Of a DNA stretch of 64,000 nt, positions 1-64,000 are shown one piece after another. This DNA comes from a virus: IMG/VR virus record IMGVR_UViG_3300028840_005768, positions 987-64,986 of that record. One strand, written 5' to 3'. Each line of letters begins with the position of its first letter. Positions within the stretch are counted from its first letter, which is position 1. The notes below the pieces were generated by a model that was given only the letters and a program-made list of their open reading frames with translations, ran no database searches and was not told the origin of the DNA. Position numbers and translations under genes: made by a program.

Positions 1-87
1 GTTGCCCGCAACTTCGGATATCGCGACGTGGCCGAATTCATCCGGGACGGCGGGCTGCAATTCTGCTACTGATTTTCGGATTTTGAT

Positions 88-116
88 TTGACACCAGGTT
101 GCCAGTAGTGTAAACT
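88..116 (+). promoter_or_regulatory. sigma70 promoter TTGACA-17-TAAACT driving the + strand early cassette
   Basis: ttgaca 88-93, 17-nt spacer, taaact 111-116, followed by TGAA as in the - strand early promoters; GGAGG SD and ATG at 139. Confidence 0.85.
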
Positions 117-138
117 TGAATTGGGAGGATTGACAACT

Positions 139-294
139 ATGACGCGCAAGCATTTCCGGGCGATTGCGGAAGCTATCCGCAAGATCGAGTCGTTGCAGCA
201 ACGTGACATCGAGGCGAAGCGCCTTGCCGCTGTCTGCCGTGCTTCTAACCCGCGCTTTGACGATAAGCGCTTCTTTCGGGCTTGTGGCCTTTAA
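139..294 (+). CDS. small phage early protein, 51 aa (MTRKHFRAIAEAIRK...NPRFDDKRFFRACGL)
   Basis: read by hand (below ORF-track cut-off); GGAGG SD; NPRFD..RF..AC ending typical of a common phage family. Confidence 0.75.
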   Translation: MTRKHFRAIAEAIRKIESLQQRDIEAKRLAAVCRASNPRFDDKRFFRACGL

Positions 295-428
295 GGGAGG
301 GTCAACCATGTCATACGCTTGGGAGATTACACCAATCATCCTTGGACGGCTAGAGGGAAAGTGAAACATGCGCCCCGTGTAACCGGGAGCGCATGCGGCG
401 GGAAACATCGAATCCTTGGGAGGATCAA

Positions 429-872
429 ATGAGATACGTTCTGTATGACTTCGACGCGGGTGACCTGGCAACCACGGCCGTTTACACGGACTACCAGGAA
501 GCGGCAACCGATGCCGACCAGTTTGACAACGTGGTTGTCTTGCCCCTCAGCGTGGATGCCCGGCAGGTTATCGTCGACCTGTTGGATTGTTCCGAGCTAA
601 ACCTGGATGACTTGGAGGATTCGACGCAAGCGGCGATCGATTCGGCGCGTGCGTTCCTCGATGACGTGGTGCAAGCGCCTCTGAAAACCGGTGGGCTGGC
701 CGCCGGCCGCTTTGTGATTGCCGCCGGCAACGTGTTCGACGGGATGACGATACACGGCACGTTCCCCACGGGTGAAGAGGCCAACGAATGGGCCGATGTC
801 ACGATTGACGGGGATTGGTGGTGTGTCGCGCTGCAACCCGTCGCGCCCAATCAGGGGCGACTTACGACCTGA
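429..872 (+). CDS. hypothetical acidic protein
   Basis: ORF 393..872; GGAGGA SD before ATG 429. Confidence 0.65.
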   Translation: MRYVLYDFDAGDLATTAVYTDYQEAATDADQFDNVVVLPLSVDARQVIVDLLDCSELNLDDLEDSTQAAIDSARAFLDDVVQAPLKTGGLAAGRFVIAAGNVFDGMTIHGTFPTGEEANEWADVTIDGDWWCVALQPVAPNQGRLTT

Positions 873-1270
873 AAATCGGCGGACCGGAATTCCGGGCCCA
901 ACGTCAATTCCTATTGCGCTTGCAGGCTCTCTGCCCGTCCCCGGAGGATACCGAGTTGCTGGAGGGGTTAATCAACCTCACCGATGCAATCGCCGATCAA
1001 GCGTTCGACCGATACGGCATTGATTGCCTTGCGGACAAAGCCGCGGAGCTTCGGCGCAGGCGTGAAGCGCCGGACACCGGCCCCCTTCCGCTTGCCGCGG
1101 AGTACGTTGCGGCGGGTGGCGGATTCTGCCCTACCTGTCGGTCCGACCAGATCGAGGGCGGTTCGGTCAACTTCGATGGTACACGTTGTGAGCAACGGAT
1201 GACTTGCTTCGCTTGTAGCGCCGTGTGGTTTGACAGCTACACACTGGCATCGGTGCAACCGGAGGTCTAA
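815..1270 (+). CDS. hypothetical protein with C-terminal zinc ribbon (CPTC...CFAC)
   Basis: ORF track; two CxxC pairs; start uncertain. Confidence 0.55.
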   Translation: MVVCRAATRRAQSGATYDLKIGGPEFRAQRQFLLRLQALCPSPEDTELLEGLINLTDAIADQAFDRYGIDCLADKAAELRRRREAPDTGPLPLAAEYVAAGGGFCPTCRSDQIEGGSVNFDGTRCEQRMTCFACSAVWFDSYTLASVQPEV

Positions 1271-1299
1271 CCGAAACCATCATCCGAGGGAAAACGACC

Positions 1300-1758
1300 G
1301 TGCAAACCTACGACTACCAGACTCAGGCAATCATCAACACAAGCATCGAGGCGGATTCACAAGCGCGAGCCGATGAATTGTGGGCTCTCTTCTTGAATCG
1401 TGTCGAGGGGGATATCTGCTACGGTGCGCCGGACACCGGCTTCTACGTGAACGTGGTGAACACGGATGGACAAGCCGCCCTTGCGGCAACTCGCGAGATT
1501 GTTCAAGCGCTCTATGCCGACCGCGAAACCGGCCAGCTCACTGGGGAAAACACGCTGGCCGGTAAATCGGCTTGCGACTTCCTCGACGCCGTAACCGACT
1601 CGCTCGATCGGCACGGTTTCACGCCGGAGTTGAAGGAAACTTGCCCGGAGTGTGGCCGAATCGTCAAGAGCTTCGTTCACAATTGCCCCAACAGCGCGAA
1701 CCAACCGGAGATACACGGGTGCCCTGCTTGTGACGATCGGTGCCCGGAGTGCGAGTGA
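1300..1758 (+). CDS. hypothetical protein with Cys-rich C-terminus
   Basis: ORF track; GAGGG SD; CPEC/CPAC motifs. Confidence 0.6.
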   Translation: MQTYDYQTQAIINTSIEADSQARADELWALFLNRVEGDICYGAPDTGFYVNVVNTDGQAALAATREIVQALYADRETGQLTGENTLAGKSACDFLDAVTDSLDRHGFTPELKETCPECGRIVKSFVHNCPNSANQPEIHGCPACDDRCPECE

Positions 1759-1859
1759 GTTTCAAGGGCGGGTGGTTCCTACGGTAACGTAGGTTACAGC
1801 CCAAAGTGCGCGAAACGGCACGCGCCACCCGCCCCGTTTTCACCTTGGGAGGATCAACC

Positions 1860-2393
1860 TTGAAAACGCGAGAAGTCGAAGTCTACCGCTGTTGGGAGGA
1901 TCATACTTGGGATACCGAATTCGTCGAGGTTCCTGCCGACACCCCGGAAGCGCAGCTTGGCGAAGTCTGCCAGCATGTCGCGCTTGAGAACCTCCGCAAT
2001 AGCGCCGACCTGCCGTGTATGGTTGGTGTCTATTCGGTCCCGGAGTGCGAAGAGCCGGAAGCGGCAATCATGCCAACCAACGATCACCAGCGCGATTTGC
2101 TGGCCCGTGCCGAAGCGGCCGGAATCGTGATTGACAAGCACGGCGGAAGCGCCAACGGATTCCTGCTTTCGGTCCAGGACCGACCGACCCGTCTGCTGTA
2201 CGGAACCACGGCGGTTTTTCAAGCTCTGGCGGCTTTGCTCTGCAACGTCGAGCTACTTCCCCGCGAAGTGCTGGTCGACATCGTGCAAGCGCTGCAAGGC
2301 AGGTTTGACACGACCGGCGCCACTGTGGAATGGGACAACCAAGACGTGGCCCGGACGGTCTACGATAAACTGCAAGAGAAGGGGCTGCTGTGA
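1860..2393 (+). CDS. hypothetical protein
   Basis: ORF 1806..2393; GGAGG SD before TTG at 1860; overlaps next start (GTGA). Confidence 0.6.
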   Translation: MKTREVEVYRCWEDHTWDTEFVEVPADTPEAQLGEVCQHVALENLRNSADLPCMVGVYSVPECEEPEAAIMPTNDHQRDLLARAEAAGIVIDKHGGSANGFLLSVQDRPTRLLYGTTAVFQALAALLCNVELLPREVLVDIVQALQGRFDTTGATVEWDNQDVARTVYDKLQEKGLL

Positions 2394-3118
2394 ATCGAAA
2401 CGGTGTTGTTCTGTACGACGGGCCAAGCCGAATTGACGGCGAGCGCATTGTGGTCATTCTCACCGGATTGAATGATTCGAGTGAGAATCGCAAAACGGGC
2501 ATGATGTTGCAAACCTGGATTCTTCGCGCGGACCGCAAGCCGACCGAAGCGCGGCAAGCCGGTGTCGACTACTCGGTCTGTGGCGATTGCCCGCACCGGG
2601 CCGGCTCTTGCTATGTCAACCTCGGGCAGGGCCCCCGTGCCATTTGGACCTGTTGGGCCTACGGCAAGGGATACGCCCCGTATGATCCGGCAAAGCACGA
2701 CCGGTTGATTGCCGGCCGCCCGCTCCGGCTTGGCTCTTACGGCGATCCTTCCGCGGTCCCCGTCGAAGTGTTCGCACCCCTCTTAGAGGTTGCAGGCAAA
2801 TGGACCGGCTACACCCATCAATGGGACAAGCCGATTGGTGCGGCGTACAAGCCCTACTGTATGGCCAGCGTCGATACGGATGAAGAGGCGCGGGCCGCTG
2901 CCCGGGCGGGTTGGCGATACTTCCAGGTGGTGCCCAAGAGCGTCGAGCCGGCTGGAGCGCTCCGGTGTCCGGCGTCCGAAGAGGCGGGGAAGCAAACGCA
3001 ATGCGAGCGCTGCGGACTCTGCAACGGGCTGTCAGGGTCAAATCGGCCGAGCGTCTTTATCAACGTACACGGGTCAATCGCCCATATCAGCATCTACAAC
3101 AAGGTCGAATTCGCTTGA
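2390..3118 (+). CDS. conserved phage Cys-cluster protein (Gp88-like, radical-SAM-related)
   Basis: KTG.M.QTWIL, CGDCPHR..CY, LRLGSYGDP, WTGYTHQW, C-terminal CPAS..QCERCGLC. Confidence 0.65.
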   Translation: MNRNGVVLYDGPSRIDGERIVVILTGLNDSSENRKTGMMLQTWILRADRKPTEARQAGVDYSVCGDCPHRAGSCYVNLGQGPRAIWTCWAYGKGYAPYDPAKHDRLIAGRPLRLGSYGDPSAVPVEVFAPLLEVAGKWTGYTHQWDKPIGAAYKPYCMASVDTDEEARAAARAGWRYFQVVPKSVEPAGALRCPASEEAGKQTQCERCGLCNGLSGSNRPSVFINVHGSIAHISIYNKVEFA

Positions 3119-3142
3119 ACATGTCACTCCTCCCAAGTGACC

Positions 3143-3177
3143 GAGGGGGCCCGTTGTGGTGGCGGGCCCCCTCTTCT
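3143..3177 (+). terminator. rho-independent terminator ending + strand cassette
   Basis: 11-bp perfect stem gagggggcccg/cgggccccctc followed by ttct. Confidence 0.75.
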
Positions 3178-3274
3178 ATGCGCCTATCAGGCCCCCTAAT
3201 GGTGCTGGTGCTGGCCTGGGGCCCGGCGCTGAGCCCGGCTCCCGGTGTCCGGTCGCCCCACTCCGGCCGCTGGC

Positions 3275-3423
3275 CCGGGGACCCCGCTCGGGCCGCCGGG
3301 CGCCCCGCTCGGGCCGCCCCGCTCTGGCCGCCCCGCTCTGGCCGCCCCGCTCTGGCCGCCCCGCTCTGGCCGCCCCGCTCTGGCCGCCCCGCTCTGGCCG
3401 CCCCGCTCTGGCCGCCCCGCTCT
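3275..3423. repeat. GC-rich 14-bp tandem repeat (GGCCGCCCCGCTCT) x8 perfect at 3312-3423 plus degenerate upstream copies
   Basis: direct reading. Confidence 0.95.
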
Positions 3424-3442
3424 GAGGCCGGTCGCCCGGTCA

Positions 3443-3559
3443 TCTAACCGTGGCGTCGACTGGGGGAATCGGTTCTAACCGTGGATCCCGCCGGGTACGA
3501 TGGGGTCTTGATCTAACCGTGGATCCCGCCGGGCGCAATGGCGTCTTTGATCTAACCGG
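3443..3559. repeat. four iteron-like TCTAACCG(TGG) motifs at 3443, 3474, 3512, 3551; 22-bp TCTAACCGTGGATCCCGCCGGG present twice
   Basis: direct reading; spacing 31/38/39 nt; intergenic. Confidence 0.85.
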
Positions 3560-3735
3560 TGAGTTACACGGGCGGATTGGCGCCTGTCGTGCCACCTCGA
3601 GTCTGATTGATCTTGATGTCAGTCTGCTGGTGTCAGTCTGTTGGCGAGGGCGAGAAGGCCTAGAAATGAGTGACCCGGCAACCGAAGGCCGGTTACCGGG
3701 CCACGTCACTATGAATGACTGAATCTAAGTGCCAC

Positions 3736-4014
3736 TCAATGCGTCTGCTGAATCAAGTACTCAATTACTTCAAGCAGGGTGGACCACGGGAAGATTTGCT
3801 CTTGTAGCTGTTCTTGAGAGAGTTGCTGGAGATTCGCCGGCAATTGCCAGCGTTCTGTTTCAGTCAAGTCTCGCTGTTTTGTTAGACACAGGACTGCTAA
3901 TTCAGCGGCAACGGTTTTGCTACGCTGTGCGAGCGCGTACCGTAGCACGGGGAGACTGTGTTCATTGAGCTTGATGTTTCTGATCACTGTCTTATCCTGT
4001 GCATTTGACGACAT
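3736..4014 (-). CDS. hypothetical protein
   Basis: ORF track; overlaps end of capsid-like ORF. Confidence 0.5.
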   Translation of the reverse strand: MSSNAQDKTVIRNIKLNEHSLPVLRYALAQRSKTVAAELAVLCLTKQRDLTETERWQLPANLQQLSQEQLQEQIFPWSTLLEVIEYLIQQTH

Positions 4015-4838
4015 ATCGCGGGTTGTTAATGGTTGCTACTCCCTGCTCGCTCGCCTTGAAGCGCAGGAAGGCACCATTGTCCAATGCCGTGGGAACCACA
4101 GTGATTGGCCAAGCTTCTTTATAGCGAAAGGCCAAGCTGAAGTCACCGAGGAACCAACATTTCCTGGCGTAATCAACAGGTGCCCCAGAGGCAATCATTC
4201 GACGGTATGCCAATCGGCTTTCTACCACCTGAATGTTGGTATCTTGAAATAGACGGCACGCTAGGTGACGGTTTGCTGGCATTATGAGTGCGGTTGTGGC
4301 CACTCCTCTATGAAACAGTTGTTCAATAGCTGAGTCGACATTCTCCCAGTTCAGCAATTCATTACACGTTAGACAGTTTTCGGGTCTGATCACCCTGTCC
4401 AAGATGCGTTTCTCTTTGATCAATCCAAGTATCTCGCCTACTTCGGATGCTCGTTCCAGAATCTTCGCTGTGCGATCATATTGAACATCATCTACGGTAG
4501 CTGAAATGATCAGTCCGGCTGTGGTGTGCGGATTCCCATCCGTTTTCACCGGTACCCTGGTCACCAGTTTGGAAACGGTAAAGGCCGCTTGTGAGAAGGA
4601 CTCCTTGATCTTGATCTTGATCATCTCGTGAACGACGGCAGCAAAGCGCCCCCCACGTAACGGGTTTGGGAACATCTTGCAGTTCCATCCACGATGGTCC
4701 CATGAACACTTCGGCCAGGTCTCGAAGACTCAGGTCTTCTGGTTTGATTGTTCCAAAGCCGAGACTTTGAATGAGGTGTCTGACTACTTCAGCTGGACCA
4801 ATTCGTTTGCATCGTCGCTGTAGGTGGTGGTAGTTCAT
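3992..4838 (-). pseudogene. major-capsid-like gene (Mu gpT/HK97-like) split by a +1 frameshift at a G6 run (4649-4654); 281 aa if G5
   Basis: N-part ORF 4488..4838 (..IKPEDLSLRDLAEVF..) and C-part ORF 3992..4675 (..RASEVGEILGLIKEKRILD..WFLGDFSLAFRYKEAWPITV..RFKASEQG..NPRYVVK) join in frame if one G is removed; resemblance to planctomycete-phage capsids recalled, not searched. Confidence 0.6.
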
Positions 4839-5161
4839 GTCGTTAGCGCCTCGCGGATGCGTGTCAATTGTTCCAAGGTCATCTCTTTGAGACGGCGATA
4901 CTCACAGGCACCGGCGATCATGTGGCATAGCCTGTTGTGCCGTACCTGCTCTTGAAGCTGTTCGACTTCGCCAGCTACAGGTAAGCGGAGGTAGCCTCTG
5001 TTGAACCTGCTACTTCCGACCTGGAATCCATCTCGCTTGCGATATCGACCGTGACCGATGACGATTTGCGTCTTGGTGACTCGATCAACGGTAACGAGAT
5101 CCTTTTTGCGGTTCCAGGTACGGACCAGCTCGTCACCAGCTTGAACATTCTCAAGGCTCAT
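4835..5161 (-). CDS. hypothetical phage protein (SH3-like beta N-terminus)
   Basis: ORF track; ATGA-type overlaps with neighbours. Confidence 0.65.
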   Translation of the reverse strand: MSLENVQAGDELVRTWNRKKDLVTVDRVTKTQIVIGHGRYRKRDGFQVGSSRFNRGYLRLPVAGEVEQLQEQVRHNRLCHMIAGACEYRRLKEMTLEQLTRIREALTT

Positions 5162-5894
5162 TCCATCCCTCCAGCACTCTATCTTTGGCCTGTTGTTTGG
5201 AATCGCAAACTCCCTGCCCTATGTTCCATTGATGGTATCGTGATTTCCAACGCCACCAGTTCCATCGGGTATCAGCTCGCAAGGATACTGAGCCAAGACG
5301 TTCAATGATGTCGCCGCCGGCATGGATATCGACGCGGTAGTATCCGTTCTGCCAAATCGCCAAGCGCCGGCACAGCGCGGTGTTCTCTGGCGTCAGCAAT
5401 GCCGGCCTCTTGTGAATCGACCAGCGGCTATTGCTCACACGCACAATCGCCTCTTCCATGATGTACTGGAGCCCGTCGCTGATACTCATTTTCGCGAGCC
5501 AGTTGTCACGGTCGAATGGTTTCCCGAAGAGCCGTTTCAACGCCTCATCGATTGTCTCGTGGTCGGGTGAATCAATGTCGTCTTCTTGCCAGAGAACGCC
5601 GTAGAGTTCTGGGTGAGCCTCATAAAAGGCTTGTGCCATAGTGTTCTGTTGAGGATCCCAGGGTGGATCAATCGGTCCATGGTTGCAGCCTGCTACAACC
5701 ATTGTTCCGCAGACTTCACAGCGAAACATTCCAAGCGGAACATCAACGAGCAATTCGGTAGGTATTGGACAGACACCACGCGACAAGGTCATGTGCCACT
5801 GGTCGAGCGTCCACTCCCGCAGCTGTTCGATCTTTGTGTCATATTCTTCAATGCTCATTGCTGCTCCAGGTAAAGGCGCCGGCATTCTGCACAA
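5151..5894 (-). CDS. hypothetical protein
   Basis: ORF track; CEVC zinc motif; start probably MSIEEY. Confidence 0.55.
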   Translation of the reverse strand: MCRMPAPLPGAAMSIEEYDTKIEQLREWTLDQWHMTLSRGVCPIPTELLVDVPLGMFRCEVCGTMVVAGCNHGPIDPPWDPQQNTMAQAFYEAHPELYGVLWQEDDIDSPDHETIDEALKRLFGKPFDRDNWLAKMSISDGLQYIMEEAIVRVSNSRWSIHKRPALLTPENTALCRRLAIWQNGYYRVDIHAGGDIIERLGSVSLRADTRWNWWRWKSRYHQWNIGQGVCDSKQQAKDRVLEGWNEP

Positions 5895-6124
5895 ATGTGA
5901 TCTCGGGCCACATTGGACGGAGTGATTTCCATTTCAAGATCCCATCCTTGCTTCACAACTCCACAGAGTGACAGTGTGTCGATACCGCCGCCCATCTTAC
6001 GACCTTGTTCTGTCAAGGGGCGGATGTGCCACTTTGACCACGGTGTGGCATTGACACGTTCACAGAAGGCGTAGTCGGTCATGTCGGATGTACTTTCGCA
6101 GGCGGCGTAGGAGACGAAGTTCAC
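5855..6124 (-). CDS. hypothetical Cys/His protein
   Basis: ORF track; WHIR..LSLCG..CAEC. Confidence 0.55.
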   Translation of the reverse strand: MNFVSYAACESTSDMTDYAFCERVNATPWSKWHIRPLTEQGRKMGGGIDTLSLCGVVKQGWDLEMEITPSNVARDHICAECRRLYLEQQ

Positions 6125-6150
6125 GGAACCAACGGATCATGGGTTACTCC

Positions 6151-6441
6151 TTAACGGGGTGGTAATCGTGATGCTTGGTAAGCACCTCCGGGTGAGGGCA
6201 ATGGTCTCTGCTGCCGCTTCAGCTCGGCAACCTCGGCCTCCAACGCTTTCACGCGTTCGGCGAGGCACCAGCTTTCACGGGTGAGTCGCATCTTGGCGGC
6301 GTTGATGTCTTCTTGACCAACGACGTCCCAAACAAAGCGCTCCTGCACACGGGTGAGTTCACCTTTGAGATGGGCTTCAGCTACCCTCCGTTGGCTGCCG
6401 CCGTATGCATCCAATAGGTCTCGGGCTCCAATCTTCATCAT
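6151..6441 (-). CDS. hypothetical coiled-coil protein
   Basis: ORF track; overlapping stop/start. Confidence 0.55.
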   Translation of the reverse strand: MMKIGARDLLDAYGGSQRRVAEAHLKGELTRVQERFVWDVVGQEDINAAKMRLTRESWCLAERVKALEAEVAELKRQQRPLPSPGGAYQASRLPPR

Positions 6442-7496
6442 TCCTCCACTAGCCAGGTCATGTCATCCATGAGGGTGTCTTCGTCTTCGATGTCTTGTCG
6501 GATGGAGTGCAAGTGCTCATCGAATCCGGTTCGTCCGAAGAATGTCCGCACATAGTTTCGTACCGCTTCCCGACGTGCTGCGAATCGGTCACGCGCGTTC
6601 GGGCCGAGGTACTTCTCGACGGCTTCTCGGCATAGAGTCTCTGCGATTGCTGGGTCGGTCACCAGCACGTTGGATTCACACTTTCGTTCCCCGATTTCTC
6701 CAAGGTAGTTTTGCACATAGTCGGATTCGTAGTTCCGATGGCTTGGGCTCGCGAGGTTCTTGCCCGACCCGGTGATCAGATTGTCGATCCAAGTGAAGCC
6801 ATTCTCCTCGATGAAGTTGAAGTTCAGGCCGAATCGATCGATCTTGAGATCATACGGATCATACCCTTCGGTTCCGTCGGCCCATGCGATATCACGTAGG
6901 TCACGAAGGTTCTTTCGCAAGAATTCGGAGATGCGTAACCCATCAGGGTCGTGGTCTCCACAGTAGAGTAGGACACACTTGAGCCCCTTCTCCTCTGCTT
7001 CGAGAAAACGCCGAGCATACTCTGCTCGTTGGAGCATTGAGGACCAACCCTTGGCGTTGGCGATCGGGATGTGGTACTCGGCACAGATCGGCCGGAAGAG
7101 TGTTACCAGGTCGATCTTCTCGACGACCATTTGGATGTAGTAGTGTTCTCCATGCCACCAGTTGACTTCGTATTGTTCAGCGGCTTGCTCCAAGCTGTTG
7201 AGCCACCCGTGTAGATCCTGAACGGGCGAAATGCGGGCAACTTTCTCGACGCCTTGGAATTGTCTGGCGTCTTCTTCGGCAACAAAGTCGATCGGCAGGA
7301 TGCCTCGACGTCGGCATCGGTTGACCCATGTCTCGACCTTGTTGAATTCATTCTTGGTAATTGCGTTAGCCTGCTCCAGGATGTAGCACCATCCACGCGC
7401 GGAGACGCGAAAACCGATCTGCTCGCTCAGACCGAGTAGCAGGGCGGCGAATTCACGTAGGCGGCGACCGTTGCTTGTTTGGTTGAAGTCGAACAT
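6438..7496 (-). CDS. Spo11/topoisomerase VI-A-like protein (WHD + TOPRIM)
   Basis: SARGWCY (putative catalytic Tyr helix), MVVEK (TOPRIM Glu), KGWSS, LYCGDHDPDG (DxD). Confidence 0.75.
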   Translation of the reverse strand: MFDFNQTSNGRRLREFAALLLGLSEQIGFRVSARGWCYILEQANAITKNEFNKVETWVNRCRRRGILPIDFVAEEDARQFQGVEKVARISPVQDLHGWLNSLEQAAEQYEVNWWHGEHYYIQMVVEKIDLVTLFRPICAEYHIPIANAKGWSSMLQRAEYARRFLEAEEKGLKCVLLYCGDHDPDGLRISEFLRKNLRDLRDIAWADGTEGYDPYDLKIDRFGLNFNFIEENGFTWIDNLITGSGKNLASPSHRNYESDYVQNYLGEIGERKCESNVLVTDPAIAETLCREAVEKYLGPNARDRFAARREAVRNYVRTFFGRTGFDEHLHSIRQDIEDEDTLMDDMTWLVEE

Positions 7497-7651
7497 CAGG
7501 CTGCCGCCTCGCGGGGACAGGTATCTTCGACGAGCTGGAAGTGCTCGAAGTGCTTACGGCAGAGATTCTGCCCTTCGATCTTCACGTAGCCCGACCTGCC
7601 GCACTTGCTGCAGGGACCGTCTGCTGGGATGATCTTGATGTCAGGTTCCAT
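7496..7651 (-). CDS. 51-aa zinc-finger protein (MEPDIKIIPADGPCSKCGRS..LCRKHF..)
   Basis: read by hand; stop overlaps next ATG; CxxC..CxxH. Confidence 0.55.
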   Translation of the reverse strand: MEPDIKIIPADGPCSKCGRSGYVKIEGQNLCRKHFEHFQLVEDTCPREAAA

Positions 7652-7697
7652 GTTGTTTCTCCCTGGGGGATGCGGGCGAGCGGCCCACTCTCAAAAG

Positions 7698-8108
7698 TTA
7701 AACGGATTTGCTCGGGCTCCGATGTTTCGAGCAGGTACAATGGCTCCCGGTCACGATAAAGTTGTCACGTTCATCCTTGCTGGTGTAGCTATCCTTTTCG
7801 GGGATGTAATGAGACTCATGTAGCTCGCCGAACACGTTACGATAGATGTCTCGGGCTTCATCTACGTTGGCCACCTCGACCACGGACGTCTCTTTGTGGA
7901 AGTGGTCGTTGACGAATTCGTCTTCGTACCATTCATCGATTGTCAATCGGCCACAGTGACACGGGTAGAGAACAACCTTGGTCAGGTGGCCCCACTTGCG
8001 GTGGCATTGGAGGATTCGGAGTAGACACTGATACTTCTGCTTCAGAATCTGTGCGACCGACGTACGGGTACTCTTGCCGTCTAACCAGTGGAAGCGGAAT
8101 CGTTTCAT
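7698..8108 (-). CDS. hypothetical protein
   Basis: ORF track. Confidence 0.5.
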   Translation of the reverse strand: MKRFRFHWLDGKSTRTSVAQILKQKYQCLLRILQCHRKWGHLTKVVLYPCHCGRLTIDEWYEDEFVNDHFHKETSVVEVANVDEARDIYRNVFGELHESHYIPEKDSYTSKDERDNFIVTGSHCTCSKHRSPSKSV

Positions 8109-8368
8109 GCTCTGATCTTCATCATCAGTGCATCGACGGCATCCTTGGCCTCTTTCAGTCCGTCACCGGTACGTTGACGCCAGAGTTTGATGGCGTCGAG
8201 CTTCCGGCCACTTTGTGCAATGGCGAGTATTTCTTGCTCCATGGAAGAGGGTCGATTGGCGGCGTCCACGACCACCTTGGGCCGCCGTTTGGCGATCTCG
8301 AGGACGAGCGCTCGGAAGTCAGTTCCGTCCTTGGTGATGATGTCGATGGCTTCGGCGTAGTAGTTCAT
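8105..8368 (-). CDS. ribosomal protein bL12 (L7/L12) C-terminal-like domain protein
   Basis: GRKLDAIKLWRQRTGDGLKEAKDAVD matches the K..IK..R..TG.GLKEAK..V signature. Confidence 0.75.
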   Translation of the reverse strand: MNYYAEAIDIITKDGTDFRALVLEIAKRRPKVVVDAANRPSSMEQEILAIAQSGRKLDAIKLWRQRTGDGLKEAKDAVDALMMKIRA

Positions 8369-8871
8369 GAGTCCCTCCAGCTTTCATTGCGTTTGATTCG
8401 CCCAATATGTTTGACATGGACGCCGTGTCGTTGGGCGAGAATACGATGTGACTCATTGGAAGCACGTATGTCACATACATCTTGTTTGGAGAGCTTCCTT
8501 CGTACGCATTGCTCGCCGCGTGGTTGGTTGTTACGTCCTTTCGCGTGGCAATCATGGATGTTGTCAGTTATTGTCCCTAGCCAAAGATGATGTGGATTAA
8601 CACATCCGGGTGTATCACATGAATGGCAGACCTCAAAAGCGCCGGGGTCTTTATGGTAATGGATGCGGTAGGCAACTCGTGTTGCCATACGCATACATCC
8701 ATTCAACCAGAATTGCCCGTATCCACTGCCGTTGTTCGCCCCACGCCATTGCCAACATTCATCGTTTCTTCCTTGTTTCACTTTAGACCAGAATCGTTTC
8801 TGGTCGGTTTGGTTCATCTTGGGGATGGGTTTGTGTTTCATGTCTGTTTTCAACGATGACTCGTTGGACAA
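8365..8871 (-). CDS. HNH homing endonuclease with C-terminal HTH
   Basis: RFWSKV..CWQW..GYG..VCHSCDTPGCVNPHHL..GT..DN. Confidence 0.9.
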   Translation of the reverse strand: MSNESSLKTDMKHKPIPKMNQTDQKRFWSKVKQGRNDECWQWRGANNGSGYGQFWLNGCMRMATRVAYRIHYHKDPGAFEVCHSCDTPGCVNPHHLWLGTITDNIHDCHAKGRNNQPRGEQCVRRKLSKQDVCDIRASNESHRILAQRHGVHVKHIGRIKRNESWRDS

Positions 8872-10048
8872 TGGTCTCGGGTATACCGTGGTAGGCGCCG
8901 TGTTTCTTTACGGTAGCCTTGATGGTAAGTACATCGCCCTTCTCGATGTCATCTAATTCCTTGGAGGCAAACCATTTCAAGAGGTTGCCTGCACGATCTT
9001 CAAAGATAAGTAAGGTTGTGGTTCCGTATCGACCGTCGAACCAGTTCATTCCGACGACGGTTAGAGGGCCGAAGACTTCGCGCTTCTTGACAGTGCCGAC
9101 GTGACCCCGAGTCTTCTTTTCAAACTCACGTCGTTTGACTTCCAGTTCCTGGTGTTTCAGGTAGGCTTGAATGGCGGAGGCGACGATACCGGTCGTCCGG
9201 TACGTGACATAGCCACAGCGGCAGGCAACGCCCAGGTTGTACAGATAGTCCGAGACACCGGTCACCGGCTGCGATTGGGCCCAGGCAAGCGCCTCGGCCG
9301 CCAGTTTCTCGTCGCGCTCCTGCCAATACAGGTTGTTCTTCTCGATCCAGCGTGCGTGCTCCCGCTTGTCTTCTGCAGTGCGGCAGTTCGGCTTGAGCAG
9401 GTTCCAGGCATCGGTTGCCGTGCTGGTCTCATCCAGGCGAGCAGCTCGCCGGCTGAGCCATCCGAGTCGCCGGATACAGATCGCCACGGCGTTCAGGTAT
9501 TCGACCACGTCGATGACGTCCGGGCCGCCGCCCCACCCCTTCTCAGCTTGCTCCACGGCTTCATTGATCGAGAAGCCCCACTCAGCTTGCTTGAGCAGCA
9601 TCTCAGGCGAGGTGCCGCCGAGGAAGTCGGCGAGACACGACCGACCAACCTGCTTGTGCTCACCGTTCTCATGCCGGAGGACGAATACTTCTTTCCGTCG
9701 GCGCTGCGTGCGGCAGTGGTCACATTCCAGGCCGCGGGTGCGGAATTCCTCGGGACACTCTTCGCCCGGGACGCAGCGGATGAGCCGCTCATCACCCAGG
9801 TACTCGATTACAGCAACCAGGCACCAGTTCGCTAGTTTCGGTGTCTCGCCGGTGACCTGGACATCGATCATGGGCACCTGATACTTGATGACCTTGCCGC
9901 CCGGCATCACGCGCGACCGCTCGACTTGCTCTTCACCCAAGATCGTGATCTCGGCCGGCGGGCAACCTAGCTTGGCCGCCCGCCGGTTGAGCTGCTCCAG
10001 CTTGGAGCGAAGGATCTTCAGGTTGTGTGGATGAATCAAGTGTCCCAT
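8783..10048 (-). CDS. conserved phage protein with zinc motif and C-terminal OB-like domain
   Basis: CDHC..RRRK..VGRSCL.DFLG; KATVK.H..Y.G..ET.V.R end; leaderless start after promoter. Confidence 0.7.
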   Translation of the reverse strand: MGHLIHPHNLKILRSKLEQLNRRAAKLGCPPAEITILGEEQVERSRVMPGGKVIKYQVPMIDVQVTGETPKLANWCLVAVIEYLGDERLIRCVPGEECPEEFRTRGLECDHCRTQRRRKEVFVLRHENGEHKQVGRSCLADFLGGTSPEMLLKQAEWGFSINEAVEQAEKGWGGGPDVIDVVEYLNAVAICIRRLGWLSRRAARLDETSTATDAWNLLKPNCRTAEDKREHARWIEKNNLYWQERDEKLAAEALAWAQSQPVTGVSDYLYNLGVACRCGYVTYRTTGIVASAIQAYLKHQELEVKRREFEKKTRGHVGTVKKREVFGPLTVVGMNWFDGRYGTTTLLIFEDRAGNLLKWFASKELDDIEKGDVLTIKATVKKHGAYHGIPETIVQRVIVENRHETQTHPQDEPNRPETILV

Positions 10049-10056
10049 ACTATTCA

Positions 10057-10085
10057 AGTATAGGTTGCGAGTGGCGTAATGTCAA
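10057..10085 (-). promoter_or_regulatory. early sigma70 promoter TTGACA-17-TATACT (leaderless mRNA)
   Basis: tgtcaa 10080-85, agtata 10057-62; ATG 8 nt downstream. Confidence 0.9.
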
Positions 10086-10099
10086 ATGACAAAGAGAAG

Positions 10100-10465
10100 T
10101 TATTCCGCCGGCCTCTCTACGTACTGGTTCTCCCACAGCTCTTCGCGCTCGACGATCAGTTCTCCAACCTGCTTGTCACCCTGCATCAGGTCGACGGTTG
10201 CCCGCTTCTTAGTGATTGCCGGGATGGGCCAGTTGTGTCGTAGGAGGGTGGGGATTAAGGTCTCTCTCCAAACGTTCATCCATGGCGTCCGCCGGTAGAT
10301 TTCCAGAAAGTTGTCAAGGGTCGGCGGGTAGCCAAACCGAAGCGAGACCGGCCGGTAGAACTGTGGTCCTTCCTCGAAGCCGTAGGTTGGGATGGGGGTG
10401 ACGTCGGCTTCGGCCGCCCGTGGCCAGAATCGGATTGTCAGGCACCAGATATCGTGTCGTTTCAT
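10100..10465 (-). CDS. hypothetical protein
   Basis: ORF track. Confidence 0.55.
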   Translation of the reverse strand: MKRHDIWCLTIRFWPRAAEADVTPIPTYGFEEGPQFYRPVSLRFGYPPTLDNFLEIYRRTPWMNVWRETLIPTLLRHNWPIPAITKKRATVDLMQGDKQVGELIVEREELWENQYVERPAE

Positions 10466-10743
10466 GCTGCATCTGCTCGGTAGCGTGCGAACGCGGGTAG
10501 CTTATCGATCAGCTTGCGCTCAAGCGCTTCTTGGGCGAGTTGCTGCCAGACCCAGTAGTCATCAACAACTCTGTCGCCGGCACACATCAGTGTCATGAGC
10601 GCTTGTAGGATGGGGTGCTCGGAGGAAGGATCATCGAGCCAGAGTTGAAGTGCATCATCGGTAAGGCCGCCAATGAGCTTCTTACCGAGGATGGCGTTAT
10701 CGCTATGGCGAGGATACTGTTGACGATCGTGTTCGGTGATCAT
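10462..10743 (-). CDS. hypothetical protein
   Basis: ORF 10462..10782; GGAG SD before MITEHD. Confidence 0.6.
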   Translation of the reverse strand: MITEHDRQQYPRHSDNAILGKKLIGGLTDDALQLWLDDPSSEHPILQALMTLMCAGDRVVDDYWVWQQLAQEALERKLIDKLPAFARYRADAA

Positions 10744-10812
10744 GTTCTCTCCAGAGGAAAAAGTGGGAGCAGGTCGCCACAACCGGCTCCCATTGCAACA
10801 GGGACAGCCAAG

Positions 10813-11164
10813 TGGACCCGCCGGGAATTGAACCCGGGTCCTGCGACAGTTCCATGCCGCCGTCTACGTGCGTATTCGATCGATCGGATCTTGCTGGGTC
10901 AGGCTCGATCGACAAAGCGATTACCAGCCAGCCGGCGTAATCTTGGCCCCAGTCGTACCGGCATCGTACCGGGGTTGCTTGCCGAGGTGGTCGGCCGACC
11001 GGTTGCCCACCTCGGCGAGGGCTTCCGGCCGGAGCTGCTTACGCAGCCATTGCCAATTCGGTCTTGGCGTCTAAAGGAATGATCGGCTTTTAACGTGGCC
11101 CATGCCGATCAACCACGGCACGCAGGCAAGTCACTTTCCTGCCCAGTCGATTCCTGTCGGGCCC
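10813..11164 (-). ncRNA. ssrA: tmRNA (ssrA), 352 nt, tag (A)DAKTELAMAA*
   Basis: acceptor stem GGGCCCG/CGGGUCC with G3.U70, discriminator A, T-arm GGTTCAATTCCC, 5' GACAGGAATCGAC, tag ORF 11039-11071 after TTTA resume context; CCA not encoded. Confidence 0.95.
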
Positions 11165-11405
11165 AGTACTCGGGGTCGACGTGGTAGTACATCCTTCCGC
11201 GGAGGCCTGTTCGCGACAGGATGCCTGCCTCGATCAGATGGTTCAGTGCGCCGGCTACTTGGAGATCCAAGCGGGGATTGTCCAGTTCTGGGTGTTGTTT
11301 TCGCAGCATCTGAACCATCTTGGACCGGGTGGCAATGCCGAGACCTTGATTCAAGGCCTCGATCAGCACTTCAATCAAGGCTTCGATGAGCGCTTCCGAG
11401 ATCAT
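11109..11405 (-). CDS. small winged-helix-like protein; last 56 nt overlap tmRNA 5' end
   Basis: ORF track; R..MVQML..V..ALNHLIEAGIL.R.G..Y pattern. Confidence 0.55.
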   Translation of the reverse strand: MISEALIEALIEVLIEALNQGLGIATRSKMVQMLRKQHPELDNPRLDLQVAGALNHLIEAGILSRTGLRGRMYYHVDPEYWARQESTGQESDLPACRG

Positions 11406-11569
11406 GCCGTCACCTTGGCTTCCACTCGCATCAGCTTGTTGGCCAAGTGCTGCAGTCGTAGGGCGGCAGTCGCCACGTCGGACGGCGGCTTCGGTGACTG
11501 AAGGTACTCCAGGATGCGGTCGGTATCTTGCTTGTACTGAGCGATTTCTGCGACGGAAAGCTTGATCAT
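11402..11569 (-). CDS. hypothetical protein, 55 aa
   Basis: GAGG SD before MIKLSV; ATGA overlap. Confidence 0.55.
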   Translation of the reverse strand: MIKLSVAEIAQYKQDTDRILEYLQSPKPPSDVATAALRLQHLANKLMRVEAKVTA

Positions 11570-11582
11570 GGGTTCCTCTGTT

Positions 11583-11621
11583 GGAAAAGGGGCTAGCGGC
11601 CCCGCCAGTCGGCCGCTAGCC
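11583..11621 (-). terminator. rho-independent terminator
   Basis: 11-bp stem ggctagcggcc/ggccgctagcc followed by CCTTTT on - strand. Confidence 0.7.
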
Positions 11622-11646
11622 ATTGCCGAAGGTAGCCTCGTGCTGG

Positions 11647-11874
11647 CTACACAATCTCGTACGCTTCTGCCTCACGTAGGTATTCCGTGCTGAGTCCTAT
11701 CTGTTTTCCTTGCACGAATACAACGGCATTCTCATCTGGAAACGATGGCTCATGACACTCGGTGACCACATAGAATTTGCCAGATTCCAGCGGGCAACGT
11801 GTCGACGTTGGGGTGACAATCGTACCCGGTGCGAACCAGTTGAATGTTACTGTGAAGGTCTTGGTGCGCTTCAT
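11647..11874 (-). CDS. hypothetical protein
   Basis: ORF track; coupled to recombinase stop. Confidence 0.55.
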
Positions 11875-12746
11875 GCTCGGGGATGATGGGCCGTGTGGAT
11901 GTCTTGTTTCCGAGTCGTCGAGACGTGCAAGTAAACTTGCGTCGAGGTAATGGCCTTGTGGCCGAGCAGCTCCTGCACGCTGCGAACGTCCGCACCGCTG
12001 TCAAGCAAGTGGGTGGCGTACGAGTGCCGCAAGGTATGCGGGGTGACGCCGTCCAGGCCGGCTGCTGCCATGATCCGTCGCACCGAGCGGTCGGTCAGCC
12101 GGCCACCGCGGAAGTTGAGGAACAGAGCCCCTGGCTCATCTCCGCGTTCGACGAGGTACCGTTCAAGCGCGGCGACCGCCTTGCTGCCGATCGGGCAGAT
12201 TCGTTCCCGGCCGCCTTTGCCCATTACACGGACCGTGTTGAGTCCGACGTCGATCAGATCAAGGCCGACCAGCTCGGAAACACGGAGGCCGCCACCATAC
12301 ATCACTTCCAGTAATGCACGGTCGCGAGCATTGTCAACAGACTCCAAGAGCTGGTCGGCCTCGTCGACAGAGAGCACGCGAGGCAAAACTTGGTCACGCC
12401 GCGGAAGGTCCAACTCCCGCGCCGGGTTGTCTTGAGCCCATCCTTCCCGCTTGCCGAAGCGGAAGAACGAACGGATACAGGCAAGCTTCCGACCGATTGT
12501 CGAAGCGGCGTAGCCACGGGTGTGGAGATTCTCGAGCCAGGCTCGCAGGTCACTCATGGTGATCGCGTTGGCCGGCTTATCGCCGAGGAATTCTGCTAGC
12601 TGTTCCAGATCCTGCTGGTAGGCACGAATCGTGGTCTCAGGGCAGTTTCGTTCCACTACGAGATAGCTGGAGAAGTCCCCGGTCGCCTGGCGAATGGTCA
12701 GGTGTCCCGGCTGCGGCGCGTCGAATAGTCTGAGTGCTGTGCTCAT
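11871..12746 (-). CDS. xerC: XerC/XerD-like tyrosine recombinase
   Basis: [56 protein letters not shown]. Confidence 0.9.
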
Positions 12747-12752
12747 ATTACA

Positions 12753-12781
12753 AGCATACCATCAAAGGTGGCGTAAGTCAA
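12753..12781 (-). promoter_or_regulatory. sigma70 promoter TTGACT-17-TATGCT (leaderless xerC mRNA)
   Basis: agtcaa 12776-81, agcata 12753-58; ATG 6 nt downstream. Confidence 0.75.
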
Positions 12782-12782
12782 A

Positions 12783-13103
12783 TCAGCCAAGCAGAATTCT
12801 CCAGATGATGTACAGGAACAGGGCGCCCAGGGCGGCCAGCGTGGCATACAGGTATCGGTTGTCCGCCGCGGGCTCTGACTCCGGCCGCTTCTCGTAGCCG
12901 AGTGCCTCGAACCAGTCATCGGGCACCTCTTCGGCTGGGATCTCGACCCAATCACCACTTGGGCTGAATCCTTGCTCGCAGACGGTTTCTGGCCCGCCAC
13001 CCTTAGGTCCGCGGCCGACAAAGACGACGTCCTGGAACCCTGCCGGGCATCGCGTTGTGAGCGCGACGTAACCTTCTGATGTCTTGTAGTAGGTGATCTT
13101 CAT
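12783..13103 (-). CDS. hypothetical protein with C-terminal TM helix
   Basis: ORF track; YLYATLAALGALFLYIIWRILLG. Confidence 0.6.
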   Translation of the reverse strand: MKITYYKTSEGYVALTTRCPAGFQDVVFVGRGPKGGGPETVCEQGFSPSGDWVEIPAEEVPDDWFEALGYEKRPESEPAADNRYLYATLAALGALFLYIIWRILLG

Positions 13104-13384
13104 TCCAGTGGACACCAGCAAAGTAGGCTCTTGTACGGGTAGGATTCGTATAGGGCCAGTCGCTGCTCTTCGGTGGTCTCAACGGCTTCTGGTGCCGGTG
13201 GATTGTCGCCAATCTCGATCAGGTGAGCAGTCTTCAGGTCCAAGGCGACGTGATACAGGTGTGCATGCGACTTGACGCCGGGGAATGACTTCCTTGCTTC
13301 ACGTTCTGTGGGGAACGTGTAAACGTGCCCGTTTGCCTGCACGAACACGAAGCCATCGTCCGTTTGGGAGCCAAAGGCGAACAT
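13100..13384 (-). CDS. hypothetical protein
   Basis: ORF track. Confidence 0.55.
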   Translation of the reverse strand: MFAFGSQTDDGFVFVQANGHVYTFPTEREARKSFPGVKSHAHLYHVALDLKTAHLIEIGDNPPAPEAVETTEEQRLALYESYPYKSLLCWCPLE

Positions 13385-13387
13385 GCA

Positions 13388-13567
13388 CTACTTCCTGATA
13401 CGGGAACGAAGTCGCCGCGCACTGCGGATGCGCACTTCGCGGCCAGTCACCGTGTTGCGGCCGATCCACCCACCATAGTGACATTCATTGAGGATTTTGA
13501 CCGGCACCACTTTGCCGCTGACTTTCACTCTGTAAGTGCCGCCGATTTCGACGTCTTTCTTTTTCAT
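13388..13567 (-). CDS. small basic SH3-like phage protein
   Basis: GGAGGTG SD; MKKKDVEIGGTY.VKVSG..GGW.G.N..TGREVRIRSARRLR. Confidence 0.75.
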   Translation of the reverse strand: MKKKDVEIGGTYRVKVSGKVVPVKILNECHYGGWIGRNTVTGREVRIRSARRLRSRIRK

Positions 13568-13585
13568 GGTCACCTCCTCTATTCA

Positions 13586-13614
13586 AGTATAGGTTGCGAG
13601 TGACGTCATGTCAA
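13586..13614 (-). promoter_or_regulatory. early sigma70 promoter TTGACA-17-TATACT
   Basis: tgtcaa 13609-14, agtata 13586-91; near-identical to the 10057 promoter. Confidence 0.9.
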
Positions 13615-13650
13615 ATGAAAAGAGAGAAGGATTTCGGTGGCACGGGTTCC

Positions 13651-14022
13651 TCAGCCGCTGTAGGTGTTCGGCCCGTCTGGCTCTCGCCGGATGCAGAAGC
13701 CACGATCGTCGACCGCAGTGCTATCGTTGAACGCTTGGGCGACGTCGACCGGCGGGGCCCAGGCGGGGATCTCGCCCTCTTCGGCCGGATCGTAGCCTCG
13801 GTTGTACTTGGAGCCGAAGTGAACAGCCCCGGCTGCAGCGATGTCGAATGCGGCCGGCAATACTCCCTCGGATTCGGTCGTGCGGTTCCGCTCGACGAGG
13901 ACGTGGTCAAACGGCCATTCCAATTCCTGGAGAAGGATCCGCCCGCTGAACCGAAGCCGCTCGCCCTCGGCACCATGGAATCGTAGCTCGATTGTTAGAT
14001 CACCGCAGTATCGTGTTTCCAT
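13651..14022 (-). CDS. hypothetical protein
   Basis: ORF track. Confidence 0.55.
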   Translation of the reverse strand: METRYCGDLTIELRFHGAEGERLRFSGRILLQELEWPFDHVLVERNRTTESEGVLPAAFDIAAAGAVHFGSKYNRGYDPAEEGEIPAWAPPVDVAQAFNDSTAVDDRGFCIRREPDGPNTYSG

Positions 14023-14030
14023 GGGCTGTA

Positions 14031-15461
14031 TTATGCGGCAAAGGCCACGATGATGTCAATGAGGAACTGCTGGAAGTCGCGCGAGTTGTCGGTGGCGCCA
14101 GTGATGTAGTGGGCTACCTCTTCCAGGGCGGTCTTGAGCAGATACTTGCTCATACCACTGGCGATATCGTCGCGGATGTAGACGTGGTCGCCCTGTTGGA
14201 ATCCAAGCGTCTCGCTTTCGGCATGCATGATGTCACGGTAACAGGCGACCTGCGGAGGGATCTTGCCCTGCGTCATTTTGAGATTCTCGATCCAGCCCCA
14301 GACCGTCGCCACTGCCTGGTTGGCTGCATCGGTTGCCGGGAGGATCTCTTTGCCGTTCTTCTCGTTTTCGCTCAAAAGTCGGTCCGCGGTTTTGATTCCC
14401 GTCTGAGTGGCACCGACAATCCATGCGCTTGGCTTGATGGATTGCGTCTCGTACCCTTTGCGGGCGACCAGCTCCGCCTGTTTGACGGAGGAGTCACATA
14501 GGACGGCGTCACCGGCCGCCTCCTTCCAGGCCCCTTGCCACGCCGCTTGTTTCTCTTCGGATGGCTGTTGCCATGAGGGGCAGAGGTAATAGGGATCGAG
14601 CCCCGACTCGAATGTCGTCTCGTCATTGAGTAGGCTGCTGAACACGGTCGCCAGAGTCGTGGCGTCAGCGGCCGAGATCAAGCGCGCGCACGCTGCTCGA
14701 ATCGTGTACTCGCTGCTGTTGCGTGATTCGTCGATCTCCAATTCGTGCGGCCTGAAGTTGTAGTCGAAGAGGCTCGGGTCCTTGGTTTCGGCGATCTCTC
14801 GCACAAAGACGCCACAGCGGTACACCATCGGCGTCAGACCATTGCCGAGGTTACGGTCAGCCTTGTGCAGGATCGACTTGTGAACCTGCGAGGGGTCATG
14901 GGAGAAGTGCAGGAACCGGCGAGGCAGCTCCCCATAGTAGCGCTGCACTTCCTGGCTCAATTCGATGAAGATTCGCGTGTAGTCATCTTTCGCTCGACGA
15001 CGGCTTTCGTCGACCACGGTGACGGTGAGCCGGTCTGCATCCTTGGCGGCAACGAAATCGCCTTCCTGGCGGATGGTACGATCGATGGCGTTGGCGATGA
15101 ATTCGCGCAATCCCATGCCGAGATCCGTCCAGTCAATCGACCCGAAATCGAGGCACCAGCCCAGGTCGAGTAGCTTGGTCGACGTGCCACCCATCTGACA
15201 CATGACCTTTCGCACGCGCTTCTCGGTGAGACCGTCATTGACGGTTTCGTCTTTGGTGAAGAATTCCAGGCGGGTCCGGCCGCAGTAGATGCACACCTTC
15301 AACCCGGCACGAAGCAGTATGTTGATCGCATGCTTCGCGCCGGAGCCGAATTGACCGCTCGTGCCGGCCACGCCACAACCACGCGTGGTCGACATGCCGA
15401 GCAGGGTGTAGCCTTCAACGGGGGCAACGCCGGGGTTTTGAATCATCAAGTACTGCATCAA
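14031..15461 (-). CDS. GHKL-type ATPase (motif order permuted) with C-terminal zincin-like EExxH
   Basis: LMIQNPG (G1), GQFGSG (G2), then REFIANAID (N-box), TRIFI; ALEEVAH near C-terminus. Confidence 0.65.
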   Translation of the reverse strand: MMQYLMIQNPGVAPVEGYTLLGMSTTRGCGVAGTSGQFGSGAKHAINILLRAGLKVCIYCGRTRLEFFTKDETVNDGLTEKRVRKVMCQMGGTSTKLLDLGWCLDFGSIDWTDLGMGLREFIANAIDRTIRQEGDFVAAKDADRLTVTVVDESRRRAKDDYTRIFIELSQEVQRYYGELPRRFLHFSHDPSQVHKSILHKADRNLGNGLTPMVYRCGVFVREIAETKDPSLFDYNFRPHELEIDESRNSSEYTIRAACARLISAADATTLATVFSSLLNDETTFESGLDPYYLCPSWQQPSEEKQAAWQGAWKEAAGDAVLCDSSVKQAELVARKGYETQSIKPSAWIVGATQTGIKTADRLLSENEKNGKEILPATDAANQAVATVWGWIENLKMTQGKIPPQVACYRDIMHAESETLGFQQGDHVYIRDDIASGMSKYLLKTALEEVAHYITGATDNSRDFQQFLIDIIVAFAA

Positions 15462-15682
15462 GCCCTCACAAGTTGGTGGAGTCCGCCTCGGTCAAGCCAA
15501 GAGTCGATCAGGGTGGTAAAGTGTTTGGCGACCGTCTTCCGACCGTGCTTTCGACGAAGACCGTAGTAGGGATTCCCGCGCATCCAAGAGATGAAGGCGA
15601 CCCGGTATTCCTGGCCTGATTCCAGGCCGGGGATTTGGGGAAAGCCGATGACACGAAATTTCTGGCCTTCTCGGAGTTTCAT
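15458..15682 (-). CDS. hypothetical protein
   Basis: ORF track, start MKLREG. Confidence 0.5.
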   Translation of the reverse strand: MKLREGQKFRVIGFPQIPGLESGQEYRVAFISWMRGNPYYGLRRKHGRKTVAKHFTTLIDSWLDRGGLHQLVRA

Positions 15683-16119
15683 GCTGCCAGCTCCGCTTGG
15701 AGTTCCTGCCACTCGGCGTGCCGTTGGCTGCTGTCGAAGTCGATGTGCGTCTCGCTGCCGTCGTAGTTCCACTGGTCTGCCATCCGTCCCAACGTCTTGA
15801 GCAGTTCGGCCGCTTCCGGCATTAAACGCGGTGTCTCCTCCTGCTCCATCATCAGCCGGCAGAATCGATCGGTTCCCCGCGCATCGTTGATTTCGTGCTC
15901 CAGCTCCCAGTACCGTCGATTGTGGATGGGGTGCGGGTAGTCGCGGATGATGATGTTCAGGGACTGGCCGCCGGAGTAACGCTCAATGCGGACGCTGTAT
16001 CGGCAGGCCGGTAGCTGATCGGCGGCGACTGCGGCCTTGATCTCGGCACGCAACCGCTTGGCGATCTTGGCAATGTCCAGGCCTCTTTCGTACTTGTCGC
16101 TGTAGGTGATCTCGTACAT
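15679..16119 (-). CDS. LPD29-like (large polyvalent protein-associated) domain protein
   Basis: IAK.LRAEIK..YSVR...YSGGQSLNI; GGAGG SD. Confidence 0.6.
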   Translation of the reverse strand: MYEITYSDKYERGLDIAKIAKRLRAEIKAAVAADQLPACRYSVRIERYSGGQSLNIIIRDYPHPIHNRRYWELEHEINDARGTDRFCRLMMEQEETPRLMPEAAELLKTLGRMADQWNYDGSETHIDFDSSQRHAEWQELQAELAA

Positions 16120-16135
16120 GCTCGCCTCCTAATCA

Positions 16136-16164
16136 ATTATAGGTTGCTAGCAACGTAATGTCAA
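16136..16164 (-). promoter_or_regulatory. consensus sigma70 promoter TTGACA-17-TATAAT
   Basis: tgtcaa 16159-64, attata 16136-41. Confidence 0.9.
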
Positions 16165-16165
16165 A

Positions 16166-16810
16166 TCACAAACGACAAGAACCCGGTAGAAACGGGTTGT
16201 AGACCAGTGGATTGAGGGCTCGCTGTTTCATGCTGGCGACTGCATCGGTGAGACTGAGGGTCCGCACCATGGCATCAAACATCCATGGCTCGCAGTCAGC
16301 CCATAGCTCGAAGTCGGCGTGATCAACGCTGAATAGACTGGCAGAGTGGCGCTCGTTGACCGTGCGGACGTGGGCTGTAAAGCCGAGTACCTCCAGCCGA
16401 TCGACCAGCGGCAGCAGCTCGCCGCGCGCATACTTCTTGGCGCCATATCCCTGACTGCTGTAAGTGTGGGAGGAGGCGATCTTCAGCCGGTGCATGCAGC
16501 CATCTGGCTTGAACTCCACCTCAGGCGCCAGTACATCAAGCAAGTTTTCACGGCGTATTTGTAGATTTCCTAACTCGGCATCTAATTGCAGGATTTCCTG
16601 GCCGAGTGGACTATTGAGAATGTCATTTCGAATCTCGGTCGCCACTTCTTCAGGAAGTGGATTGAAGATTGTTCGAGCTTGGGGCTGACGTTTCTTCTGT
16701 CCGGCGTAAACACGCTCGTCATACTGTGCTTGTGCCTGCTCGCGTAGAGCTTGCAAGTTGGCTCGCATGTCATTATATGACGTTTGATAGATGGCTTGGT
16801 AGGTACTCAT
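16166..16810 (-). CDS. hypothetical coiled-coil protein
   Basis: ORF track, start MSTYQA. Confidence 0.55.
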   Translation of the reverse strand: MSTYQAIYQTSYNDMRANLQALREQAQAQYDERVYAGQKKRQPQARTIFNPLPEEVATEIRNDILNSPLGQEILQLDAELGNLQIRRENLLDVLAPEVEFKPDGCMHRLKIASSHTYSSQGYGAKKYARGELLPLVDRLEVLGFTAHVRTVNERHSASLFSVDHADFELWADCEPWMFDAMVRTLSLTDAVASMKQRALNPLVYNPFLPGSCRL

Positions 16811-17313
16811 GCAGGAAGCCCCTTCAGTCGTCTGTTCAACGTGTCCCATTGGTCGATGCCGATCAAACCCAAGTCATGAACACGTTCGAGCCAGTCTTCC
16901 AGAAGTGTCACCATGCCTTCAATCTCACCACTCCGCACCTGGAGCTGCCGGTCGACGACCTGCTGCAGAAACAAGGTGTTTGCTTCGCGACTGATAACGT
17001 CAAAGCGAAGGCCGACGCGGTACATGGTCTCCCCGTCGCCTTCATCTGTGGAGAGGTTGCAGTGATCTCTGGGGTCATCGGTGAAGAAACAGCCCAACTC
17101 GCCGAGCTTGTGGTGCAGGTCGTCCAATGCGCTTTCGGCGTCGGTCCCGACGCCTATGATCGCCATTTGGAAAATGACGGGTTCAATGGTCGCCTCTTGG
17201 CAGACACCGAAGTCGACAATCTGGAAGTCATGAATCGGAATCATAGGCTTCAATCTCTTTGTGACGTTGACGGCAGGCTTCCCATGCTGTGTCATCATCA
17301 ACGTCAAAGACAT
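16807..17313 (-). CDS. hypothetical protein
   Basis: ORF track. Confidence 0.5.
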   Translation of the reverse strand: MSLTLMMTQHGKPAVNVTKRLKPMIPIHDFQIVDFGVCQEATIEPVIFQMAIIGVGTDAESALDDLHHKLGELGCFFTDDPRDHCNLSTDEGDGETMYRVGLRFDVISREANTLFLQQVVDRQLQVRSGEIEGMVTLLEDWLERVHDLGLIGIDQWDTLNRRLKGLPA

Positions 17314-17455
17314 GCATCATCCATTCCTGAGCAACAGCAAAGTCAAATGCTGCTGCCGTCTCTTCGTGGGTGGATTGCGTCGTCCACACCATGCGAACGA
17401 TCTTGACCCCTTGCCGTTGCGTCAGGAAGATTTGTCTCGGGACGTGTTGACTCAT
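17228..17455 (-). CDS. hypothetical protein (leaderless)
   Basis: ATG 9 nt after -10 box. Confidence 0.55.
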   Translation of the reverse strand: MSQHVPRQIFLTQRQGVKIVRMVWTTQSTHEETAAAFDFAVAQEWMMHVFDVDDDTAWEACRQRHKEIEAYDSDS

Positions 17456-17464
17456 ACTATTTCA

Positions 17465-17493
17465 AGTATAGGTTGCTGGTGGCGTTATGTCAA
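17465..17493 (-). promoter_or_regulatory. early sigma70 promoter TTGACA-17-TATACT
   Basis: tgtcaa 17488-93, agtata 17465-70. Confidence 0.9.
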
Positions 17494-17675
17494 GCAGACT
17501 CGTCGATGCTCCACTCATTTGATTGGAATGCGTGCCAGCCGTGCCCGAGCCCGGTGGCCACATCATCAAATTGAGCGAGAATCTCTGGAGCATCGGAGAC
17601 CAGGAGCAATGCTGTCTTTCCCCGCAGTTCCAGACGACCACCAATGTAGGTCCCACGCTTCATTTTGATTGGCAT
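17490..17675 (-). CDS. small hypothetical protein
   Basis: ORF track; GGAG SD. Confidence 0.5.
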   Translation of the reverse strand: MPIKMKRGTYIGGRLELRGKTALLLVSDAPEILAQFDDVATGLGHGWHAFQSNEWSIDESA

Positions 17676-17817
17676 TTATTCTCTCCTGTGGTGCATAACC
17701 GGATCCCGTCCCCCGGGGGAAAGTCAGATCGGCGTCAGTCGCCGTGCGTACTTGCCGTCGATCTCGAAGCCGCTTCTCTCCAGTACTCTGAACCCGATCT
17801 CCACGTTGTCGAAGAAG

Positions 17818-18141
17818 TTACGCATTGCCGCTACTCCCTAGCTGGGTGAACACTTGAATCAGCCCATTCAGATGCATCATGCGTGTGCCGAACTTGTCGA
17901 TGAAGTCGTGAACCAGCCAGGGGTTCTCGCAGTCGTCCATTTCCTCCGCCGTGTCGGCGACCTCCTCCAGAAGGCTCTGCTGCATCTGGCCGAGGGCTTT
18001 GACCACGCCGGCACACCGCTTGGACAGTTGCGGGTTGGCCTTCTTCCATTGTTCCTGCTGCTGTCGCCCGATCATCTTCGCCAGCAGCTCATTCTGCTGT
18101 TCTAGCGCGGCAAGGATCGCTTTCAGAAGTGCTTCAGGCAT
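17818..18141 (-). CDS. helical protein resembling a Planctomycetota-conserved hypothetical
   Basis: WKKANPQL..FIDKFG.R..HLNGL.QV..QL; family recalled, not searched. Confidence 0.6.
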   Translation of the reverse strand: MPEALLKAILAALEQQNELLAKMIGRQQQEQWKKANPQLSKRCAGVVKALGQMQQSLLEEVADTAEEMDDCENPWLVHDFIDKFGTRMMHLNGLIQVFTQLGSSGNA

Positions 18142-18556
18142 CGGCTTGCCTTTCCAAGAACAGAATGAACCCATCCATCAGTTTGTCGGCGAAGCTGGCC
18201 GAGACGCCGCGCAGCCAGAGACTGATGAAAAGCGCGGCCGCCTTGCGGGCGATGGTCTCGGTTGTGTTGCCAACTAAGATACCACCGTGCTTCCAGCCGA
18301 AGCTCCAACCGCCGAGCCATTCGCCGAGCCATTCGACGGTGACCTCGTTCTCGTGCAACACTGCCTCGTAGTCCCAGGCGTCCGGCTTGCCGTCAACCCA
18401 GTCATCCAGGAGCGGCATGTGTTGTCGAGCGAATGCTTGTCCACGAGCGTTCTTCAGGTATTCTGGCAAGCGATGTTCCACTTCCCAGCAGTTGGTACAG
18501 CGCTTAGTTCCGGTGTAGATGGTTGATTGACCGCATATCTCGCACGGTACTCTCAT
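18134..18556 (-). CDS. hypothetical protein with N-terminal Zn finger
   Basis: CEICG..CTNC. Confidence 0.6.
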   Translation of the reverse strand: MRVPCEICGQSTIYTGTKRCTNCWEVEHRLPEYLKNARGQAFARQHMPLLDDWVDGKPDAWDYEAVLHENEVTVEWLGEWLGGWSFGWKHGGILVGNTTETIARKAAALFISLWLRGVSASFADKLMDGFILFLERQADA

Positions 18557-18801
18557 TTCCCCGCCCTCCGGCGTGCTTCATCCCGCTCACGGCGAGTCGC
18601 TTCCAGATCAAACATCAGGTACTTCATGTCAAGCCGCAGCTGGCTGAGCGCTTCCTGCACCAGATCCAGGATCCGCCGTCTTCGCCGAAGAGTTCCTACT
18701 AGACGTTCCATGACTGGCTCGAGATGTTGACGATGAACGAGGGGCAACTGTTGGATCAGTCTGTTGAGTTCCACTGCTTCTTGAGGTAGATCAGAAGTCA
18801 T
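18553..18801 (-). CDS. small coiled-coil protein resembling a Planctomycetota-conserved family
   Basis: RRRRILDLVQEALSQLRLDMKYLMFDLEATRRERD; recalled as near-invariant in planctomycete chromosomes. Confidence 0.7.
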   Translation of the reverse strand: MTSDLPQEAVELNRLIQQLPLVHRQHLEPVMERLVGTLRRRRRILDLVQEALSQLRLDMKYLMFDLEATRRERDEARRRAGK

Positions 18802-19018
18802 ACTCGTCCTCCTCCTCATCGTCCCAGTCGCCGTCCCAGTCGTCGTCCCAGTCGTCGCCCCAGTCGTCATCGAAGTCGTCATCGAAGACGTCATAGACTT
18901 CATCCAGGGGGTCAGTGTCCCAGTCGTCTTCCCAGTTGTCTTCCCAGTCGTCGTCATTAAGTTCAAATTCGAATTCATATTCGACTTCGAAATTGTCGTC
19001 GTCCCAATCGTTACTCAT
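18791..19018 (-). CDS. extremely acidic D/E/W-rich 75-aa protein (DNA-mimic candidate)
   Basis: ORF track; no K or R; (W)DDD repeats encoded by 12-bp units. Confidence 0.65.
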   Translation of the reverse strand: MSNDWDDDNFEVEYEFEFELNDDDWEDNWEDDWDTDPLDEVYDVFDDDFDDDWGDDWDDDWDGDWDDEEEDEYDF

Positions 19019-19335
19019 TTGAACACCTCCCTGGTCTTCGTGCGGATGACTCCAATTTGGATGCCGGCAACCGTCACCCTGTGCTCAGGCTTCTGGACGT
19101 CGTCGTCTCCAACCTGTGACAGGATTTCCATTGCAATGTGTAAACGCTCTTGCTGATGGCAACACATTTCGTGATCTTCTTCGTCACCGCCTTTGACGTT
19201 TTTCGCAAGCTGGTGTAGGTCTAGGTCTACTGCTTCAAGGAGATCGGCGACAGTTGGTTTGTTGAGGAACTGGCCAAACCAACTACCGCCGGCCCGTGCG
19301 GTGACTTGAACTTCGTACAGAGGGACTCGTTGCAT
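19015..19335 (-). CDS. hypothetical protein
   Basis: GGAG SD before MQRVPL. Confidence 0.6.
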   Translation of the reverse strand: MQRVPLYEVQVTARAGGSWFGQFLNKPTVADLLEAVDLDLHQLAKNVKGGDEEDHEMCCHQQERLHIAMEILSQVGDDDVQKPEHRVTVAGIQIGVIRTKTREVFK

Positions 19336-19358
19336 GGGTGATTTCTCCAAGAGATGAA

Positions 19359-19403
19359 TCGGGTAACATCTTAGAATCTCCGAAATGCCACCCGATCGGT
19401 TGG
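19359..19403 (-). promoter_or_regulatory. class-3 motif CCAACCG-N12-TTCGGAGATTCTAAGATGTTACCCGA (copy A)
   Basis: also at 30496-30531 and 54520-54564. Confidence 0.7.
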
Positions 19404-19475
19404 AGAAATCTGGAAGAAATCCAAAAAGAAACCCGCTCAAGGCGGGTGAATGGGCGGTTCGATTTGCCGTGATTG

Positions 19476-20108
19476 TTAGTATTTCACTTGTACCCTATCG
19501 CTTTGTCCGCGAGGCAGGTCCTCGCAGATGCGTCGATGCTGCTGAGGCCATCCCTTACTATAGTGTCGTGCGAGTTGTCGTTGAAGTTGCTTGATGGCGC
19601 GGCGCGCATGCCATTTTAGGGTACCTAGCGCAATCCCATGATTGGCCGCAATTTCAGCATACGAGTAACCACGATAAAAGTGCTCACGCACATAGAGTTG
19701 TTGTACATCAGAAAGAGTGGCAATTGCTGCTTGTATTTGGTTGGAGAGTTCATACAATTCAGGTGGGTTACCTCGAGTGGTGGGGTCTACAATCCCCCCA
19801 TTAATGCATAGTTTTTTTGCGTGGCCACCTCGCTTTTTCGCCGCTGTGTGATCATACCATTTCTTCACTTCCCGGGCGGCAATGCCAAGAAGCCAAGATT
19901 GTATAGGGCGCCGTTCTGGGTCGTACTTTGCCGGGGTTCTAGCCACAGCAAGCCAGAAGTTTTGCAAACAGTCATCAAGATCCTCACGGCAGACGTACCG
20001 TGCGAGGAACTTTCGAACGCAGCGATTGAACTGATCATGAAGTTGGCGAAAGGCTTCAGGATCTCCTGTCTCTTGGTATTGTTGCAGACTCTCAGCGCAG
20101 ACTGTCAT
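19476..20108 (-). CDS. ECF-type sigma-70 factor
   Basis: DPEAFRQL, DDCLQNFW..V, SWLLGIA (region 2); SYAEIAANHGIALGTLKWHARRA (region 4); GAGGT SD. Confidence 0.85.
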   Translation of the reverse strand: MTVCAESLQQYQETGDPEAFRQLHDQFNRCVRKFLARYVCREDLDDCLQNFWLAVARTPAKYDPERRPIQSWLLGIAAREVKKWYDHTAAKKRGGHAKKLCINGGIVDPTTRGNPPELYELSNQIQAAIATLSDVQQLYVREHFYRGYSYAEIAANHGIALGTLKWHARRAIKQLQRQLARHYSKGWPQQHRRICEDLPRGQSDRVQVKY

Positions 20109-20244
20109 TAGATGTACCTCGATGTAAGAAGTGATGAAGGAGAAGCGGTGAGAGGTGGTCAGGGAGGACCACTGTCGAATGGAATTGTGAATTCCAGATG
20201 AGCTGCCCGCACTGCCCGTACCATTTGATCCTGCCTCCATTACA

Positions 20245-20273
20245 AGCTTACATTACAAGCAACCGATTGTCCA
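20245..20273 (-). promoter_or_regulatory. sigma70-like promoter TGGACA-17-TAAGCT upstream of ECF sigma
   Basis: tgtcca 20268-73, agctta 20245-50; ATTACAAGC direct repeat. Confidence 0.55.
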
Positions 20274-20490
20274 GTTAAAATTGGTAAAATACCTATGTCC
20301 GATAACTGAGTTTGATTCGGACTTACTACGTGTGACTGATTTGGCTGTGTCGATTCTGCTTACAGCAACTCGCAGCGTTTCCACGCGAACACATTCGGGT
20401 ATCATAGTGAAATCTCAATTTCACTTGGCAATTGGTTGGTGGATTCTGGTCGAATTTGGAAGAACTCCGAAGGGCGGCATGGTATATTGG

Positions 20491-20758
20491 TTGTCACCGT
20501 TTGTCACCGTTGTCACCGTTTGTCACCTGAAAATTCGTCAAGAATAGGACCTATTTGACACAGATTTCCAGAGGAGCACTTGACGTAAGCCACTACTAGC
20601 CCTTACTTTTCAAGGACTTAGCGGGAATGAAGTAGTGCTAGGATGCCTGCTCGGGCAGCAACTCGTCTGTGGACTGCCGCTTCTTCTAAGCCCTGTTTCG
20701 GAAATGACTTACGTTGTGTGCTTTTCTTGGATTCACGTCTTTGTCACCCCCTTGTCTC
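20491..20758. mobile_element. attP-like region with integrase arm-type repeats TTGTCACC
   Basis: copies at 20491, 20501, 20510, 20520, 20741 and TTGTCTCC at 20751, flanking about 210 bp; immediately upstream of int. Confidence 0.7.
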
Positions 20759-20807
20759 CCCAAATAAGGTAAACTGGATAAGAAGGGTAATCTGAGAGGA
20801 GCATCCC

Positions 20808-21857
20808 ATGCGACAACCGAAACCCTACTGGAAAACCAGTCACCGATGCTGGTACGTGAAGATCGACGGGCGCCACCATCGGCTCGACCCGGACGAAAAG
20901 AAGGCTTGGGACCAGTATCACAAATTGATGGCTGGCCGCGTGGAGCTGACTGCAGATAATCGGGTCACGGATCTAATCAACCAGTTCCTTGACTGGTCGG
21001 AACGGAACCATGCCCCGGAGACCTACCGCTGGTATGAGACTTTCCTGCTTGGTTTCGGCAAATCACTGCTTCCCAGGTTGAAGCTCTCCAAACTCAAGCC
21101 GTTCCATCTCACCCGCTGGCTCGATGGCGCCTACCCGGCGGCGACCACCAGCCCGAGCACCCGGCACGGGGCAACCCGCGCGGTCCAAAGGGCTTTCAAC
21201 TGGGCCGAGGAGCAGGGGCTGACGGACCGTAACCCCCTCCGCAAGGTGAAGAAGCCTCGGCCCAACCGCCGGGAGAATTATCTCTGGCCCGAGCAGTACG
21301 AGCGGTTCCTGGGACTGATCAAGGACGAGCCCTTCCGGGACATCGTCGAGATCCTTCGGCATACCGGCTGCCGGCCGGAAGAGGCTCGCGTGCTGACCGC
21401 CGCCGAGTTCAACCGGCGGGATCGTTGCTGGGATCTGCCGGCCGGGTTCACAGCGAAAACCAAGAAGGCCCGAGCCGTCCCCCTGAACGACCGGGCCTTC
21501 GAGATTTGCACGAGAAAGGCGGAGAGGTTCCCTGAGGGGCCGATCTTCCGCAATACCCGTGGTAATCCCTGGTGGAAGAATGCCTTGGTGGAGCGTTGTC
21601 GCCGGCTACGGGCCAAGGTCGATTTCTATATCTCGCCTTATACGATTCGCCACACGTTTGCCACCGATGCGATTATCCGCGGCGTCGACTTGATCACGAT
21701 CGCGGAGATCATGGGCCATGCGAGCCTGGAGATGCTCCAGAGGATTTACCAGCACGTCAGCCAGCGGTCGGACCACGTCCGTAAAGGCGTGGAGAAGGCG
21801 ACTGAGCACCTTACAGGCGGCGACCACGCAGCGGCTCCGTTGAAGATTGTTGGATGA
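20808..21857 (+). CDS. int: phage integrase (tyrosine recombinase)
   Basis: TGCRPEE (R), AKTK, YTIRHTFAT (HxxR), IMGH..Y; N-terminal arm-binding WYVKIDG; GAGGAG SD. Confidence 0.92.
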   Translation: MRQPKPYWKTSHRCWYVKIDGRHHRLDPDEKKAWDQYHKLMAGRVELTADNRVTDLINQFLDWSERNHAPETYRWYETFLLGFGKSLLPRLKLSKLKPFHLTRWLDGAYPAATTSPSTRHGATRAVQRAFNWAEEQGLTDRNPLRKVKKPRPNRRENYLWPEQYERFLGLIKDEPFRDIVEILRHTGCRPEEARVLTAAEFNRRDRCWDLPAGFTAKTKKARAVPLNDRAFEICTRKAERFPEGPIFRNTRGNPWWKNALVERCRRLRAKVDFYISPYTIRHTFATDAIIRGVDLITIAEIMGHASLEMLQRIYQHVSQRSDHVRKGVEKATEHLTGGDHAAAPLKIVG

Positions 21858-22110
21858 GGCGGTCGACGTCTTTGGGATGGATGCGGATTTGACCGTCGAT
21901 GCGGGAGTGTACCAACTTGCCCGTACGACACAGTTCATAGATTTTTCGGTCGCTGACTTGCAGGCGACGGGCGACTTCCATCACGTCGAGGAGCTGGTGC
22001 GCCTGGTGCCGATTTTGGAGCATGGCGTGGGTGAGACAGAGGTTGGAGGCGGCGATCGGGTCGCCGGTCTCCCGGTGAAAACGCCGATAGAGTTCGAGGG
22101 TACTTTGCAT
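21811..22110 (-). CDS. xis: excisionase-like HTH protein
   Basis: LLDVMEVARRLQVSDRKIYEL..GKL...RIDGQIRI...DV; convergent with and overlapping int. Confidence 0.8.
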   Translation of the reverse strand: MQSTLELYRRFHRETGDPIAASNLCLTHAMLQNRHQAHQLLDVMEVARRLQVSDRKIYELCRTGKLVHSRIDGQIRIHPKDVDRLIQQSSTEPLRGRRL

Positions 22111-22122
22111 AAGGGGTTTCTG

Positions 22123-22497
22123 ATGTTGGATCGTGTGATTCCGTTGCCCGTGGTGGTCGTGGTTGTTCTTCTTCTGGTCGGTGGCACCGTGGCCTGGATG
22201 GCTTGGCCCCAGTCTGCGCCTGCCACTGCCCGCAAGGACAGTTGGCAGGTTCATGAAAGGGCGGAATGGGGAGAGAAGGAACTCCTCTTTGTCAGCTACA
22301 CAGAAGACGGCGCAACACGGTATGGTGTCGATCTTGCTGAGAATGGAGTCATCAAGTGCGCGGCCGACCTTGATGAAGTGCGGCAGAGCGACAAGTTCTT
22401 GGCGGCAATGGCCGAGGGGTGGATCGAAATGGGACCCGCTTTCTTTCCTTCTGTGCCGGAGGATGAGTTCGAGTTCACGCCGATTCTTGATGAGTGA
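22123..22497 (+). CDS. N-terminally membrane-anchored acidic protein
   Basis: part of ORF 21847..22497; TM IPLPVVVVVLLLVGGTVAWMAW. Confidence 0.5.
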   Translation: MLDRVIPLPVVVVVVLLLVGGTVAWMAWPQSAPATARKDSWQVHERAEWGEKELLFVSYTEDGATRYGVDLAENGVIKCAADLDEVRQSDKFLAAMAEGWIEMGPAFFPSVPEDEFEFTPILDE

Positions 22498-22729
22498 CTA
22501 CCTCTTCGCCTTGATTCGCTCGGTGTTTTGCGAGCCGCTGAGTACATGCTTTGCAGTCGTTACGCAGCCCACCAGGATGATCTTCTGCTAATGGTTCGCC
22601 GAGAAACATCCACCTCCCACAAAGGGATCGACCATTGATGAAATAGTGCGATTTGGCGGCGTTATCGGGCCACGCCCAGCCCCGTTTCTGTGTCATATGT
22701 TTACTCCCAGATAGCGAAGTGTTGGACAT
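22475..22729 (-). CDS. small Cys/His protein
   Basis: KSHYF..SLCGRW..CKAC. Confidence 0.6.
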   Translation of the reverse strand: MSNTSLSGSKHMTQKRGWAWPDNAAKSHYFINGRSLCGRWMFLGEPLAEDHPGGLRNDCKACTQRLAKHRANQGEEVVTHQESA

Positions 22730-22977
22730 TGTCGAGGGATGACAAACGCCTCAAAGCGTTTGCCGAGTCCGGCTAACGGTCGCTGTCTCAATGCTTCACT
22801 GAACGAAGTGTTGTCGAATCCAAGGGGCACGGCTTCCCCGCCGTAGCAGGCATGAAGCCAATCCTTGCAATAATGCCCGTAGCTGCGGCCACACGTACAT
22901 CGAGTGGTCTCTCGTTGCAGCTTGCGGATGTCTTCACAATGCGGGCAGAAGATCAGTTTCATCGAAACACTTCTCAC
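22693..22977 (-). CDS. small zinc-binding protein
   Basis: MKLIFCPHC..CTCG. Confidence 0.6.
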   Translation of the reverse strand: MRSVSMKLIFCPHCEDIRKLQRETTRCTCGRSYGHYCKDWLHACYGGEAVPLGFDNTSFSEALRQRPLAGLGKRFEAFVIPRQCPTLRYLGVNI

Positions 22978-23152
22978 AGTAGGCTGCTGTCTTCATCGGT
23001 CGTACGCTAATGACCACGGCATATCGCACATTGGGACTCCCGCAGCCATGACACTTGCTTGGTGGTCGTGGCTTCTTGGGTTTGGTCGGCGGGGCCACAT
23101 AGCCGACGCCGGGGACCCACTTCTTTCCGCGATTGTGTCCTTCGAATCCCAT
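22934..23152 (-). CDS. small zinc-finger protein
   Basis: CHGCG..CEKC. Confidence 0.5.
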   Translation of the reverse strand: MGFEGHNRGKKWVPGVGYVAPPTKPKKPRPPSKCHGCGSPNVRYAVVISVRPMKTAAYCEKCFDETDLLPAL

Positions 23153-23159
23153 GGGTCGC

Positions 23160-24647
23160 TCAATGGGTTGCCGCCTGGAGTGCAGTGACTACTTCCAATT
23201 GCCAGTAGGGCACGGGATCGTTGCTGCGCACGAAGCGACGACCCCTATGGATTCGATTGCGGTAATGACGTAACCGATTACCTAATACACAGCTTCTTTC
23301 TCCATATCGAGCTGCCAGAATGGTTGCTAGCCTTGGATTTTCTCCGCGATCGGTTTTCTCGTTAATTGCTGCAATGACTTGAGCAACACGAGCTGGTTCA
23401 TTACCAACCAACTCTGACCAGGCTGCCATCATCTCGTCAAGTTCAGTGGTCTCATCATAACAGTGGGCTAAGTCATGCTTGAAGCTCATTGAAGGGCAGG
23501 AAGATAGAAGCCAGTTTCGGTCATCGAATTGTTCGTGCTGGTTCCGGTCATCGGGGCGTTCGTCAAGTCGCCGCCAGTAGAGGCCGCCTATGATATAGGC
23601 TGTGTCCAGTGTTTGGTAGAAGCGTGTGTAGGGCATGCCGAATGCCCGAGCAGCTGCTCTGATACTACTGAATCTTCTCTCAATTGGGCCGCCCCTTAGC
23701 CGCGACCCGCCAACGGCCACCTTGTTACCCTTAATCGTTGGCTGTTCTTGATTCTCAGATGGTTTCTCCGTCTCAGATGACTCTTCGGGTTGCTTGCTTT
23801 GTTTGGCGTCACGCCAGTAGAGTTTTTTACACAGATGCCCTGATTGAAGAGCCCAACGGATATTTGTATAACCGGCGAGGCGGGCCGCTTTGATACTGGG
23901 GAATCGTTTGACAATGCGGCCAGTGACTGGATCACAGCCTTCAACAGGTCGGGGTTGATTGGTCCAAGAAGTGGATTTGGTCACAACCGGTTTAGGTTGA
24001 TCGACTTGAGAAACCGGGTTGGTCACAATCGGTTTAGGTTGATCGACTTGAGAAACCGGGTTGGTGTCCACGTTACGCCAGCGGAATCCATAGTACTCTT
24101 TGTCGTTGGCAATAGCGTAAGAGACACTGGGATAACCAGCCCTTCTGGTGGCTGCTAGAGAGGGGAAGAATCTCACTACCTTGCCGGTCACAGGGTCGCA
24201 AGCCTGAACGGCTCGGCCGCCGGAATACGCCCTAGGTTGAGGAGAGGTGGCAGGTTGGGACTGTGATTTGCGTTGTGGTTTCCGTTTGGGTTTTGACACA
24301 GGTTTCCATGGTAGTCGCTCTTCTTCAGGCATGCTCTGCCAGAGGGCAATAGCCTCATGGTGAGTGTCTCGATTGAGCACGCGACCCTTCAAGTAGATGG
24401 CATAGGTACCGTCCGATTGGGTGCGAATATCGCGCTGCATCCTTCGTAACTCAATTGTGCGAAGGGAGGCGGACAGCACGGCCGCCTCGGCTTCCTTGTC
24501 GACTTGCGTATCATTGGGAGTCTCTTCCTCGACCTCTGCAGCATTCTTGCTCGGCCGGCGTCTTCGACCTTGAATCAGGGCACAGAGACTCAACAACACA
24601 GCGATAGAGGTTAGAGCGACGAGAACCCAGATAGGTGGCAGCATCAT
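23160..24647 (-). CDS. protein with N-terminal TM helix and NUMOD1-like DNA-binding repeats
   Basis: CDPVTG.VV..FPS..A.RRAGY twice, RRFSSIRAAARAFG; TM at residues 4-25. Confidence 0.65.
   Translation of the reverse strand: MMLPPIWVLVALTSIAVLLSLCALIQGRRRRPSKNAAEVEEETPNDTQVDKEAEAAVLSASLRTIELRRMQRDIRTQSDGTYAIYLKGRVLNRDTHHEAIALWQSMPEEERLPWKPVSKPKRKPQRKSQSQPATSPQPRAYSGGRAVQACDPVTGKVVRFFPSLAATRRAGYPSVSYAIANDKEYYGFRWRNVDTNPVSQVDQPKPIVTNPVSQVDQPKPVVTKSTSWTNQPRPVEGCDPVTGRIVKRFPSIKAARLAGYTNIRWALQSGHLCKKLYWRDAKQSKQPEESSETEKPSENQEQPTIKGNKVAVGGSRLRGGPIERRFSSIRAAARAFGMPYTRFYQTLDTAYIIGGLYWRRLDERPDDRNQHEQFDDRNWLLSSCPSMSFKHDLAHCYDETTELDEMMAAWSELVGNEPARVAQVIAAINEKTDRGENPRLATILAARYGERSCVLGNRLRHYRNRIHRGRRFVRSNDPVPYWQLEVVTALQAATH
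23977..24065. repeat. 42-bp in-frame tandem duplication (TNPVSQVDQPKP[IV]V x2)
   Basis: direct reading. Confidence 0.9.
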
Positions 24648-24666
24648 TATTCTCAGAGTTGAAGTG

Positions 24667-24867
24667 TCAAATCACAGAAGTCAGAATCACGGAAGGTCGA
24701 CAAATGGACGCCATCGCCAATTGCACAGCGATGCTTCTTTCTGCTTTGCTAGGTAGTCGACAAGCTGGACAGTCGCACGCAAGGTGGCAGCCTCGCTTCT
24801 TGGCTTCTTCAACCTGTCGGTAGACCCATTCAACGGCGGGTCGTTCTTCCTTGGTGAGGACGCTCAT
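24667..24867 (-). CDS. hypothetical protein
   Basis: ORF track; GAGG SD. Confidence 0.45.
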   Translation of the reverse strand: MSVLTKEERPAVEWVYRQVEEAKKRGCHLACDCPACRLPSKAERSIAVQLAMASICRPSVILTSVI

Positions 24868-24926
24868 GCCTCTTCTCCGGGAAAATTGCTGGTCCTGTTA
24901 GCAGTTCAGTCATGTCTTATCCTGTG

Positions 24927-25391
24927 TTATTCTGCCATCAGTTCGTCATAGTCAAACTTTGATGCCAGTGCATCAGTAATCAGGATGTCACAACCATGAA
25001 AGCCTTCCAGCGTATTGTTGAAGACAACAATATGCGACTTCACAGTCGTTCGTTTTTCAACGAAAGCTCTCCCAAGGTCTGTTAGCCTCCAATAGCCGGA
25101 GTCTTTTGGCCGGGGTTCAATCAAACCCCAGCATTGGAGTTTGCAGAACTCACCACTGATACTGACACCAAAGTCCGCCCCTTCCTTCGCTTGTCGAATG
25201 TTGAACCATTCCAGTTGTGGTTGTTTCTGGAATTGCCGATAAAGGTAGATCAGGAACCGAGCCAAACCAGCATTGAGCTTGCGGCGATAGCGCCTCGCAT
25301 ATTGAGTGCAGCAAGGGCATGAGATTCCCTTGTCGAGGTTCGCTTCAAGAATTTCCCTTGCTTCTTCAAGAGTCATTGCGGCCATGGTCAT
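24927..25391 (-). CDS. hypothetical winged-helix-like protein
   Basis: CPCC..L..WGLIE..W.LTDLG.AFV. Confidence 0.6.
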   Translation of the reverse strand: MTMAAMTLEEAREILEANLDKGISCPCCTQYARRYRRKLNAGLARFLIYLYRQFQKQPQLEWFNIRQAKEGADFGVSISGEFCKLQCWGLIEPRPKDSGYWRLTDLGRAFVEKRTTVKSHIVVFNNTLEGFHGCDILITDALASKFDYDELMAE

Positions 25392-25705
25392 TGTCGGTCA
25401 ACCTTTCGAAACTGACGTTTTCCTCGAAGGAGGGTATGGGTGTGCGTGATCAGATCGGCAAGAGCCTGGTCGCGCTGTTGTTCGGTGGGGTACCATTTCC
25501 ACGAGACCCATCTCTTGAACCAGCGACTCCAATACTCGATCCCGAACGTCTTCTTCTTCTTCTTGGCCGCTCGTTTATGGTGCTTCGGAATCTCGTCACC
25601 AGTCACGGGGAGTTTCGGTTTTCTCATTGATTCCATCCCGCATGGAGGAGAGCTGCAGGGCATCCAGTAGGTGTTCGGAAAGTTCAGCCCAGGTATGGGC
25701 TTCAT
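25388..25705 (-). CDS. hypothetical basic protein
   Basis: ORF track. Confidence 0.5.
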   Translation of the reverse strand: MKPIPGLNFPNTYWMPCSSPPCGMESMRKPKLPVTGDEIPKHHKRAAKKKKKTFGIEYWSRWFKRWVSWKWYPTEQQRDQALADLITHTHTLLRGKRQFRKVDRQ

Positions 25706-25783
25706 GCTTGACTGTGAAGGCGCCCAGCAGCCGGCCTGATGCCTTCAAGCGGACAAGGTAGATGTAGTGGGCTCGAGCCATGG

Positions 25784-26005
25784 TTAAACCCAATCCAGTT
25801 GAATTTCGTCTTGTCCACCTGTGACATCCAGCCATTGAGCAACGACTTCACGGATGTCATCATCAGGCCAATCACGGGCGCCAGGATCGTCAATGAAATC
25901 AGATCCCTGGACAGTAAGGCCGGTAACCTGGTATGCCAGATCGAGACCATCATGTGTCACAGTCACACGAATCCAGTCGTAGGTGCCATCGGATGCTGTG
26001 ATCAT
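25784..26005 (-). CDS. hypothetical protein
   Basis: ORF track; ATGA overlap. Confidence 0.55.
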   Translation of the reverse strand: MITASDGTYDWIRVTVTHDGLDLAYQVTGLTVQGSDFIDDPGARDWPDDDIREVVAQWLDVTGGQDEIQLDWV

Positions 26006-26391
26006 GGAGAAAAGGCTCTCTCTTTTTTGACGGTGTCAATGACAACTTGTTGTATATTGCGAAATGCTTCTTCAGATAGGAGGTCGGCATCCGTTGCGTC
26101 AATCGTCCCGTTCTCTGGAGAAAAGCCAATGAGGTGTTTCTCCAGATGTTGACGAACTACTGTCGAGGACACCACGTTGATGAAAGCGGTTCCACAGTCA
26201 CTTACATTGAAGTCTGGAATCCTCTCTACATCCCATAGATGCCAGTCTTGAGGTGACAATTTCTGAATGCCCACCCCTGCCGGCCCGCAGCAGTCGTCAC
26301 AGCCTGGGTAGATCCCAAACAGCCATGCATTGCCGTCTTTGTCGATGATCTTCCGTTGCCAGGTGATGTCACAGCAGCCACATACTCCCAT
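26002..26391 (-). CDS. hypothetical protein
   Basis: ORF track. Confidence 0.55.
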   Translation of the reverse strand: MGVCGCCDITWQRKIIDKDGNAWLFGIYPGCDDCCGPAGVGIQKLSPQDWHLWDVERIPDFNVSDCGTAFINVVSSTVVRQHLEKHLIGFSPENGTIDATDADLLSEEAFRNIQQVVIDTVKKERAFSP

Positions 26392-26393
26392 TA

Positions 26394-26774
26394 CTACTGT
26401 TCCTCTCCTTGTTCCGCTTTCACGGCGTCCAGCCGCTTCTTCAATGCGTGAAGTCCTTTGATCTTCCTCACTTGCCCCTGCCGCAGCTCCTCCTCACCAC
26501 GCGAGACGATGATCTCCGCAAGCGTTGCACGCAGGGTCTCCTCCAGTTGTTGAAAGGCGGTGAGATCGTCATCAGGCACTTCCACGGCGGTCTCTTCCGC
26601 GGCGACCAGGGCATCGGCCACAACCACGTACTGTTGACTGACCTCGGTCAGGTGCAGTTGAAGCAACCTTTCGACGTCGGGGTCGTCAATGAGTATGGAG
26701 ATGATACCTCGAAGCTTCGCAAACTTGCGGGCTACGTCGACAATCGGGAGATCAGGTAATGCAACGATCTTCAT
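26394..26774 (-). CDS. hypothetical helical protein
   Basis: ORF track; GGAG SD. Confidence 0.6.
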   Translation of the reverse strand: MKIVALPDLPIVDVARKFAKLRGIISILIDDPDVERLLQLHLTEVSQQYVVVADALVAAEETAVEVPDDDLTAFQQLEETLRATLAEIIVSRGEEELRQGQVRKIKGLHALKKRLDAVKAEQGEEQ

Positions 26775-26961
26775 ATGGTTTCTCCAACGGGAAAAGTAGG
26801 AAAGGGACGATTTCGAGATGGTCGTTGGGTAAGGTGAAGCAGCTCTTAGCGGAGGTCGGACCCTGTTTGGTTGTCCAGATGGATGCCTTCTCTTGCTTCA
26901 CCCAGTTGCCATGTGCATACCACTGCCCCGTGCGCTTGTTCTTGAGCATGTAGACGATCAT
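26752..26961 (-). CDS. hypothetical protein
   Basis: ORF track. Confidence 0.55.
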   Translation of the reverse strand: MIVYMLKNKRTGQWYAHGNWVKQEKASIWTTKQGPTSAKSCFTLPNDHLEIVPFLLFPLEKPYEDRCIT

Positions 26962-27707
26962 CTGATCCTTACTTCTAAGGCGGCAGCGCGGACGGTTTCG
27001 ATGACTGTATCCCCGTGGACAAAGTCATTCCACATTGTGGGAAGAGTTGATTCACATTCGTCGCGTCTTTCGGCGCCAACAGGCATGAACCGAGCAGAGT
27101 ACTTGGCTCCAGTGGAATACAGCTCCAGGCAATAGCCTTGCTCGGCTAGTTGATCAACGATGGTGTCAAGTCGTTGTGTCCCAATGCGGATCAGCTCCAC
27201 AACGGTCTTGGCATCCTCGACCGCGGTGTGGGCGACCGGCCCGGTTAGACCGGCACGCTCCATGCAGACTTCAGTACTGGGGACTCCGTTGTCGATCGCC
27301 GGGTTCCAGAAGAGCATCCCCGGGTCGATGGACCGATGACAAATTTCCAGTCGGTCCCATCCTGGCAAGTACTTGAGGAACTGCAGATCGAACTTGGCAA
27401 AGTTCTTGCCGGCGAACGTGTCGGGCCCTTGTTGGAGACCATTCGCACACAGCCAATTCCACAAACAAGAGGCTACTACAGCAACATGTTTTCCCTTCCT
27501 CTCGGCGATCGCTCGGAGGATGTTTGTGTTCATCGCGAGGGCATACGGCTGGCCAACAATCTCACCATTGTCGATGTAGCAATGGAAGACCGGTAGTTCG
27601 TCGACAGGTGTCGTCCAGTCATCGATGACTGCACCAATCTCCAGGATCTGGCATGTATCGGGATCCAACCCCGTGGTTTCAATGTCGATGGAGACGTAAG
27701 GCTTCAT
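26958..27707 (-). CDS. DEDDh 3'-5' exonuclease (oligoribonuclease/DnaQ-like)
   Basis: SIDIETTG, GKNFAKFDL, HRSID, AHTAVEDA. Confidence 0.88.
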   Translation of the reverse strand: MKPYVSIDIETTGLDPDTCQILEIGAVIDDWTTPVDELPVFHCYIDNGEIVGQPYALAMNTNILRAIAERKGKHVAVVASCLWNWLCANGLQQGPDTFAGKNFAKFDLQFLKYLPGWDRLEICHRSIDPGMLFWNPAIDNGVPSTEVCMERAGLTGPVAHTAVEDAKTVVELIRIGTQRLDTIVDQLAEQGYCLELYSTGAKYSARFMPVGAERRDECESTLPTMWNDFVHGDTVIETVRAAALEVRIR

Positions 27708-27708
27708 A

Positions 27709-28428
27709 CTAAGTCCACATATAAGGAATGATGTTGACCAGGCGATGAAGGCGTTCTTCAAGCGCTTTGTTCATGATGCGCTCAAGCTTGTTGCACGCCA
27801 TCACACAACAGCGGTAGACTTCCTCATCGTGATCATTGGCAAATTGAGGCTTCCATTCCACCAGATGATCCGATAAGGGAACAAAATCGGAGATTGGTGA
27901 GTGCCGAAGAGCTTCAGTCCAGAGCATGTCTTCTACTTCTTCAACTTCCTTGTTCCAGACTTGATGCCACCAGGCAATGAGATCCTTCATCTCATCTATG
28001 ACATACTTTTCTGTACCCTCGACGGTGATCTTGTGTCCATATTCGCCGTACCACTCTATGTGACCTGGTGAGCATTCTCGCTCAACGAACTGACAGAGCA
28101 GCTCGAACATCATGTGAGGTATCAAGTTCCTTTTATCACACCAAGTGTGACCGAGGTAACGTGGCTTTACGGTGGTGTAACGGTGCCAGAAGAAGCACTT
28201 CAGGCGGTACCAGATTCGTTCTGGTCTCCAGTCGTATGGAATGAGTTTCCAGTACCAGTTTTGAAGTTTCTCGAACCAGGTCTTATTCATCAACAAAGTG
28301 CTTTCATACAGGATTCTCCGACTCAAAGGGGCGACCGTACGCGAACTCTTCGTCCATGAAGCACTCAATCCAGGCATCCGAGTACTCTCGGACTTCAGCC
28401 CAGAAGTCGCCGTTGAAGTCGTAGACAC
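27709..28428 (-). CDS. hypothetical phage protein
   Basis: ORF track; start likely MNKTWF. Confidence 0.55.
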   Translation of the reverse strand: MSTTSTATSGLKSESTRMPGLSASWTKSSRTVAPLSRRILYESTLLMNKTWFEKLQNWYWKLIPYDWRPERIWYRLKCFFWHRYTTVKPRYLGHTWCDKRNLIPHMMFELLCQFVERECSPGHIEWYGEYGHKITVEGTEKYVIDEMKDLIAWWHQVWNKEVEEVEDMLWTEALRHSPISDFVPLSDHLVEWKPQFANDHDEEVYRCCVMACNKLERIMNKALEERLHRLVNIIPYMWT

Positions 28429-28588
28429 GGACGATTGACGTCAGATACAGTTCAGGCATGGTTGTTCCTTGCTTGACAGAGTTGACAGAGTAGCCGACCG
28501 CGGACGATGGTGAGTTTGATCCGTCTTCGACCGACCAGTATGCCCTTCTTTCGGCCGCACTGGGCGCATCGCTTTTCAGCCGGGTGAT

Positions 28589-29137
28589 TCATCCTCCGCA
28601 GCCGCACGGCCAATGACCGCAGTACGGACAGACTCGCGGCGGAGCCCCGTGGTCCTCCATGCAGTGGATCCCGATGCCCAGCAGCTTGCCGAGCACCTGC
28701 AAGGCCGCCTGATCGCCGGCATTGCGTGTCCAGGCGTTGAAGGCCTGAGTCAGGTAGTCGCCGAACATGACGATGTAGCCGTTGACCGAATGGGCGCGAC
28801 CATCCGTTCGAGTGCTGGGGAGCACGTTTTGATAATTACGCTCGGCCCCAGCAAGGGCATACACTAGATCACGACTGAGAGGGCCGGGGTAGAATTGACG
28901 AAAGGTCCCGTCGAGCTTGCGTTCCCAGCCGCCATGGAATTCCAGGCAGGCAGTGCAAAGGGCAGCCAGCTTGCGAAACACGTCCAGGGAGCCTTGCCCT
29001 TGCGGCACATGGGCGGCGATCTGAACCAAGTCGTTGTAGTAGCCGCGAATGTAGACAAGCCAGTCTTCGACGTCCTTCTCTGCGCCCGGGACGCGCTCTG
29101 TGTTGATGGCGGCGAGAACTTCATCACGGGTGGGCAT
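28589..29137 (-). CDS. tandem-domain all-alpha NTP-pyrophosphatase (MazG-like) protein
   Basis: two related units R..V.A.I..ER..V..W..Y..Y..RK.AAL..CLE.HG and R..VYA...ER.YQ..HSV..Y..KL..I..CMEDHGAPPR. Confidence 0.5.
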   Translation of the reverse strand: MPTRDEVLAAINTERVPGAEKDVEDWLVYIRGYYNDLVQIAAHVPQGQGSLDVFRKLAALCTACLEFHGGWERKLDGTFRQFYPGPLSRDLVYALAGAERNYQNVLPSTRTDGRAHSVNGYIVMFGDYLTQAFNAWTRNAGDQAALQVLGKLLGIGIHCMEDHGAPPRVCPYCGHWPCGCGG

Positions 29138-29139
29138 GT

Positions 29140-29577
29140 TCAAATTCCCAATTCTCTGAGGGCTTCGATCTCTTTCGTGGTCAGTTTCTTGAGCGCCGAC
29201 CTCCGCGCCGCTTCGAGTTCGTTCCACCTTTGCTTTTCGATCTCGTAGAGGGCGATCGCCTTGCGGTACTCCGCGAGGACCGCTTCGCGCGTCCCGTTGC
29301 CGGTGCCTTCACAGTCGGGGCATCCGCGGCCTCGACACTTGAGGCAGGGCCATTGGAGGTCTTCTGGCGCCCCGCACCAGTGGAGCTGGTACCGGAATTC
29401 GCTGATGTTTTTGTACGGACGGACGGGCTTTTCCATAGGGGGCCTGCTTGTTTGATCACCCAGCTCGGGTGGCCGCCGGGCGGCACTTGCCCTGTTTCGA
29501 GAAATCGCAGCCAGAGTTTCTGGTTTGCTTCGCACGCCTTTTGAGCAGCGTTGAGAGTGCGGTAAGGCCGGCGACAT
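29140..29577 (-). CDS. hypothetical protein with DnaJ-type CxxCxGxG repeats
   Basis: CLKCRGRGCPDCEGTG; start likely MEKPVR. Confidence 0.55.
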   Translation of the reverse strand: MSPALPHSQRCSKGVRSKPETLAAISRNRASAARRPPELGDQTSRPPMEKPVRPYKNISEFRYQLHWCGAPEDLQWPCLKCRGRGCPDCEGTGNGTREAVLAEYRKAIALYEIEKQRWNELEAARRSALKKLTTKEIEALRELGI

Positions 29578-29813
29578 TCGGCGAAGTCCCAGTATTCCCT
29601 GCCGTCAGGCCGCTGGCATAGAACACAAGCGTGGTAGGCTGGTGTCGTCGCAACTCCGGCTACTTCGCTGCGCCAGGTAATGCGGTACTGCTTGGTTTCG
29701 TCGTACCATTCCTTGTAGACTTTTGCCGAGCGGCCTGTCTTCTGTCTTCGCTTGAAATTCATATTTCCCTCAGCTGGCGGGCCGGAATCCCCAAATCGGC
29801 CCGCCAGCACAAT

Positions 29814-30014
29814 CTAGCGACGTTGTCCGCGCATGTGTCGCGGGTGCATGAGTGAGTAACGCATGTGAAGAGTTGGCGGTTTGCTTGGTAGCATGCGAAC
29901 CAGTCGCATCTTGCCACAGCTCGGACACTTTCGAGGCTGGGCTGCATGGATACCGTGCATCACTTCCGTTGTCTCTCCGCAACCATTGCACTTGTAGTCG
30001 TAGAGCGGCATCAC
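29814..30014 (-). CDS. FmdB-family zinc-ribbon protein
   Basis: MPLYDYKC..CG..E..CPSCG. Confidence 0.85.
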   Translation of the reverse strand: MMPLYDYKCNGCGETTEVMHGIHAAQPRKCPSCGKMRLVRMLPSKPPTLHMRYSLMHPRHMRGQRR

Positions 30015-30412
30015 TTCCCTTTCACAACGACGCAGCGCTTGAGTTCATGAAGTCGAATCGTCCGACCGTTGTCATTGCGTCCAAGCACCACGGGGCCTTG
30101 TGACCCATCTTGGATCGACTCGACCGCGATCTTTTTGAGCCACATCGACGAACCTCGCCGGACTGGATAGACGACGGTGTCGCCGACTTCGATGGGGTTG
30201 CCCAAGAAATCAGCAGCCGACGTGGGACGGACTTCAGGAGGATCAGACATTGGCAGCCTCGCGATAGTAGTTCGAGTAGTAGTGAGCAAAGGGTTGTGAC
30301 AGGATCTCAAGGATCTCAGCCAAGCACGCAGCGTAGCTGGTTCGGAGTTTGTCACGCAGGGCGGCTGACGGGCGTTGACCTTGTTCAACCAGTGCGTGCA
30401 TTTCGGCGTCAA
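30011..30412 (-). CDS. small SH3-like phage protein
   Basis: DFLGNPIEVGDTVVYP; start likely MSDPPE. Confidence 0.6.
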   Translation of the reverse strand: MTPKCTHWLNKVNARQPPCVTNSEPATLRAWLRSLRSCHNPLLTTTRTTIARLPMSDPPEVRPTSAADFLGNPIEVGDTVVYPVRRGSSMWLKKIAVESIQDGSQGPVVLGRNDNGRTIRLHELKRCVVVKGK

Positions 30413-30458
30413 ACTGTGGATCCACTCGGTGACGGCGGAGGATCTCGGAAAGGTTCAT
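30243..30458 (-). CDS. hypothetical protein
   Basis: GAGGTG SD. Confidence 0.5.
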   Translation of the reverse strand: MNLSEILRRHRVDPQFDAEMHALVEQGQRPSAALRDKLRTSYAACLAEILEILSQPFAHYYSNYYREAANV

Positions 30459-30462
30459 TTGG

Positions 30463-31254
30463 TCACCTCTTGTTCCTGTTGCAGTCTTGTGGCTTCATCT
30501 TAGAATCTCCGAATTGGGTCCAAACGGTTGGCTCAAACTCGCCCAATTCATGTTCTTTTGCGATTTTCTGACAGTAGTCAGCATCAAGATCCATCGTGAT
30601 GCAGGGACGGTTCAGGCGTTTACACACCCTCAACGTGGTCCCCGTGCCAGCAAAAGGATCACAAACGGTATCACCCTCACGAGTGGACAGTTTGATACAC
30701 CGCTCCACGAGCCCTTCGTGGAGCTGTGTCGGATGCCACCGACGGCGCTGCTTGGAGTTGCCGGTCACTCGGGGGAAGTCAAACGTGTCCGCGGGAACCC
30801 GGCCCCGCGTGTCCGCCCGCTTGTCGCCGTTCAGCTGGCGCCAAGATGGGACGCGAATTTGATCCGGGTAAAGCGGGGCATTCTTCCAACGAAGCCGCCA
30901 AAGTGGCCGGTGATTGTTTCCAAGATCCGTCTGGCGACATTGACCGAAGGTGAATGTCTGGACGCAAGGTTTCCATTCCAGCTCGGGTGATTCCCGGCGG
31001 AGCTGCTTCACGATGGCACTCAGATCAAGAGTCCATTTGACATTGAAGCTGATCCAGACCGTCCATGCCGTTTCCACGAAACAGCGCGTCCAGTCTTCGA
31101 GCAGCTCGATGTACTCCTCATCTGGGATGGAATCCTTGTACGTTCCATAGCCTAGGCCGATGTTGTCCGGCGGATCCGCGAAGATGCATTGGATGTCATC
31201 ATCCAACCTCGGTAAGATGTCGAGGCAATCGCCGCAGTAGAGTCGTTGCATCAC
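30463..31254 (-). CDS. beta-class N4C/N6A DNA methyltransferase (motif IV DPPD)
   Basis: GDCL, IFADPPDN, HPTQL..L..R.I...T..GD.V.DPFAGTGTT. Confidence 0.85.
   Translation of the reverse strand: MMQRLYCGDCLDILPRLDDDIQCIFADPPDNIGLGYGTYKDSIPDEEYIELLEDWTRCFVETAWTVWISFNVKWTLDLSAIVKQLRRESPELEWKPCVQTFTFGQCRQTDLGNNHRPLWRLRWKNAPLYPDQIRVPSWRQLNGDKRADTRGRVPADTFDFPRVTGNSKQRRRWHPTQLHEGLVERCIKLSTREGDTVCDPFAGTGTTLRVCKRLNRPCITMDLDADYCQKIAKEHELGEFEPTVWTQFGDSKMKPQDCNRNKR
30496..30531 (-). promoter_or_regulatory. class-3 motif copy C (CCAACCG-N11-TTCGGAGATTCTAAGATG), inside MTase 3' end
   Basis: 18-bp core identical to the 19367-19384 core. Confidence 0.6.
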
Positions 31255-31414
31255 AGCCTCTCTCCGCAGCTACGGCATCGCTTTACACCTTGGACGACAT
31301 AGGTGCCATGTTGATGCGTACAAGTCTGGAGTCTCTCCCTGACAGCTCGCTCGTCTTCGCGCAGCATTTGTCGACGGTCAGGAGACGTGAAGATGTCGTA
31401 CGTGAAGTCATAAC

Positions 31415-31822
31415 TCATCGATTGTCTCCATCCCCTTGCAGGGTTCCGACGTTCTGGCGCCGTGCCAAATCTTCCGCATTGGCACGGCAGACATCGCCAA
31501 GGTTGAGTCCAAGATCCGTGCAGAGGGCCGCCACGTACCACATGACGCCACCTAGCTCTTTGGCAATCTTGGTGAGCCGCTCAGGAGTTACTTCGCAGTC
31601 ATCATCACGGATGATCTTCTTCACCTGGTTGGCAACTTGCCCCGCATGCCCCGCAAGCCGCAGTGTCGAGGGTGCTGCTTCGGGTGCTGCGTCGGCAACT
31701 TTCTCAGCCACCTCGCCAGCCTCGCCTGCTAGGCCGAGGGCGGGGTAAAGGATGACTGCACCTTCTGGATACACGCGAGTTCGTGCGGCAGCCTCTTGGT
31801 AGTCGTCGAAAGTACGCATCAC
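31415..31822 (-). CDS. MazG-like nucleoside triphosphate pyrophosphohydrolase
   Basis: FDDYQ..A..T..YP..LGLAGEAGEVAEKV..KELG.V.WY.A.L..N. Confidence 0.88.
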   Translation of the reverse strand: MMRTFDDYQEAAARTRVYPEGAVILYPALGLAGEAGEVAEKVADAAPEAAPSTLRLAGHAGQVANQVKKIIRDDDCEVTPERLTKIAKELGGVMWYVAALCTDLGLNLGDVCRANAEDLARRQNVGTLQGDGDNR

Positions 31823-32544
31823 TCACCTCTCATTCGCTTCAGGGTTTGCCAGTAGTAGGTTTCACAGTTGCCACAGTCTTTGCAGTACCCAGACCCGAGC
31901 GAGCCGCACATCGTGACCAATCGAGGAATGACAGCCGCGGTGTCACGCACAAGCGCTAGGGCGTACCCCATGAAAGCCGGCGTCGGGCACCAGTAGCTGT
32001 TGATGTGTCGTTGTTTCCAGGTGTATGCCGGCCCCTCGATGTTTTCCGTAACGTGCGGATAGACTGTTGGTTCCCCGGTGTAGTACGCCATGAACGTCAG
32101 CACGATTGGCACACCAAAAAACGTCCATGCAGAAGCTGCTTTGCGTACCAAGCGAAGATTGGTTCCTGATGTGCGCAAGCGAACAAACATCAGATTGGGT
32201 GGGATGGGAGTAGGTGGCCGATGCCAGTGTTCCTCTTCACGGGGGTTTGCTGTGAACACTACCGGCGCCGGGAAGTCAAATTTCGGAATCGAAGTGTTGA
32301 AGAACCGATGCTCATACTGCTCAGTATCTGCGATCACCTTCTCCCGCTCGATGTTGGAGTCGTGACCGCTGTTGACGCGCATGATGCCGCCTTCCGGCAG
32401 GGGCGGCATATGAGGAACCTGCGGATCTACATAGAAGGCGCCCAGCCGGTTGTAGAAACATTCGCCGCAACCAATCGGACATGGGCCTGATTGCGGCTTG
32501 CAGTCGTAGACGTTCGAGCCGGCTTGCTTCGGGTTACGAGTCAT
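31819..32544 (-). CDS. radical SAM-like Fe-S protein
   Basis: CPIGCGECFY (CxxxCxxC); second Cys cluster MC..CKDCGNC. Confidence 0.65.
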   Translation of the reverse strand: MTRNPKQAGSNVYDCKPQSGPCPIGCGECFYNRLGAFYVDPQVPHMPPLPEGGIMRVNSGHDSNIEREKVIADTEQYEHRFFNTSIPKFDFPAPVVFTANPREEEHWHRPPTPIPPNLMFVRLRTSGTNLRLVRKAASAWTFFGVPIVLTFMAYYTGEPTVYPHVTENIEGPAYTWKQRHINSYWCPTPAFMGYALALVRDTAAVIPRLVTMCGSLGSGYCKDCGNCETYYWQTLKRMRGE

Positions 32545-32616
32545 AGGTCTCTCCCAAGAAAGTCGAAAAGCCGCCTCACGGAGAACCATGAGCCGGCTTG
32601 TGGAACACTTGGTTGA

Positions 32617-33762
32617 CTACCAAGCAGCGAGAATGTGATTGAAGACTTCCATGAATCGATCGATCTCGTCTTCCTGATTGAAGTAGCTCAGGCTGATTCG
32701 CGTGGAAGCTGGGATCTCCAGTGCCTTGTGTAGCGGGATGGCGCAATGGGTACCCGCACGAACTGCAATCTCGTGCTCAGCAAGTCCATGGGCTAAGTCA
32801 TGGGGGTGGATTCCGTCGACCGTGAAGCTGAGGATGGCACACCGTGGGTTAACGGGTCCGAGAATTGTGACACGCTGGTGGGCATGTAGGCGGTTGTAGG
32901 CGTAGCGAGTGAGCCTCTTCACATGCCGATGAATGGCGTGGCAGCCAATACGCTGCCAATAATCACAGGCTGCTCCAAGACCGATTGCTTGGAGAATGGG
33001 CGGGGTACCGGCTTCCAACTTGCGGTGGCCAGGTACATAGTCCTGGATGCTGGCGTCCTGCACTATTCCGCCGCCAAAAATGCAAGGTTCCATTTCTGCC
33101 AGGCGATCCTCGCGAACGTAGAGAACTCCAACGCCGGTTGGCCCATGCATCTTGTGACCACTGAAGGCTAGGAAATCGATGTTCTTGCACTGGTGTGGAA
33201 TATGCGGGATGCTTTGGGCAGCATCGACCACGACAACAGCATCGGCGCGGTGCGCCAAGGTAGTGATCAAGCCTACCGGGTTGACACATCCGAGCACGTT
33301 GCTGACCGCAGGGAAGGCGATGATCTTGGTAATGCCATGTCGGATCTGTGCTGCAATGGCTTCCTGTGACAGAGGAATGCTGAATCGACCCGCCTGAAAC
33401 AGGTGTAAGACGCAAAGCTTCGCACCGGTCCGCTTGGCGAGCTGCTGCCAGGGGATCAGGTTGCTGTGATGTTCCATCGCGGTGACGAGGATCTCGTCAC
33501 CTGGACCAACATGCCGGTCACCCCAACTCCTGGCGACCATGTTGAGGGACGCTGTGGCCCCACTTGTGAAGATCACTTCCTCCGGCTTTGCCTGAATGAA
33601 ACTGGCGACCTGTCGGCGGGCCCTTTCGTAACGATCGGTTGTCTTCACTGCGTAGGCATGCAGGCCGCGATGGATGTTGCTGTATTCACGGGCAGCATCC
33701 TGCATGGCATCCCAAGCAGTGTCGAGGCATTGTGTGCTAGCAGCGTTGTCGAGGTAGATCAT
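32617..33762 (-). CDS. sufS: SufS-type (group II) cysteine desulfurase
   Basis: YLDNAAS, MEHHSN..PW, DAAQS, SGHK (PLP Lys), EAGTP, RAGTHCA (catalytic Cys). Confidence 0.92.
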   Translation of the reverse strand: MIYLDNAASTQCLDTAWDAMQDAAREYSNIHRGLHAYAVKTTDRYERARRQVASFIQAKPEEVIFTSGATASLNMVARSWGDRHVGPGDEILVTAMEHHSNLIPWQQLAKRTGAKLCVLHLFQAGRFSIPLSQEAIAAQIRHGITKIIAFPAVSNVLGCVNPVGLITTLAHRADAVVVVDAAQSIPHIPHQCKNIDFLAFSGHKMHGPTGVGVLYVREDRLAEMEPCIFGGGIVQDASIQDYVPGHRKLEAGTPPILQAIGLGAACDYWQRIGCHAIHRHVKRLTRYAYNRLHAHQRVTILGPVNPRCAILSFTVDGIHPHDLAHGLAEHEIAVRAGTHCAIPLHKALEIPASTRISLSYFNQEDEIDRFMEVFNHILAAW

Positions 33763-34004
33763 TCGGTGGTCGCTTGTCGCAGGCCGATTGTGATAACGGG
33801 AATCAGGTCACCAGGTTGCACGTCCATGTCTTTGCCCTGATAGTCCAAGGTGAGCAGGCAATCAGCTGCCCCCGTAGCGTCGAGGACGCCTTCGAATCGT
33901 GCCATGATCTCCGCGACCTTCTCACCTCGAATCTTGGCAGAGCGGACACGTTCAAGTGCTTCTTGGTGGATTGGCATTCTTTCCTCTCTCGATATAGGGG
34001 GCAT
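33759..34004 (-). CDS. hypothetical protein
   Basis: ORF track; ATGA overlap with sufS. Confidence 0.55.
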   Translation of the reverse strand: MPPISREERMPIHQEALERVRSAKIRGEKVAEIMARFEGVLDATGAADCLLTLDYQGKDMDVQPGDLIPVITIGLRQATTE

Positions 34005-34134
34005 TCAATACAGCACCCTGCTTCCAGGATGATGCAATTTGATCTGGTTTCCCATGTTGGCCGCAGATAGGGCATATCCAACCATCTGCCACGAAACGCA
34101 CACGGGTGTTGCATTTCCAACAGAGCGGCATGGT

Positions 34135-35166
34135 TCACCTCTTGAATTGTGGCCGTGCGCACTCGTTGAAGAACTGTTCTTCTGCAGATCCGTCTGTTGC
34201 GAGTCCGATTGCCATGGCTTCCAGCGTTTCGATTTGGGCGTCGGACTCCTCGCGAGTCATGTCGAGGAATACATGGCCAGAAGTGATAGCGCTCCAGCAT
34301 CGCTCGACCCGCCCCAACAGCGCCTGTTGATGCTCAGGGCTTACGCGTGCCCGGTGGTTGGCCACCCGGAGCAAGGGGTACTGGCCTTCAAGGGCGTTGC
34401 CAGTTGGCTTGGAGACCAGCTCATCGATGAAGACCACCGTCTCGCCGCCGATTGGTTCGTCCAGAAGCCAACTGTAGAGGGAGCACTGATCGGCGTACTC
34501 GTCCTGGCAGTTCTCCATCCAGTCACGGTTGATCTTCAGACCGCGGTACTGCCACGGCATGAACAGCTTGTGTGCTTTGCCGTGGGATCGACTCGGCTTG
34601 CCCCCATACCCGTCGCGGCAGAGCATATAACCCTTAGCAGGGCTGGCGGAATACTTGGAGCAGAATCCTTTCACCTTCCAGTCGAAGACGACACTGATCC
34701 GTCCCTCACCCAGATCGAGAACAAAGCGGCAGTCGGGCTTACCGAGAAAGGGGGCCCCACCAATTGTGCCGTCCACCTTGAACTCGAAGCGCGGCGGCTC
34801 GATGGAGCTGGCCAAGAGAGCACATAGCTCATCGTACGCCTTGGTCAGCTTGTAGGCCTCAAAGCAGTACTTGCCGGCTTCCCGGGCGAAGTCGCGGTTC
34901 GGCTCGTCGACTTGATCCTCGAAGATCGCCTCAAACTCATACTTGGGATTCGAACCGGCTCCAAAGAGAGCAGCGTGCAGTTCCGCCTTGACATAGGCGT
35001 CAAAAGCACTGCCCACGCACATCGGAGCCGTTTGTGGCAGTCGGCCGGGTCGGTTTTCTGAGAGATATCGGAGGTAGAATTCATCCTGGTCCTTCTCGAA
35101 TAGGGCCAGGGATGAGTAACTCAAATACGTTGGCGTTCTCATCGATTCTCCAGTTGGTTGGATCAA
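34135..35166 (-). CDS. PD-(D/E)XK exonuclease-like protein
   Basis: YLSYSSL..F..Y..Y, G.AFD, GKPD..VFDWK, Q..LY. Confidence 0.75.
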   Translation of the reverse strand: MIQPTGESMRTPTYLSYSSLALFEKDQDEFYLRYLSENRPGRLPQTAPMCVGSAFDAYVKAELHAALFGAGSNPKYEFEAIFEDQVDEPNRDFAREAGKYCFEAYKLTKAYDELCALLASSIEPPRFEFKVDGTIGGAPFLGKPDCRFVLDLGEGRISVVFDWKVKGFCSKYSASPAKGYMLCRDGYGGKPSRSHGKAHKLFMPWQYRGLKINRDWMENCQDEYADQCSLYSWLLDEPIGGETVVFIDELVSKPTGNALEGQYPLLRVANHRARVSPEHQQALLGRVERCWSAITSGHVFLDMTREESDAQIETLEAMAIGLATDGSAEEQFFNECARPQFKR

Positions 35167-35638
35167 TTAGGCGATAGTCAACAGCACACCGTTGAAGGAA
35201 GACGGGAAGTGCCTGATCAATACGATGCGCCTCTTCGACGGTGTGATATCGTCCATGTTGCTGGTACGGTACGCTTCGCTGAATGAGGAAATTGATCGAT
35301 GGGTATGCCCGCTCAAAAGCAAGAGCAATCTGTATCAGTTGGTTGGTCACCGGGCTGTCGTAAGCATCTGCATAGAAGCACTGAAGCAGTAGCGGTGAAT
35401 CAGTGACAATTCGTTCTACGCCACCACAGAGAAAGAGGCGTTCTACCTCAAACTGGCGGGAGAAGGTTTGGACGTACTGCCAGCCATCCGTGATTCGCCG
35501 ACCTTCGTAGACCCAATCCTTGATCAGCTCTGGCACCAATTCGATATTGACGCCCTGGGTCTTGAGATGCGCAAAGAGGTGCGCAGCCAGTGTGCTTTTG
35601 CCGACACCCGGACCACCATAGAGGTTGATCCGGTTCAC
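35081..35638 (-). CDS. P-loop kinase/ATPase (NadR/AAA_28-like)
   Basis: INLYGGPGVGKST, E..K.W, TDSPLL. Confidence 0.8.
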   Translation of the reverse strand: MNRINLYGGPGVGKSTLAAHLFAHLKTQGVNIELVPELIKDWVYEGRRITDGWQYVQTFSRQFEVERLFLCGGVERIVTDSPLLLQCFYADAYDSPVTNQLIQIALAFERAYPSINFLIQRSVPYQQHGRYHTVEEAHRIDQALPVFLQRCAVDYRLIDPTNWRIDENANVFELLIPGPIREGPG

Positions 35639-35639
35639 T

Positions 35640-36041
35640 TCAAATCACTGCCTCCCAGATACGACCGTCATCAATGTGCCAATGACCAAAGTGCGGTGGA
35701 TAGTCGTGCATTGCTTCATGCACGAGAATTGCTGCCCCGTACGTGGTACTCTTATCAAGAACAGAAACGTCAATGCAGACGCCCGGCACCCAGACATAGT
35801 TCAATCCATCAGTTCCCTCAGGAAGTTGGAGCACAGCGACTCGAAAGCGACCGATCCGGTTGTACCGCCGGATGGTGTAGTCGATCACATGCTTCATTCC
35901 CGGGTCGTCGCATTCCACCTGTTCTAAGTGAGCAATGACAGCGTCCAGCCATACCTGCTCTCGGGCTCCACCGCAGGGCGCCAGAGAACAGGCATAAGGC
36001 CAGAGGATGAAAACGACAATGGCGAGGCGGACGTACTTCAT
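35640..36041 (-). CDS. exported HExxH metallopeptidase-like protein
   Basis: signal-like N-terminus; AAILVHEAMH. Confidence 0.6.
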   Translation of the reverse strand: MKYVRLAIVVFILWPYACSLAPCGGAREQVWLDAVIAHLEQVECDDPGMKHVIDYTIRRYNRIGRFRVAVLQLPEGTDGLNYVWVPGVCIDVSVLDKSTTYGAAILVHEAMHDYPPHFGHWHIDDGRIWEAVI

Positions 36042-36268
36042 TGGACCTTGATTTGACCGTCCTCGACGGCAATACCGGCCGCCTCCAAGGTTTCCTGGTC
36101 TTCGTTATCCAGGGATGTGGTCACCAAAACACCACAGCTCCCAGAGAAGTAGGCGACCATGATTCGGCGCCCTGGCAACTCCAGGAAGATGTCAACGTCA
36201 TCATCGCTGTTCTCGATGGAGACGTGGATCGGGGTGTCTTCATGTGGTTTCGTTGCGAATCTAGCCAT
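36038..36268 (-). CDS. hypothetical acidic protein
   Basis: ORF track. Confidence 0.55.
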   Translation of the reverse strand: MARFATKPHEDTPIHVSIENSDDDVDIFLELPGRRIMVAYFSGSCGVLVTTSLDNEDQETLEAAGIAVEDGQIKVQ

Positions 36269-37280
36269 TGTCAGTAGCTCCCTTTCGATCGAGGTAATCA
36301 GCAGAAACAGACTTGAGAATCATGCGTCCTTGCAGAACGTCGCTCCATTGCTCCTGCAATGGCGTAATGACGATGCCTTCTCGCCCCTTGAACTTGCAGC
36401 GGATCTGACCCGTCGTTGTCACCGTGGTCGGGCCGTGTGTATACTCTTCGACCAGGTCGGGTGAGAAGGGGCCTTCGTAGAAAAGAGGAACGGTGGGAAT
36501 CTCTTGACATTCATCAACCAGTTCCGCCCAGTCGAGGTACTCGCCACCGATACTGATGTCGAAGATGCGGTAGCCGAGCCCGCCGTAGTCCATGTCTTGG
36601 ATGCCTGGTCCGAAGATTTCACCGAACACGACCACCGGCTCCCCGCCTGCGCTCAGCATGCGAATGAGATCCCGAAGCTGATCATCTTCGAGCGGCTTCC
36701 AGTAACGGCACACCCTGCCGCGGGCATCATGCTGCTTCAACTGGATTCGATGGCTACCAGCGACCCATTCTCCGTCGATGAGGCCGATGCGACTATTCGT
36801 GCCGTGGATCTTCTCGGTGATGCGGACCGGCGTCCCCTCGGGAATGGCCTCAGGATACCGCCAGTAGTGTTGGATGCTGGTGTAGCGGTGGAAGAGCGGG
36901 TGCTCTGGTATTGAGTCGCCAGGGATCTCTGGCGGCTCATACTTCTTTGCGCCATACAGTTGAGTCACGTCCCAACCATCAATGTTGACGACAAATCCGT
37001 ACGACGGGACACCTCGCAGCCGGCAGGCTGCCACCCGACACTGAGTCTTTTCGCCTTCCCACAAGGCATGCTTGAGATATTGCTGTACCCCGAGCCGAGC
37101 AGAGACGTCCGGCGGCAACAGCATATCGGGCGGGAAGTAGGCGACCTTCTCTCCAGGCCGGTGGGTGTCTTTGGGCACGACAACCTGCGTCCCGAGGATC
37201 TTGGCGATCTCCAATCGGTCCGCATTCGGGTGCGGATCGATCTCCTGAATCTCCTGGATCGTGATCGCGATGTCGCTCAT
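36261..37280 (-). CDS. RNA ligase (DRB0094/Rnl2-like) with N-terminal OB domain
   Basis: HPNADRLE.A.I.G..VVV, TEKIHGTN (motif I), FGEIFG, YRIFDI, REGIV, LKSVS.DYL. Confidence 0.9.
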   Translation of the reverse strand: MSDIAITIQEIQEIDPHPNADRLEIAKILGTQVVVPKDTHRPGEKVAYFPPDMLLPPDVSARLGVQQYLKHALWEGEKTQCRVAACRLRGVPSYGFVVNIDGWDVTQLYGAKKYEPPEIPGDSIPEHPLFHRYTSIQHYWRYPEAIPEGTPVRITEKIHGTNSRIGLIDGEWVAGSHRIQLKQHDARGRVCRYWKPLEDDQLRDLIRMLSAGGEPVVVFGEIFGPGIQDMDYGGLGYRIFDISIGGEYLDWAELVDECQEIPTVPLFYEGPFSPDLVEEYTHGPTTVTTTGQIRCKFKGREGIVITPLQEQWSDVLQGRMILKSVSADYLDRKGATDNG

Positions 37281-37684
37281 TGGATCTCCAGAACGTCGCC
37301 GGAAAGACAGGTGATATGGGCGGGAATGTTGACGTGCAGGCGACCACCGCTTCGTGTGAGACGAACAGGCATCTTCTGGAGGGATTCACCGCCACGCCGG
37401 TGACACAAGACCGCTTGCCGCGCTTCTGCTTGGCGAGGGGGCGTATCAAGCCCGGTCACCTCGTAGAGTGACTCTTGTCGATCGACGACCTTGTAGTCAC
37501 ACACACCGTCCAAACGCAGTTGACGTAGGATGCGATCTGGCGAGGCAGGGGCAATCTGTGTTCGTTGGAAGATCCAGTCATGCAGCTCACGAATGTGAAA
37601 TTGCTGCGGCCCGTCGTGCCAGCGCTGCCGCATGAATTGGGCGACATGGTCACCGATGTTGGTTTGTACTCGCTCTAGGCTCAT
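37277..37684 (-). CDS. winged-helix-like protein
   Basis: F..RELH..I..SPDRILRQLR..G..Y..V. Confidence 0.6.
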   Translation of the reverse strand: MSLERVQTNIGDHVAQFMRQRWHDGPQQFHIRELHDWIFQRTQIAPASPDRILRQLRLDGVCDYKVVDRQESLYEVTGLDTPPRQAEARQAVLCHRRGGESLQKMPVRLTRSGGRLHVNIPAHITCLSGDVLEIQ

Positions 37685-37932
37685 TCAGATACTCCGAAGG
37701 TTCGTTGAAGGACTTTGACGGTGAGTGGAGTCACTCGGCCGGCATCCAAAGGAACGGTATGTTTCACCTTTTCTTGCAGGATGCGGGCGGCTTCCACGGT
37801 GACCGGGCTGATGCCGGCATTTGCGGCCTGCTGCAGCTCTTTGATTTGCTGGATGCAGCAGTGCTTGATCTTCTTGCCGCTGCCACAGGGGCAGGGAGCG
37901 TTGCGTTTGATTCGAGTGCTGAGTAGTCTCAT
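37681..37932 (-). CDS. SEC-C motif protein
   Basis: RNAPCPCGSGKK.KHCC. Confidence 0.85.
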   Translation of the reverse strand: MRLLSTRIKRNAPCPCGSGKKIKHCCIQQIKELQQAANAGISPVTVEAARILQEKVKHTVPLDAGRVTPLTVKVLQRTFGVSE

Positions 37933-38297
37933 CCCTGGTACCCCGTACCGGCTGCAATCAGCTCAGCCGCCACCCGCTTCGAGATGGGGAGGAGTTCAGT
38001 CTCACCGCCGCGGATCACCGACAGTTGGCACTGCTCGAAGCCGGGCGGTAGGCAGACAGAGAGGTCATCAACAGGCGTCAGAATCTCACGGGTGCCCTTT
38101 CTGGTAGGCCACTCGATCGAAGAGGCGATCTTGCATCGTCCACCTTCAAACGAGATACCGGCGGCAATCAGCGCGAGAGCAACCTTCCTGGAGATGCGAT
38201 GATAATCATGGTGGCCACGTACAACTTCCAGTGCGTCGGGCAGCAAGACGCAGATGCTGTCAGGTCGTGGCAGTGCTGGTACGCCCTTGGTGATCAT
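37929..38297 (-). CDS. hypothetical protein with internal repeat
   Basis: ISRKVALALIAAG / ISKRVAAELIAAG duplicated. Confidence 0.6.
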   Translation of the reverse strand: MITKGVPALPRPDSICVLLPDALEVVRGHHDYHRISRKVALALIAAGISFEGGRCKIASSIEWPTRKGTREILTPVDDLSVCLPPGFEQCQLSVIRGGETELLPISKRVAAELIAAGTGYQG

Positions 38298-38299
38298 TG

Positions 38300-38845
38300 T
38301 TAGAATCCTGGTAGCTGAAGACGAGTTACTTGGGTTACGGGTGATTTGGCAGGTTCAGGCGGGCGGACTATTTCTGGAAGAGCAAATGTCTGTTCTGCGA
38401 TCTGACGCCCACTAAATGCCTTAGGTTTATGGAATAGGCTGAGATCAAATCCGACGTCCTGTTTAGTGATGCGTGGCGCTTTACAAGGGCTTTTCCATTG
38501 AGTTCGATTACAGGCCTCCGCCCACAAGGCTTCAGCGTTCTCTGGAAGTTCAAGCTGTGTACCAAGCTGAATCTTCCAGGATGTTCCAAGTAAGACCCAT
38601 GGCTTATCCCAGCCAGAGCATTGGATCTTGGCGACATAGGGTTGAAGCTTTTCGATGCTGTAGGCATCGCCTTTTACTTCTGCCAAGAGGCATTGATTGA
38701 TGATGAAATCGGGGATGTAGTAATGGAGGTCGAGTTCCTCATATCTCCATTCCCAGCCGAGCAGATCAAAGAGCGCTGCCCAACGTGCCTCTGCTCGACT
38801 GCGGAATTGGATGTTGTGATAGGTGGTAGGAATGCCGTGTTTCAT
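38300..38845 (-). CDS. PD-(D/E)XK-type endonuclease-like protein
   Basis: FRSRAEARWA.LF..LGW.W.YE..YIPDF..AEVKG. Confidence 0.8.
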   Translation of the reverse strand: MKHGIPTTYHNIQFRSRAEARWAALFDLLGWEWRYEELDLHYYIPDFIINQCLLAEVKGDAYSIEKLQPYVAKIQCSGWDKPWVLLGTSWKIQLGTQLELPENAEALWAEACNRTQWKSPCKAPRITKQDVGFDLSLFHKPKAFSGRQIAEQTFALPEIVRPPEPAKSPVTQVTRLQLPGF

Positions 38846-38850
38846 GTGAA

Positions 38851-39680
38851 CCTTGCGTTGACGCGATGGGATTCGATCCGATTAGACGCACTCTGATTTG
38901 ACGAGCGAAGACATAACAAACCGGGATAAGCCTTGTTTCAACCACTCCAGACTCCCAGAGGAACTGGGAGTGGTTGCCTCTCAACGAGAGGTAACCTTGC
39001 GTTGTTTGGATTCGATTCGACCGGACACAACTAGATTCAATGCGACAAGGTCGGACTTAACTTGACCAAATGCACCATGGATGAGTAATCGTTGTAGTTT
39101 TGTTTCAACCACTCCAGACTCCCAGAGAAATCGGGAGTGGTTGCCTCTTAATGAGAGGTAACCTTGCGTTGACGTGACCAGACGCGACCCAATGAGATTT
39201 GACCTGACCAGACACGCCTTGACCTGACAAGACCTAACAAGACCTGACGAGCCCTGTTTCAACCACTCCAGGCTCCTAGAGGAGCTGGGAGTGGTTGCCT
39301 CTCACCTGGGTGAGAGGTAACCTTGCGTTGCTAAGATCCAACCGAATATGACAAGACGAAACTGGGTATGATACGACGCGACAAGACACGATATGACCCG
39401 ATATGACCGGACCAGTTTCAATCACTCCAGGCTCCCAAGGAGCCGGGAGTGGTTGCCTCTCAATGAGAGGTAACCTTGCGTTGCCACAGTGTGACGGGAC
39501 ACAATGAGACCCGACAAGACACAACAAGCACGGACTTAACACGACATGACGGGCTGGGTTCAACCACTCCAGGCTCCCAAAGGAGCCGGGAGTGGTTGCC
39601 TCTCACCTGGGTGAGAGGTAACCTTGCGTTGACAAGATACAACTTGACCGGACCAAACTTGACTTGACCGGACATGATGA
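38851..39680 (-). repeat. array: 5 full 68-74-nt double-hairpin repeats plus 1 partial, alternating with 6 pentamer-periodic tracts (NN-RTY units)
   Basis: repeats 38935-39003, 39102-39170, 39256-39329, 39415-39482, 39558-39630, partial 38851-38859; tracts 75, 98, 85, 85, 75, 50 nt; 74 of 88 in-phase pentamers carry RAY on + (43 GAC). Confidence 0.95.
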
Positions 39681-39688
39681 GTCCCGCC

Positions 39689-40276
39689 TCACGCAGCCTC
39701 TGCGGTGGTCCCTTCCGCCCACTCGAACTTCACCGGGCGGAAGCGACCGTAGTAGCCGTTGTTTCGCGGCCGAAAGCGACCGAGGCCAATGAACTGGCCG
39801 GCTTCAGTAAGCACCTTCTCGAAGATTTCACGAGTCACTGTGTCATCAAGGATGTAGAAGGTGATCGTACCGGCCCACTTGTCGATTTTGGGGAAGCACT
39901 TCTCAACACGGCTTCCGCCACCACGCTGGCCGTTGCTTGGCACGAAGAGCCATTCACCCGGTACATCGGAGGCCTTGATTCCGAGGTCAATGGGTTCGGT
40001 AACCATGACACCGGCCTCAAAGTGCTTGGTGTAGGTCGCCTTCCCCTTGCCGGGGATTTGAAGCCCAAGGAACTTTGCCGCCTCTGAGAGACAGTTTTTG
40101 AGCGCCATGGGCGGAATGATTACGTTGCCCGCTTCGTTGACATGCATTCGCATACGCCAACAGCGGGTCTCATGGTCCTTCGGCAGCTCACGATCGCGGC
40201 GGGGCTCGCTGATGTACTTGGATTGCGAGTACGGCGAATTCGCAGCCGATTCAAGGGTCACAACACAGGTTTGCAT
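39689..40276 (-). CDS. stand-alone RAMP/Cas7-like RNA-binding protein (195 aa)
   Basis: N-terminal beta V.L...SPY.QS, IPPMALKNCL..AA helix, FP.I..W.G.I.F, C-terminal Gly-rich loop AGQFIGLGRFRP.NNGYYGRF; GGAG SD. Confidence 0.75.
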   Translation of the reverse strand: MQTCVVTLESAANSPYSQSKYISEPRRDRELPKDHETRCWRMRMHVNEAGNVIIPPMALKNCLSEAAKFLGLQIPGKGKATYTKHFEAGVMVTEPIDLGIKASDVPGEWLFVPSNGQRGGGSRVEKCFPKIDKWAGTITFYILDDTVTREIFEKVLTEAGQFIGLGRFRPRNNGYYGRFRPVKFEWAEGTTAEAA

Positions 40277-40472
40277 GTTTTCTCCAATAGAAAGTAGAAA
40301 CAGGAAGGTTCACGGTAGAAAGTTTGTTACAGTGAGAGTGAGTGTGGGTGTGTTTACATAGGCAATCTCCTTTCTAAATCAGCCTCACTACGCCGTGTCA
40401 CATCTTGCCCGGCTTAGACCGGATGAGTGCTGCCAGGTTGAAACGAACCCAGCCATGTCCCGCGAAGCCGAG

Positions 40473-41561
40473 TTATTCGATGTCTCTCTTTCTGAAGTAC
40501 CGTGCCTCTTTTGGCACCCCACTGTCCGTTAATTCGCGAAACCGAAAGCTCACCGTCTCACCCACGCGGAAATGCTTCCCCTGAAACTCACTCGGCATGT
40601 CGACGCCTGGATGCCTGGTCGCATGTAGCTTCATGGCATCTGTGGTGAACTCTCGCTCGGCATCCGTAAGCCCAGACAGCTCGAGCCGCTTGCCGCGGAA
40701 GTCGGTGATCAGCGCACCAATCTTGCCAAGGTGCTTTGAACCTTTGTCCGTTTTCCGGCCGGAAGTGAAGCCTGTGATCGTGGCCTCAGCGTCCAGGAAC
40801 GGCTTGTACTTGAGCAGGGTACTGACACGCTTCGGTGTCCACGTTGCCGTGGGACTTCGAACGATGACGCCTTCTCCACCGTGACTCAGGACTTCGTCGA
40901 GGAAGCTTTCCAGAGCCTGCCGGGCGCCAACCTCTGTGTGCGGGAGCATGATCTGCTCATGGACCCGAACAAACTCCCCGTGTACACACTGTTGGAGAAA
41001 CTTCAGCTCGCCTGCAAAGGTGGAGCCACGTTCTACCAGGTCAAACCCAGGCCGCACAGCGATCCGCCGCCGCGCCCATGACATGAACTCTTTGTAGCTC
41101 ACGGCACAGTGGAAGTTGGTGTTCTTGATTTCTCCGTCTGCAAACAGACGTTCAGGATGCGGCGATGAGTAGACGGCATACGTGATCTGATCGAACCGCG
41201 GATCGGGACTGTCTCCCGCACAGATCGACCGGCACGTCTGGAAACGGCCCCGTCCAGCCCACAGCTCGCCGTCTAAGAAGCAGGGCGGCAGATCGTCCAG
41301 GAACCAGTCAGGAGCAATGATCGGGTTCCCATAGCGGCTCCAGAGGCCTGTAGCCGTGGGCTTGATCTTGGCCTTCCGGCCGCCCGTCTTGGGATCCGTG
41401 ACCGACGCCCAGGGGACTTCGACCGTAGGGAGCCCGCGGGAGAGGCCGCCGTCCCAGAAGCATCTGGTCCCGTCGAGCTTCTCACTCAGGAACCAGCCGG
41501 CGATGTTCGATTTCTCAGGATTGAACGTCTTTGCCAGTTGTAGGAATTCACGTCGTGCCAT
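40473..41561 (-). CDS. lig: ATP-dependent DNA ligase
   Basis: SEKLDGTR (KxDG), LDGELW, GEG.IVR, LLKYKP..D.E, OB-fold end. Confidence 0.9.
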   Translation of the reverse strand: MARREFLQLAKTFNPEKSNIAGWFLSEKLDGTRCFWDGGLSRGLPTVEVPWASVTDPKTGGRKAKIKPTATGLWSRYGNPIIAPDWFLDDLPPCFLDGELWAGRGRFQTCRSICAGDSPDPRFDQITYAVYSSPHPERLFADGEIKNTNFHCAVSYKEFMSWARRRIAVRPGFDLVERGSTFAGELKFLQQCVHGEFVRVHEQIMLPHTEVGARQALESFLDEVLSHGGEGVIVRSPTATWTPKRVSTLLKYKPFLDAEATITGFTSGRKTDKGSKHLGKIGALITDFRGKRLELSGLTDAEREFTTDAMKLHATRHPGVDMPSEFQGKHFRVGETVSFRFRELTDSGVPKEARYFRKRDIE

Positions 41562-41649
41562 GGGTACCCTCGTTTCGAAACATGCAGTTGGCTTGTATCT
41601 ATGTGTCTCTGAAAAAGGGTGCTTTTGGTTGGCACAAAACGATATTTTC

Positions 41650-42285
41650 TCATGCGGCCTCTTGGAAACGCTCATAGAGTCGTTTTCGTAGGTGGGAGAC
41701 GTGTTGTTGAGAACACTGAAGACGTTCGCCAATTTCGTGATCCCGATATCCTTGGAGCCGGAGAGAGATGATCTGTTGGTCCAGTGGATCCTCACAACAC
41801 CCCTCAATTTTTTCTAACAAGAAGACCACTTGAAAAGGGTCAGTAAGAGGTGGATCGACAGTGTCTATTGAGACAACATATGGGGGAATACACGTATCGC
41901 TATGTCTTTGTGTCCTTGCGGGAACGGGAATCGTGTTTTCCTCTCTTGCATGGTCATTGATGCTGCAATAGATGCTCTCTCGCAGGAAGCCTGTTGGATT
42001 AGGTTCTTCGATGACATCGGCTAGCGCCAGTTGATTCACCGCTTTGGTCAAAGCTAAGAAGCCCTCACTGATCAGATCGTCGCGTAGAAAATCTATGTAC
42101 GGGTGCTCGTGCAAATAAGCAGCCATTAAAACAATGACAAGAGCCATGTTCCCTTCGATCATCCGCCTCTTGGCATCAGGGTCACCTTGACGAACGCGCA
42201 CGTACAGCGCGTCGTTCTCTTTGCGCGAACAGGGTTGAATCCCGCAGCGAACTGCTTGCTTGGAAATTGGGTTGTGTCGGTTCAT
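41650..42285 (-). CDS. sigma-70-like factor
   Basis: GD.DA...MI..NM.LV (2.1), DL.SEG..AL..AV (2.2), EIG..L.CSQQ.VS.L (4.2). Confidence 0.8.
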   Translation of the reverse strand: MNRHNPISKQAVRCGIQPCSRKENDALYVRVRQGDPDAKRRMIEGNMALVIVLMAAYLHEHPYIDFLRDDLISEGFLALTKAVNQLALADVIEEPNPTGFLRESIYCSINDHAREENTIPVPARTQRHSDTCIPPYVVSIDTVDPPLTDPFQVVFLLEKIEGCCEDPLDQQIISLRLQGYRDHEIGERLQCSQQHVSHLRKRLYERFQEAA

Positions 42286-42767
42286 TTGATGTCGTTTCTT
42301 GTGAAAACCCAAAGTCGATTGCCATAGAACTTGTCGGCCTCGCACCTTTCTCGCGAGTATTGATAGGTCTCGCCGTCTGGATCGAAGATGTCCCCGTACC
42401 GGTAGTGGACCGCATGATGACAACGCAGCCCACGGCCTTCGAGTACACCGAATGTGTTCTCGATGAACCAAGTGAAGCGAGCCCAGTTGTCTTCAAACCA
42501 GACACGTACTCTGTCAGCTCCCCTGCTTGCGCGAATGACAGGCGCCACTTCCACAGGTGTGCAAGCAAACCCGTGCTGCCATGCAGCGTGAATCAATTCC
42601 TGCGGATGGAACCCACGCCGTTGCATCGGTTCCGCCAACTTCGGGAACGCAATCTCGCCGCCGTTATGCCCGATCTCGTCGATGAGTTGTTGCACCGGTA
42701 TCCCGATCGCCATGGCGAATGCCGCCACTGAACAGGACCAGCGATTAGGTTTCCTCTGTAGCCTCAC
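42282..42767 (-). CDS. C39-like cysteine peptidase domain protein
   Basis: Q.....SC..AA.AM, HAV.Y..I.DP. Confidence 0.5.
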   Translation of the reverse strand: MRLQRKPNRWSCSVAAFAMAIGIPVQQLIDEIGHNGGEIAFPKLAEPMQRRGFHPQELIHAAWQHGFACTPVEVAPVIRASRGADRVRVWFEDNWARFTWFIENTFGVLEGRGLRCHHAVHYRYGDIFDPDGETYQYSRERCEADKFYGNRLWVFTRNDIK

Positions 42768-43176
42768 GATTCAACTCCTCAAGCATGACATCGATGTCGT
42801 CAACAGTCGGCAGATCCCAGGAGTCCTTCCAGTAATCACGCCAATTCGGCAGAGCGAAGAGCTTGTCGTACTCTTCCTGCGTGGCGGCGGTGAGAATCCA
42901 GATGCCGACGCCAAAATGATCCCAGATGGGCCACTTCCGACGTTGAGCTTTGGTGAAGCTGTAGCTCTCAGGGTTCTTGCAATCGATCCACCGGCCGCCC
43001 CACTTGGGGTGGTGAACCCATAAATCAGGAATGCCTTTCTGGAAGGCGTTCCCGTGCATCACTTCAACCAGCCATCCCCGGGCCTGTAGAAAAGCGATTA
43101 CGTCTTTCTGAATGTGCCATTCGGGTCCATGCTTGGCTCGTCGTATCAATCCCATAGAAACTGTCCATTCTTCCAA
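42745..43176 (-). CDS. VRR-NUC/PD-(D/E)XK resolvase-like nuclease
   Basis: E..IQ..VI.FL..RGW..GIPDL..W.DCK..T..Q. Confidence 0.75.
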   Translation of the reverse strand: MEEWTVSMGLIRRAKHGPEWHIQKDVIAFLQARGWLVEVMHGNAFQKGIPDLWVHHPKWGGRWIDCKNPESYSFTKAQRRKWPIWDHFGVGIWILTAATQEEYDKLFALPNWRDYWKDSWDLPTVDDIDVMLEELNREATEET

Positions 43177-43461
43177 ACCAGATGATCACAACCTGGCTTT
43201 TGGTAACGTACCCACACGCGAGTCTCGCGAGACCGTTGGAATCGCCGTGCGTGGAAGAGCGCTCGATGTCTTGCTTCTTGTGCCGCATCCGTCTCGTTTG
43301 TGATGACCCAACGGCGCGTGGTCCAGGCGAAGCACAGGAAGCAATGTTTCTGGACGTGACGAGTGAACCGATACTTGGGACGGATCGAGAGCGTCAGTTG
43401 CCACAGACCGGTGTCTGGATTCTTGGTTTCAACCTCATAACGCAAAAGCATGGCTGCCCTT

Positions 43462-43998
43462 TCAGAAGCAGTAATCCAAATCAGCCAACTCTTGCCAAAA
43501 CTGGGACGCCACCAGTTCACGCGTTTCATCATCGTAGAACTCACGATAGGGACGTCCTTCACGGAGATGCGAGACGTTCCACTGTTCAATGACGGTGGGC
43601 TCAACACCAATCTCTGCAAGGACTGCATCGAAGTCTGCTTGCAGGTTTTCAAATCGAAGAATTCGATTGGTCCATTGCAACCCACGAAAGGATCCCAAAC
43701 GGACGTAATCGTTCGGGTTTTGAAAGAAGAGGGTGATCCAGTCCTTGAATGAACGCACCTGGCCGCCGAGCTTACGCTGGTAGTGGAAGTACCATGACAC
43801 CATCAGGTCGAATGGATTGCGGACAGTCGACATGATGATGCCGCCAGACTCGAGGATTGGTCTGCACCATTCTGGCAACTGCTCATGGTGACCACCCAGT
43901 TCTGTGGCACCCAAGCTTTCCAGCGTGCGCTTTGTAGCAATCGAGGCAGTCTTGGGGTGGGCAATGAAACCGAGGTTCTTCTTTTTCCAGACGTACAT
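43462..43998 (-). CDS. sulfotransferase family 2 protein
   Basis: F.AHPKTAS (PAPS loop), VRNPFD..VSWY, ILRFENL..D, Y..ET..LV...F..DL..L.Y.F; ATG overlaps polA TGA. Confidence 0.8.
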   Translation of the reverse strand: MYVWKKKNLGFIAHPKTASIATKRTLESLGATELGGHHEQLPEWCRPILESGGIIMSTVRNPFDLMVSWYFHYQRKLGGQVRSFKDWITLFFQNPNDYVRLGSFRGLQWTNRILRFENLQADFDAVLAEIGVEPTVIEQWNVSHLREGRPYREFYDDETRELVASQFWQELADLDYCF

Positions 43999-46448
43999 CA
44001 AATCATCTCCGGGGCTCGGATCTTCACAGGGTCCGCACCGCTCTTCTTTCCGGCCCAACTGTCCATCTCTTCGAACCACGTCATGCCAATCAAAGGCACC
44101 TGGGGCCGGAAGCTTTCAACGGTTGTGCGCACTTCTTCTGTGACGCGAGGCACGTAATCAGAGTGCGTGACTGTCATCAATTCGTCGTGGACGTTCATCG
44201 GGGCTACCATCAACTCATGGACACCGACCGGTTGGAGATCCCAGATGGTACGTTGGACGGCTTTGGTGATCTCGCCGCCAGGTGACTGGATCTCGTGATT
44301 GGCGGCAGCTCGCATGTTGGCAGCCTGGAGGCCGAAGGCGGCCCCATAGAGCGCACTAGCAGCTGCGCCGCCGGCCGTCTGTACGCGGTTCCGTCGCCAT
44401 ACCTTCACGGGATGGTTACGCCATCCCTTGGGCGGCTTCTGGGCCAGCTCGAACATGGCTCGGCAGATGCGGTTCTCCAGGGTGAAGTAACGCTGAAAAC
44501 CGAGGAATGACTGAATATAGTCGGCCGGTTCATGCCAGATGACTTGTGTTCCTACGCCGCCTGGCTGCCTCATAGAGCAGAAAGCATCAAACGTCTTCTG
44601 GCGTGCGGTGGCTACTCCGGGATATGCCGAGTTGAAATTCTCCATGGCGGCTTTGGCGATCTCTTCCGAGACGCCGATGTTCCGCACAAGGGTCTCCCAC
44701 GTTCCACCATAGATCATCCCAAAGACACCACGTTTACCCTGGTAGTACATATCATCCTGTGTCCCAGAGGATGCCAAGACTTCGGCATAGGTGTGGCCCG
44801 GGTACAGTGACATGCCGAACAGCCCGTGAAGCTTTTGACGCACCATGCCGTTCTCGTCACACTCACCGCATGATGCATCCTGGCAGAATGGGCACGGGAT
44901 CTTCTTCACGAGCCCGGCACGCAAATGAGGATCGTTGTAGACGGCATCGGCCAAGGTCACCTCGAATGAATCGAAGTCACCGCCACAAAGCATGTAACCA
45001 GGCCATGCAAGTGGAAAGCAGCGACGAACATCCTTTGTCGCCTTGATGCCTTGGGCGTTCAGGCCACCGTCGCCGGACATGCGACTTGATTTCGTCCCAA
45101 CCACCACGAAGCTTGCGTGGAAGCGTCCGGCCAAGAGGAGCTTGTTGTACAGCTCCACCTCTTTGGCAGCGATCTTGATGTTGAGAACTTCTTCCGCTCG
45201 CAAGGCAGCGGGATGCCTACCGGCTCTCAACACGCCCCCGTTGCAGCGCAAACACCCTTCGCCAAAGCACTTGGTACACTCTTCATCTGTTTCAACCTCC
45301 CAGTCACGGATCGCCTGCAACTTCGCTTTCTTGGTAGTCTCTTCGATGGTGAGCACCTCGGTGTCATCCATGACTTCGCTAAGGTACTGACGCACCTCAG
45401 AAGGCTTGTTTGTGTTGATGGGGCTGGCATCAACAATGGCTTTGGCCTTCGCACGCAAATCCTGCATCCCGCCTTTGTCAATGCGAAAGCCACGCCAGCG
45501 AATCACAGGAACCATAGTGGCCAGAATAGAGTCGTTGTCACCCGGCTCAGGGTATTTGAAGTGTTCGTCCAAGGCACGGGTGTAGACGATGTCGTCCCGT
45601 GCGTACTCCCTCGCGGGCTTGTTGGTACCCCAGTGATCAATGAAGAGCTGAATCTGTGCCGGCCAAGTGTGACCCTCCAGCTTGGGCTCCTGCTTCTTCT
45701 TGTCATAGCCCCAGACTTCCCACTTTGGTGGCTCAGAGATAGCCATAGCAAAGGGAGCGTAGCCCAGCTCCTTCGGATACCATGCTCGTGGCGGCTCAAC
45801 ATCCTCGTAGTGGTACTTAGGCGCGTATCCCATGGCGTACTCGGCCAGGAACTTCAGGCCGCCGGCCGGAGCGAACCTGAGTACGACATCCTTGAAGTCG
45901 GGATCGATCGCACCGTCACGCTCACGGTCATAGACATGCCAACGAGGTGCCTCGGGATCTGCCTTCCGTGCGAAGAAGATGCCATCGATCTCGACCCGCT
46001 TCTCTAGCTCTTCCGCCAGGGCATAGGCCAAGGCAGTGGGCACCTTGCGGATGCGAACATCATCGCGAGCCATCAAGGCTTGATACGGACCCTTTCGACT
46101 GTGAAGCATCAGATCAAGAGCGCTGGCCGGCTTCACGCAGGGGCCATCCCGCCCCTCCGGCTCCTTCATCGCGATCTCAGGAATATGCTCTTGTGGGATC
46201 CAATCCGGGTTACAAAGGCGGAAGATCGTGTAGAGCTTGGCTACCATAAAATGGTCAAAGGCCAGGTTGAAACCGATGATGGTGTAATTACACCAGCTTT
46301 CAATTAGGGCAAGAGTTTTTCGAATTGGCTCTTTCCAAATGTCATAAAGCACAATGGGCCCATCCCCCTCCGCAAACTGGAAGAGAACAGGCATTGAATG
46401 CAGCCCACAAGTTTCCGAATCAAGGTACAAGCAGTTCTTACGCGACAT
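43998..46448 (-). CDS. polA: family A DNA polymerase with 3'-5' exonuclease domain
   Basis: YLDSET, FNLAFD (exo); GGDFDSFE (A), GKRGVFGMIYG (B), NVHDEL (C). Confidence 0.92.
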   Translation of the reverse strand: MSRKNCLYLDSETCGLHSMPVLFQFAEGDGPIVLYDIWKEPIRKTLALIESWCNYTIIGFNLAFDHFMVAKLYTIFRLCNPDWIPQEHIPEIAMKEPEGRDGPCVKPASALDLMLHSRKGPYQALMARDDVRIRKVPTALAYALAEELEKRVEIDGIFFARKADPEAPRWHVYDRERDGAIDPDFKDVVLRFAPAGGLKFLAEYAMGYAPKYHYEDVEPPRAWYPKELGYAPFAMAISEPPKWEVWGYDKKKQEPKLEGHTWPAQIQLFIDHWGTNKPAREYARDDIVYTRALDEHFKYPEPGDNDSILATMVPVIRWRGFRIDKGGMQDLRAKAKAIVDASPINTNKPSEVRQYLSEVMDDTEVLTIEETTKKAKLQAIRDWEVETDEECTKCFGEGCLRCNGGVLRAGRHPAALRAEEVLNIKIAAKEVELYNKLLLAGRFHASFVVVGTKSSRMSGDGGLNAQGIKATKDVRRCFPLAWPGYMLCGGDFDSFEVTLADAVYNDPHLRAGLVKKIPCPFCQDASCGECDENGMVRQKLHGLFGMSLYPGHTYAEVLASSGTQDDMYYQGKRGVFGMIYGGTWETLVRNIGVSEEIAKAAMENFNSAYPGVATARQKTFDAFCSMRQPGGVGTQVIWHEPADYIQSFLGFQRYFTLENRICRAMFELAQKPPKGWRNHPVKVWRRNRVQTAGGAAASALYGAAFGLQAANMRAAANHEIQSPGGEITKAVQRTIWDLQPVGVHELMVAPMNVHDELMTVTHSDYVPRVTEEVRTTVESFRPQVPLIGMTWFEEMDSWAGKKSGADPVKIRAPEMI

Positions 46449-47070
46449 TCTTCCACGTTCTTCGGTTTACAATCATGCTGATGGTCGACTCAGAGACACC
46501 ATGGCGTCTTGCCAATTCACGACCAGATACACCAACCTCAGATGCTCGACGGATTTGACACACCTGTTGTGCAGTAAGCTGGCGGCGTACCGTCGGAGTA
46601 CGCACATGCCTCCAATTTGTGCCTTGTGCGGCGCTCTTGATTGTGCTGGCTGATACAGAATGCCTCCGTGCCAACTCACGATAGGTCGCATGTGATCGTC
46701 GGATTGCTCTGACATCTTGCTCAGTTAGAATGGCCCGACTAGCATTCTCGCCGCATGCTTTGTTCTGTCGGCCCTTGCTCACCATATCCCGAGAATTGTC
46801 GGCTGCCGTACCCAGAAACAGATGACGAGGATTGCAGCAAGCCGGGTTGTCACAAGAATGGCAAACGATAAGAGATCCAGGCTGCTGTCTGGTCTTCAGG
46901 AAGAAGGATACACGATGAGCAAGGAAACTCTCACAGCCTATTCCAATCCGTCCGTACCCTTTGCTCTGTCGGCATCCCAACCATTCCCAGCAATCATCTG
47001 GCCCGGCAACATTCACCTTGGACCAGAAGCGCTCAATCTGCTTGTCAGTAGGTTCAGGGATCTGCTTCAT
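46438..47070 (-). CDS. HNH homing endonuclease with two C-terminal HTHs
   Basis: RFWSKV..CWEW..GYG..AHRVS..VCHSCDNPACCNPRHL.LGT..DN. Confidence 0.9.
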   Translation of the reverse strand: MKQIPEPTDKQIERFWSKVNVAGPDDCWEWLGCRQSKGYGRIGIGCESFLAHRVSFFLKTRQQPGSLIVCHSCDNPACCNPRHLFLGTAADNSRDMVSKGRQNKACGENASRAILTEQDVRAIRRSHATYRELARRHSVSASTIKSAAQGTNWRHVRTPTVRRQLTAQQVCQIRRASEVGVSGRELARRHGVSESTISMIVNRRTWKNVA

Positions 47071-47085
47071 ACACTGCTCCAAAAG

Positions 47086-47158
47086 AGCCGCCGATAGGAA
47101 TCGAACCTACAACCTGCTGATTACAAATCAGCTGCTCTGCCGGTTGAGCTACAGCGGC
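47086..47158 (-). tRNA. tRNA-Thr(TGT)
   Basis: GCCGCTG/CGGCGGC acceptor, TAGCTCA D-arm, CTGAT-ttTGTaa-ATCAG, GGTTCGATTCC; no encoded CCA. Confidence 0.95.
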
Positions 47159-47439
47159 TAGCAAGCCTGATAGCGCCAGCCATCTCCATAGATGGTGACA
47201 CTGACGACGGGCTGTGTTTCCATCGCACAGTCTTGAAACTGCATTCGCATGGGTTTGGCTTCTTCAATCACTGAAAGCTGGGCGAAGACGTCAGCCGCAA
47301 GGCGACGATCCGTTGTTCGGACATAAACAACGCTGTGCTCGGGTATGGAGTTGATGAATTCGTAGATGACCCCATCACTGGTCTCCACCAGGAATCGAAC
47401 GCCCTTTTTCTGTTGTGATACGTCTATTTGCGCGGGCAT
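47158..47439 (-). CDS. hypothetical protein
   Basis: ORF track; stop abuts tRNA. Confidence 0.5.
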   Translation of the reverse strand: MPAQIDVSQQKKGVRFLVETSDGVIYEFINSIPEHSVVYVRTTDRRLAADVFAQLSVIEEAKPMRMQFQDCAMETQPVVSVTIYGDGWRYQAC

Positions 47440-48283
47440 AGCTCTGCTTCCTACGGTGTTTATGCGGTAAGGGGCATGGACGTGGGTTCAAGGTGTGAAT
47501 TTGAGCGTACTCTTCGATGTCTGCTTCGATGTCCTTATCCGTGACGTAACCGGCCACCCAAGCAAGGAGCCGTGTTGCCAGTTCTTCTACGCCGAGATCC
47601 ATCAGACGCATGATCATCTGGCTGATCTGCTCTTTCGACCTACGTGCCTGAAATTTTCGTCGATGTGGGAGATGCCGCGTCTTCCCTTTCGCCTTTACTT
47701 TGGCGATGGCGTTTGCCGCCTTACGCTGTTCTACCGGGCTTTCCAGCTTGAGAATGGCTTCGAGATTCACCGCAGAGAGGAGTCCAGCTGCTGCCTTCTT
47801 TTGAATGGACTCCGGCAACTCAAGTAAACGTCGCCGAATATGGATCCACCGTGTAGGACGTTTCAGCTCCCGAGCCGCTTGACGTAACGAGATACCATCC
47901 GGGTACAGACTCCGCAGCGCCAAGGCCTCTTCCAGCATGTTCAGGTCTTTGCGCTCCAGATTCTCAGTGAGATTGAGGATGCGCGCCTGGTGCTCAGTCA
48001 GATCGTACCGAACGGAAGCGGGAATGGTCTCCCATTTGAGGAAGAGCGTACACGCTCGGAATCGTCGGTGGCCGGCAAGCAGGCGCCATGGATGCGAGCC
48101 TTGGTATGGCTGCACGACGACCGGGAACTGTAACCCGCTCTGCTCGATGGAGTCTGCCAGATCCTTCACGGATTGAGCAGTAAATGCTCCGCGGCAATTG
48201 AAGCTGGAGTCATAAAGAATGTCTTGAACTGGTAGCTCGTAGACATCGTACTGTTCCAGCCGTTTCATTTGCCGTACATCCAC
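47375..48283 (-). CDS. ParB/Spo0J-like protein
   Basis: L..SI...GL..PVVV, LLAGHRR, EN..R.DL, HTH. Confidence 0.88.
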   Translation of the reverse strand: MDVRQMKRLEQYDVYELPVQDILYDSSFNCRGAFTAQSVKDLADSIEQSGLQFPVVVQPYQGSHPWRLLAGHRRFRACTLFLKWETIPASVRYDLTEHQARILNLTENLERKDLNMLEEALALRSLYPDGISLRQAARELKRPTRWIHIRRRLLELPESIQKKAAAGLLSAVNLEAILKLESPVEQRKAANAIAKVKAKGKTRHLPHRRKFQARRSKEQISQMIMRLMDLGVEELATRLLAWVAGYVTDKDIEADIEEYAQIHTLNPRPCPLPHKHRRKQSYARANRRITTEKGRSIPGGDQ

Positions 48284-48621
48284 AAGTGATCAAAGTTGTC
48301 ACATGCCATCTCCGGCGAATCACCGAAAGCAGCAACGCCACTATAGACACATGTCCACTGTTTTCTGTCGTCATCAAAAAAGACCCAGGTATCCAGAAAC
48401 TGACTTGGTCGACCTAACTGACGTTGCACTCGATTCATGGTTTGGGATTGTTGAATCTGCTCAACAAACCCCTGCTGCTGTTGCTCATATGCAAGCTGAG
48501 CCTGGCGACAGATACAAGCAGCAGTTGCCTGTCGTAATTCAGCTTCAGCCTGGTCGGCTTGTACCTTTTTCAGTAAGGCCAGTTGAATCTGTGCTTGAAT
48601 CTCACGTTCTGCATCGTCCAT
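48265..48621 (-). CDS. hypothetical Gln-rich protein
   Basis: GGAGG SD; GV.AFGDSPE.AC..FD ending. Confidence 0.6.
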   Translation of the reverse strand: MDDAEREIQAQIQLALLKKVQADQAEAELRQATAACICRQAQLAYEQQQQGFVEQIQQSQTMNRVQRQLGRPSQFLDTWVFFDDDRKQWTCVYSGVAAFGDSPEMACDNFDHLWMYGK

Positions 48622-48635
48622 CGTTATCCTCCAAG

Positions 48636-48708
48636 CTGTGGCGGCAGGGTTCGAACCTGCGACCTACGGATTAACAATCCGGCGCTCTACCGGCTGAGCT
48701 ACGCCACA
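48636..48708 (-). tRNA. tRNA-Asn(GTT)
   Basis: TGTGGCG/CGCCACA acceptor plus discriminator G, CGGA-ttGTTaa-TCCG, GGTTCGAACCC. Confidence 0.95.
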
Positions 48709-48851
48709 GGGATGAGTCATTCTTCCTGCAACGACTCCAAATAGGCACGAGCACTGCGTGCTTGCGGTCTGTTGGTTGACTCCTCTTCTCCACTTTCTTC
48801 CAACATGGGGCCATCCAACAGCTTCTCGGTGGCAGTCTTCTCGCACATGGT

Positions 48852-50117
48852 CTACTCCAATTCGATCTGGTATCGCTGGGGACCCCTCGCCTCTCGATCC
48901 GGGTCCTTCAATTTGACATCCATGCGCCACGAGATTCCGTACTTCGGATTGACGCCATGCAGCCACTGGAACGGTTCGGTGTAGCTGGCAAGACCTTCAT
49001 AAGCGAACGAGTCTGTTGCCAGCCAAGGGCCGTTCATGATCATCTCGCCGTCCAGCTCGCCGACGCATCCCTTCTGATGAAAGTGACCGACACAGAAGTA
49101 CTTGATGCGGGGGCCATTCTGGAGCGGTGCAAGAGCTTGAAGACGCTTCTGCCTCCGTTGCAGCCCATACCAGGGAATTCCCAGATTCGAGCGCACATCG
49201 TCTCCATGGGAGATAGCGAACCCGACGCCGTTGATGTCGAGATTGACCGAAAAGGAATTCGGGATCAGGAAGCTGACGTTCTCGATATCCTGGCAGTGAA
49301 GACGAGCGATTTCAGCAATCAAGTAGTCCCAATTGTCATGGGCTCCATGATAGTCCTTCCTCTTGGACCGGCGTCCATGGTTGCCGGGGACGTAGACCAC
49401 GTTCACTTGCCCGAAGTGGGCAGCCAGATCCCGATACATCAAGGCATGTAGCTGCCCTGTCGCTAGGCAGTTGCGCATCATCTTGCGGAAGTAGCTCCGA
49501 GATGCATGCCCATGAATCTCACCGCTTGTATGGTCCCCGTAACTCAGAACATTGAGTACCGGAAAGAAGAAATTGTTCCCGAGAATCTGCTGAGTCCATT
49601 GCAGCGTCGTCTCGATGAGACGCTCGGCACGACAGCATGAAATCGGGAAATCGTAGTGCTCAAGCCCACCACTCTCCTCAAGCGTCACGATTTGATCATG
49701 ATGACCATCACTCAGATGAAGGCATGCATGCTCCTCGATTCGGCCCTTCCTCATAATGTGATTAGCTGGTGGAAGCGGTCGAACCGGCTTGATTCGATCA
49801 TCCAGCTCGTCGACCATTGCCGTGAACAAACCTTGTGTCTTGGCATTGGCCACAGCCCGCCGGCGCTCGCGGTTCCGCTCATCACGAAGATGAGCTACTT
49901 CAGCCTCCAATGCTTTGACCCGTTCATCGGTGGGGTCATACTCGGCGAGTTTTTTCTGGTATCCTCCCGGCCAAGGAACACTTTTGTGACTGCGCTCACA
50001 CGCAATATCTGACACCAGAGAGCGGCTCACCCCATACTTGGCCGCGATCTCTCGTTGTTTCATCTGGCCGGCAGCGATATCCGCCTTCAATGCAGCAGCA
50101 GTCTCAGTTGATATCAT
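48852..50117 (-). CDS. HTH + coiled-coil + calcineurin-like metallophosphoesterase
   Basis: SDGH, GDH, GNHG, HGD, GHFH motifs; N-terminal QREIAAKYGVSRS. Confidence 0.85.
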   Translation of the reverse strand: MISTETAAALKADIAAGQMKQREIAAKYGVSRSLVSDIACERSHKSVPWPGGYQKKLAEYDPTDERVKALEAEVAHLRDERNRERRRAVANAKTQGLFTAMVDELDDRIKPVRPLPPANHIMRKGRIEEHACLHLSDGHHDQIVTLEESGGLEHYDFPISCCRAERLIETTLQWTQQILGNNFFFPVLNVLSYGDHTSGEIHGHASRSYFRKMMRNCLATGQLHALMYRDLAAHFGQVNVVYVPGNHGRRSKRKDYHGAHDNWDYLIAEIARLHCQDIENVSFLIPNSFSVNLDINGVGFAISHGDDVRSNLGIPWYGLQRRQKRLQALAPLQNGPRIKYFCVGHFHQKGCVGELDGEMIMNGPWLATDSFAYEGLASYTEPFQWLHGVNPKYGISWRMDVKLKDPDREARGPQRYQIELE

Positions 50118-51019
50118 CAGGAGCCTCCCCAGCGTGCATCCACGTCACTTGTGTCTTGCTCTTCGATTTGGCGATTCAAGAGATCCCCTCGCCAAGGGAC
50201 ACGACTGGCCGGCAACAGCACCTTGCGATCAAACGCCCACAGACAATCGTGCTTCTTCGCCCACTCAAAGATTTCGCGTGTTGGGACAATGAACTTGAAA
50301 CCAGGGGCACGGCTAATGATGTGGAGACCAATAATCCCGCCCGTTTCGGCATCGGCTAATGGGCCACCGGAACAGCCGGGGTACGCATTGATCGAAACCG
50401 AATCAGTGAAGAACGGCTTCAACTTGTAACGCACTTTCAAAAGCCGATGCACCCCCGCGATAGTACCAATCGAAAGAAACGGCCCATTCTGTGGTTCATA
50501 AGGATAACCGCAATGAATCACCTCTTGCCCGACCCGGATCTGATTGAAAGCTCGATAGAAATGAGCCGTCCCATGGAGACCCCCTTCGACCAGCTCCAGC
50601 AATGCACAATCAGCGTCAATCTTCTCATCGCCAGCTCGCAGGACTCTTGCAACTCCAGCGCGACTATTTTGAGTGATAGTGAATTCTGGGAAAGTACCGT
50701 CCGGCCGCATGTGTTTGTTGACCACATGCGCCGCTGTCCAAATGAAGGTGACCCCATTACGGGAAAACACCACACCTGACCCGTGACCGCCGCCATAAGA
50801 CACCATAGCCGTGTTCGCGTAGACCTGCTCGATCACTGGAGTCTCACAGGCAACTCCAACCGGAATGGTCTGCACGCTTAACGAAACAGGATTACATACC
50901 GACTCAACCCGCTGCAACATGGTTGGGGCAACCATGCCGATCCCGATCGCACTGATTGCAAACGCAATAGCGAGGGTCCACAAAGCCACCTTCTTCAGAA
51001 CTTTCATAAGAGCCTCCAA
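50117..51019 (-). CDS. exported trypsin-like serine protease
   Basis: N-terminal TM/signal; TAAHV, D.ALL, GCSGGP catalytic triad. Confidence 0.9.
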   Translation of the reverse strand: MEALMKVLKKVALWTLAIAFAISAIGIGMVAPTMLQRVESVCNPVSLSVQTIPVGVACETPVIEQVYANTAMVSYGGGHGSGVVFSRNGVTFIWTAAHVVNKHMRPDGTFPEFTITQNSRAGVARVLRAGDEKIDADCALLELVEGGLHGTAHFYRAFNQIRVGQEVIHCGYPYEPQNGPFLSIGTIAGVHRLLKVRYKLKPFFTDSVSINAYPGCSGGPLADAETGGIIGLHIISRAPGFKFIVPTREIFEWAKKHDCLWAFDRKVLLPASRVPWRGDLLNRQIEEQDTSDVDARWGGS

Positions 51020-51313
51020 TCAAATAGCCTCAACCTCGACTTCCGAATCCGACTTGATGAATGGATCGAAACACACGAGTAATGCCCGGTGAATTGCATC
51101 ACCCAGCGTCTCGGTGTCGCGGCCACCTTGTAGCACGGTAAACCGCACGCTTCGACCATCGACATGAATGGTTGGATCACGCTCTTGACAATCAGGATGC
51201 CACCCGTCACCTTGACGAAGACACCCGATCAGCGCATCCTTCAACTGTTGAGGGCTCCCACGAATCACAGCACGAAGTGAGGGCGATAGATGGATGCTGA
51301 ATTTCAATCTCAT
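51020..51313 (-). CDS. hypothetical protein
   Basis: ORF track. Confidence 0.55.
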   Translation of the reverse strand: MRLKFSIHLSPSLRAVIRGSPQQLKDALIGCLRQGDGWHPDCQERDPTIHVDGRSVRFTVLQGGRDTETLGDAIHRALLVCFDPFIKSDSEVEVEAI

Positions 51314-53262
51314 GGTTGTTTCGCCCAGTTGATGTTCTGAACCACCTCACCCATCGTCATCAATTCGAGCTTCCGGTTCTCTCGGATGATCTCCAGCACG
51401 CGCTCGTCGGTGGGTAGGTGTATCAAATCGACGATGGTGCAACCGCGATTCTCATCCATGCCGGGACGATGCACTCGTGCTTCCGACTGGATGCGAAATT
51501 CCGGCTTGAAACTGTTGGACCAGAAGACTTCCATACGAGCTTCAACAAGAGTGAAGCTCATTCCACCTGATTCTGGGTGAGCAACGAAGGCAACTCGTAG
51601 ATTGGCTGCCCGATCAGCCCAAAAGTCTAGTGGCTTTGCGTCGGTAAGTCGGCTTCCATCCGGGGCAATCACTTCGAACTGCTTACCGTCACAACGAACC
51701 ACATGCCATTGCTCCTCACGACAGATCCGTATGACCCGTTCAAGGGAGCCTGTGAAGCCGGCGAAGATCACGATGCGCCCGGTCTCTTCGTTCTCTTCCA
51801 ACAAATCGCGGAGCGCTCGATCCTTTGGGCAAGGAATCTCACGAGCAACCCGCTTTGTCTTCGGCCGCTCACCGGAGCCGCCACAAACCGGGCAAGGAGC
51901 CTTGCGCTTCTCGAGCTTTGCAACCAGCTCCTCATCAAGCATGTCGATCGCTTTGTACACGCGTCCCTCAGGATGAACCCACTCATCCACTTCCCCGCAC
52001 GCCGCAGGACAGTGATTGCACTTAGTCATCCCATCCGGTTCTTCGCGGTACTGGAACCCATCCGACAACTCACGAAGAAGCGTCATTGCCGTCATGGCAT
52101 TTGGCGCCGAGTCGGCAATTGCCTTGGCCACACGAAGAACGGACGACGTCGGCTTACAGATCACCTGGCGGTAACGCTTCTCTGGCAAGTCCAAGCAATC
52201 CTTCTTGTGTTGAATCAGCACTAAGCCTTTGAGACGTTCATACATGAACGCCACTTCATTCTTTGACGGCTTGAACGGGTGATAGTCATCATCCCCGTCT
52301 TCTTCCATGAAACTGTCACGTTGATGGCACGGTGCTGTATCGTATTCTCCGCAGGTGTCACACTTGTGCTCGTCGTCGCGCCAACCGATCCGATTCCAGA
52401 AGGTTCCCGAGTCAAAGCTCTTCTGGACCATGAACGCAAGACGCCGCTCCAAGGCCTTTGCGCTGCCTTCACGAAGAAAACCTGGCCAAGCAATCTCACA
52501 TTGACTCCACCAGTCGGTCGGCTTCTTTGGCGACGGGGTGCCTGACATTTCGATGACGTACCCATCGAAGCCATAAGCCCCTCGGATTCGATCAGCCAGT
52601 AATTGGGCGGCTTTCGATCGTTGACTTTCCCAGTGCTTCAAACGCGAGGATTCATCAAAGATCACGCCTTGGGGAAGCGGGTTGCCTGGCTGCCATTCGT
52701 CCATGATCCGAACCAAACGTTCGTAAGTCATGAACTCCACTGTGGCCGCCGTCTCATCGAACTCCCACCTCCTGAATTCACGATCAATGTTTTGAAGGCT
52801 CCGTTTAGGACCAACCCAGTACCAGTGATCAGCGACAGACTGTTCGATCACTTCTTGAGCAGACAGGGTCTTACCGAGACCCATCTCCGCACCCCAAATC
52901 TGATAATGGTACGTGAGCCCATGATCGGACATCGCTCGCTGATTGAGCATCAAGGGACGCGCATACTCATGCTGAACAAGCGGTCGATCAAACCACTCGT
53001 AGACATCCTTGCCCATCAAGTAGCCGAGCTGAAACTGATTCCTAAAGCAGTCGAGGACGGACCATATCTTGCGCGGATTCGTTTCTTCGAAGCCGTGCCA
53101 GCGACTACCTCGCATCGCCTTAATTTCGTCCTTCAGGGCGAAGGGGGATTTCAGGAACCAGATTCGACCATCAGCAAACTGGATACGTGCCGGACTCCTC
53201 ACCAGAGTTCCGCCACGGGTCTCATGGATCAGTTTGACGTCGAGTATCTTTGGATCAGACAT
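51310..53262 (-). CDS. SNF2-family SF2 helicase
   Basis: EMGLGKT, IFDESS, MSGTP, Q.EARVHRPG. Confidence 0.88.
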   Translation of the reverse strand: MSDPKILDVKLIHETRGGTLVRSPARIQFADGRIWFLKSPFALKDEIKAMRGSRWHGFEETNPRKIWSVLDCFRNQFQLGYLMGKDVYEWFDRPLVQHEYARPLMLNQRAMSDHGLTYHYQIWGAEMGLGKTLSAQEVIEQSVADHWYWVGPKRSLQNIDREFRRWEFDETAATVEFMTYERLVRIMDEWQPGNPLPQGVIFDESSRLKHWESQRSKAAQLLADRIRGAYGFDGYVIEMSGTPSPKKPTDWWSQCEIAWPGFLREGSAKALERRLAFMVQKSFDSGTFWNRIGWRDDEHKCDTCGEYDTAPCHQRDSFMEEDGDDDYHPFKPSKNEVAFMYERLKGLVLIQHKKDCLDLPEKRYRQVICKPTSSVLRVAKAIADSAPNAMTAMTLLRELSDGFQYREEPDGMTKCNHCPAACGEVDEWVHPEGRVYKAIDMLDEELVAKLEKRKAPCPVCGGSGERPKTKRVAREIPCPKDRALRDLLEENEETGRIVIFAGFTGSLERVIRICREEQWHVVRCDGKQFEVIAPDGSRLTDAKPLDFWADRAANLRVAFVAHPESGGMSFTLVEARMEVFWSNSFKPEFRIQSEARVHRPGMDENRGCTIVDLIHLPTDERVLEIIRENRKLELMTMGEVVQNINWAKQP

Positions 53263-53462
53263 GCTTTCCCCATGAGATTTGATGCCACAGGCGTTCGTGC
53301 AAAATGAAGAGGACGGTCTTCACCAAGACGCAAGCAACCGAAAGTCCGATACTGACCGCAATGTCTGCAGTGAACAGAAACGTAATCCCGAGCGTGACCC
53401 AAACGAAAGCGTCTCCCAACTAATCGCCTTAGCGACAGAACGGCGCACCTTGCTCGGATCTT

Positions 53463-53984
53463 TCATCGATGATCCTCCAGCAGGAATGTGACCGTGTCCG
53501 AGGCCGGTCGACGAACACAATCCGACCAGACGTTCAGATTCACAGCTTCAAAGAGACTGAGCACCTTGTTGAACAGAGTGCGCACATTGAGTTCCATGTC
53601 TTGTTGACAGCCAGATAGCACAGCATCACGCCATTGAGCGAGTGTGCCCGTGACCACAGCTATCTGAATGGGGCGTGAAAGCGTATCCGCGATCACAAAT
53701 GGCATCCCGGCACAACATTCCAAGATGTCTTGCATATCGCGTTCATCAGCCGCAATCAGAACACTGAAAGACACATGCGTTAGTAGGCGGGGTGACAATG
53801 CAACGGACGCATGAGGATCCTTCATTGCCGCCAGGCAACTCAGAAAACGTTCAGCCTCATTCAAGCTTCGATGACTCGCATCGGCAGCCGCCGCGGGACT
53901 GTAGCCCAACATCTGGTGGCTCAGTCCAATGAACGTGCTGAAATCGATCGCCGGTTGTTGGATAAGAATTGCATCAGTCGGCAT
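53463..53984 (-). CDS. possible degenerate ThyX-like protein
   Basis: LL.HVSFS and VVTGTL.QW resemble ThyX elements; canonical RHR motif absent. Confidence 0.35.
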   Translation of the reverse strand: MPTDAILIQQPAIDFSTFIGLSHQMLGYSPAAAADASHRSLNEAERFLSCLAAMKDPHASVALSPRLLTHVSFSVLIAADERDMQDILECCAGMPFVIADTLSRPIQIAVVTGTLAQWRDAVLSGCQQDMELNVRTLFNKVLSLFEAVNLNVWSDCVRRPASDTVTFLLEDHR

Positions 53985-54003
53985 GACACTGCCTCAAAAG
54001 ACA

Positions 54004-54041
54004 GCGAGCCGATAGCAGCAGAATGGCCGCTACCGGCTCGC
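54004..54041 (-). terminator. terminator-like hairpin
   Basis: gcgagccg/cggctcgc stem with inner pairs, followed by TGTCTTTT on - strand. Confidence 0.55.
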
Positions 54042-54059
54042 ACGGGATGAGACCGGACA

Positions 54060-54250
54060 AGGTGGACCAAACAGAACAGCAGTCCACCCTGCATCACTCA
54101 GCCGCGGCTAAGCAACATGCCTGCGTCCAGACATCCGGGTTGCCAGTTCCTAATCAGCCCTGACGACGGTTTGGTCTCCGGGCCTTTCGCCATAATCATC
54201 CGGCCACTTCCCCACTGGCAGGCGTGTACCGGGCCCTAGCCTACACCGTA
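54060..54250 (-). ncRNA. candidate structured non-coding RNA
   Basis: intergenic; nested or adjacent stems TGCCAGT/ACTGGCA, GCCTGC/GCAGGC, CCGGA/TCTGG, TTAGCC/GGCTGA, GGTGGAC/GTCCACC. Confidence 0.35.
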
Positions 54251-54256
54251 ACTCGA

Positions 54257-54397
54257 CTAGGGGCTTCCTCCGCCGATCAACTGAAGGATCATCTGCGTCA
54301 CCTGGTCCGCATAGACACCACCACTCGCCAGTGCCACTGCGGCCAGCAGGATGACGTAGGTCCACTTGTTCTTCAGAAGCTTCTTCGCAGTTTCCAT
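54257..54397 (-). CDS. 46-aa single-TM peptide (METAKKLLKNKWTYVILLAAVALASGGVYADQVTQMILQLIGGGSP)
   Basis: read by hand; GAGGAG SD. Confidence 0.6.
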   Translation of the reverse strand: METAKKLLKNKWTYVILLAAVALASGGVYADQVTQMILQLIGGGSP

Positions 54398-54484
54398 AGG
54401 CTCCTCATCGGGTTAGAGATAGAGTTACCCCTTGGGGTCCCCTTCACCTGAACGGTTGAGGCCGAGGCACACCTACCCCAAGTT

Positions 54485-54518
54485 CCCTCGGTCAGAATCG
54501 ACCCTCGGTCAGAATCGA
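54485..54518. repeat. 17-bp tandem duplication CCCTCGGTCAGAATCGA x2
   Basis: direct reading; immediately next to class-3 motif copy B. Confidence 0.85.
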
Positions 54519-54519
54519 T

Positions 54520-54564
54520 TCGGGTAACATCTTAGTATCTCCGAAACAACGCCCAAACGGTTGG
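54520..54564 (-). promoter_or_regulatory. class-3 motif copy B
   Basis: 25/26 identity to 19359-19384 plus CGGTTGG at the same 12-nt offset. Confidence 0.7.
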
Positions 54565-54571
54565 CGCCTTT

Positions 54572-55294
54572 TCAGCGAGCCCGCCGTTTTCCGGCATCTT
54601 TCTCGTCGACTTTCTCGACGGTCGGCTCCTTCGGGTTGATGAAGTCCTGAACCTGCTTGACGATCACAGCAGGCATCGGGAGCTGCTGGAACGGCGTAGA
54701 GCACTTGATGACCACCGGAGCATGCCAGGAGAACTTCTTCTTGATATACTTGACCCGCAACGTGACCGGCAGGGGACCATGCGGGTCCACACCATCAAGA
54801 CCGCGGGCTTCAATGTCGCCCGGCGTCAGCGGGAGGAAGGGGTAAATCTTCTTCGCCTCGCTCCGCGTCGACTTCGTCCCGCAGAAGTACTCCAAGAAGC
54901 GACCGGTCGACCGCTCGATAACCAGGAAGCTCGGACCATACATGCAGCCGCTGTCCTTCCCTTGAGCGGCAGCCATGATCCGCTTGAACTCATCGGACTC
55001 CATATCGTAGGCCGCGATCACAGCATCCCGGTCATTCATGTCCAAAGCCTTCGGCCGGCGTGCCAACGGCAGGACGTCAATTGACTCACCCAGATCGGTG
55101 ATGTCTTCAGCAGACTCAGGAATCCCCCAATGACCAGGTGCAATCAACTGCTGATCCACAGCAGAGCCCTTCGAATAGAGCTGCAACCGTGCCAAGAAAT
55201 CGCCGCCCTTGGCCAGATCGGCAAAGGCATCGTCCGAACCAAGCTGTGTCGAAGGAAGTTGTGACAGATCGACCGGGACCAATTCGTTACTCAT
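54572..55294 (-). CDS. conserved phage replication-module protein (possible ssDNA-binding protein)
   Basis: ORF track; GAGGT SD; position in replication module. Confidence 0.5.
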   Translation of the reverse strand: MSNELVPVDLSQLPSTQLGSDDAFADLAKGGDFLARLQLYSKGSAVDQQLIAPGHWGIPESAEDITDLGESIDVLPLARRPKALDMNDRDAVIAAYDMESDEFKRIMAAAQGKDSGCMYGPSFLVIERSTGRFLEYFCGTKSTRSEAKKIYPFLPLTPGDIEARGLDGVDPHGPLPVTLRVKYIKKKFSWHAPVVIKCSTPFQQLPMPAVIVKQVQDFINPKEPTVEKVDEKDAGKRRAR

Positions 55295-55365
55295 GTGTTG
55301 TGAACCTCATTTGAAATCAGACAGAAGAAACAGGACAGAGCACTCTCAGACAGACATCACTTCAT

Positions 55366-56253
55366 TCACACACCTCCTCTTTGCGACCAGCGTTTACGGG
55401 CTCTCCCTCGAACGGCTTCCTCTTGCTCTCTCACGCTGTTTTCATCAAGATGCATTGCCCACTTCAACGCCGCCATCCAACCGTCTAACGGTGTCTGGCA
55501 GCCTTCCGCCGAAAGAATCAGCGGTCCTTCGCATGGGCGTTGAACTTCAGCTTCAACCGCTTTCACCGGACGCAAATACGCTTGTGGCTGAAATTCCTCA
55601 GTGAAGATTGCATCCAACCGTCCCTGTCGCACCGCTTCGCGATATTGCTTAATGAACGCTGCGACTAATGCCTTGAAGTCCTTTGACGGCATTGTCTTGG
55701 CACGTTGGACATAATCCCCTCGGAAACGGGTTGGCAGCTTGCTCAGCATGTAACCATTGCTCAAGCAAATCTCACCACGGTCAATCGCCTTCTGAGTCCG
55801 CGGATCAAGTTTCAGTAACCCCAATTGATGCTGGATCCACTGCGGGCTCTTGCTGACCATCACCGCCAGTTCTGCCAAGGTCATATCCGACTTGGTTTTC
55901 TGGATGCGCTGCAGTTGTTTGGCAAACTCGCAAGGCTTCGTATCCGGCCGAATAGCGTTTGCCTGAATCTGTAGCGCAAGCACATCATCATCACTGATGC
56001 CGTGCTTGATGATGGTCGGGATACTTGGCAATCCCAATTCCTTGGCGCACGTCCAGCGCCACATGCCATCAATGACTTCGTACGATTCAAGCCGCCGGGG
56101 GCTCGGGCGAGCAGCAATTGAATTGAGGAATCCTTTGGCCTCAATCGAGTCGCGCATCTCCAGATACACGACGGAATCTCGAAGAACCGGCCTCAGAAGA
56201 ACCCAGGGTTCAGTGAGTTGGTCGATAGGTAGATCGCGAAATTGATCATCCAT
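55366..56253 (-). CDS. second ParB/Spo0J-like protein
   Basis: M.DSI...G.L..I..R, EVIDG..R, ANA.R, HTH TLAELA..V.KS..WI; GGAG SD before MDDQF. Confidence 0.85.
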   Translation of the reverse strand: MDDQFRDLPIDQLTEPWVLLRPVLRDSVVYLEMRDSIEAKGFLNSIAARPSPRRLESYEVIDGMWRWTCAKELGLPSIPTIIKHGISDDDVLALQIQANAIRPDTKPCEFAKQLQRIQKTKSDMTLAELAVMVSKSPQWIQHQLGLLKLDPRTQKAIDRGEICLSNGYMLSKLPTRFRGDYVQRAKTMPSKDFKALVAAFIKQYREAVRQGRLDAIFTEEFQPQAYLRPVKAVEAEVQRPCEGPLILSAEGCQTPLDGWMAALKWAMHLDENSVREQEEAVRGRARKRWSQRGGV

Positions 56254-56291
56254 CTCACCGCCGGAGAAGAGATTTGCCTGCTCGATACACA

Positions 56292-56323
56292 CATACTATA
56301 GGCGAATCGGTAGATTTTACGCC
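56292..56323 (-). promoter_or_regulatory. class-2 promoter GGCGTAAAA-N11-GCCTATAGTATG (copy 1)
   Basis: identical flanks at 62126-62157. Confidence 0.75.
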
Positions 56324-56348
56324 AAACAACGGGGATTTCTTTTAGGGC

Positions 56349-56777
56349 CTATTCAACAGGGACGCGCTGCTCACAGGAGTCGCACTTCTCGCTTGTAACC
56401 ATCTTCTGTGACCTCATACAGAAGGCGATCACATCGATGCATTGGCAGCTCTCATGGAGAACGGTTGAATGCATCCGCAACGCGCATGGTGTCCAGACCG
56501 GGCGGAAGAGCCATGAGTTCTCGCCATCCAGCACGTATCCATCAATCGGCCGGGGTGGCTCCCAGTCATCTGGTCCCCTCTGGTATTCAATCGAACCATC
56601 ATCGTGAAAGGTTACGCGCCCATACCCTGGAGGCAAGGTGAACCGCATCATGGCGAGATGGTTCTCGTGGCTCCCGCCGGAGTAAACGACCCAGCCAGGA
56701 CCGTTTGGCCTGGGGCCTGATTCTGCCGTGGGTTGAGATATCGTGGCAGGATGCTGTAGGCAGTCTTTGCATGTCAT
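56349..56777 (-). CDS. Cys-rich hypothetical protein
   Basis: ORF track. Confidence 0.55.
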   Translation of the reverse strand: MTCKDCLQHPATISQPTAESGPRPNGPGWVVYSGGSHENHLAMMRFTLPPGYGRVTFHDDGSIEYQRGPDDWEPPRPIDGYVLDGENSWLFRPVWTPCALRMHSTVLHESCQCIDVIAFCMRSQKMVTSEKCDSCEQRVPVE

Positions 56778-57430
56778 GAGTCAATCTCCCGGCAGCTCTG
56801 ACAGCGTTGACCTTGAATCTCGCCATGTTGCTTACACTGATAAGTAATCTGAGCTGCGCCGCAGGCTGAGTAAGTGATGTTGCGTATTCGTTGATCACAG
56901 ACAGGGAGAATGGGGATGAAGACCCATGCATCCGGGCTTTGCAGATTCTGAGATTTGCGTTGGTATCCATCAGGTACCGGCGGCGGTTCCCAACCTCGCT
57001 TTGGAAAAGCAATGACTCCATCATCAAGGAGGCGGGGTCGAGCGTGAGTTGTTGGTGGGTTCACAGTTCGCATCTCTACGGTCGTGGAGCCATCACGCAC
57101 AGAACATTGAGCGCACGTCTCTGGCTCGACTCGTTTCTTGTAGGAAGCCGCCCGCTCATTGTGGCAAATGAAGATAATCGTGTGTCCACCTTTGCGGGCC
57201 TCCAGCCGTCGTGCGCAAGGAAGAATCTCGATCTCATTCATTTGGCGTACAACAGTCAGCAAAAGTTGTACTGATTCGGATGATCCAATCACATGATCCC
57301 CAATCGGCAATCCTTGCTTCTGCCCTGGCAATGGCTGCTTCGCAGTAGTTGTCGCATGAAGAGCAGTGGACATGGGCTCCCCAGTAGGGATAAAACATAT
57401 CGTCGCCCGTGTAGATGATGGTTCCTTCAC
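56774..57430 (-). CDS. Cys-rich hypothetical protein, paralog-like to 56349..56777 (G.I.F...WEPP...GY..W.F.P..P.C)
   Basis: shared motif between adjacent ORFs; start uncertain. Confidence 0.55.
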   Translation of the reverse strand: MKEPSSTRATICFIPTGEPMSTALHATTTAKQPLPGQKQGLPIGDHVIGSSESVQLLLTVVRQMNEIEILPCARRLEARKGGHTIIFICHNERAASYKKRVEPETCAQCSVRDGSTTVEMRTVNPPTTHARPRLLDDGVIAFPKRGWEPPPVPDGYQRKSQNLQSPDAWVFIPILPVCDQRIRNITYSACGAAQITYQCKQHGEIQGQRCQSCREIDS

Positions 57431-57956
57431 AGGAAATCAGACCGCTGGCCTTGACATAGGAATTGGGCGAGTAGTTTTCGACAGGCAATCGAACCAGACT
57501 CCACCGACGATCCTCGACACCGGGTTTCCCGATTTCCATTCCGTGGATCATGTCGGCCAGGGGGATTGGATCCGGGCTTTGACGTCCGAAGCAATTGGAG
57601 TAGACAATAGCTGGGTAGCTGGCCAATTCGATCTCGACCCCATCTTCCTCATGGAGGAACTCCTCGTCGCAACAGTTGCACCAGGCCTCCGACATGGCCG
57701 CTTCGATCTGATCGATGGGGCCGGGCGCCCAGAGCCTCAGTTCTTCACTGAAGCTGATGTCGGGGCAGGTCTCGATCAGTTTGTCGCGCACGGCTTGGAT
57801 ATCATCGACTGACCATCGATGTGGATCGGACACCTCGTCGAGAGGGTCAATGGGGTCACAGCCATCATCAGGATTCTGGAGGATGTCATTGACATCCCGG
57901 ATCAGCTGATTCCAGTCGTCGATAGAGAACGGACGATTGAGGTCGTAGTATGCCAT
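57234..57956 (-). CDS. hypothetical protein (possibly virion-associated)
   Basis: ORF track; acidic, Cys-containing. Confidence 0.55.
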   Translation of the reverse strand: MAYYDLNRPFSIDDWNQLIRDVNDILQNPDDGCDPIDPLDEVSDPHRWSVDDIQAVRDKLIETCPDISFSEELRLWAPGPIDQIEAAMSEAWCNCCDEEFLHEEDGVEIELASYPAIVYSNCFGRQSPDPIPLADMIHGMEIGKPGVEDRRWSLVRLPVENYSPNSYVKASGLISCEGTIIYTGDDMFYPYWGAHVHCSSCDNYCEAAIARAEARIADWGSCDWIIRISTTFADCCTPNE

Positions 57957-57958
57957 GA

Positions 57959-58573
57959 TTACAGGTCGTACTTGATCAAGGCACGATACACCTCCGCTTC
58001 AGCCATGGCGTCGTGGAGCGCGTCGTGCGGTTTGTCGTTGGTGATCCCGAGCTTCTTGCAGAGCGCCCCCAAGCCGACTCGCGGGAAGGGGATCTTCTCG
58101 CTGGCGAAGAGTGCCCTGTCGTTGAGCGCAAGGGCATATCGCATGCCGTCTCTTGCATGCCCGTGGAAGAGATGCTCGAAGAGATCGTCGCCCAACCAGG
58201 CCCGGCCGAAAGACCGTTCGAATTCCCAGTTGTGGGCGAGCGGCATGAGCTTCTTTGCTTGGGGCAGATCGATCTGCTCAAACCATTCGATGAGGAGATC
58301 CGAGACCCGCATGGCGGAGGGAGCATTGAGCATCAAGTCTTCGAGGTTGAGCCCATGCACCTGTTGAGCACCATGGGCGGCTCGCTCAGGATGCTCGGGC
58401 GCCACGTTATGGTAGAAGACAGGCAGCTCTGGGTGCGGCCTCAAGTCGGAATTCAGCGGGACGAGGGCCACTTGGATGATCTCGTGCCAACCAGCACGGA
58501 GGCCAGTTGTCTCAAAATCGATGGAGACCAGGAGGTGACCATTGAGATGCATCATGCCGGGATGGGTTTTCAT
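57959..58573 (-). CDS. DnaQ-like DEDDh 3'-5' exonuclease
   Basis: SIDFETTG, LAHNW.FE, L..L...LGI...PHDALHDA. Confidence 0.9.
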   Translation of the reverse strand: MKTHPGMMHLNGHLLVSIDFETTGLRAGWHEIIQVALVPLNSDLRPHPELPVFYHNVAPEHPERAAHGAQQVHGLNLEDLMLNAPSAMRVSDLLIEWFEQIDLPQAKKLMPLAHNWEFERSFGRAWLGDDLFEHLFHGHARDGMRYALALNDRALFASEKIPFPRVGLGALCKKLGITNDKPHDALHDAMAEAEVYRALIKYDL

Positions 58574-59295
58574 GCGGCATTCTCCGTAGAGGTGAGGCCG
58601 GCTTGAGCAAAGATACGCTGGATGGCTGCTTTGTCAGGTAGCTCCTGAACTGCTAGAGCGGCTTGAATTTCGACCGGCTCACGCTGCAGGAGATGCAAAC
58701 CTTGACCTTGCACAATATGCTGAGCGTACTGATCAGCCCATTGCTTGAGATTCTCGATCCCGTCAACCCCTTCGGGTCGATCGCCGATCACGTTATCCCA
58801 GCTGGTGCAATGGATGAGCGCCAAGTCGGCGACAGTCATCTTAGGCCCATAGCCATTGCGCACAATCTTGATCAGGTGGCCACCGACCTGGTGAATGGCT
58901 TCCATCTCGTTGGGAAAGCGCACATCAGAAATCACCATGACATCAAGATCAAAGTCTGTCTTCAGCAGGTAGTCCACCCAGGTCCCACTGTAGACTTGGT
59001 TGCGCACCGCTTTCGTGCCGAAATCGACCCACACTTCAACGGGTGTCTTACCAAGGACTGGCAGCACAACATCACGTTCGTGCTCATGGGCAGGATCATT
59101 GTAGTAGGCCTCATTTCCTAGCCCAGCCCAACCATAGAGTTCATGTGTGATCTCTTTGAGCTTCGTAGCAAAGCTCTTTCGTGCAACCCTGAGTTCAGGG
59201 TTAAATCGGTAGAGACTTTGCAGAAGCGCATTGGCGAAGGTGTCCTTGCCAGTCCGCGAATAGTGGCCTAGTCCAATGATGATGGGTTGACTCAT
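58570..59295 (-). CDS. deoxynucleoside monophosphate kinase
   Basis: IIGL.....GKDT.A, FA..LK, R..W..GT..R..W, ISDVRF.NE. Confidence 0.88.
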   Translation of the reverse strand: MSQPIIIGLGHYSRTGKDTFANALLQSLYRFNPELRVARKSFATKLKEITHELYGWAGLGNEAYYNDPAHEHERDVVLPVLGKTPVEVWVDFGTKAVRNQVYSGTWVDYLLKTDFDLDVMVISDVRFPNEMEAIHQVGGHLIKIVRNGYGPKMTVADLALIHCTSWDNVIGDRPEGVDGIENLKQWADQYAQHIVQGQGLHLLQREPVEIQAALAVQELPDKAAIQRIFAQAGLTSTENAA

Positions 59296-59344
59296 GCAGT
59301 GTGCCTTTCAAAGGTCAAAGGTGTCGTAACATCAGGGCACAAGA

Positions 59345-62065
59345 TCAGGGCTCTTCTTGGCGTAGTCTCCCGTCGATGCAGATATAGGGTATGGCCCTTT
59401 TCGAGACAGTGACCGGTTCCAAAGAGATGTTGCCAATGAACTTCTTATTGTCGGTACCTGCCCCTGACGGTAAATCAGAAGGCAGTTCTCGGGAGACTTT
59501 GATCTTACTCCACCGACTCTTCTCGTCATTATCGAGCCACCTATGAAAGCGTTCGAAGAATTCGGTGAAAAGGACCTTATGCCCCGGTGCCAAATGACAC
59601 TCGTCACGAAGGAATATCTCAAGAGCTGACCGACTCAAATCTTCCGATCGTTTCTTCTTGTGTGTATCCACCACGGGTAACCGTAATCGACCGTGAACTT
59701 GCGGCAACTCCATGTTCATGAGGGTGTACATGAAGTGAGGCGCCTCCTCCTCAAGACGTGCTGTTAGGATTGACTTCGGAATATCTTCGATGAGGTCAGG
59801 TACCTCAACGACAGTGATTCGTGTATCCCCTGGGAATATGGGGCAGGCACCTTGCTCATTTGCACACATGATGAAGTGCAAACTGTTAGGTTGCTTGTAG
59901 GCATCCGTTCGCATGCGCCGGATCCAAATATCGCGGCTTGTTACCCAATCCTTGATGCGGTTGTATGCTTGCGGGTCCTGAGAAATTGTCTTCTCTTCAA
60001 TGACGGCGAGGACACCGTTAGCCAATTCGCCATTGAAGTCATTGTTGTTTGTGAGGGCTCGATCAGCGCGAACAACACCCCCAGTCACCAGGAGACTGAT
60101 TGCCTCGTGCAGGATCGATTTCCCGCAATTCTGAGAGCCGAAGAGAAAAAGGAAAGGCAATGGTTCGAATGGATCACGTAGGCAGCATGCAATCCAGGCT
60201 AAACCATACTGTGCGCCAGTACGGATGTTCGCCTTTTGTGCCCATTCCAGATCCTTCAGCGCGTTCGTCAAGTCACAGAAGCAATGCTGGAGGATACGAT
60301 CCCAATGCGGATGCTTTACGTTTGCTTCGTCCAACTGTTGTGGCGGTTTATGGCGAAACTGCGGACTGTTGAAATTCCATCGCCGGCCACCAGGTTCTTC
60401 AGATTGAAAAGGCATGCTGACAAGTTCCCACGGTTTACCGACGCAATCGCCGAGGATCATTTCTGCTTCGGTTTTCGGGTGCCCACACTGTTGCAACCAG
60501 TTCTTACATTCGGTAAGCCCGCACCGAGTCCATGGCCCCTTGCTCGAACGAATGAACCATCCAGCCAAGTCTCCTGTCGTAGTGACCAAACGACGGAGAT
60601 CATTGTCATATTCAGCGGCTCCCTGCGTATCTTCTGTCGCATCCGTGCGAATGCTAAAAACCTTTTCCCACCAACCACCGCGGATTTCCGCCCAACCAGA
60701 ATCTGGTTTTGCGTCACTATCCTCACGCTTAATACGCATGACTAACCGACCATCCTTTTGAGTTCGGACAGTGGTTTGGCGTTCAAGGAATTTGCCATCG
60801 AGGTCGATCTTTTCGCCAAGCGCTTCGGCGACCTTGAGTGCGGGTTCAGCACCTTCGAACTGAAAGCCTTTATTGTCGGCCAATTCTGCGCCGCCCATGA
60901 CGCGGGCAGCCATCTTTAGGTCCGGGTCATGGTTGAAGTAGCATGTCGTCCATCCTTCGCCGTCCTGCTCCCATGTTTCTGCTTCCGAGATGCCAGGACT
61001 GAAGCGGTAAACTTTCCAAGCTCCATCTGGCAAGGGGAACATGAAACAGTTTGGTGTTGCTGGATCTGAACCGGGTGAGTTGGTTTTGAAGAAGCCGCGA
61101 AGGGCCAACGCATCACGAGATTCATCCATCAACCTCTGCAGGGCGACGGTATGCGTTTGGACCAGGTGATGGTCTGAGACCCAGACCGTAGAGAAACCGC
61201 TACCGGCCAGCTCGTCGATGATCGCCTTGTGGGTAGCATCAAGTGGGACGTTGAGGCGCGCAGCCGCAAGGATGTCGAAAGGATCCTGGGCCTCGTCGCC
61301 GAGCCCGGGAAGTCGGACTTTATGGCGGCGACGAGTAACGACCTCGATGTGATCCTTCCAGTTGGCGGGAAGAAGCTCCGCAGTGAGAATCTGCTCCGCT
61401 GGCTTGAGAAGCTCCAACCCGCGATTGTCCAGGGTCATCTTGCGGTGCCAGATCCACATGACCCCACCGCAGCAATCGATCTGGGAGGCGAAGTCGAACC
61501 CCGTCTCTGAAGACATCATTCCCAGAATGCATCGCGCCAGGGCGGCATGCTCGGTGTGATTGGCGGTCGGAATGGCATCGAGATGCACGTAGAGGTGGAT
61601 TCCCTTCCCACCAGTCGACCGGCGCACCTCAACGTAGGGGCGCCCCTCTGCAGCTCGGCGGACTTCCTTGAGCTTCTCTTCGTCAATTCCGACACCAACG
61701 GCATGAGTGGTAAGAGCGTCAAAATCGAACCCAAGCCACCGACTGCACTGATTCTTCCAATCCCACCCTGTGGTCCCAATCCCCTCCGCGTGCTTCTCAA
61801 GGGGCCAGGAGAGCTTGTAGTCCTTGAATTCAGGTTTATCCCAGGCCTTCTTGGGGATGCGTAGATTCCACCACTGCTGAACCCCATCGGTCCAGGTAGC
61901 TCGCTTCCCAGCCACAGGTTCACCATCTCCAGCCGCCACATTGACTTGGGTCTCCAGTGCGGTCCCGTAAGCCAGGTACCGGTCCAGCAAGTCTTGCCCC
62001 GGGTGCTGCTCGCGGTGGGCGGCAAGGAAATCGACAATGGCAGCCGTCACAAGCTTCTTGGCCAT
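59345..62065 (-). CDS. AEP primase fused to C-terminal P-loop NTPase/helicase
   Basis: GFDFD, RRSTGGKGIHLY, QID (AEP); LFGSQNCGKS, IEE, I.CAN (NTPase). Confidence 0.88.
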   Translation of the reverse strand: MAKKLVTAAIVDFLAAHREQHPGQDLLDRYLAYGTALETQVNVAAGDGEPVAGKRATWTDGVQQWWNLRIPKKAWDKPEFKDYKLSWPLEKHAEGIGTTGWDWKNQCSRWLGFDFDALTTHAVGVGIDEEKLKEVRRAAEGRPYVEVRRSTGGKGIHLYVHLDAIPTANHTEHAALARCILGMMSSETGFDFASQIDCCGGVMWIWHRKMTLDNRGLELLKPAEQILTAELLPANWKDHIEVVTRRRHKVRLPGLGDEAQDPFDILAAARLNVPLDATHKAIIDELAGSGFSTVWVSDHHLVQTHTVALQRLMDESRDALALRGFFKTNSPGSDPATPNCFMFPLPDGAWKVYRFSPGISEAETWEQDGEGWTTCYFNHDPDLKMAARVMGGAELADNKGFQFEGAEPALKVAEALGEKIDLDGKFLERQTTVRTQKDGRLVMRIKREDSDAKPDSGWAEIRGGWWEKVFSIRTDATEDTQGAAEYDNDLRRLVTTTGDLAGWFIRSSKGPWTRCGLTECKNWLQQCGHPKTEAEMILGDCVGKPWELVSMPFQSEEPGGRRWNFNSPQFRHKPPQQLDEANVKHPHWDRILQHCFCDLTNALKDLEWAQKANIRTGAQYGLAWIACCLRDPFEPLPFLFLFGSQNCGKSILHEAISLLVTGGVVRADRALTNNNDFNGELANGVLAVIEEKTISQDPQAYNRIKDWVTSRDIWIRRMRTDAYKQPNSLHFIMCANEQGACPIFPGDTRITVVEVPDLIEDIPKSILTARLEEEAPHFMYTLMNMELPQVHGRLRLPVVDTHKKKRSEDLSRSALEIFLRDECHLAPGHKVLFTEFFERFHRWLDNDEKSRWSKIKVSRELPSDLPSGAGTDNKKFIGNISLEPVTVSKRAIPYICIDGRLRQEEP

Positions 62066-62125
62066 AGGTACTCCTCAGGGAATGCCAGACGCAGAAAGCG
62101 TCAGAAGAGGCATGGTCGATACGTC

Positions 62126-62157
62126 CATACTATAGGCAAGCTGGCAGGTTTTACGCC
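62126..62157 (-). promoter_or_regulatory. class-2 promoter GGCGTAAAA-N11-GCCTATAGTATG (copy 2) upstream of primase
   Basis: matches 56292-56323. Confidence 0.75.
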
Positions 62158-62175
62158 GTTCTTTTGGATTTATGA

Positions 62176-62216
62176 ACAAAACACCCGACCCGGCCCTTGA
62201 GGACGGATCGGGTGTT
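62176..62216 (-). terminator. terminator ending tail transcript
   Basis: aacacccga/tcgggtgtt stem then TTGTTC on - strand. Confidence 0.7.
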
Positions 62217-62221
62217 CTCGT

Positions 62222-63949
62222 TTACGAACCCTTCAAGAACGCAGTTCCTGCCCCCATCTTCCCGCCGTCGCCATCGTAGCGGAAGTCGAACTCCTTCCCG
62301 TCAGGCTGCTCCGAATTGCCGAACTGGGCATTGTCTCCATCCACCACAAGTTTCTTCGCCTGGTTCACCTTCTTGAAGAAACTAGCCAGTGGCGCACTGG
62401 CATCATTGTTCTGGGAATCCACGACCATGGTGTCATGTAAATCGATCGTGAACGGCTTTCCAGCGGGCAATCCCAGCAACTCCGGCGGCTCGAGCGGATC
62501 AACATAGTTGAGCGTCAAGTCCGGGTCAGGCGCCTCAGCGACCACCAGCTCCGCGTAGGTCGACGTGAGAATGACGTTCTGAGGCGTGAAGTCCAAGTCG
62601 CTTGGTGAACGATCGCCCCAGTCGGCGTGGCCTTTGAACAAGACATTCGGCCCGCCGACCCAGACGACGCCACTGCCCCAATCCGACAAGTCCGTGAACC
62701 CGATTGGCAGCTGACCTGTGGCATTCTGGCCGATACCGTCGCCCCCTGCCAACCCTGCTTCCTGCTCCTCCGTTGTCGGAAACTCCCAATCCGCGCTCAC
62801 CTGGCTCGGCCAGAAGAACTTATACGCCTCCATGGTCCCCGCCTTCACTGGTGTCCGCACGATGAAGTCGATCGTCTGATTCGCCGAATTGTAGTTTGCC
62901 TGCTCGACGATGGTCTTGACCGAACTGGTCGCCACGTACGCCTGGGACCCGAAATCCAGAGTCACCGTGTCGAACGTCTCAAGATTCAGCTTCTGGAGGA
63001 ACGTCGTGAAGCGAACCTTCTTCCACGTATTGCTCAATCGAATCAGCCAGAATGTCGCGACCTTCAACACGATGTCCGGCTGATTGAAGCAATAGAAGTC
63101 AAACTCGCGCTGTTGAGTCCCGTACTTTTTCACGTTGTGGCGCAAGATGAGCTTGTTCGGGTCCTCCGCCCAACTGATCCTCCAACTGACCACCATCTTG
63201 GTCACCAAGTCTTCCGTAGGCGTCAGCTCCACGGCCACCCCGGCCTCCGCATCAACGTCGCTGACCGTGATCGTGCTGTCGCTAGCCGGCTCTTCGGGAA
63301 GATACTTTATGTGGAAGACGCCGTTAGAAATCCACAACGCACATCGCGCCTGGAACGCGATTTCCTGCAGCACCTCGAGAGTGTTCTTCCTGTTGAGAAT
63401 CGGAAAGTTCATCGGGAACGAAGTCAGCTTCGACTTGACTGCATTGAAGGTCGTGGTGTCAAAGCTGAGATCCGTGTAGTTGTTGATGATGTGCTCAAGG
63501 ATATCGACCGTGTTTGGGCCGACGTCCGACTCGAACGTCACGTAGAGATCATCACTCCAGCCCTGGCCCTCAATCGCACTCAACGGGCGGCTGAGAACAA
63601 CCTGAACAGCCGTAATCGGGCCATAGTTCTTGGTCTCCACACGCCACAAGTCAGTCGGTACGTTGACAAGACGCCGCTCGCCACCTTCAAACGTCTTGTA
63701 AGCCTTCACTGCCAGCACGGTCCCCGGGATAATAGAGACCACATACGTGATCTCTTCATCACCGTAGATCGTCACCCGGGCGCCGGCATCAATCCACAAC
63801 TGCTCAGCAACGTGATCCTGGTTGGGGCGAGATTTATCCACCTCCGTAGGAATGATGTAGCCGTGATTCCGACACCGGCAACTGTTCTCTTGTGCAGAAT
63901 AACCACAAGGTACTTCAATTGAGAAATCAAAGCTCTGCAATTGGGGCAC
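62222..63949 (-). CDS. phage tail/baseplate hub-like protein (may extend beyond the window)
   Basis: N.LE.L..IAFQAR.ALW.SNG.F.IKYL..., LT..EDLVTK..V.W, ..LNLETFD.V.L. Confidence 0.7.
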   Translation of the reverse strand: MPQLQSFDFSIEVPCGYSAQENSCRCRNHGYIIPTEVDKSRPNQDHVAEQLWIDAGARVTIYGDEEITYVVSIIPGTVLAVKAYKTFEGGERRLVNVPTDLWRVETKNYGPITAVQVVLSRPLSAIEGQGWSDDLYVTFESDVGPNTVDILEHIINNYTDLSFDTTTFNAVKSKLTSFPMNFPILNRKNTLEVLQEIAFQARCALWISNGVFHIKYLPEEPASDSTITVSDVDAEAGVAVELTPTEDLVTKMVVSWRISWAEDPNKLILRHNVKKYGTQQREFDFYCFNQPDIVLKVATFWLIRLSNTWKKVRFTTFLQKLNLETFDTVTLDFGSQAYVATSSVKTIVEQANYNSANQTIDFIVRTPVKAGTMEAYKFFWPSQVSADWEFPTTEEQEAGLAGGDGIGQNATGQLPIGFTDLSDWGSGVVWVGGPNVLFKGHADWGDRSPSDLDFTPQNVILTSTYAELVVAEAPDPDLTLNYVDPLEPPELLGLPAGKPFTIDLHDTMVVDSQNNDASAPLASFFKKVNQAKKLVVDGDNAQFGNSEQPDGKEFDFRYDGDGGKMGAGTAFLKGS

Positions 63950-64000
63950 ACTTGCACATTGCTGCAGCAGCGCTGCATTATATCGATCTTCCGCCTTCTG

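Follow-up and report, generated by a model that had tools for sequence, protein, structure and literature searches.

The capsid proteins of tailed phages are regarded as devoted to the building of shells. In shells of the HK97 type, the E-loop and the other loops that are missing from the protein presented here reach over to neighbouring subunits and, to our knowledge, the solved capsid and encapsulin shells all have an E-loop. Other uses of capsid genes are represented by mouse Fv1 and sheep enJS56A1 Gag, namely captured and altered capsid genes that are thought to hinder the assembly or uncoating of related capsids and that evolve fast. Interference with capsid assembly is also the business of P4 Sid, SaPI CpmA/CpmB and PLE TcaP, i.e. 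satellite-encoded scaffolds redirecting the capsids of the helper. Searches of the literature brought up no account of a phage that makes use of a truncated capsid protein.

The gene analysed here encodes a shortened protein of capsid ancestry and lies in the early region of a phage that has a different coat protein of its own. The window, that is the whole stretch of DNA under analysis (64,000 nucleotides), corresponds to bases 987-64986 of a 106,101-base virus record (IMGVR_UViG_3300028840_005768), which is complete according to CheckV and whose ends are joined by one contig. What is chiefly new is the family to which this gene belongs, the mini capsid proteins, of which the searches made found no description, together with the parent element from which the family descends.

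Reading frames, fold and missing loops of the mini gene

Two overlapping minus-strand ORFs make up the locus, and skipping one base at a run of six G (G6) opens a frame of 281 aa ending in ..VVKCTG and a stop, designated P0001. That both ORFs would join in this way if the run were G5 had been proposed in the initial annotation, and the two ORFs and the run are confirmed. The features, in window coordinates, are as follows.

3670..3704, minus strand: terminator-like hairpin of 16 pairs, end of the leftward operon
3736..4014, minus strand: downstream gene, 92 aa, without family match in Pfam or PHROGs; its first 23 bases are shared with the end of the mini gene
3992..4838, minus strand: mini capsid-protein gene across the frameshift, with 281 codons and a stop (P0001), full-length alignment and HK97-fold model
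4650..4838, minus strand: N-terminal 63 codons in the original frame, with the family-invariant S-x-R-x-L-A-E motif
4649..4654, minus strand: G6 run (C6 on the plus strand), one G above the family frame
3992..4648, minus strand: C-terminal 218 codons and stop in the +1 frame, with the spine helix and the P/A domain cores
4488..4838, minus strand: ORF as present, 63 native and 53 out-of-frame residues (116 aa)
3992..4675, minus strand: ORF as present, 227 aa, starting at an internal ATG with 9 out-of-frame residues (P0002)
4835..5161, minus strand: preceding gene in the operon (108 aa), the ProQ C-terminal-like match of which is weak (PF24203, E 3e-4, short of the cut-off); phrog_9662

The ATG of the mini gene (4838-4836) and the TGA of the upstream gene share bases in an ATGA, which is the usual mark of a coupled operon gene, and the terminator-like hairpin comes one further small gene after the mini gene. 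The 227-aa P0002 is the sole product recorded by gene callers for the mini gene. The N-terminal half resembles the beginning of another mini protein (43% over 53 aa, E 1e-8) and the C-terminal half has matches with E values from 1e-30 to 1e-56, while the entire P0001 (100%) can be aligned with 118 proteins of ~386 aa, the lowest E being 1.9e-51. Since each half has its own homologues and the joined protein is aligned in full, the join is real and not a matter of chance.

These ~386-aa matches carry PF25209 (Phage_capsid_4), and one of them is named 'phage major capsid protein' by NCBI. Searches of Pfam and PHROGs gave no usable match for either piece or for P0001, including no PF25209 hit; the full-length proteins P0005, P0058 and P0003 score 57-59 bits for PF25209 at a cut-off of 27. 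Regarding the fold, the structure model of P0001 (pLDDT 75, pTM 0.72) contains the HK97-fold elements, namely the spine helix and the P/A domain cores. Against pdb_via_wide, its best 50 chains are all HK97-fold capsids or encapsulins (Z 6.2-9.4, 160-187 residues aligned), bearing in mind that the models were built with an alignment dominated by full-length capsid proteins and lean towards the HK97 fold. The model of full-length P0005 (pLDDT 70) gave 79 chains at Z >= 8, and the best 50 of the 79 are all capsids or encapsulins (Z 10.2-13.1). Foldseek against the PDB yielded weak rows only (best E 0.02), most of them of HK97 fold, and a profile of the full-length family found no match to PDB chains by sequence. 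The joined protein is a derivative of an HK97-fold Phage_capsid_4 major capsid protein; the capsid-derivative reading of the initial annotation, which had called for a structural check of the joined protein, is thereby borne out by the alignment and by the fold of the model. The relatives had further been likened to Mu gpT, and here a distinction has to be made: PF10124 (Mu-like gpT) gave no hit at E <= 1 for P0001, P0005, P0058 or P0003, the family being PF25209, but Mu-like gpT is a related capsid family and PF10124 co-occurs on 10-36% of members in two PF25209 Atlas clusters.

A single shortened central segment had been supposed at the outset; the alignment to full-length capsid proteins reveals instead about eight separate in-frame gaps. 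The segments listed as missing from P0001, in P0005 numbering, are given below.

62-73: linker
118-150: entire E-loop hairpin (two strands)
204-223: hairpin following the spine helix
249-259 and 283-302: A-domain
357-362: short segment

The frameshift falls at P0005 79/80. Over P0005 118-150, the occupancy of P0001 is 0.03, and 1.0 in every full-length member compared (those covering both flanks of the E-loop); in the model of P0001, the place of the E-loop is taken by a short, low-confidence turn (pLDDT < 50 at residues 94-106). Because the E-loop is present in every full-length member compared, its loss in the mini proteins is derived. What the mini proteins keep are the helices at the N terminus, the spine helix and the P/A domain cores. 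Besides the E-loop, the hairpin following the spine helix and loops of the A and P domains are lost in the family to a varying extent, each time by deletions that preserve the frame.

The mini family and its parent element in Pirellulales

A phmmer search against 1.84 billion representative proteins retrieved five intact relatives of 264-337 aa, namely P0120, P0121, P0122, P0124 and P0127. All five are without the E-loop at the same place and without the 283-302 hairpin, and most are without further loops, whereas the full-length members compared all possess these segments and the compact form is hence derived; precomputed PF25209 hits exist for P0120, P0121 and P0122, are weak for P0124 and absent for P0127. 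No closer relative of P0001 was found among IMG/VR and JGI metagenome contigs, and a search with the mini alignment against IMG/VR and species genomes returned, among the matches listed, full-length capsid genes or cut fragments thereof and no further mini protein. The known family has six members, of which four of the five relatives lie on contigs of 4-10 kb, so that their placement in a phage early region rests on few neighbours.

In the maximum-likelihood tree, the six mini proteins form one clade (SH-aLRT 98), although long branches could draw them together, and P0003 with P0005 are the sister group of this clade (support 90), which is nested among the closely grouped capsid proteins of the host element. 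Terminal branches measure 0.5-1.5 for the mini proteins vs. 0.05-0.13 for their full-length neighbours, i.e. they are 5-15 times longer. Even so, 43 columns are invariant among the six proteins at ~45% pairwise identity, and the identity between P0001 and the consensus of the family, 0.15 in variable columns, climbs to 0.75 in those with conservation of >= 95%. When neutral evolution was simulated to the divergence of the mini family, an open frame was kept in none of 200 runs, and the probability of at least nine of ten indels being in frame is 3.6e-4. These tests of frame integrity and conservation took the place of dN/dS, which is unusable here as 0-3 base differences separate the near-identical contigs over 11-15 kb and the other members are saturated at ~45% protein identity. 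The loss of the E-loop being shared by five intact relatives, the mini capsid proteins are a selected protein family and not junk or a relic.

An old neutral relic of a capsid gene that was acquired through recombination and was never functional in phages, a candidate that was also considered, is contradicted by the family and has hardly any probability left. The frame is broken in the copy at hand, P0001 is without Pfam hit and 25% of the near-invariant family residues are changed; against this, the deletions are common to the five intact relatives, the six proteins are a single clade, all large indels are in frame, the simulations never keep the frame open and conservation follows a gradient. 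The plain, long-decayed pseudogene envisaged in the initial annotation is rejected at the family level by the five intact relatives and by the integrity of the frame.

The full-length capsid genes, e.g. those of P0005 (Planctomycetes bacterium MalM25) and P0058 (Aeoliella sp. SH292), belong to a syntenic module composed of genes for a ParB-like protein, a phrog_11143 protein, TerS, TerL, a lambda-type portal, a protease, a decoration protein and the capsid protein, followed by a variable stretch and three small genes. The order ParB-like, TerS, TerL, portal, protease, decoration, capsid was found at 42 loci, and neither tape measure, tail genes nor integrase was seen in the element. Its relatives occur in 283 species-representative genomes, the titles of which are almost all of Pirellulales (Aeoliella, Botrimarina, Bythopirellula, Lacipirellula, Thermoguttaceae). 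At five loci in different genera, the module is followed by the same host genes, namely two radical-SAM genes and the gene for EF-P, and the IMG/VR records of the element are mostly 12-16 kb long. Altogether, the parent looks like a conserved phage-derived element of ~14 kb restricted to head genes, GTA-like or cf-PICI-like; no description of a GTA-like element in planctomycetes or of this head-only element was found in the literature. The mini family descends from the Phage_capsid_4 capsid protein of this Pirellulales element. The relatives had been ascribed to planctomycete prophages, which is right as to the planctomycetes (Pirellulales) but not as to full prophages, the source being a head-only element. 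Such an element of phage derivation, present in hundreds of Pirellulales species, is hereby brought to notice.

Genomic setting, the G6 run and possible roles

The carrier of the mini gene is a complete 106-kb phage of planctomycete-type hosts. The gene lies at 5.0-5.8 kb of the genome among early genes, with an HNH endonuclease, a tyrosine recombinase (integrase), a topoisomerase-like protein and unknown proteins as neighbours. The head genes of the phage itself are found at genome 81.5-89.2 kb, outside the window, and comprise a P22-type coat (PF11651, 1e-26; phrog_283, 1e-57), a scaffold, a portal and a gpA-type terminase (TerL). Both the orphan position of the mini gene far from the structural module and the location of the true capsid gene beyond the window had been anticipated, and both agree with this map: the distance from the mini gene to the head module is ~76 kb along the record and ~28 kb across the joined ends. 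The phage genome holds no second relative of P0001.

Among the relatives, P0127 (locus L009) is accompanied by HicB-like, N6/N4 methylase and NUMOD4 (HNH) nuclease genes, P0120 (L010) by integrase, CsrA and RecT genes and then host genes, P0122 (L011) by CsrA, P0121 (L012) by a gene with a faint DnaB match, and P0124 (L013) by CsrA, ERF and YqaJ. None of the five has a portal, terminase or other structural gene as neighbour, and no cargo-type neighbour, as encapsulins would have, was noted beside the mini gene or the five relatives. A single 476-aa protein, shared with L009, is the only neighbour common to the window and the five relatives; the neighbours being otherwise unshared, the mini gene moves as a single unit. 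P0120 lies at the edge of an integrated element beside host genes, and from this position a satellite-type role is possible for that member.

The interruption at G6 is not readily explained by the data themselves being faulty. Homopolymers are error-prone in some chemistries and the break falls exactly in the run, so that a sequencing or assembly error, with a true run of G5 and an intact gene, had been allowed for in the initial annotation. However, the window and the ENA, JGI and Logan contigs are 100% identical over 911 bases including G6, and since the same contigs differ elsewhere (by 2-3 bases and in the length of an 84-base repeat) they do not all go back to a single assembly. The stretch is present in five DNA runs from four studies, and two of these runs may be the window's own source; six contigs with the gene all give the same 227-aa product, and a collection of 15 billion proteins contains no 281-aa (G5) product. 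With G6 in four assemblies and G5 in no recorded product, an error is very unlikely. The length of the run is constant in the four assemblies, although contigs represent a consensus in which minor variants are hidden, and G6 is the fixed allele across samples of three or more sources.

G/C runs of six or more are rare in the 106-kb genome (4 vs. 42 expected), and the G6 of the mini gene is one of them, a rarity that fits a slip at a former G5. Because the break parts the S-x-R-x-L-A-E motif from the core, the phage may have no working product. The chances are about even that the copy has recently died, the family being functional elsewhere while a G5 to G6 slip killed the gene here and left it to await decay: the frame is broken with the invariant N-terminal motif parted from the core, the six contigs agree on the 227-aa product with no 281-aa product on record, a search for a stimulatory RNA fold near the site was negative (z = -0.68), and the avoidance of such runs suits a mutational accident. 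What speaks against a dead copy is that no second lesion accompanies the first, P0001 having no stop in 281 codons and keeping 43 of the 46 positions that do not vary among the other five (intact members, 73-98%), and that the allele is fixed as described above; the neutral time since the break is less than about 0.085 substitutions per site. Such a recent death is compatible with a selected family. Conversely, the run might be a +1 ribosomal slippage site or a slipped-strand switch, and the gene recoded or switchable, yielding the full-length protein in a part of the cells or in small amounts. In TGG-GGG-GCG, the glycine tRNA on GGG can re-pair with the GGG one base on (+1), i.e. on T-GG-GGG-G, and the rest of the gene is intact; but each of the five relatives is encoded by one uninterrupted ORF that has no G run at the corresponding place, the local RNA structure is not significant, the run length is invariant in the assemblies compared (within the limits of consensus contigs) and six bases are short for a contingency tract, all of which leaves this reading improbable. 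As judged from the sequence, the break would be either recent or bypassed.

Regarding function, the explanation put forward, with a confidence that stays slightly short of even, is that the mini family is a selected non-shell derivative of a capsid protein, most likely a poison of the assembly of related capsids, and that the copy in the window is interrupted. The product would not be a shell builder, the phage having its own P22-type coat gene. It would bind the full-length capsid protein or its partners, from the resident element or from related phages, and act as a chain-terminating subunit that accepts the E-loop of a neighbour and has none to donate, whereupon the capsomers or procapsids of the competitor would fail. 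As for the copy here, the lesion may be very recent, or the gene may still be functional as two separate pieces or by infrequent slippage in G6. A poison is the best fit: the protein stems from a capsid lineage which the phage does not use itself and which nearly all likely hosts carry, its gene has a place among early genes, and it evolves fast. A complex prediction of intact P0120 with full-length P0005 scored 0.13 (mark, 0.32) and gave no answer. A bolder and rather unlikely version would make the mini protein an E-loop-less weapon against the GTA-like or cf-PICI-like head-only element of nearly all hosts, made early to cap and poison capsomers; it would be the bacterial counterpart of Fv1 and enJS56A1 and the first capsid-derived counter-measure in the conflict between phages and satellites, with G6 marking a strain that has just lost the weapon or can toggle it.

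Two other roles have to be set against the poison. Poison, decoy and phase switch had all been put forward in the initial annotation, at which point the intact relatives with the same loss of the E-loop were not known. Sensors by which bacteria recognise conserved structural proteins of phages have been described (PMC12803255). A mini protein could be a decoy or inhibitor of a host sensor of HK97-fold capsids, an early look-alike that occupies the sensor without triggering it, in keeping with a place among early genes, with a fold core kept while assembly loops are lost, and with the fast evolution that suits a conflict gene. A decoy should however mimic the phage's own coat, which is of P22 type, whereas the mini protein derives from a lambda-order Phage_capsid_4 protein; the decoy thus fits less well than the poison, and its probability is low. 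We know of no capsid-sensor gene in these hosts. Piracy or remodelling, in which shells made by the resident element or by a helper would be borrowed or diverted by the mini protein rather than poisoned, much as Sid, CpmB and TcaP divert helper capsids, is a still more remote prospect. It would suit P0120, which sits in a small integrated element with integrase, CsrA and RecT and no structural genes seen, and a parent element that is itself head-only and about 13-16 kb in IMG/VR; on the other hand, the mini gene of the window is carried by a 106-kb phage that is complete and possesses head genes itself, and the size-redirecting proteins known to us are not derivatives of capsid proteins. If a role as a non-shell protein holds, an HK97 fold has been recruited for a non-structural purpose, probably conflict.

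Comparison with known capsid systems

The closest relative of the mini protein is the capsid protein of the Pirellulales element, to which the BLAST identity is 38% across the entire query and 50-53% when aligned columns are counted, and the two share the N-terminal helices, the spine helix and the C-terminal ..RFKASE.G....PRYVVKCTG end. The mini protein differs in being about 105 residues shorter, without E-loop and with trimmed A/P loops, in being encoded outside a head module and in evolving 5-15 times faster, besides the frameshift of the copy at hand. Among HK97-fold shells, the model of P0001 superposes on the encapsulins 9i8e (Z 9.4) and 2e0z (9.2), on HK97 (1ohg, 7.7) and on lambda (7sj5, 7.2); in contrast to HK97 gp5, lambda gpE and the encapsulins, it has no E-loop, and no PDB chain is matched by sequence.

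The parent element resembles the cf-PICIs in being restricted to head genes and 13-16 kb long, and the cf-PICI capsid 9gyi superposes on the P0005 model with Z 12.6; unlike them, it has no integrase as far as seen, and five of its loci have the same chromosomal neighbours. With the satellite redirectors, the mini proteins would have in common that a phage and a small resident element are at odds over the assembly of capsids, but the mini protein is a derivative of a capsid protein and is encoded by the phage. Fv1 and enJS56A1 are host genes that come from retroviruses and have a tested function, whereas the mini protein, a candidate for such a role, is encoded by phages and derives from a bacterial head-only element.

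Genome ends, homopolymer runs and a variable repeat

An independent ENA contig of the same phage (L003) joins the beginning of the record to its end, as seen when its segment 14937-17909 is compared with positions 131-734 and 103603-105982 of the phage genome. Since this contig spans both record ends, the record represents a complete genome that is either circular or circularly permuted. Across the whole genome, G/C homopolymers of at least 6 are strongly avoided, with 4 observed against about 42 expected under a first-order Markov model, and the frameshift site of the mini capsid gene is one of these four runs. One tandem repeat varies in length: in the ENA contig it differs by 84 bases from its length in the window and in the JGI contig of the phage (L004).

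Window 3245-3450, proline/arginine-rich tandem repeat (..PRSGRPALAAPLW..)

RNA genes and the neighbourhood of the mini capsid gene

The window carries its own tmRNA, detected by ARAGORN, which gives AKTELAMAA as its tag peptide, as well as two tRNA genes.

Window 10812-11164 (-), phage-encoded tmRNA
Window 47085-47158 (-), tRNA-Thr(TGT)
Window 48635-48708 (-), tRNA-Asn(GTT)

Regarding protein-coding genes, the sole neighbour common to mini-gene loci, namely the window and the related contig L009, is a 476-aa protein (phrog_8203; window 14031-15461, minus strand), 43% identical to its homologue at L009:2059-3492, which lies upstream of that contig's mini capsid gene, two genes away. Besides, three of the five related contigs carry a small CsrA-family gene within 1-5 kb of the mini capsid gene, and in the window the gene immediately upstream of the mini capsid gene has a weak ProQ C-terminal-like match. 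RNA-binding regulators may travel together with the mini capsid gene.

L010:5227-5394, CsrA-family gene
L011:1416-1637, CsrA-family gene
L013:3252-3422, CsrA-family gene

The head-only module of Pirellulales genomes

Outside the window, host genomes harbour a syntenic module encoding, in order, a ParB-like protein, a phrog_11143 protein, TerS, TerL, portal, protease, decoration and capsid proteins, followed by three small genes.

L007:2700-13515, head-only module
L008:650-14100, head-only module
L014-L093, head-only module

Neither tail genes nor an integrase were seen in the module at these loci. Relatives occur in 283 species genomes, the titles of which are almost all Pirellulales, and the chromosomal neighbours are identical at five loci from different genera. 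The module looks like a domesticated GTA-like or cf-PICI-like element. No description of it was found in the literature searched.

Follow-up and report, generated by a model that had tools for sequence, protein, structure and literature searches.

The locus described here lies in a 106,101-bp virus record from IMG/VR (IMGVR_UViG_3300028840_005768) that is rated complete. The window is a stretch of 64,000 nucleotides in this record (positions 987 to 64,986), and coordinates given without a locus name refer to it. DNA of the same phage is present in sediment and seawater metagenomes from four studies, with contigs that are identical wherever they cover it. The locus comprises a gene for a 195-residue protein and, on the same strand, six tracts of 5-nt units that begin 8 nt past its stop codon. 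Five near-identical elements of 66-72 nt, each with two hairpins, separate the tracts, and a nuclease-like gene follows the last one. The original prediction, made from the letters of the DNA, was of an open reading frame with a RAMP-type glycine-rich end followed by same-strand pentamer tracts and five near-identical repeats between them; the reading frame was found as described at 39689..40276, and so were the tracts and the repeats (Table 1).

Table 1. Features of the vipr locus and its flanking genes, with positions in the window.
Feature	Position	Strand	Description	Evidence
ATP-dependent DNA ligase-like gene	40473..41807		flanks the vipr module	weak Pfam matches
vipr	39689..40276	minus	195-aa minimal RAMP/Cas7-like protein (predicted)	profile match, AF2 model, Foldseek
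vrRNA 1 guide tract	39631..39688	minus	11 in-phase NN-GUY units	
Tail 1	39559..39630	minus	72 nt; AACGC AAGGU units, then two hairpins	
vrRNA 2 guide tract	39483..39558	minus	15 units	
Tail 2	39417..39482	minus	66 nt	folding, covariation
vrRNA 3 guide tract	39330..39416	minus	17 units	
Tail 3	39258..39329	minus	72 nt	folding, covariation
vrRNA 4 guide tract	39171..39257	minus	17 units	
Tail 4	39104..39170	minus	67 nt	folding, covariation
vrRNA 5 guide tract	39004..39103	minus	20 phased units; motif kept in the final 13 (39068-39004)	
Tail 5	38937..39003	minus	67 nt	folding, covariation
vrRNA 6 guide tract	38860..38936	minus	15 units	
Truncated sixth tail	38849..38859	minus	terminal motif AACGCAAGGTT without hairpins; abuts the ATG at 38845	
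Candidate accessory (vap-like) gene	38300..38845	minus	181-aa PD-(D/E)xK nuclease-fold protein, directly after the array	
RNA ligase gene	36261..37280		flanks the vipr module	PF09414, E 1e-20

The 195-residue protein ends in GLGRFRPRNNGYYGRF, which includes the glycine-rich segment GLGRFRP..GYYGRF. Its G-loop is G164-L-G-R167-F168-R169-P and its thumb lies around G119-P129. A Pfam search with the protein returned no match, and its PHROGs match is a family without a name. This is a large family, with 3540 relatives found by one search and 1240 clusters (50% identity) by another; unnamed proteins from Burkholderia pseudomallei genomes belong to it. We compared a profile of 61 family sequences with the PDB. 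This comparison revealed a sole match, 36pp_D, the "SUSP1 Vipr protein" (E 1.8e-11), which spans profile positions 34-182, nearly the whole domain. The likeness is detectable by profile only, the 195-residue sequence alone matching SUSP1 Vipr with an E of 0.21.

The AlphaFold (AF2) model of the protein has a pLDDT of 96.2. The top five AFDB clusters returned by Foldseek are X1U2U4, A0A0F9A1L0, A0A661D0E2, A0A2D6XG06 and A0A1F4YLN4, the very five that serve as founding Vipr seeds in the methods of the VIPR discovery preprint. The best of them, X1U2U4, matches with an E of 9e-15 and a TM of 0.78/0.84, and the CRISPR RAMPs (Cas7/Csm3) rank after all five. Among PDB folds, type VII Cas7 and Csm3 are the best matches (Foldseek E 1e-7 to 1e-5), with a sequence identity of just 11-17%. 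Judged from the profile match and the predicted model, the protein is Vipr, a minimal RAMP. The SUSP1 profile match and the five Vipr seeds thus support the stand-alone RAMP that had been proposed, and the AlphaFold model with Foldseek gives the Cas7/Csm3 likeness that had been expected of it.

The RAMPs of class 1 CRISPR systems (type VII Cas7, type III-A Csm3) likewise have an RRM core, a glycine-rich loop and a thumb. They also resemble Vipr in polymerizing along a guide RNA with a fixed step, but the step is 6 nt with five guide bases for class 1 RAMPs and 5 nt with two for Vipr. Across the 106-kb genome, searches gave no match to Cas1 (PF01867), in agreement with the absence of cas1 already noted for the window, and none to the Pfam RAMP family (PF03787). 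No CRISPR-like array is present, since the only spaced-repeat families in the genome are the pentamer array and terminal heptamer repeats, and no second pentamer array was found elsewhere in it. With neither CRISPR repeats nor Cas1, the locus falls outside class 1 CRISPR-Cas, and its likeness to Cas7 and Csm3 is at the level of the fold only.

VIPR (Viral Interference Programmable Repeat) systems are related to CRISPR and entered the literature with preprints of 2026 (bioRxiv 10.64898/2026.04.26.720920,.720927). The vrRNA of these papers is a run of 9-16 pentamers (30 at most) in which GGY is fixed and NN varies, and a conserved, structured 3′ tail comes after it. Every unit is bound by one Vipr protomer, and dsDNA is read by the NN string with every third base skipped.

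The units of the array were counted in a single phase per tract, read from the tract 3′ end, and this phase is held through every tract. Positions 3-5 are GTC in 43 of the 95 units and RTY in 74, while 21/95 depart from RTY; in tract 5, the first 7 units do not fit the motif. The counts of 43 and 74 reproduce those made earlier, and the total of 95 instead of 88 comes from the choice of boundaries. Information content is 0.04 and 0.02 bit for the two variable positions and reaches 0.78, 0.93 and 1.12 bit for those of the trimer. The ~840-nt array contains 20 minus-strand GTC-N2-GTC pairs versus 12 in the other ~63 kb, which corresponds to an enrichment of about 100-fold over the rest of the strand. 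The NN strings have nothing in common among the six guides or with the guides of related phages. The NN pair varies freely and differs wholly from one related phage to the next, whereas trimer, terminal motif and tail architecture persist. Gene calling placed spurious ORFs across the vrRNA arrays (window 38766..39675).

A VIPR array needs at least 4 adjacent 5-nt units in which the trimer is fixed and NN varies; the tracts here have 11-20. The trimer, G/A-U-C/U, is not the canonical GGY. A GUY trimer is still compatible with membership of VIPR: the discovery paper provides for "a related consensus", and trimers other than the canonical one have been published. Vipr-associated arrays of the types GAC/NN, CAC/NN, WGT/NN and TGH/NN appear in an October 2026 preprint (bioRxiv 10.64898/2026.10.21.760802), where a non-GGY trimer is also found next to a Vipr-fold protein. 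The GAC/NN of that survey is the reverse-complement reading of the NN/GTC observed here.

At the end of five of the six tracts stand a conserved AACGC-AAGG motif and a tail of two adjacent hairpins. The tails fold with z-scores of -3.3 to -7.3 (tail 1: -46.5 kcal/mol, z -6.5), and compensatory changes are found in 9/23 pairs across eight tails, the five of the window and three from relatives. The original prediction had viewed the repeats as handles, within a reading that is supported as a whole. An Rfam search of the tails matched no family, so that no known ribozyme is among them. Terminal AACGC/AAGG-like units end the tracts in all lineages compared. Since GGC-type relatives have this motif in common with the window, the transcribed strand here is the vipr strand. 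In addition, several G.U pairs of the tails fit a minus-strand RNA only, as a plus-strand RNA would have A.C mismatches in their place. The 60%-identical, GTC-type relative L016 has at least five tracts with a single hairpin after each (L016:4560-5260), versus two here; tail architecture therefore varies within the clade.

Instead of being minus-strand guide RNAs, the tracts might act as DNA, in the form of iterons or protein-binding sites, or as plus-strand GAC/NN, and GAC/NN arrays are indeed known in relatives and in print. The published survey is a cluster-level one; for the present array, the terminal motif and the G.U pairs settle the strand. AACGC-AAGG is common to GGY-type relatives of unambiguous strand, plus-strand RNA would break the hairpin G.U pairs, the genes around the array are all on the minus strand, and the array starts right behind the vipr stop codon. 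We regard a DNA-level or plus-strand role as extremely improbable and read the tracts as minus-strand guides. A promoter and terminator scan found nothing on the minus strand; no minus-strand terminator thus separates vipr from the array, in keeping with a probable co-transcription of the two.

Homologues of Vipr with 46-80% identity were located at 33 viral and 6 genome loci. A scan of their neighborhoods showed that same-strand pentamer tracts adjoin the gene in most of these 39 loci. Lineages differ in the middle base of the trimer, which may be G, A or U (relatives L001-L044, 46-80% identical). GGC is the trimer of most related loci and occurs in arrays of relatives that are 55-65% identical, GAC is found with five distinct Vipr proteins and GTT with one. 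The GTC of the window is shared by L037 (80% identical), L001 and L035 (both 70%) and L016. Because relatives this close use GGC, GAC, GTC or GTT, the family provides a comparison set for trimer reading by Vipr. The 70%-identical relative L001 has a single uninterrupted tract of 44 pentamers, 32 of them RTY (L001:4586-4806), which exceeds the "up to 30 repeats" of the structural preprint.

In SUSP1 Vipr, the first two bases of the trimer, G1 and G2, are held by D177, W178 and R138, according to the VIPR preprints. These residues align to R167, F168 and F128 here and are not conserved, which is consistent with a pocket rebuilt for a different trimer. In a set of 23 distinct relatives, with kinship uncontrolled, thumb residue 122 is Ser in 5/6 U-type proteins and Lys or Arg in 16/17 others, and G-loop residues 167-168 are altered in 4/5 A-type proteins. 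In these sequence comparisons, the association of residues 122 and 167-168 with the middle base is suggestive and may be taken as a lead only. The backbone of the Vipr tree is open, and the tree is compatible with a single origin of the U type.

We searched for targets of the six guides. No self-target was found in the phage's own genome, where skips of 0-2 score 60-77% of NN, the level of chance, and the perfect matches at skip 3 come from the array's match to itself. The VIPR paper likewise reports no self-targets. Exact 9-10-unit NNx seeds, a search of limited sensitivity, gave 0-1 matches per guide in IMG/VR, none of them credible; in two such matches (L045, L046) nothing matched beyond the seed. 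In JGI metagenomes, the seed of guide 5 gave 32 matches, about 12 of which fall at the start (5′ end) of antitoxin-like genes, putatively of the Phd/YefM type. Guide 5 fits the starts of these genes (L047, L061, L077 and others, mostly JGI contigs) at 23/26 NN and in codon register, and its 13 canonical units (39004-39068) decode in that register to W-K-K-R-L-A-E-Y-V-R-E-E-Q. However, 18 of the 26 positions are bound to match by construction, the flanks score no better than chance (28/44), the other guides do not converge on those contigs, and tens of such matches are estimated by chance at this collection size. For these reasons, the antitoxin-like genes were rejected as a target of guide 5.

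The missing target and the replaced contact residues could both be explained if the locus encoded a Vipr-family RNP with another reading rule or target (a different skip, or RNA in place of dsDNA), owing to a rebuilt trimer pocket with U at position 2 of the trimer. An NNx target is indeed absent from every collection searched, but those searches relied on exact seeds. In the phage genome, skips of 0-2 did no better than chance and skip 3 recovered the array itself. Moreover, the GGC-type arrays of 55-65%-identical relatives speak against a new rule, as do the thumb and helical bundle, the architecture that sets the one-base skip, which are retained in the predicted model. A different reading rule or target type is improbable in our estimation, and the NNx rule of published VIPR is retained below.

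The protein encoded at 38300..38845 matches the endonuclease family phrog_945. The fold of its model has a modest likeness (VIA Z 5-6.4) to Hjc, VRR-NUC, TnsA and other PD-(D/E)xK nucleases, and residues including E19, D46 and E56-V-K58 are invariant in the alignment of its homologues. These homologues lie directly 3′ of the array in L001, L035/36 and L037/38. The gene order ligase-vipr-array-nuclease is common to the window, L001 and L037. In all four loci (window, L035, L037, L001), the terminal motif of the last vrRNA abuts the start codon of the nuclease gene. The AAGG of AACGCAAGGTT sits 5 nt ahead of the ATG at 38845 and is likely the ribosome-binding site of the nuclease-like gene. At L035:1126-1938, a 270-residue gene call fuses the array with the nuclease gene.

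Nuclease or helicase vap genes have been reported for VIPR types III-V (bioRxiv 10.64898/2026.04.26.720920,.720927), and we give about even odds to 38300..38845 being a vap-type accessory gene of this VIPR. The competing view, to which we assign slightly less than an even chance, is that of a mere neighbor that plays no part in VIPR, for instance a resolvase or a homing-type endonuclease. The co-occurrence covers four related loci, of which just one has other surroundings in its genome; in L001 and L037 it may be inherited, because these are syntenic relatives in the same phage group, and more distant Vipr loci are without a gene of this type. A mere neighbor would fit less well with L035/36, which has solely vipr, the array and the nuclease gene in common with the window, with the terminal motif adjoining the nuclease start codon in 4/4 loci, or with the vap genes of types III-V already in print.

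The closest parallels to the locus as a whole are the type II VIPR systems of Escherichia phage SUSP1 and a Pseudomonas fulva prophage (bioRxiv 10.64898/2026.04.26.720920,.720927, 10.64898/2026.10.15.759431). These are likewise phage-borne and have a lone Vipr RAMP of ~200 residues, vrRNAs made of a pentamer tract and a structured 3′ tail that are arrayed downstream of the gene, hypervariable NN and no self-targets. The locus differs from them in its trimer (GUY versus GGY), in its G-loop (GRFRP versus GDWRP in SUSP1) and thumb (F128 versus SUSP1 R138), in its tail (two adjacent hairpins versus a pseudoknot) and in its neighboring gene (a PD-(D/E)xK nuclease fold versus the DNA-binding Vap1).

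Vipr homology, a stand-alone locus, pentamer units and a structured 3′ tail are all found here, and the locus is very probably a VIPR system of a complete 106-kb uncultivated phage. A marine-sediment phage with a lone Cas7-like protein and six predicted pentamer guide RNAs is thus, in all likelihood, a carrier of VIPR. The guess of a divergent VIPR member in the original prediction is borne out by the family profile, the AFDB seeds and the arrays adjacent to the homologues. The larger claim, of a new candidate non-CRISPR RNA-guided system, is not, as the kind is already described in the 2026 preprints and the locus opens no new category. It does extend VIPR to a large marine-sediment phage and offers a clean natural G-U-C repeat code. 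What makes it interesting is that the trimer middle base switches between G, A and U in close relatives, that the tail has two hairpins and that a nuclease may be coupled to the system.

By homology to the SUSP1 and P. fulva systems, vipr and the array would be co-transcribed from the minus strand, and the transcript would be cut into vrRNAs of ~125-160 nt. Each vrRNA may then be coated by 10-17 Vipr protomers, one per pentamer, with the thumb and G-loop holding G-U-C and the NN pair exposed. One protomer per pentamer, a gripped trimer and a displayed dinucleotide had been proposed from the sequence and are how published VIPR works; by analogy, binding would follow the same scheme at this locus. 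The filament would read dsDNA by the NNx (one-base-skip) rule over ~30-50 bp and, once bound, might repress transcription of a gene of a competing phage, a satellite, a prophage or the host. More speculatively, the PD-(D/E)xK nuclease may be the accessory of this subclade, adding cutting to binding, and may be translated from the AAGG in the terminal motif of the last vrRNA.

Taken jointly, these features may define an undescribed VIPR subclade with a trimer middle base that is lineage-specific and set by the protein, a two-hairpin tail and a PD-(D/E)xK nuclease coupled through a ribosome-binding site inside the last vrRNA, a tentative reading that we consider possible rather than probable. 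If true, the phage-borne VIPR of this subclade would cut instead of silencing, and the nuclease gene at the end of the array may show phage VIPR moving from silencing to cutting. An understanding of how Vipr reads its trimer would permit orthogonal VIPR tools.

Outside the window, the genome contains 7-nt tandem repeats (GGACACC, AGACACC, GGGAGCC) at G000:C1:1-120, 102881-103720 and 106000-106101. They occupy both genome ends and an internal stretch of 0.8 kb, with a CCGGTCGCGGTCCGC element interspersed, and may serve as terminal or packaging repeats or form a further periodic array.

What the first reader, a model, noticed from the sequence alone, without database searches (positions are those of the whole stretch)
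38860..39680. Decoded dinucleotide strings of the six tracts (putative gapped guides)
SEEN (- strand, 5'->3', fixed trimers removed): T1 39631-39680 TC AT CG AA AA TG CG AA GT TT; T2 39483-39557 CC CC AT GT AA CG TT GT TT GG TC GT CC AC GT; T3 39330-39414 TG CG AT GG AT GT TT GC GT AT CA TC TT AT CG GG TT; T4 39171-39255 AG TC AG TT AG TT AG AA GT TG AG AA TC GG GC TG AC; T5 39004-39073 GC TG AA AA CG TT GC GA TA GT CG GA GA CA; T6 38860-38934 AA TT CC TT AT TT TC AA AG GC TA GG GA CC GC. All six differ, carrying 20-34 informative bases each. INFERENCE: if the target is read NN-x-NN-x, the skipped base could coincide with codon wobble positions, so synonymous mutation would not allow escape. 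For example, the T4 reverse complement read as codon positions 1-2 can give V-Q-A-P-E-L-L-Q-T-L-L-K-L-N-L-E-L. This is suggestive only.
Basis: partly seen in the sequence, partly recalled or inferred. Interest (0 to 1): 0.82.

Follow-up and report, generated by a model that had tools for sequence, protein, structure and literature searches.

The report
Phage VIPR guide-RNA array, GUC type

Summary
On the minus strand, 38849-39690 holds six tracts of 10-17 five-base units. Each unit is two free bases plus a fixed R-T-Y trimer, mostly GTC. All tracts are in one register with a conserved 3' anchor.

The gene just upstream (39689-40276, minus strand) has a Cas7-like RAMP fold. Its family profile hits the solved "SUSP1 Vipr protein" (PDB 36pp). 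The locus is therefore a VIPR system: a Vipr protein plus vrRNAs. Three 2026 bioRxiv preprints show that the NN bases pair with DNA while one target base is skipped, usually the codon wobble base.

This locus differs in three ways:
- The trimer is GUC instead of GGY.
- A two-hairpin module separates the guides.
- A PD-(D/E)XK-type nuclease candidate replaces the clade's usual accessory gene.

No target turned up in the phage's own genome, related loci, IMG/VR, JGI metagenomes or 401 Planctomycetota genomes. The NN composition does look like codon positions 1-2.

It is a new member of a known kind. This scan has already noted VIPR arrays on many other genomes, including the same protein clade.

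The parts
39689..40276 (-). vipr homologue (P0001, 195 aa): single-domain Cas7-like RAMP with the G-rich loop G-L-G-R-F-R-P...G-R-F
   Evidence: AlphaFold2 mean pLDDT 88.8. Foldseek's best hits are Cas7 of type VII and Csm3, probability 1.0. The family profile hits PDB 36pp 'SUSP1 Vipr protein' at E 2.7e-6 across the G-loop. More than 3500 90%-identity clusters of relatives exist.
39631..39680 (-). vrRNA guide tract T1, 10 units NN+RUY
39483..39557 (-). vrRNA guide tract T2, 15 units
39330..39414 (-). vrRNA guide tract T3, 17 units
39171..39255 (-). vrRNA guide tract T4, 17 units
39004..39073 (-). vrRNA guide tract T5, 14 units, preceded by a roughly 28-nt non-periodic leader (39074-39101)
38860..38934 (-). 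vrRNA guide tract T6, 15 units
38849..38860 (-). Conserved 3' anchor CAACGCAAGGTT of T6. The same 12-mer follows every tract (39620-39631, 39472-39483, 39319-39330, 39160-39171, 38993-39004). It continues the 5-nt register with fixed AA units. After T6 it runs straight into the start codon of the next gene, where AAGG may also serve as ribosome-binding site (inference).
   Evidence: The same AA-trimer...AAGG ending is seen across the clade.
39558..39619 (-). Two-hairpin module 1 between T1 and T2. Further copies lie at 39415-39471, 39256-39318, 39102-39159 and 38935-38992.
   Evidence: The fold of one copy is -45.1 kcal/mol, z -5.5. 91% of cells are paired against 33-46% when partners are slid, and 9 pairs change on both sides across 7 copies from 3 phages.
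38300..38845 (-). Accessory-gene candidate (P0002, 181 aa): PD-(D/E)XK-type nuclease domain in residues 1-118, C-terminal part disordered
   Evidence: E19, D46, E56 and K58 are invariant in 5 homologues. Weak PHROG hit to an endonuclease family. The weak Foldseek matches listed (E 0.014-0.06) are dominated by influenza PA endonuclease and otherwise include RecE, restriction and homing endonucleases. The gene holds the same position after the array in L001, L007 and L103.

Best explanation
The stretch is the guide-RNA array of a phage-borne VIPR system. The operon (DNA ligase, vipr, array, nuclease-like gene) is transcribed on the minus strand. The transcript yields six vrRNAs, each a run of 10-17 pentamers ending in a fixed 3' anchor, and five of them are followed by a two-hairpin module. 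By homology with SUSP1 Vipr, one Vipr protomer binds each pentamer, buries the fixed GUC trimer and presents the two free bases. The filament then pairs these dinucleotides with double-stranded DNA while skipping one target base per unit. The decoded strings thus specify targets of the form NNxNNx (20-34 read bases), most likely in coding sequence with x on the wobble position, in a competing phage, prophage or satellite. Binding would silence transcription. The adjacent PD-(D/E)XK nuclease candidate may add cleavage.

Shown here: the periodic tracts, the decoded strings, the RAMP fold, the sequence link to Vipr, the conserved gene-array linkage across phyla, and the RNA-type covariation. Inferred: transcription and processing, filament formation, the 1-nt skip in this clade, the nature of the targets, and any nuclease action.
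For: 1. The decoding and the periodicity are exact and far beyond chance.
2. P0001 has a Cas7-like RAMP fold. Its family profile matches the solved SUSP1 Vipr protein over the G-loop, with SUSP1 D177-W178-R179 aligned to R167-F168-R169.
3. In all but a few of the 40 further loci with a homologue, from many bacterial phyla and two MAGs labelled archaeal, 5-nt-periodic tracts lie directly downstream and/or upstream of the gene on the same strand.
4. The near relatives L001 and L103 (80% identical proteins) and L007 (70%) keep the architecture, trimer, anchor and hairpins but carry different NN strings. This is as expected of guides.
5. The hairpin module shows compensatory changes and G-U pairs on the minus strand.
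6. No self-target exists in the 106-kb genome at skip 0, 1 or 2, as reported for VIPR.
7. The NN composition of ten guides fits codon positions 1-2 of the phage's ORFs. The score is 21.1 bits, against a null of -0.6 +/- 4.8 (0 of 2000 simulations reach it). Real in-frame strings give 15.7 +/- 5.4, and the other two registers give 9.7 and -23.5.
8. The mechanism itself is experimentally established for type II VIPR.
Against: The sequence link to the characterised Vipr is distant (E 2.7e-6, about 80 aligned residues). The fixed trimer is GUC, not GGY. The residue that reads G1 in SUSP1 (D177) is Arg here. The skip length could therefore differ in this clade, and it has not been shown for any member I examined. 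The clade's usual roughly 160-aa accessory gene is absent from this genome. The composition test is indirect, uses the phage's own codon usage, and could reflect other constraints on the RNA.
Confidence: 0.85

Rival explanations
1. The locus is a VIPR-family array, but this GUC-type clade reads its targets with another spacing (0, 2 or 3 skipped bases) or acts on RNA rather than DNA. The decoded strings would still be guides, but the NN-x-NN-x reading would be wrong.
For: The trimer differs, and the G-loop residue aligned with SUSP1 D177 is Arg. The relation to the tested type II protein is distant.
Against: NN composition fits a 3-nt target period with the wobble base skipped, and fits it better than the other two codon registers. 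The preprint states that all seven VIPR types share the tandem-repeat code. The thumb plus helical elements that set the one-base pocket are present in the model.
Confidence: 0.1
2. The tracts are protein-binding RNA with no guide role, like the (G/U)AG-NN repeats bound by the TRAP ring. The trimers would load an oligomer of P0001 for regulation, packaging or as a sponge, and the NN bases would be mere spacers.
For: The format of a fixed trimer plus a two-base spacer matches TRAP sites (my own knowledge of Bacillus TRAP, not tested here).
Against: P0001 is a RAMP related to Vipr, not a TRAP-like beta-sandwich. Mere spacers would not be expected to carry codon-like composition, nor to differ completely between phages whose flanking proteins are 70-80% identical. 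Six different tracts in tandem are hard to explain for a simple loading site.
Confidence: 0.03
3. It is a DNA-level element, such as iterons of a replication origin or a packaging site built from GTC repeats every half helical turn.
For: The array sits in the replication module, with DNA ligase, polA and RNA ligase nearby.
Against: The array has a fixed orientation relative to the RAMP gene in all loci. The hairpin module keeps pairing through G-U pairs, which are valid only on the minus-strand RNA. The free bases are not conserved between relatives. There is no AT-rich unwinding region.
Confidence: 0.02

Closest known systems
VIPR (Viral Interference Programmable Repeat) systems, reference type II of Escherichia phage SUSP1 and a Pseudomonas fulva prophage (bioRxiv 10.64898/2026.04.26.720920, .720927, 10.64898/2026.10.15.759431; PDB 36pp)
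   Same: It is phage-borne. It has a single small RAMP gene flanked by intergenic arrays of 9-17 pentamers with a fixed trimer and hypervariable NN. A conserved 3' end follows each tract. Several guides lie in tandem with one accessory gene next to them. No self-target is present.
   Different: The trimer is R-U-Y (mostly GUC) instead of GGY. The 3' end is a 12-nt anchor plus two simple hairpins rather than the SUSP1 pseudoknot tail. The protein is only distantly alike in sequence, with Arg-Phe in place of Asp177-Trp178. The neighbouring gene is a PD-(D/E)XK nuclease candidate, not vap1. I could not assign it to one of the seven published types because the figures and tables are not held.
Non-canonical VIPR arrays (for example GAC/NN, CAC/NN, WGT/NN, TGH/NN) reported from a genomic language model (bioRxiv 10.64898/2026.10.21.760802)
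   Same: These are also 5-nt arrays with trimers other than GGY, next to Vipr-like folds. The clade surveyed here contains GAC and CAC types as well.
   Different: GUC is not named in that paper's text. That work gives no targets or mechanism either.
Cas7 backbone of Class 1 CRISPR effectors (Csm3, Cmr4, type VII Cas7)
   Same: These are the best structural matches. The logic is shared: one protomer per RNA segment, with a thumb that breaks the duplex periodically.
   Different: The period is 5 nt with three guide bases buried, against 6 nt with one flipped. The locus has no CRISPR repeats, no cas1/cas2, no large or small subunit genes, and a single RRM domain.
TRAP (trp RNA-binding attenuation protein) binding sites
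   Same: Both consist of repeated triplets separated by two-base spacers.
   Different: The protein fold is unrelated, TRAP has no guide function, and its sites lie in a leader RNA rather than in tandem arrays with variable content.

Membership tests
VIPR | Vipr protein: small single-RRM RAMP with G-rich loop and thumb, related to the published Vipr | tested here: met
   AF2 model pLDDT 88.8. Foldseek's best hits are Cas7 and Csm3 at probability 1.0. The profile hits PDB 36pp SUSP1 Vipr at E 2.7e-6 over the G-loop.
VIPR | vrRNA gene: tandem pentamers, fixed trimer alternating with hypervariable NN, roughly 9-16 units | tested here: met
   Six tracts of 10-17 units. 74 of 88 units are R-T-Y and the NN positions are near-uniform. 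The trimer is GUC rather than GGY, a related consensus of the kind the papers allow.
VIPR | Invariable structured 3' tail after each repeat tract | tested here: met
   A 12-nt anchor follows all six tracts, and a two-hairpin module with covariation follows five of them. The structure differs from the SUSP1 pseudoknot. The last guide, and single-guide relatives, lack the hairpins.
VIPR | Array in the intergenic space flanking vipr, in a virus or provirus | tested here: met
   The array starts 9 nt after the vipr stop codon. The record is a 106-kb virus genome. The same linkage holds in most of the 40 other loci, with none detected in L020 and only a weak signal in a few.
VIPR | Accessory gene (vap) next to vipr | tested here: inconclusive
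   The roughly 160-aa accessory gene found in about 33 of 40 loci of this clade is absent from the genome (tblastn E > 0.1). A PD-(D/E)XK nuclease candidate holds the position here and in the nearest relatives. Whether it is one of vap1-6 cannot be told from the held text.
VIPR | vrRNAs are expressed and co-purify with Vipr | not testable with these tools
   No RNA run holds the stretch. This needs small-RNA sequencing and a pull-down.
VIPR | Natural targets match the NN string under the 1-nt skip rule, mostly wobble-aligned | tested here: inconclusive
   No target was found. The searches were exact-seed scans and limited samples, not the published nhmmer workflow. The NN composition agrees with wobble-aligned coding targets.
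VIPR | No self-targeting of the source contig | tested here: met
   The best matches in the 106-kb genome at skip 0, 1 and 2 equal the shuffled controls.
CRISPR-Cas | Direct repeats of 20-50 nt alternating with contiguous spacers, with cas1/cas2 or effector modules | tested here: not met
   The variable parts are themselves 5-nt periodic. No other cas-like gene lies among the neighbours. Rfam finds nothing in the region.

The most novel reading that the evidence does not exclude
In this GUC-type subclade (the window, L001-L003, L007, L103) the clade's usual accessory protein has been replaced by a PD-(D/E)XK nuclease with intact catalytic residues, placed directly after the last guide. The phage's VIPR may therefore cut the DNA of a rival element instead of only silencing it. 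That would be a phage-borne nuclease guided by a gapped RNA code. A second open point: one Vipr clade with an almost identical G-loop uses at least eight different fixed trimers (GUC, GGC, CGC, GUU, CUC, GAC, CAC, AUU). Trimer choice must then be set elsewhere, perhaps in the thumb (residues 102-132 track the first trimer base).
Probability: 0.25. Interest if true: 0.55.

Novelty: new member of a known kind. Interest (0 to 1): 0.3.

Why it matters
The result places a large environmental phage, recovered from sediment and seawater metagenomes, in the newly described VIPR family. It also shows that the family to which it belongs is very widespread: more than 3500 protein clusters at 90% identity, and 1240 clusters at 50% identity. 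Members include Burkholderia pseudomallei prophages and MAGs of many phyla. The clade survey yields a compact natural series, with one protein family and eight fixed trimers, that could be used to work out how Vipr proteins choose their scaffold trimer. The nuclease-linked subclade is a candidate for guided cleavage. The specific claim of the finding (decoded strings, one-base skip, wobble evasion) adds nothing to what is already in print.

Tried and rejected
Target search under the published rule:
- Own 106-kb genome at skips 0-3: only the tracts themselves match, at skip 3.
- 46 related loci and the 20-kb flanks of the closest relatives: noise level.
- All 84 guides called in the clade against all loci: noise level, with no excess at skip 1.
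- IMG/VR exact seeds, by tract:
  - T1, full length: 0 hits.
  - T2, 9 units: 0 hits.
  - T3, 3' end, 8 units: 18 hits, best extension 24 of 34.
  - T4, 3' end, 8 units: 25 hits, best 25 of 34.
  - T4, 5' end, 9 units: 2 hits, best 24 of 34.
  - T5, 9 units: 2 hits, best 22 of 28.
  - T6, 9 units: 0 hits.
- JGI metagenomes, T4, 9 units: 6 hits, best 26 of 34.
- 401 Planctomycetota genomes, T4, up to 3 mismatches: 0 hits.
- Hit numbers match chance expectation. Exact seeds miss targets that carry scattered mismatches, so this is not evidence against targeting.

The two T5 seed hits are both in frame and encode R-F-A-[DE]-Y-V-R. One lies in a family B DNA polymerase, the other in an unrelated phage protein. 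I rejected them as targets because the proteins are unrelated and the matches fall below 80%.

Host: tmRNA similarity to Planctomycetota is limited to conserved cores, so the host is not settled.

Burkholderia route: the prophage locus is not in a held genome.

Expression: no RNA holder is listed. Contigs of four DNA runs break inside the array and show no variants.

Other checks that gave nothing:
- Rfam, PADLOC and Pfam find nothing for the RNA or for P0001 and P0002.
- tblastn of P0001 against the INPHARED phage collection found no match.
- No sigma-70 promoter or terminator lies in the array.

I considered and rejected:
- Coding ORFs across the array (38981-39262, 39276-39563, 39460-39675): a 5-nt period is incompatible with coding.
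- TRAP-like sites and iterons: see the rival explanations.

Trimer-versus-residue mutual information is confounded by phylogeny and is kept only as a lead.

Full report
**What is there**

On the minus strand, the stop codon of a 195-aa gene (39689-40276) is followed within 9 nt by an 840-nt non-coding stretch that ends at the start codon of the next gene (38845). The stretch contains six copies of the 12-mer CAACGCAAGGTT. Reading back from each copy in steps of five gives six tracts of 10, 15, 17, 17, 14 and 15 units. Each unit has the form NN + R-T-Y, and no tract contains an indel.
- 74 of 88 units fit R-T-Y (4.8 expected, p about 1e-78).
- 43 units are GTC (1.5 expected).
- The last position is a pyrimidine in all 88 units.
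- The two free positions are nearly uniform in composition.
- No other such tract exists on either strand of the whole 106-kb virus genome.

Five tracts are followed, after the anchor, by a 57-63-nt module of two hairpins. One copy folds at -45.1 kcal/mol with z = -5.5. The sixth tract runs from the anchor straight into the next gene.

**The neighbouring protein**

Pfam and PADLOC give nothing for the upstream protein P0001, and PHROGs gives only an unnamed family. With an alignment of 33 homologues, AlphaFold2 gives a confident model (pLDDT 88.8). Its best structural matches are Cas7 of type VII CRISPR and Csm3, at Foldseek probability 1.0. A profile of the family hits one solved structure by sequence, PDB 36pp "SUSP1 Vipr protein", at E 2.7e-6. 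The match lies across the thumb and the glycine-rich loop.

**What is known**

Three bioRxiv preprints of 2026 describe VIPR systems.
- A phage-encoded RAMP (Vipr) binds vrRNAs made of GGY/NN pentamers, followed by a structured tail.
- One protomer binds each pentamer and buries the trimer.
- The NN bases pair with double-stranded DNA while every third target base is skipped.
- Natural targets lie mostly in coding sequence, with the skipped base on the wobble position. Synonymous change therefore gives no escape.
- The targets are rival phages, prophages and satellites.

A fourth preprint reports Vipr-linked arrays with other trimers, such as GAC and CAC.

**Comparative evidence**

P0001 has more than 3500 clusters of relatives at 90% identity and 1240 at 50% identity. 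They include Burkholderia pseudomallei prophages.

Forty loci from species genomes of many bacterial phyla, plus two MAGs labelled archaeal, were fetched. In all but a few, 5-nt-periodic tracts lie directly after and/or before the gene, on its strand. The fixed trimer changes with lineage: GTC, GGC, CGC, GTT, CTC, GAC, CAC, ATT. Its last base is a pyrimidine in each of these eight consensus trimers. The G-loop core G-x-G-R-F-R-P is shared by most of these types. Guides across the clade end in one to three units with fixed AA, followed by AAGG.

The closest relatives are L001-L003 and L103 (80% identical protein) and L007 (70%). They have the GTC trimer, the anchor, the two-hairpin module and the same downstream gene, but quite different NN strings.

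Across seven copies of the module from three phages, 91% of cells pair, against 33-46% when partners are slid. Nine pairs change on both sides. The G-U pairs fit only the minus-strand RNA.

**Accessory gene**

About 33 of the 40 loci carry a conserved gene of roughly 160 aa after the first downstream guide. It has no Pfam family. It is absent from this 106-kb genome.

Here and in the nearest relatives its place is taken by P0002. Its first 118 residues fold confidently. It keeps E19, D46, E56 and K58 invariant, which is the PD-(D/E)XK pattern. Its weak structural matches are dominated by influenza PA endonuclease, with RecE and restriction and homing endonucleases among the rest. The preprint mentions nuclease accessory genes in types III-V. 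I could not assign a type.

**Targets**

[quoted passage not shown] The searches covered:
- the phage's own genome;
- the related loci;
- IMG/VR, with exact seeds from all six guides;
- JGI metagenomes, with one seed;
- 401 Planctomycetota genomes, with T4.

The number of seed hits matched chance expectation, and no extension reached 80%. These scans need an uninterrupted exact seed and reach only part of public data. They leave the question open.

An indirect test does bear on the wobble idea. I took the NN dinucleotides of ten guides (six from the window, four from L001 and L007) and scored them against the phage's own ORFs.

| Model | Score (bits over genome dinucleotide frequencies) |
|---|---|
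| Codon positions 1-2 (wobble base skipped) | 21.1 |
| Second codon register | 9.7 |
| Third codon register | -23.5 |
| Random draws (null) | -0.6 +/- 4.8; none of 2000 reach 21.1 |
| Real in-frame coding strings | 15.7 +/- 5.4 |

**Verdict**

This scan has noted VIPR arrays 281 times in at least 199 genomes, including CGC-type arrays of the same protein clade.

This locus adds a GUC-type member with hairpin-separated guides and a nuclease-like accessory gene. The steps from sequence to function all rest on homology with the SUSP1 system:
- expression and processing of the RNAs;
- filament formation;
- skip length;
- target identity;
- silencing versus cutting.

Noticed in passing
window 10812-11164 (-), 47085-47158 (-), 48635-48708 (-): The virus genome carries a tmRNA gene (tag AKTELAMAA) and tRNA-Thr and tRNA-Asn genes.
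   Followed up: partly
L023:3737-4219, L004:5681-6181 and about 30 further loci: A conserved accessory protein of roughly 160 aa with no Pfam family accompanies this Vipr clade in about 33 of 40 loci. It is missing from the window's whole genome, where a PD-(D/E)XK nuclease candidate takes its place.
   Followed up: partly
L007-L046: One Vipr clade uses at least eight fixed trimers (GTC, GGC, CGC, GTT, CTC, GAC, CAC, ATT) while the G-loop core GxGRFRP is mostly unchanged. Residues 102, 109, 112, 125, 127 and 132 (thumb region) track the first trimer base, but phylogeny confounds this.
   Followed up: partly
clade-wide, e.g. L018:3564-3698, L030:1277-1366, window 38849-38860: Guides of this clade end in one to three units whose free bases are fixed as AA, followed by AAGG(T). 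This may be a 3' capping or nucleation motif shared across trimer types.
   Followed up: no
L022:2026-2235 and 2754-2983; L012:634-768; L038:129-283: Some relatives carry very long uninterrupted periodic tracts (27-46 units), beyond the 9-16 units described for vrRNAs. They may be several guides without a recognisable separator.
   Followed up: no
L098:2558-2583 (-): A 9-unit seed of guide T5 falls in frame on the R-F-A-E-Y-V-R-D-E stretch of a family B DNA polymerase of a large virus contig. The overall match is 22 of 28, below the 80% criterion, and I judged it chance.
   Followed up: yes
window 36261-37280 (-), 40473-41807 (-), 41650-42471 (-): The array lies between an ATP-dependent DNA ligase and an RNA ligase (Rnl-type with OB domain), with a sigma-factor-like gene upstream. 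The same synteny (polA, HNH, ligase, vipr, array, nuclease, SEC-C protein) holds in relatives L104 and L105.
   Followed up: no
window 39100-39640: Public assemblies of four metagenome runs all break their contigs inside the array. This is a reminder that such arrays are likely under-assembled in metagenomes.
   Followed up: no
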